Shown here: piece by piece, positions 1-20,000 of the stretch
How positions within the stretch are numbered: position 1 is the stretch's first letter
Layout: each line of letters begins with the position of its first letter
Source: Catajapyx aquilonaris
Taxonomy: Eukaryota
Assembly (NCBI GenBank): GCA_000934665.2
Contig: KZ538766.1
Location: forward strand, 60,860 to 80,859
DNA length: 20,000 bases
Direction: 5' to 3'
Made by a program: the position numbers and the translations under genes
Notes under the pieces: model-generated
Seen by the model: only the letters and a program-made list of their open reading frames with translations
Databases searched by the model: none
Told to the model about the DNA's origin: nothing

Positions 1-1189
1 CAACCAAAAAAGTACTTTCCTCTTATCATATAAGTGTTAATTTGGTGACAGGCTCTTTATTGTTGGCCCACACACAAAAAAAAATCGTCCCGTTATACGA
101 ATTAACACCCAATTGTTCCCCCCCCCCCCCCCCCCACNAACGATTTCTCTCTTCAATTCGACCATTCAAGTGAAGGGGGGGAATCCAGGCCACACTTTCA
201 ATGGGTGTGGATGCTGCACGTACAAAAAAAAAAACCCAACTTCAATGTGACTCGAGTAGATAACACTCCGCCCCCCTAAATTGCGTTTTTATTCACATTA
301 CTAGCAGGGGTTCTTCGCACTGTGATTGATAAATAATAAAAAAAGAGAAAGCTGTGCCACATTGATGCTGAGACGCCAAACATATTTATTAAAAATAATA
401 TTTCTAAATTTTGGGTATTATTTAGACTTTAAAAAACCGGAAATTTTTTCTCCTCCCAAGTTTCAGCACTATCTGAAACTGGGTAGGCGGGACATACAAA
501 CATACCAACAATCTTTCTGTTTTATACCAAATTTCGGCAGCCGTGCTCAAATTCGGACAGCATGGGGCCAACTATTTTGGGTAAATAACAACCTACCAAC
601 CCCATGCCATGCCCCTGGCGTCATTATCGTCATAGACACTAATCACTGTCATTATTAACGGATCGGGAATTATGCGCCCGAGCTGTACTGCAAAATGTAC
701 GGCCACGTCCCGCTGCATCAGCATAATGACGCCAAAATTGCGCCGCCAACACACACACACACACCCCTTTTCACCTCCCCCCCTCACCCCCCCAGCTCTA
801 CACCTCTCCCTAGTATGCAAATTTTCCATTGGCTGCCGCAGTGATGATAGCAAAAGGGGTTGATGTAAGAGTTGGAAAATACGCATTTACTAACCCACCC
901 CACATCCAGTGTCACATACACAAAATTCCACCCCCCAATTCAGCCCCCCCCCCAACGGGGCTTTTGCGCAGTGTGATATAGTTAAAATTGCTCTTGTTTC
1001 CTACCCAAAATCAATGATGATGTTCCCCTGGACGGCTACAAAAAAAAGGGGGGGTCGTTAGATACTCTGACAGCCATCCTTTTTTTTTGACTCACCCCAC
1101 ACAACCTAACACCATTAAATTACAGACCTGTAATGAAAATATCATGACACTAACTCAGGAGTCGAATTTTAAATTATTTTTTTTTGACC

Positions 1190-1558
1190 AGGTGCAAAGT
1201 TTGCACTCCATATAGTTACATCTGAAGTGCAAATTACTTTACATGGAGTGCTTAATTTTTTAAATTAGTGGATTTAGCCACGTTCAAAAGCAGGACCAAC
1301 TGGACGGTGTTATGCAATAATGAGTCAATCCACAAGAACAGTTTTGAGACAACCTGTGAAATTAATTTTTATGGCAGAAGTATGCAGATTTCGCCAGTTT
1401 GATTATAACTGAAAGTACGATCCTTCAAGGGCATATGATCCTGGGCTTAACTCAATTTTGACATTTTTGTTGGTTGATTCATTATCGCATAACACTGTCC
1501 AACTGGAGTGCAAACTTTGTACTCAAGGCTATATAAGTTTGGAGTGCAAATTGCACCT
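1190..1558. repeat. Decayed element with inverted GGAGTGCAAA subterminal repeats
   Basis: GTGCAAAGTTTGCACTCCA (1192-1210) is inverted relative to TGGAGTGCAAACTTTGTAC (1504-1522); extra GAGTGC/AGTGCAAATT copies at ~1227, 1245 and 1541. Confidence 0.45.
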
Positions 1559-2587
1559 TCGCATCCGAATATTTCGACCCAGCTATACTATCAGTGACGC
1601 CCAATTTGATAACAAGAGTCTACCTAAGAGCCAAAAATAATCGCCTTACCCCGTAAACCTGACCTCCAGCTAAAAACCGGTTCTAAGAAATTACCCAAGC
1701 GCGACTACAAATGGCGTTAGTACCAACCCCTATTAGGCGGCTGTAAAATAATCACTGACTCTAAAAAAAAACTGGAGGGAAACACAAAAACTGGTTGGAA
1801 AATAGGAGGGGGTCCAACAGCAGGGGGGGTCACATTCAATTGTAGACAAGAGGAGGAGGAGTTTACCCAGATAACCAAACTCTCTCTCTGCCAAGGTCGA
1901 TTGGTCCATAACAACCCCATGACCAAAAAAAAAAAAAAAAAAGGAAGCAAAAATTCAGAAATTTAGCCTTTCACTTGTCGACTCATTTGTCTGGCTATGT
2001 TGCTATTACTCAATTTTTACCATCAATTTCGATTAAACTCTTAGCCAAGAAAGGGGTTCAGAAAAAAAGGGTGATCCGATGGGAAAATCTAGGCGACAGT
2101 TGACAAGCACCATAGGAATGGTAGGGTGAGGGGGGAAAAAGCTCTGGGGGCTTCCAACCCCACGAACTCTTCCATCTTTGTTCCCATCTCACGTTTAGGA
2201 AAAGGGGCGCCTGTGGATTCCACCATCTGCTCCACGTCCAGAAAGAGAAAAACTCTACATAAAAACCAGAAAAAGGGGGGGGGGGGGGTTTAGGAAGAAA
2301 AAAAAACTAGTTGCCATATAGAATTGCCTATCATTTTACTTAATGCCCCTGAAGGTCAATTTTCACATTTGTAATCCCTGAAATCCTGGCCCTAACTAGT
2401 AACAGGACCCGTTGCCAAATTTTGGCAACACTGCTTGGCCCACCCCCCCTAACCAGTTGGAGCATAGGGTCTCCCTCTGCAAACTCCTGACCCTCTCAGG
2501 GGGAAAGTAGTACTACATGCACGTTGGTGATGAGGCACCACGCGGACAAAGTCCACCAGGGCATTTGGACAAATATTTCTCCTCATA

Positions 2588-2735
2588 GGCTTATTCTCTC
2601 CGTCGGATGTTTGTCCGACCTGATAGTTACGCCATCTCTCACGACCTGAGGGTGGCAGGAGTGTGCAGAGGGAGTATGCGCCATCTATGCGTGAAGAATA
2701 CTACTACGTGGTAAACCGGTGGGCCATTTCATTAG
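2588..2735 (+). repeat. Dispersed repeat copy 1 (probable 3' part of a Helentron/DINE-like non-autonomous element)
   Basis: Shares GGCTTATTCTCTCCGTCGGATGTTTGTC...GTGGCAGGAGTGTGCAGAGGGAGTA.GCGCCATCTATGCGTGAA with 14963-15105. Confidence 0.75.
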
Positions 2736-4717
2736 TCGTTTAATTGTCAGGTGTTTTTTCTCTATTTTGGCAACGTTTTCGCCCCTGCTATTGGTATACT
2801 TCCGTGGCTGATTGGGAAAAAAATGCACTATCAGTCGCAATGGAATTTGAAGCATCTGTCTGGGAATTTGCTGCCCTCATTACTCAAAACCTGATTAGTG
2901 GACAATCTGCAGCAAAACATTCACAGGATTGCAATCAATCAGAAAACACTGTCTATACTCCACATGTATGAATAGTAAGTGGTGACTGTATTGCCCTTTC
3001 TTCGTACCCACTTAGTTTATTGCACAGCATATTTTCAGTCTCACTCCGCCGACAGTCCTGGCCAAGTTCAAAGCAAACATGTTAAGTGCCTGCTGAATCA
3101 TTCCTAACTTGCCAATATATTGCGGCGTCATAGGCAACAACTTGCAACCACACGGATCACACACAGCTACACAAAACAAGGCTTGCCAGACTTCTAGGTC
3201 GCATATAAACTTTCCCCTTATGAGAGAAGGTCACTCGCTGTTCCTTGTTCAAGTTTTATTACAGCAAAAGCGCGTTGTCGTAACTTCTTTTATTTTTTAA
3301 ATTTTTTGCCTGATTGCCCTCACCACCTATTTTTCCCCCCGTGTTTCTCATTACAGCTACTCAACCTTGTGCCGGCTTACTGTACATGTCAGTTGACATA
3401 ACCCCTACTTCCAGGAGAAGGAGGGGAAAAAAATGTTGTTTTTCTGTCACCATTTTCCCGCCAAATGTGCCTGCGTTTAGGCGGGAAAATGAGGTCAGGC
3501 GTAGCTACGGCAACGGCCAGATCGGTCCTTTTTTTTTTGCATACTGCATGTCAGTGACGTGGAGTGATTCAAGGGCGTATCACACGCTCCAATATTCATC
3601 TATGTGTTTAACATATAAGTTGTGTTGTACCCGCACCAGTACTGTCCGTCTTGTGGCCCTGCCAGGCACGGTACGCCGTTTAGTCGTATCATCATCATAC
3701 GCTTCTGGAAACACCCTCATACACAAACTCAAAGCACGCTTCTAGAAGTTTCCAGCTGCCCCTCCGGAGAGACCCTTCCGGATCATTCTAATTATGCCAT
3801 GGGGTCCCTCTGCCTTACCACCCCCAAAAACCTCTTAACAAGCCTCCCGAAAACCAGCCAACCAAGGACCACCTAACCACCTTTTCCGGAAGCCCCCATG
3901 TGCATCAGAGAGAGAGATGGAGAAAAAAAAAAAAAAGGAAACTGAACAATAGCAGCAGATGTCCACTCCATGGCCTCGAGGATCTTTTCCCGCCAAATTT
4001 TCTCTCTCCAATTGTAGAAACACCCATCTGCAGCTGTAACCCCCCCCACAACTTAGACCTCTTTTTTTTTTACCCTATATGCCATCCTCATCTGACATAC
4101 CATACCTACGACACAGAACGTGCATGCCAAGCCCAACCCACTCTGGCCCTGATGCATATGGATGGAATTCCAGTCGGAAAAAAAAAAAAAACACCAGGGA
4201 AGGATGGAGCCAGTTGAAAAGAGGACCGGATTTTTTTTTCTTCTTCTTTTTTAAAGAAAAAAGCCGGACCTCTCACTTCCTCCAAGTCTCCTTTTTACGT
4301 CCAATGATCCCAATTCCCATACAGTAAAACTCCTGGAAATGAACCTCAAGGGCCCTCCCCAAGAAGGTGTTTCTAAGATGTCTTAAAATGGCCATTACCG
4401 TGAGAGCAGTTGGCTTGTTTCATGCGCAGTGTCATGGGACTTCCCCTTTTCGTTCTCTGGTAATGTTTACCACAAGTGTATTTTATTACATGTGAGTCAC
4501 GTACACGACATATCCCTAAGCTTGGACCCTATTTATAATGTGTGTACAGCTGTCTGTACAGTGTACAGGGTGCCCCCGCCCAAATCAAACAGTTTCTCTG
4601 CATGTTCGTTTGTATATCCGGCTACCTAACCCACTTCCGGACTACTGAGAGTCCTGTGGCACATTCATGGCTTATATTATATAAAACTAAATAATTATTT
4701 GGAAACAAAAATATTGG

Positions 4718-4868
4718 GCCGAATTTTCGTCCCACTGCTATAGTTACTGCTAACTTAGCAGTGTACCAGTGCTTAAAATTAATGTGTCGAATTTTCGTCC
4801 GACTGGTAGTTACTGCTAATTTAGCAGTATCTAGGAGTGGGGCGAAAAATTCGACCCATTCATTTTAA
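4718..4868. repeat. Imperfect palindrome (4773-4868) with a duplicated left arm (4718-4762); decayed MITE-like
   Basis: CGAATTTTCGTCC...TAGTTACTGCTAA.TTAGCAGT occurs twice, and TTAAAATTAATGTGTCGAATTTT pairs with AAAATTCGACCCATTCATTTTAA. Confidence 0.6.
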
Positions 4869-5428
4869 ATGGCAATGCAACGTTAAATGTACTGTTGTCC
4901 CAAACAAAACAAAAATGTCTGGTTACCCCACTGTTTCGGTAATGCGACAAAAAAAAGCAAATAATTCCTGTTACGTACATTATTATTAATAATAACAATA
5001 TTGTTTATTTATTTATTGGAGATGGGTGTGCCAACAAACATTGAGTTACATGCTGGGATATCGTTATAAACAAAGTTCCGCTTGGGGAAGACCGATAACA
5101 AAAATCCGATACTTCAATTTTTGTCAATAAAAGTCATATCTGGGACGCCTCAAACTTGTTTATTCCAGTCTCCCCCACACAATTTTTTTTTTTGTTTAAA
5201 TTTACCGATTGAATTACAGTGGGGGAGTGCATCAATGCGGTAGACCAAAATCCGGAGGGGGTGCGGGTGAAGAGTATAAGGGTCTGGGATTAGCTCTCCC
5301 ACCTGACATATCGATCGACCCCTAAAACACACATACGCAGAGAAAATGATGTCATCCAAGGTGGGGATATTCATGACTCACTAAACTCACGGGTTTGTGT
5401 TTTATGGGCAAAAACCTCCAACTAAATA

Positions 5429-5507
5429 CAGGGTGACCCAAAAGTCTGGACACATAAAATTGGTACAGCATAAAATATTAGATGTGTCCAGATTTTGGGT
5501 CACCCTG
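5429..5507. mobile_element. 79-bp Tc1/mariner-type MITE
   Basis: TA|CAGGGTGACCCAAAAGTCTGGACACAT...ATGTGTCCAGATTTTGGGTCACCCTG|TA; ~26-bp TIRs, TA target duplication. Confidence 0.85.
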
Positions 5508-7145
5508 TAGGTTGGTATTCTCGCAAAAATTTTTCCCTCCCTTCCATTTCGCTAAAATACATGTCCCTGTCTGCACATTCACAAGGCAATGTGCCACAAC
5601 GTAGGTTTTATTTTGGGAACGACAAGCAACAAGCCAGAAAAGGTTGGGGGTGGGGGTGGTGGTGGAGGAGAAACAAGGCAGTGTTGGCATAATTATGACT
5701 GCACAAAATAATCTTCTGGAGACCAAAGGTCGCTTAACTCTTAAGCAATCAATATTCACGTTTTGTTATCATGGACAGACAAAAAAAAAAAGAAGGCGTC
5801 TCACCTTTCATTTTGACCNCCCCCCCCCCCCCAACCTAGATGAGTCAAGGTGAAAATTAGTCACTCCCATTTTGGTTGAAAATCACCTGCCCACTTTTCA
5901 AGCAAATTAGTCACCTGTGTGCATTGGTCGCATTGCCATGACCTTTAAAATGGGCATTGCACTTCACTCATCATTTATCGTCACTGGCTGAAGGCCAGAC
6001 TGGACTAATATAACAGCAGGAAAAAAAAAAAAATCGGCAATTGCTCTGGCTCAAGGCCAGCACATTTCATTTTAAAAAAAAAAACGATGTCAATATCCCA
6101 CATGGTTGTCACTATTATAAATAAAATCTGCAGTGAAATATTCGCAACAAAATTATCCATTAGTCCTGATTTTTTTAACATGGCTAAACCCAGTAAACTC
6201 TAATTATTAAGTAATTGGCATTCCAGCAAGTGGACATAAAATTTAAAAGATTCGACACCTCCCCCTGCTAATCTGTTATCCTTGCGTCAACGTAGCATAT
6301 TTGGCAACCCTGTGGTTGCCAACAACAACCCACAGCGCGGCAAAATCCCACGTGCTCTCTCTCTCTACACACGTCCCCCCCCCCATCTCTATTCACACAC
6401 ACACAAAAACATCTCATGGCCCACCTAACCTTTGTCAACATTCTCCTTTATTTAATAACCCTCCCCCTCCATTGCATTATGGCCAGGAGGGGGGCAAAAA
6501 TATTGGATGGCTTCAATATTTAATTTGTGCTTTTTTTTCTCCCTTGGATATGGGAATGAGTTGGTCTACTTGAGCCTGAAAGTGTGTCCTGTTGGTTATG
6601 AATATTTTAATATGTGCAGCTGCCCCTGCTGTACAATTTCCCCCTCGCTTCGTAAAACTAGAGCGGCCAAAGTATCACACGCATTGTACCTGGTGCGGCA
6701 GTACAGCGGCTGATCCGGAATATCGCTTCAACAATTCCATAACAAGAGTCTACCGAATGCCGCCCTGGAAAATGTACAGTATCAACCCGCCAAGTAACCT
6801 TAATGTTCCCAAACTGCCACATTTGCCAGCTCAATCATGCTAAAAAATGCATGACCCACATACAAACGGCACCGTCTTCAAATCTTACAAGTGCAACCGC
6901 AGCGTACAACTTTTCTACGAGTATACAGTATCCAGCGGCTCCACCCATTATTATGCGCCAATAAAATTCAAGACATTCCTGTCCTTACTGGCTCTTAAGG
7001 CAGGTTAGGAGCATGTGACTCAGCAGGATACAGACACTTTTATCGTGAGACTTCTTTTGTTAATCAACATGACCCTCTGACACCACCTAATGTAACCTAT
7101 CATTCTGCAACCCACACATAAACATGCATGGGAGTGTCCCCCTAC

Positions 7146-7520
7146 CTTGCTGAATGCCTGCTGCGACTCCTTATCCTTCTTGGGTGAAGATGATGCACTC
7201 CCTGGGCTGCTGCCAGACCCCTGGCCTGCCCTGGGGCTGAGCCTGTATAGCCTTCCCTCGACAGTTATCAACCCTTTAATGGCCGCCTTCTTTGCCGCTT
7301 GCCTAAGCAACCTCCCGAGGTCCGAGTCAACATCTGACTCGACGGCATGAGACTGACGCACATATTTCTCCACAGAACGGGCCGTCGACCCATCCCTCTC
7401 GCCTAGTTCTCGGAGAGTCTTCACCACCACCTTTGTCAGATCAGTCTGACGGTTTATCCGGATAAGACGCGTCGACTGGGCACCAGGATCCTTGTACGAT
7501 TCGTGGCCCTTGTTGATGAT
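7146..7520 (-). CDS. KAT6A: KAT6 (MOZ/MORF/Enok) second coding exon; end of WH1 plus H15/linker-histone-like winged-helix WH2
   Basis: Acceptor ttttctgactcttacAG|ATC at 7521/7520. Translates IINKGHESYKDPGAQSTRLIRINRQTDLTKVVVKTLRELGERDGSTARSVEKYVRQSH...LLRQAAKKAAIKGLITVEGRLYRLSP...KKDKESQQAFSK, continuing the NKG..SYKDP motif in frame with exon 1. The GST..S.E.Y and G.LYRL motifs of the KAT6 H15 domain are present. Donor AAG|GTAGGG at 7145; 375 nt, phase 0. Confidence 0.93.
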
Positions 7521-8878
7521 CTGTAAGAGTCAGAAAATACGGTTATAAAAGGATTCAAACTGTTGTTGACATAAAATATTAGCATCCTTCACGAACACAA
7601 TGTAACGCTTTGGAAAGCAATATTTACACACAAAACGCCTTAGATCCATATTTTTAATAAGCTCAATTCCTCTAATTTTTTGTAAGGGCCGAATAGTGAT
7701 GTTATGAAGTGCCCACTTTGCATGTATACACACTGCCCACTTCTGAAGTGCTAATTATTGAAAGCATCTCTTTTACATGACCTCATCTTCACATTGATGC
7801 CCCATCCTAAAATAATACATACTCTACTGCATAGCTGCTGGTTATTCATTGTGCAAATATGTTATTCCACATACTATTTGCTTGGGCGCTACAAAAAAAA
7901 ATCAGTTTGCCTAATAACCTTGAACCCTCAGGCGGTACCTGGCAGCCTCGAGCATATAAATATACACTACAAGCATTATTGTTGCCAATTTTGCATCTGT
8001 TTTTAACATCACGCTATATCGACAGCACCTTTGCAATTTTTATTTTCCTGCCACTGGAATAGTCTTGAACGTTAAAAGTCTCGCCTGGTTCATTCAAGCC
8101 GGGGCCACTACTTCTAATATTGCAGTAACACTAGCATAACAGCCCAATTATTTTAAGCCACACTGCTGTTTATACTGCTTAATAAATCAACACTTCTGAC
8201 AACATTGTATTGTACAAGTTTCAAGGTACTTTAATCCTCTGAAGCAATAAACGGTGCATTACGTTCAATAAATTAACGCAAAATTCAAAGCTACCAGCAA
8301 CTTGTGGAAGTCACTTGTTGATGAGCGAGATGTACATAATTATTGTTAAAATTTTGAATTAGGACGCCCTGTGCATATTTCTAGTTAAACTTGACATCCG
8401 ATAAAAGTTGGGAATGGCTAAGGTTAAATGCAGTCATCTTATCTCGAGTAATAAAATTATGCATACGGTATGCCTTTCGCTAAACTGCACACACAAAATG
8501 TACTACAGAACCACGAGGCTGTTTCGGGCTTGAATTAAATGACAGTAAAATAACAGGGTATCCATTAAATTAAATGGCTTCCTTTAGATTACATTAAAAC
8601 GTACATGAATGTATACATCATAGCAAGTCATGCTGTATATTTATAGGCTCTCATTTTCATTACAAAGGACTATTACATTAAGATTCATCTCTGCTAGGAA
8701 TTAGAGCCGTAACTGCATTGTCTGATAGTGTTACTTGCTACGACAAATGTGATTTGCTCAACACGCAGTTTGACTGACAGCTGAGTAAAGAGCAGATGGC
8801 TCGATAGGTGGCAGTACCAATATTCCAACAAAGCGTCAGACGTGCTAACAATACAACTGCCCTATTTCTTCCAGTCAC
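7521..8878 (-). other. GT-AG intron between the two KAT6 coding exons (1358 nt)
   Basis: GTGACT donor and pyrimidine-rich ...TTACAG acceptor; splicing restores the continuous TVLK|IINKG..SYKDP motif. Confidence 0.9.
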
Positions 8879-9094
8879 CTTGAGCACAGTTCCATCTCGT
8901 ATGGCCCTGTCCAGCTGGTCCGAGATGGTGTCGGCTTCGTACTTGGTATGCTGCCGTATGGCGTTGCATATCCTCTCCGAGTTTGGTCTCTGCTTCTGTC
9001 CACGAATCTTCCTGATCGCGTCCAGAAACCACCGCACCCATGTGGAGGGGCTAGTCCCGCTCCCATCGTGATCGCGAAGCACCGTTTGCCTCAT
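8879..9094 (-). CDS. KAT6A: KAT6 (MOZ/MORF/Enok) histone acetyltransferase, first coding exon; SAMD1-like winged-helix domain WH1
   Basis: ATG at 9094 in gtggccATGa context. Translates MRQTVLRDHDGSGTSPSTWVRWFLDAIRKIRGQKQRPNSERICNAIRQHTKYEADTISDQLDRAIRDGTVLK, matching the KAT6 N-terminal signature (W.L.AI.K...QKQRP..ERIC.A....QL...DGT.LK). Donor AAG|GTGACT at 8878; 216 nt, phase 0. The KAT6A/KAT6B distinction does not apply to a single invertebrate ortholog (enok). Confidence 0.93.
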
Positions 9095-9207
9095 GGCCAC
9101 ACACACTCACTACACTGTGGTCTAACTTCTCATTTACAACGACGGATTATTATTCACATGATCCGGTCGCACTTTGCACTACGTCACACTCGCCATGTCA
9201 CGCCGAC
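9095..9207 (-). other. 5'UTR part of the KAT6 start-codon exon
   Basis: Strong acceptor ttgtgtctttaCAG|G at 9210-9208. Candidate upstream donors are AGG|GTAACA (9323) and CAA|GTGAGT (9639). Confidence 0.6.
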
Positions 9208-9950
9208 CTGTAAAGACACAAGGCATATTAATACACAGCGTAAGACATCAAAACTGTCATGACCGCAATGCAACTAGGCCTAGCAACAGAAAACTGGTTC
9301 TTTTTTTTTTTTTTGTTTGTTACCCTTCCCTCTTTTCCCTTCACTTTTGGAACGTCGTTGCAGCCATCTTGGGCCACCACACACAATATGATGAAAAAAG
9401 AACACTCCCAATGTTTTCCCCCTCCACTTCATCCATCCCCGTGCCCTACCGACGACAAACCCCGGCCGTTCGCTGCTAGGAAGCAACATAAAAAAAGGGG
9501 GCATAGAACATGTATCAAAGAAGCGGTACGGGGAGGCACTGCGTTGACATGTATTCCGAACAGTGGTACCAACCCGGGTTGGTTAACCCAGCCCGGTTAA
9601 CCACGTCACCCCCTTCTCCCACGTCACTGGGCAACTCACTTGGTGTTCCTGGGGAGTGACGTGCCCCGTATCACCACAGCACCGATCCGGTGGCCACGAC
9701 ACTTTTCCAACCATGGTTTTAAAGCCAATCCCAACGGGGGTGCGAGGGGGGGTGCAAACAACACAGTGTATGTAACTAGACTCCTTTCATTTTTGAGGAA
9801 GCTAGTCTCCCCGAGCAGAGAGTCCGATGATGATGGGGAGGGCAGGGAGGGTAGGGAGAGGAGGGGGTTGGAAGCCGCCCCCTTGTACAGCTTTACTACC
9901 CCCGGCCACCCCCCTAGAGTTTTCCCCCCCAATCAACAAAAGGTTAACAG

Positions 9951-9952
<2 letters not shown>

Positions 9953-9997
<45 letters not shown>
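9953..9997. repeat. (CT)n/(GA)n microsatellite
   Basis: About 22 uninterrupted CT units. Confidence 0.95.
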
Positions 9998-10000
<3 letters not shown>

Positions 10001-10189
10001 CTTTCTCTCACCCCCCTGTACACCCCTCACCGTACCCTACCCTCCCCTCCTCAATACCTGAAATTCACAAAATGGCCGACGCGCATCTGTTTCCATGCGC
10101 GGGGAGAGTGACGTCACTCACTCGGGGAGGGGGGGAGGGAGAAAACTGTTTGCGTTTTTGATCGGCATCTGTCCGACGACCGAAAGCGA

Positions 10190-10216
10190 AGGAGGAGGAG
10201 GAGGAGGAGGAGGAGG
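10190..10216. repeat. (GGA)n microsatellite
   Basis: About 8-9 GGA units. Confidence 0.9.
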
Positions 10217-10620
10217 GGGGCTAGGGCACGTGTATATGCAGCCGGGTTGGGATAATGTAGAGATGGGCGGGAGGGTTCAAACACCAACGCTCAGCAGAGC
10301 AAACACCGGGCCCGGTTCCGGAACCGGTCCTCTTGAAAAGTTGGGGGGTCAGGGTTGTCAATCCGAGTGGGTTGGTATTGCTTGGTTTGTTGCTCATCCT
10401 TTGGTGCCAAACAGAATTAGGGTTGGCACTACTGAGCAAGGATGGCTGGGGTTGGCATCCATTGCTCAGTAGTGCCAACCTGAATTACAATATTGCTGGG
10501 TTTGGTCTGAACTTTTGCCCAAAGTAGTGTCAAATTTATTATGGAAAACAATGTATTAATATATGTGTAGTGAGTGGATGTCCCCCCCATACGAGCCGAT
10601 GGCTCGCAACACGGGGCTGA

Positions 10621-10643
10621 AAATAAATAAATAAATAAATAAA
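10621..10643. repeat. (TAAA)n microsatellite
   Basis: aaataaataaataaataaataaa. Confidence 0.85.
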
Positions 10644-11465
10644 CAATATTGCTGGGTTGGTGCCAAAGAGTGGTCGGTGCCAATCCTTTGGTGTCAACAG
10701 AATTAGGGTTGGCACTGCTGGGCAAGGCTGGGGTAGTTGGCAACCATTGCTCAGTAGTGCCGACCTGAATTATACGTTGGTACTACTGAGCAATGGTTGC
10801 CAACTCCTACTGTTGGTTGGTATTTCTGGTTTTGCGTCAAACAGACGAATTGGGGGTTGGCACTACTGAGCATGATGGTTGGGGTTGGCTACCATTGCTC
10901 AGTAGTGCCAACCTGTATTATACGTTGGTACTACTGAGCTATGGTTGCCAATGGTTGGTATTGCCGGTTGGTGTGGGCAAACCGAATTGGGGGTTGGCAC
11001 TACTGAGCAAGTGGGCCGGATCTGGAACCATAGTCCACTTGAGTAGAACGGAGCTGCCAACCTCCAGCAATGATTGGCATCGCTCAAGAATGTGCCACAA
11101 TATCACAGGATGGCACTACTGAGCAAGATGGGTTGGGTTGGCAACCATTACTGCTCAGTAGTGCCAATCTGAATTATAACAATGTTGGTACTACTGAGCC
11201 ATGTTGGCCAACCCCCAGCAGGATTGATGTTTCTGGTTGGTGCCAACCGAATTGGGGGTTGGCCGAAGGGTTGGCACTATACTCGCTGAGTAAGTGGGAC
11301 TGTTCCGGAACCTGTCCACTTATTGAGTATAGGCTACATGGCAGGGCTGCCAACGCCCAGAAAGGATTGGCATTGCTCAAGAACCTCAAGAATGCCACTA
11401 TAGTTTAGGTTGGCACTACTGAGCAAGATGGGTGTGGTTGGCAACCTTAGACCATATATCATATA

Positions 11466-12022
11466 CAGGGTGCTCAAAAACTCGCGGAAAGTCGCCAGGT
11501 AGCCTGATAGGACTCGCAAAACTAATATAGGGATGTGGAAGTAGTTTTGGGCTAACTTGCATAGTTTTTGCGTACGACGCCTTCAAGATTTCGGCAGTTT
11601 CATGACGTCACATCCGCCTTGAGGCCCCCATTGCGTCATCATACATCTTGTTGTGGCTGTTGCCATTGGCACTGATTATTGTTGCGAATATTGTCAGCTG
11701 TGATTGTTGAGAAATAAACAACGATTTCAGTCTGGCAAGTGAGGTGTCGACTGGCCACAGATACCGTTGTTTATTTCTCAACAATCACAGTTGACAATAT
11801 TCGCACCAATAATCAGTGCCAATGGCAACAGCCACAACAACATGTATGATGACGCAATGGGGGCCTCAAGGCGGAAGTGACGTCATGAAACTGCCGAAAT
11901 CTTGAAGGCGTCGTACGCAAAAACTATGCAAGTTAGCCCAAAACTACTTCCACATCCCTATATTAGTTTTGCGAGTCCTATCAGGCTACCTGGCGACTTT
12001 CCGCGAGTTTTTGAGCACCCTG
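11466..12022. mobile_element. 557-bp palindromic non-autonomous DNA transposon (Tc1/mariner-type MITE or fold-back element)
   Basis: TA|CAGGGTGCTCAAAAA...TTTTTGAGCACCCTG|TA. Arms 11466-11723 and 11765-12022 (258 bp each) are colinear reverse complements with about 4 mismatches by eye; 41-bp spacer; no ORF. Confidence 0.9.
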
Positions 12023-12129
12023 TATATCATAAAAAGGTGTCAACTGAAATTGTCGCCATTTCTTTTTTTTCTTTTGCTGATGTCCAATATATTGGACATC
12101 AGGTCTCAGGAGGATATATATAACAAGGT

Positions 12130-12300
12130 GCCAACCTGAATTATGTTGGTACTACTGAACATCAACGGTTGCCAACCTGAATTATGTTGGTACTACTGAA
12201 CATCAACCGTTGCCAACCTGAATTATGTTGGTACTACTGAACATCAATGGTTGCCAACCTGAATTATGTTGGTACTACTGAGCATCAATGGTTGCCAACC
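12130..12300 (+). repeat. 41-bp tandem repeat, 4+ copies
   Basis: GCCAACCTGAATTATGTTGGTACTACTGAACATCAACGGTT starts at 12130, 12171, 12212, 12253 and (partial) 12294. Confidence 0.95.
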
Positions 12301-14962
12301 CCAGAGTAAGTAGTTGGTATTCCTGGTTGGTGCCAACGGTTGGCACTACTCAGCAAGTGGGCTGGTGTTGGCAACCATTGCTCAGTAGTGCCAACCTGAA
12401 TGATAATTATGTTAGTACTACCTGGTACTACCAAGAGGTACTACTTATTCCTGCTGCTAATTAGGCTAAACACCATGCTAAACACCGACGCCAGGTGGTG
12501 GTCCTCGTCCTGGAAATTTGGCCACAATGCAGTAACATCCGTCTTATTGTAATCCCCAGCATGTTTGTTATTACGTGATTGGAAAGAATATATATACGGT
12601 ATGTATAGTTTTAATGTAATAAAAGGAATTTGCAGTGGCACAAATTTTTTGCTTTGCATAAACACCTATATAGCCAAACAAAATTTGTGCCTCCAGAAAC
12701 GGGTCTCTAATAACGAGTTTGCACCATCCAATTATCAATTATCCCTTTCCTGCATTCTCTCCTCCTGTTAATTGACCTTACCTCCCTTTTTTTTTTGTCG
12801 CTTGACGCGTAATGAACTTGTTTTTCGCCTCTGGTCCAGTCACAAGCTATAGAGTTGAAGCTGCCAAGTAGAGATTTGCGATAAGTTTGATGTGGTTATT
12901 TTTACGACTATCACAAACTTTGCACAATAATTACGACATGTGCATGCGGAGTGTATGTTGGGCCATTATTTGCTGCTATTTTTTATTTAAAAAACGATGG
13001 TGTTTCCTCAGTGTGTTTGCTTTCTCTATAGTACCTGCAGGCATGATCCGTGTATACATATTGATGAGCTGTTTTAATTAACACTGTAGCATATGAGCTT
13101 ATAATTAGGGGGAATTAGTTTTTTACAAGCTAAAAATGTACTTAGCAAAACTGCAACGTTGATGGGGGACATTAACGTTAGAAGAAGCAATATTCTGCAC
13201 CCACCTACACAGCACGTTGCGTTGTATATTATTGAAATAACGAAAGTAATTTTAACAAGCAGTACACACGATGGTGCATTACCTAAGTCACAAGCTCAAA
13301 CATATAGATTATGAATATATTTATGGATTATTTACTCCAGTTAAAAGTTCAGGTAATAATATTTTTTGAAAAAATCACTCAGATGTCGCAGTAAAATATC
13401 GTTCGTAAGTGAATTATTTTCATTCAATACGTATTTTAGTTTGTTCCTTTTACTGCTTGGCTACTTCGCGTAAATAATTAATGGCAACATTTACATGCCC
13501 CTTGCTCCAAAACTCATTACAGTGAGATATATTACTGCGAACAGCAATTATCTTTTTGTCATTTTTTTGCAAGCCTGGTTCTGTCGTTTTTATACAAACC
13601 CTCCTCATAATTGGGTTGAAACAGTAGGCCTATAATTTACCTAATTATAAATACATATTCTGGAGTGCCAAGTCCCTATACTAAGGAAAGGTGTTACATA
13701 TTGTTTATTCCAGCAAGCAGCTTGAAGATAAGTATTAATTACAACTGATTATGACATTGATTACTTCCGACTCATTTTCTGTAATAAAATGATTTTTGTG
13801 ATAAACAATCCTTGATTTTTTTAAACAAATTTTCCCCTGGAGCTCCTATTTGAACTGAGACCTTGGCGTGAGTGCACCACCCTCAACACGTCCAATCAAA
13901 AGTTACTGCTTCTTAATTAATTCGCCTATATTGATTGACTTGCATAGCTGACTATATTATCTGGGAAATGTGATGTTAAATTCAGATATAACCAGTTGTA
14001 GTTATTGCGAAAGTAGTTTTGCATAATATATGGACAGTCATTCTTTACTGTAATGAGATAGTTTGCCAGCAATTTCCGGCGTGACTCATGCAGTACCTCA
14101 TTGAGGTTTACAAAACACGTAACAAACAATCACCTTCCCAAAATAGGCCAAAGTCTTCAGGTCGTAAACTTTGTAGTCATGTCTCTTCTCATCTGACAAC
14201 ATCTCGCACTCTCCTGAATTTACGATCAAGGTTATATTTGCACAGTGTTAAGATGAAATTGCAATCTTGGTCCCTCTATATATATTCTCTCTCTCCCACG
14301 CCTTTGTCACCTTTCAAGGGCTCTCATATAACTATATAGAGAGACTTGAGAAGAAAAATTTTCAAGGTGAAGCATTCCAGAAGGTCACTTTGCCCCCAGA
14401 CCGTGTTCTTTTTAGTCGGGCGATTGACCCTAATAAGGTACACTCCCACAAACATGTTTGGGAGAGTGTTGGAATTATGCGAGAGAAAATAAAGAGGGGC
14501 GTCTCATATAATAATGTTATACATGGTGAGTTTGATTGCTTTGATCCTTTCTGCAGAGTTGGAGGCCACTAACATTTTATTTATATCCGGTTGAGTGGGT
14601 TTTAGCCAGTCCTACCATGCCAAAGGGGCTATATATTTCAAATGCGACTGATGCCATTGTGTTGCTTAAATAAAATTGTCGCCGGAGAAAGGTACGTGGG
14701 GAAAGCCCTTTTTAAATATAAAAAAAATATTACAACTGTTGCTATTCATGACGAGATATGAGCCAAAATCGGTTCAGACTAGTTTGAAATGTGGACGAGC
14801 ACTTTGGACAATGTTTACTCTGACAACATTAAATGAATGAATGAAATATGGTTATCAAAAGTGACATCTGTCATGCTTTGACTTATTACTAGCACATACA
14901 ATGCAATATTCTTGTTATTTTTATGAGCAGAATAATTCAAGCTTTTAAATATAATTCTAATC

Positions 14963-15105
14963 GGCTTATTCTCTCCGTCGGATGTTTGTCAGATAGTACC
15001 GCTACCTTCCGCACGACTTAAGTGTGGCAGGAGTGTGCAGAGGGAGTAAGCGCCATCTATGCGTGAATAATAGTACTGCGTGGTAAATCGGGGGGCATCT
15101 CATTA
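14963..15105 (+). repeat. Dispersed repeat copy 2 (same family as 2588-2735)
   Basis: Direct similarity to 2588-2735 over ~145 bp; its start TTCTAAT.GGCTTATTCTC recurs at 19982-20000. Confidence 0.75.
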
Positions 15106-15959
15106 AAGTTGTGCGACTGTCGCTGCCATATACTGACAATAGGTTTTGCCAAATTTTGACAACAGGTTCACTAGTAACGATTATATCACTACTGATACAC
15201 ATCATTTTCATAATAATTAACTATCAAGGCCTGCTTCCACTGATGCGGACTTCGTGGACATCTCTGTTTCAGACTCACTCTTACAGTATAATTTGCTCGT
15301 ACAGTATATGAGTCTATTAATAGACTCGAGCAAGTCGCACTGTATTTCGCAGCATCTACATAAATCAATTAAAACGAGGAAAAGCGTCATATCTGCAGTG
15401 AAGAGCATAGAGACTGTGTACACTGCGTTTTTACTGTCCAAGAATAATATTCACTGTGCTTCGAATTTTTTTTAAATCCTCCACTGTCGGGACTGCAACA
15501 TTTTACCCCAATAACATGCCCAAAAACAGAATCAAGCGATGCTTTAACGCCGCTTTGTTGACCTCATTACATTCGCTCTGCCCTTTGATGTTTACAGGTA
15601 TATATACGCCGAGTTTTATACGGCGCTCCATGTTTTACGACGCTTCACATTATAGCCACCTTATCAAAAAATATAGCTAGAAATTGCATTTAAAAAAAAA
15701 ATTGCTAGAAAATCTTAACGGGAAACATTATCTCGATTGTATCTGCTTGAGTAGGCCACTTCTTCCAGTCAGTATAAATTATTTATCATCCAAGTTCCTT
15801 TAAAAAAAAAAAAAAATCTTACAGACGACAATCATCCTGTATTTTTAAGCCAGCGCAGAGATGCGTTTCTCTTCATCAGGCTTGATCTGAAGTCATATCT
15901 TCATAGACACAGACATTTAATGTCTCACGTTTTAAATTTTAATTAAACTTTTCCTTTTA

Positions 15960-16505
15960 CTTTATAACAGTTCAATATGTAATAGTTTAATATGTAATAG
16001 TTTAATAACAACAGGTTAATATATGTAATAATTAATGGCTATAATAGTCTAGAATCTAAAATATAATACCTTAAATAATAGTTCAACAGGTAACAGTTTA
16101 AGAGCAATAGTTTAATAAGTTTCATAGTAATAGTTTGATAATAATAGAATAGTTTAATAAGCTAATACCCTAATAATAGATAATAATAGTTTAATAGTTA
16201 TAGCTCTAAGTGTACTACTAGTTATTAGCTAAAGTATGCTACTATACACTCTAAGAAATGTCCGGGTTAAATATATTTATCCCGGACATTTCTTAGAGTG
16301 TAGTTATATAATTAGCTAAGTCTACTACTATAGTTATATAATTAGCTAAGTCTACTAGCTGCTAGTTGTAGTAATAGTTTAATAGTTCATTCATTACACC
16401 ACGGTATTGTCCCAATATTATAGTTTAACAGTTTAATAGTTAATGGTCCAATGTAACAGCTTATATTAGTTATATACTGTGGTTTAAAAGTAATAGTTGA
16501 ATAGG
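15960..16505. repeat. AT-rich low-complexity tract (TAATAGTTT-like) including a 30-bp tandem unit
   Basis: Recurrent AATAGTTTAA; TAGTTATATAATTAGCTAAGTCTACTA occurs at 16301 and 16331. Confidence 0.75.
16247..16300. mobile_element. 54-bp palindromic micro-MITE with CACT termini and TA target duplication
   Basis: TA|CACTCTAAGAAATGTCCGGG...CCCGGACATTTCTTAGAGTG|TA; the adjacent tandem unit shows the empty site. Confidence 0.75.
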
Positions 16506-16704
16506 CATTATAAGACCATGTTTTTTTTTATTTATCTAGTGCCCTTTTCCTTAGACATGTTAAGAGTTGATACATTTTTCTTTCAATCCGAGTTATTCTG
16601 ATTTCTGAGATGTCCTGATGCGATGTGCGGCCCCCGATGTGTGACATCATCATTTGGCGGGAAGTTCTCGGATTGGTGGAGCTTCTCCAGCGCGGGAAAA
16701 CTCA

Positions 16705-16706
<2 letters not shown>

Positions 16707-16738
<32 letters not shown>
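16707..16738. repeat. (CT)n microsatellite abutting the assembly gap
   Basis: 16 CT units running into Ns. Confidence 0.9.
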
Positions 16739-16826
16739 NNNNNNNNNNNNNNNNNNNNNNNNNNNNNNNNNNNNNNNNNNNNNNNNNNNNNNNNNNNNNN
16801 NNNNNNNNNNNNNNNNNNNNNNNNNN
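16739..16826. other. Assembly gap (88 N)
   Basis: Run of N. Confidence 0.99.
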
Positions 16827-18869
16827 GTTTGACGCAATGGCGCGATGGCTACCCAAAACTGTGAGGGGGGGCTCCCCTCCCGCCCCAGCACACACATCTT
16901 GCCAACAAAATGGCATCGATTTTAGTCCTGGTTCATGCACAAGCACCCCCGCTTGTCTGACAGGGCTAGATGGTAGAGAGGACTGAAGGGGGATGGAGCA
17001 GGGTGTAGTGGGAGGGGTAGGGGGGTGAAAGTGGGTGGGTGGGAGAGATCCTGCGAATCAATAAAGCTCTGAAACTCCCCCACATTTATAGTAACTCCTC
17101 CCAATCATACACCCCCCTGCACCTATAATATTAATCTAGGAAGAGCTCCACTTGAAATGAAAGCAGTGCAGACAAGAGTGTGATAAACAGCTTTTTATTT
17201 TTTTAAAAAAATTTGCAAATAAATTTTTATAACGAAATTTTGTGGTCATTACAAGATGATTAGCAATAATGTGACACCCCATATTACCGCTCTGAGTGGC
17301 CCTGAATATTTCAGTAGCAGATAACGAATCAGATTCCAGTAATAAACGGGTATGAAATGTGCAGTAAATTGCAATAATGTGGCCTATATCAGAACAATCG
17401 CAACACACGAATATCTATGCCTACTTCTATACAATTACACATTATTAAGTAAAAAAGAAAAATCAGATACCTGAAATGGGTAGTAAATGGTAATATGAAA
17501 ACAATCACAAGAGGAAAAAATGAATATGATTGAATTTGCCCCGAGTACTTATTAATTAAAAATATTATTTATCACTAATGTTCATATTTAAAAAATTACA
17601 ATTAGGCCACGATTTGGTTGTCCTCATCAGGCTTGATCTGAAGCCATATTTTCATAGATATTTAATAGCTAATGTTTCTTTTTTTTAGCTACAGGCCCAA
17701 GTCTATAGCCATGGTAACCAGCAAGCCTGGACAAACCAACAATCAAACCTGGACAAACAAACAAAATCTACCTTTTATTATAATAACAGATTAAATATGA
17801 AAATAATTATTACAACACATGCTGGACCAAATATTTAAGCTAGATTCACAACAAGAGCAATATATATATACAAGTATTTTTACACAGGCTTATGCCAACA
17901 AAATTTTTGTACAAATATTTTCCATGATTAGTTGTAACAGTGTAACTTATTACCGCAAAAAGGAACTGATTGAAATCCGAAACCCTATAACCTACATTTT
18001 ACCGTCCTTGCCCAAGGCAACAGTAATTCACTAATCAAATCCTGATTACAGCTTCATAACTTGTTATTGTAAGACTCTAACCGTAAATCATTAGGCTCCC
18101 ACTTCTCTCTCCTTTTTTTATGTAGCCTCCAGCACTGCATTTTGATACATTTTTTTTTGATGCAAGCTATGCACACTTTTACTTGCAAAAAAAGGGGTGG
18201 ATATAGAAAATGCTATAAACCGCTATACCCCTCTCTTTTTCCACTATATAAAAATTTTCCACCTGATGTAGCGCTATATTGGTGGGGACGCTCCACGAAA
18301 AAGTAATCATGTCCTGCATGGAAGCGTATAAACTATATTGATTTGGGAGGCCCATGTTGTGCCCCGATCCCCCCCTCTACTCTTTGAGAGTCTATCGACA
18401 AAATGTGTGTGTCCGACACAATGTTCATGATTTGCACGCGTAGCGTGGCAGAACAGAATCGAGCTTTTTGAAAAACAGCTTTGGCGATGACTATATCGGC
18501 CAACTGCAAATATGGACTCTCTCTCTGATGAATCGAAAAACCAGGCCAAAGTTTACACTGGGTTTATTTAAGGGGGTGGAAAAAGGTTCTGGTGTGTTCA
18601 TAAATGGGGCTATGTTTTGTGCAGAAGTTGGGAAGAAAATCGGTAGATGGCGCACGCTGCTTCCTTCCGTCATTCTATAGCGGCACGACATGACGGAGGC
18701 ATTTTAATTATATGTAGGATATTCCCCACAGAAATGAACCGGAAACAAGATCGGCAAATCATGCGAGCGTGATTCGAGTAGACGTTTTTTCATTGTCAGT
18801 GAAATTCAAATTGGACAACAGTGACATAATGTTGTCAGTAACGACCAAGGACAGCAAAGATATAGAATG

Positions 18870-19155
18870 TTGTCAGTTTCATTTCCGGTTTCCAATGTGC
18901 CCAAAGACTTTGTAACTTTGACCTTGGTGGATAGAGTGGACCCGGATAACCGGAAGTGGCAGGTCACCGGAAGTTGGCCATGAAACCTATTTTTGGTCAC
19001 GCTGAATCCGAATCCGAAAACAGTTTGCCACTATCTCCTGCGGTTTAGGTCCTGATACCTGTCCACAGACGGACAGACGGACAGAGCCGTTTTTTTGATC
19101 GAGAAAAAGTCAGAAAAAGGCGTGTATTTGTCCTCATTTTGCTCCATAAAAGGTC
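18870..19155 (-). mobile_element. Helentron/DINE-1-like element, minus copy (left boundary approximate)
   Basis: Reverse complement reads ...GCCTTTTTCTGACTTTTTCTCGATCAAAAAAACGGCTCTGTCCGTCTGTCCGTCTGTGGACAGGTAT...TTCGGATTCGGATTCAGCG, similar to 19863-19975. Confidence 0.55.
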
Positions 19156-19458
19156 TGTATATGATCTGAAGTGTACCCATGGCAACTTTGCATGGCAACG
19201 GATCATCAAGTGTGATTAGAGCAGTGGAGATCTTTCTCTTCTCTAATCCTGTGCACCATAATTGCGGTTCTTCCCCCTCGTCCCCCTCGACTTCCTTTTG
19301 AAGTGGGCCGTTTAGCTTCTTAGCGACCAAAGTTCGCAGAAAGGAAAACAAGGGGGGGGGGGGNTTACCATTTTAATAATAAAAAATTTAATCCTATTCT
19401 ACTTTCAGGGAGAGTGAACTGCGCTTGTTCGGGAGCAGATCGTTAATTTTAAAGTCTA

Positions 19459-19700
19459 CAGGGTGTTTCATTATGTGTTATGCTTTTAAAGGGGGAATTA
19501 TAGTGTGCACCAGAGAATCGCTTTGCATATATAGGCTTGTTATTCAGATATAATTAGTTTGAAAGAGATCAAATGATTCTCTGATGCTCATCAGAATATA
19601 AGTATATTGACGAAATGAAACACCTTGTAGGCACGGGTAGATTTTGCGTGGAATTAGAGTTGGGGCCCTTTTGCAGCCGCCGATTTTCCGTCTAGTTTTC
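19459..19700 (+). mobile_element. Possible mariner-type terminus / fragment (TA|CAGGGTGTTTCA...)
   Basis: Same TA|CAGGGTG terminal motif as the two complete MITEs; no partner TIR seen and the right boundary is unknown. Confidence 0.35.
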
Positions 19701-19862
19701 TCACATTATTATTCAAACCGGTCCAGAAAGCTAATTGGATTACTTGGAAATTACCAGCCGAAGACATATCGCAGCACCGCATTACTAAAGTCGTCAACAT
19801 GCAATAAATTTGGGGAAAGTCAACTAACTAATGCTGATTCAAATTGATTTTTTTTTGTAGTG

Positions 19863-20000
19863 AGCCTTTTTATATGTAGAGCAAATGGAGGATGCCCTTT
19901 TATAGACTTTTTTTCTCATCATCAAAATAAGTTTTATAGAACGGTTCTGTCCGTCCGTCTGTCCGTGGACATGTATTTTTCTTCTAATAGGCTTATTCTC
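19863..20000 (+). mobile_element. 5' part of a Helentron/DINE-1-like element with (GTCY)n microsatellite, truncated by the window edge
   Basis: AACGGTTCTGTCCGTCCGTCTGTCCGTGGACA at 19940-19971, leading into the GGCTTATTCTC repeat; homologous to the minus copy at 19056-19155. Confidence 0.6.

Follow-up and report, generated by a model that had tools for sequence, protein, structure and literature searches.

A hairpin-rich inverted-repeat array upstream of a KAT6-type gene in Catajapyx aquilonaris, possibly a locally grown minisatellite

Results and Discussion

Gene neighbourhood and layout of the array

The window (the whole 20-kb stretch of DNA that was analysed) carries two minus-strand exons of a KAT6-type gene to the left of the repeat array, the MYST catalytic exons of the gene lying outside it. 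The best solved relative of the exon at 8738-9106 is KAT6A (7y43_A, E 4.7e-14), and a winged-helix domain followed by a weak H15-like match is the order that fits a KAT6 gene (MOZ/MORF/Enok). The array begins ~1.2 kb upstream of the first coding exon, in intergenic DNA directly upstream of the GC-rich 5' region of the gene. The original prediction had placed it immediately upstream of the KAT6 promoter; the KAT6-type gene is confirmed there as the two minus-strand exons. GC skew turns from -0.18 to +0.18 near 9.8-10 kb, a flip that would be expected of divergent transcription.

The array had been given as 10370-12420, and it does occupy that interval, but its true start lies further left, near 10290, and it fades near 12456. 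Some 820 bp of the 2,050-bp interval is later transposon insertion and not array, and setting aside three such insertions leaves a net length of ~1.3-1.4 kb. The features are as follows, F and R being the two arms of a hairpin and F' a second partner of R downstream.

7020-7529, minus strand: next KAT6-type exon, weak linker-histone (H15-like) match (Pfam Linker_histone, E 3.7e-4; 21.1 bits, below the cut-off of 22.4)
8738-9106, minus strand: KAT6-type exon, N-terminal winged-helix domain (Pfam SAMD1_WH, E 3.6e-20)
10290-10366, no strand assigned: decayed leading unit, related to the interior of the U4/U6-type hairpins (10315-10334 matches 11302-11321 of U6 at 90% identity)
10367-10502, plus strand: U1, linker and F-loop-R hairpin (arms 10421-10439 and 10462-10480, perfect over 19 bp)
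10503-10642, plus strand: retroposon-like fragment ending in (AAAT)5.8 (AAAT repeat at 10621-10643)
10659-10811, plus strand: U2, linker, F 10707, R 10747, F' 10775 (R-F' arms 30 nt, 93% complementary)
10812-10952, plus strand: U3, F 10855, R 10895, F' 10923 (148-bp direct repeat of U2, 86% over 98 nt)
10953-11222, plus strand: higher-order unit a (~270 bp, aligned with unit b), variant hairpin U4 (F at 10992, R arm diverged) and U5 (F 11108, R 11151, F' 11183)
11223-11446, plus strand: higher-order unit b, variant hairpin U6 with the F arm (11408) and loop of U7, colinear with unit a as far as 11446; at the point of insertion U7 lacks its R arm
11447-12128, no strand assigned: insertion block breaking U7, a palindromic MITE and a second high-copy piece (~12029-12117), from self-comparison and contig depth
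12129-12300, plus strand: tandem repeat of 4.2 copies of 41 bp at 96% matches, in which an R-arm end, a spacer and an F' module make up the unit
12293-12456, plus strand: U8 (F at 12338, R at 12378), followed by a decayed tail with three GGTACTAC remnants, from module matches and folding

Three direct periods are nested within one another, of 148 bp (86% identity), ~290 bp (the colinear units) and 41 bp (4.2 copies, 96%), and U1, U2, U3, U5, U8 and both ~290-bp units all stand in direct orientation, not mirrored. The high identity among the 41-bp copies suggests a recent local expansion.

A single module in both orientations

When the 20-kb window was scanned, the 19-nt module GGTTGGCACTACTGAGCAA gave 16 matches at no more than three mismatches, all between 10421 and 12396, where chance predicts a mean of 0.01 and 0 of 200 dinucleotide shuffles reach 16. 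Its 16-nt core TTGGCACTACTGAGCA is present in 19 copies with at most two mismatches each, 14 on the plus strand and 5 on the minus strand, so that the predicted recurrence of the module and its reverse complement more than 15 times is borne out; the window holds no further matches outside the array. From left to right the copies run + - (10421/10462), + - + (10707/10747/10775), + - + (10855/10895/10923) and + (10992), then + - + (11108/11151/11183) and + (11408) up to the 682-bp insertion block, beyond which four + copies in the 41-bp tandem repeat (12146-12284) are followed by + - (12338/12378). A core of 16-17 nt is retained in 16-19 of the 19 copies, and the positions around it vary. At its full length of ~29 nt the module has inverted ends (GTTGGCA, 15 nt, TGCCAAC), and CACTAC is present inside every module, not at a terminus. 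Of the TTGGYA/TRCCAA hexamers, 46 fall in the array (~2.1 kb), the nested MITE accounting for two, and 28 in the remaining 17.9 kb, a density ~14-fold higher in the array. The letters of the module were absent from ~8.4 million full texts.

Competing hairpins

All five stem-loops that had been named, at 10421, 10707, 10855, 11108 and 12338, exist, each measuring 60-62 nt between its outermost stem bases, the loop taking up 21-24 nt. Folded as RNA on both strands they lie far below shuffled sequences in energy (z -4.1 to -11.2, better than all 100 shuffles each), and as DNA they reach z -4.7 to -11.2, with 0 of 200 shuffles as good; the U1 hairpin marks the extreme, at z -11.2 on both RNA strands and as DNA. 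The DNA hairpins being stable, a cruciform or protein-binding role, one of three candidates among which the original prediction did not choose, would be physically plausible. The R arms have a second, better partner downstream in F', with arms of 28-33 nt in three units (the R-F' hairpin of U2 folds at -54.8 kcal/mol, z -12.9), and the hairpins are therefore mutually exclusive alternatives. Over 10659-11446 the plus strand folds at -379.5 kcal/mol (z -14.6) and the minus strand at -317.6 (z -12.4), but shuffles of the same interval likewise fold better on the plus strand (-271 versus -229), and the stronger plus-strand fold is largely compositional.

What is conserved among the units

Across five units the F arms are 89.5% identical in pairwise comparison, the R arms 95.8% and the 5' loop halves 52.9%, with the flanks at 31% and 64%. 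This bears out the prediction of conserved stems and variable loops only by half, the 3' loop half standing at 92.7%, as high as the arms. The conserved unit is a ~30-nt module and not the stems; that the stems look conserved can be explained without selection, by the conserved block being the duplicated module. A search for compensatory changes between units, proposed with the original prediction, gave no covariation: 282 of 500 shuffles reach the observed score (23 pairs, 5 units), a comparison of low power among paralogues of one genome. The outer AATT helix has a single both-sided change, and the 19 core pairs are without any. The inner 14 bases of the R arm, TGCTCAGTAGTGCC, are invariant in all five units, and together with the five perfect 19-mers this could reflect constraint or recent copying alike. 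Non-Watson-Crick stem positions number 13 across seven hairpins, and the transition-type mismatches among them, read on the plus strand, are seven G:T against one A:C, or ~5 versus 1 independent events, which is not significant; the lean is in the direction that would be expected if a plus-strand RNA or a plus-strand DNA hairpin mattered. Between the variant hairpins, U6 carries ~3 extra bases relative to U4 in both of its arms, so that CTATACTC pairs with GAGTATAG.

Later insertions and copy number in the organism's DNA

Three DNA contig sets of one sample (X1-X3) were surveyed, with contigs placed at no less than 80% likeness; such contigs show presence, not absence, and copies below that likeness or left unassembled would escape. 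Three nested insertions are matched by hundreds of the organism's contigs. A perfect 16-bp direct repeat on both sides of the retroposon-like fragment (10487-10502 and 10643-10658, 100% identity) is read here as a putative target-site duplication, and the bin at 10472-10688 has ~4x the summed contig depth of its neighbours. The MITE consists of two 275-nt arms (11457-11731 and 11757-12031) that are 97% complementary around a 25-nt centre. Summed depth over the whole insertion block, 11447-12128, is 8,000-20,000 against 31-40 in the flanks (1071 contigs in run X1), and contig ends are loose there, the other copies having flanks of their own.

The array itself behaves as a single locus. In the bins from 10689 to 11339 depth is exactly that of the one bridging contig (36.9, 29.4 and 13.7 in X1, X2 and X3), and the bin at 12208-12424 is near flank depth (31.7, 23.4 and 16.8). 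No second contig in X1-X3 matches the array at 80% likeness or above, the bridging contig alone covering it. In the same survey, fragments down to 61 letters in length were placed, and summed depth over the nested transposons reached 6,000-20,000. The view that this is not a simple dispersed repeat therefore held up, and at this likeness the module is not a high-copy transposable element or satellite spread through the contigs. A dispersed TE or MITE family is accordingly rejected at 80% likeness or more, with one bridging contig for 10689-11339 and a summed depth of 8,000-20,000 for the nested MITE. On reading, the borders near 10290 and 12456 present no matching ends or duplicated flank, which is weak evidence since both are decayed.

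Transposon, binding sites or small RNAs

Subterminal regions of CACTA elements, in the part of PMC8978399 used here, comprise several hundred nucleotides of 10-20-bp units in direct and inverted orientation, a description that the array matches well with its 19 copies of a 16-19-nt core, 14 on the plus strand and 5 on the minus strand. It might accordingly be the subterminal repeat block of a decayed, low-copy cut-and-paste DNA transposon, later expanded locally, with the modules as transposase-binding motifs in both orientations, in the manner of CACTA/En-Spm-type or fold-back-type elements; CACTAC is part of the module, and three transposons are nested at the array. We nevertheless consider this origin unlikely. 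Compared with CACTA/En-Spm elements, the array lacks a CACTA inverted repeat at an element end, a 3-bp target duplication, a second end, a transposase and further contig copies. No terminal inverted repeats or target-site duplication were apparent at either decayed border on reading, no second, opposed block is present in the 20-kb window, none of 70 frames (at least 55 aa, 9.5-20 kb) reaches a Pfam cut-off (a non-autonomous copy would lack the transposase gene anyway), and the DNA contigs hold no other copy at 80% likeness or more. The higher-order units are direct and not mirrored, and the high identity within the array is a sign of recent local copying, not of an old relic. The fold-back transposon suggested at the outset is disfavoured on the same grounds, namely direct units, no opposing arm in 20 kb, no transposase in 70 frames and no other copies seen. 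Like Tetris of Drosophila virilis, as portrayed in the portion of PMC4079207 drawn on here, the array has non-coding modular repeats able to lengthen and a strong fold-back potential, but fold-back elements have two long mirrored arms and many copies where the array has direct units, no mirrored partner and one locus seen. The same retained core amid variable surroundings (16-17 nt in 16-19 of 19 copies) and the ~14-fold hexamer enrichment would also suit candidate sites for a sequence-specific, probably dimeric, protein, in an element upstream of KAT6 that would act like an enhancer, boundary or insulator; the copies would load many protein molecules, or extruded cruciforms would be the target. 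The position directly upstream of the gene's GC-rich 5' region agrees with such a role, and inverted repeats near promoters can, according to the section of PMC13100816 relied on here, grow by template switching and serve dimeric factors. Yet the full palindromic NFI-type site has 0 matches at one mismatch or fewer in the window, likeness among paralogous copies in one genome does not show selection, and the insertions split the array; we regard a binding array as quite unlikely.

Serial hairpins ~150 nt apart with very low folding energies also invite comparison with tandem hairpin precursors of small RNAs, whether an hpRNA/endo-siRNA locus or a young miRNA-like cluster, in which a plus-strand transcript divergent from the KAT6 promoter region would have each 19-33-bp stem diced into small RNAs. 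The precedent is hp-CG4068 of Drosophila, where tandem hpRNA repeats come from one transcript and copy number shifts fast between species (20, 9, 14 and 10 copies in four species, in the part of PMC10317233 consulted); many tandem hairpins at one non-transposon locus and evidence of rapid copy-number change are common to both, but for hp-CG4068 the small RNAs, their dependence on Dicer-2 and the target gene mus308 are documented, whereas the array has short stems (19-33 bp) and no candidate target was found for it. The better fold of the plus strand over 10659-11446, the lean of mismatches to G:U on that strand and the GC-skew flip, if it marks divergent transcription, all point the same way, but the fold advantage is largely compositional and the G:U excess is not significant. 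No covariation accompanies the stems (5 units, 23 pairs), and one hairpin is broken by the MITE. Rfam 15 returned eight matches at E of 1 or less, every one well short of its gathering score, the best being mir-558 at 39.3 bits against 90, and the module letters were not found in the full-text search. The hpRNAs share homology with a target gene, and none was found for the array among contigs at 80% likeness or above, where a ~20-nt site would escape, or elsewhere in the window. The structured-RNA or small-RNA candidate of the original prediction thus has no positive support, and we judge a small-RNA precursor improbable. One form of it would be a young, lineage-specific tandem hpRNA or proto-miRNA locus of ~8 hairpins on a plus-strand, divergent (upstream-antisense) KAT6 transcript, diced to UUGCUCAGUAGUGCC-type small RNAs. 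Such a locus would owe its origin to template switching and not to a transposon or gene duplicate, and it seems distinctly improbable. Made1 is a high-copy dispersed element behind the MITE-derived miRNA hairpins of the mir-548 family. It shares with the array a hairpin of ~60-80 nt with two inverted arms around a short loop, and Rfam gives a weak mir-548 match to the array (21.9 bits against 90), but Made1 is dispersed at high copy and the array module is not (contigs, at least 80% likeness).

A possible local inverted-repeat minisatellite

The array is a non-coding repeat block at one locus, real and rich in hairpins. We favour, with about even confidence, a minisatellite reading, in which inverted repeats confined to this locus multiplied by local duplication, both direct and inverted, and are probably neutral. 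On this account one ~30-nt module, with the core GTTGGYACTACTGAGCA and the ending TGGTTGCCAAC, would have given rise to the array through repeated local copying in both orientations. The inverted copies would most likely have arisen by replication template switching, giving nearby reverse complements and homogenised arms, and the direct copies most likely by slippage or unequal exchange, giving the nested periods of 148, ~290 and 41 bp. Template switching, in the portion of PMC8794818 cited here, produces repeats in reverse complement along with perfect hairpin stems and mends stems already present, and the extra bases in both arms of U6 relative to U4 fit that process. Either DNA strand, and any RNA across the array, can fold into alternative hairpins of 19-33 bp. 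Whatever seeded it, the array is most likely selectively neutral and unstable DNA; it has tolerated insertions, one of which took away the R arm of U7.

If the minisatellite reading is true, the locus offers a small, clean example of how dense, near-perfect hairpins can grow from one ~30-nt seed without a transposon. Hairpin-RNA genes, or site arrays for dimeric factors, are thought to arise from raw material of this kind. It also carries a caution, since conserved stems in a repeat array can simply mark the duplicated module. Should the array instead be transcribed and its RNA diced, or should a factor bind it, it would count as a regulatory element specific to its lineage, beside a major chromatin-modifier gene.

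A described example with the exact layout of the array was not found, print having been checked only by the module letters. As in a minisatellite, the repeats lie head to tail at one locus and neighbouring copies are similar. Nested local direct periods, similar neighbours and non-coding sequence are shared with minisatellites and with template-switch (quasipalindrome) mutation as treated in the parts of PMC8794818 and PMC7202029 used here. Like template-switch products, the reverse-complement copies lie from a few to ~25 nt from the stretch with which they pair, and U4 and U6 differ by a coordinated change in two arms. Ordinary minisatellites are head-to-tail only, whereas the units of the array carry two or three modules in alternating orientation, which yields the competing hairpins.

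The hairpin array and its anatomy

The original prediction described a 19-nt module (GGTTGGCACTACTGAGCAA) recurring more than 15 times in alternating orientation, arranged as serial ~60-nt stem-loops, and both parts of this description held. A scan of the window returned 16 matches at up to 3 mismatches, all within 10421-12396, against an expectation of 0.01, and none of 200 dinucleotide-preserving shuffles reached 16. The 16-nt core (TTGGCACTACTGAGCA) occurs in 19 copies with no more than 2 mismatches each (14 on the plus strand, 5 on the minus strand), and modules follow one another as +-, +-+, +-+, +, +-+, +, an insertion block, four + in a 41-bp tandem repeat, and +-. All five predicted stem-loops, at 10421, 10707, 10855, 11108 and 12338 (units U1, U2, U3, U5 and U8), are present, spanning 60-62 nt with loops of 21-24 nt; each folded better than 100/100 shuffles as RNA on both strands (z -4.1 to -11.2) and than 200/200 shuffles as DNA (z -4.7 to -11.2). 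The array is real, has an unusual layout and, in the DNA contigs at 80% likeness or more, was seen at this locus only.

The conserved element is not the 19-nt stem but a ~30-nt module, GTTGGYACTACTGAGCAATGGTTGCCAAC, with inverted ends of its own (GTTGGYA ... TRCCAAC), found in three contexts:

Class A: forward arm of the predicted stem-loops; the module stops after ~20-25 nt and passes into a G-rich stretch
Class B: reverse arm; the full module reversed, so that its first 11 nt form the 3' half of the "loop"
Class C (F', the second forward partner): full forward module, GGTA always replacing GGCA, 1-16 nt downstream of B (11 nt in U2)

Because A and C both match B, every B copy has two possible pairing partners. 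A-B pairing encloses a loop of ~21 nt with 19-20 bp and a further short outer helix, and B-C pairing joins arms of 28-33 nt that are 85-93% complementary; B-C is the more stable in U2 (-54.8 vs -40.5 kcal/mol), and the two are about equal in U3 and U5. An A-B-C triplet with its linker makes up a 148-bp unit (U2 and U3 are 86% identical), and two larger colinear units of ~290 bp, from 10953 to 11222 and from 11223 to 11446 onward, also contain a variant hairpin, U4 or U6, that keeps the base and differs in the interior. Toward its right border the array repeats the B-end/spacer/C segment as a 41-bp unit (4.2 copies, 96% matches), which suggests a recent expansion. A contig joint skipping 123 bases (three 41-bp units) in two DNA runs (X1 and X2) may be an assembler collapse of the repeat and is not taken as a polymorphism. 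The variable 5' half of the hairpin loops carries short plus-strand G tracts (GG/GGG, 1-3 bases between) at 10440-10455, 10874-10890, 11127-11141 and 11427-11441, which might form weak two-layer G-quadruplexes.

Nested insertions and copy number

An array was predicted at 10370..12420 and is confirmed there, but its borders shift: it begins further left, at ~10290, fades near 12456, and ~820 bp of the predicted interval are later insertions rather than array:

10503-10642: retroposon-like fragment, 140 bp, ending in (AAAT)5.8, between perfect 16-bp direct repeats (10487-10502 / 10643-10658)
11447-12128: insertion block in place of the U7 reverse arm; a palindromic MITE plus a second repeated piece
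11457-12031: the palindromic MITE of that block; 25-nt center between arms of 275 nt each that are 97% complementary

By its signature, the fragment at 10503-10642 is probably a 5'-truncated retroposon or SINE insertion, and the bin that holds it has ~4x the contig depth of neighboring bins, so that a few related copies exist. The MITE has the ends TACAGGGTG...CACCCTGTA and AT-rich flanks with TATATCATA on either side; it is very abundant in the DNA contigs of this organism, where other copies keep the TATACAGGGTG / CACCCTGTATA ends and differ in their flanks. Summed contig depth reaches ~16,000 (vs ~35) over the piece at 12029-12117, which contains a perfect 26-nt palindrome (12079-12104), and ~6,500 (vs ~35) over a 49-bp piece at 12477-12525, whose other copies run into different sequence on both sides, marking it as a fragment of an abundant element.

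These depths come from placing contigs of three (X1-X3) of the four DNA runs of one sample, and of one run whose kind is not given (X5), on 7000-13500 at at least 80% likeness. The original prediction had named a high-copy transposon or satellite, scattered genome-wide, as the contrary outcome; this describes the MITE and two other nested or nearby pieces, with summed depths of 6,000-20,000, and not the array. Across bins 10689-11339 the summed depth at this likeness is that of the single bridging contig (X1 36.9, X2 29.4, X3 13.7), and bin 12208-12424 is about as deep as the unique flanks (31.7, 23.4, 16.8). Given that X1 alone placed 1071 contigs, with pieces down to 61 letters, and that short and abundant repeats were detected, dispersed relatives of the ~150-bp unit or of one hairpin should have shown. 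No such family was seen in X1-X3 at this threshold; contigs speak for presence rather than absence, copies below 80% likeness would escape, and a single sample gives no check independent of the assembly. We also rejected a cluster of tiny Made1-like MITEs: the contigs show no dispersal, and the left flanks do not agree from unit to unit. Contigs of X5 cover 7250-7491 and 9120-9271, in or adjoining KAT6-type exons, and transposon pieces, leaving the array uncovered, a result given no weight for or against.

Conservation and pairing

Identity between pairs of A-B units (five units)

Forward arm: 89.5%
Reverse arm: 95.8%
Loop, 3' half: 92.7%
Loop, 5' half: 52.9%
Flanks: 31% and 64%

The proposal that stems are better conserved than loops is borne out against the 5' half of the loop and fails against the 3' half. 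As the latter is as conserved as the arms, conservation follows the duplicated module, including half of the loop, and not the paired positions as such. Nor did the search for compensatory changes between units favor selection on pairing: across 23 pairs in five units the paired fraction of cells is 90.4%, a level matched by 282 of 500 column shuffles, and the sole change on both sides falls in the outer AATT helix. One coordinated change was found between the variant hairpins, where U6 has ~3 extra bases in both arms relative to U4, letting CTATACTC pair with GAGTATAG; this could reflect selection or arm-to-arm copying by template switching, a process described in PMC8794818 as creating and repairing perfect stems.

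Origin of the array

The best-supported reading, to which we give about an even chance, is that local duplication, both inverted and direct, multiplied a single ~30-nt module into a minisatellite of inverted repeats, which is probably neutral. Three transposon insertions have hit the array, and its right end was probably still expanding recently. A cluster of small-RNA hairpins is an unlikely alternative. Tandem hpRNA loci are the closest functional analogue of the array. One of them, hp-CG4068, has copy numbers of 20, 9, 14 and 10 in four species of Drosophila (PMC10317233); such loci are defined by small RNAs and target homology. Rfam at E up to 1 gave only miRNA-like matches below threshold (best mir-558, 39.3 bits vs a gathering score of 90). 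The 13 non-Watson-Crick stem positions of seven hairpins (7 G:T on the plus strand, 1 A:C and 5 of transversion type) gave no significant strand bias (7 vs 1 raw, ~5 vs 1 allowing for inheritance by duplication). The stretch 10659-11446 folds better on the plus than on the minus strand (-379.5 vs -317.6 kcal/mol), but so do its shuffles (-271 vs -229), and the z-scores are therefore alike (-14.6, -12.4).

Descent from the subterminal repeats of a transposon is unlikely. The layout resembles CACTA subterminal regions, which PMC8978399 describes as made of 10-20-bp units that run both directly and inverted, but the array shows no CACTA repeats terminating an element, no second end, no transposase and, in the contigs at 80% likeness or more, no further copies; Pfam matched none of the 70 frames of at least 55 aa from 9.5 to 20 kb at cut-off, including those right of the array (12.5-20 kb). 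In fold-back elements such as Tetris (PMC4079207) the arms mirror each other and copies are numerous, in contrast to the higher-order units of the array, which are all direct and seen at one locus only. An array of protein-binding sites is likewise unlikely; the full palindromic NFI-type site had no match at up to 1 mismatch in the whole window. The module and its variants were not found in print by a letter search of ~8.4 million full texts, and the two-arm hairpin pattern had no match in metagenome contigs, where an 18-nt module matched 14 loci, once each with no second module at up to 3 mismatches; these 14 matches are chance.

Neighboring gene and surroundings

The KAT6-type exons sit left of the array:

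8738-9106, minus strand: KAT6-type exon with a winged-helix domain (Pfam SAMD1_WH, E 3.6e-20; best solved relative KAT6A 7y43_A, E 4.7e-14)
7020-7529, minus strand: KAT6-type exon whose linker-histone match is weak and falls slightly short of threshold

The array was predicted immediately upstream of the KAT6 promoter; as placed by the two exons, it does lie upstream of this gene. The stretch 9.0-10.5 kb is the GC-richest part of the window (0.52-0.55), with a GC skew sign change near 9.8-10 kb (-0.18 to +0.18). Here (TC)28 (9953-10009) and (AGG)9 (10190-10216), at both of which Logan contigs break, separate the array from the first KAT6-type coding exon; the skew flip around them resembles a divergent promoter pattern. 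A sigma-70 promoter and terminator scan was disregarded as inapplicable to an animal genome. Open frames across the array (e.g., 10432-10782 on the minus and 11043-11405 on the plus strand) were rejected as coding, having no Pfam match at threshold; the lack of stop codons in the module, as read in these frames, is what keeps them open. An assembly gap of 91 N at about 16740-16830 adjoins (CT)16, and frames across it are artifacts. At 15965-16357 there is a cluster of AT-rich short tandem repeats (~30% GC, periods 8-30 nt, with units like TAATAGTT), which is unrelated to the hairpin array.
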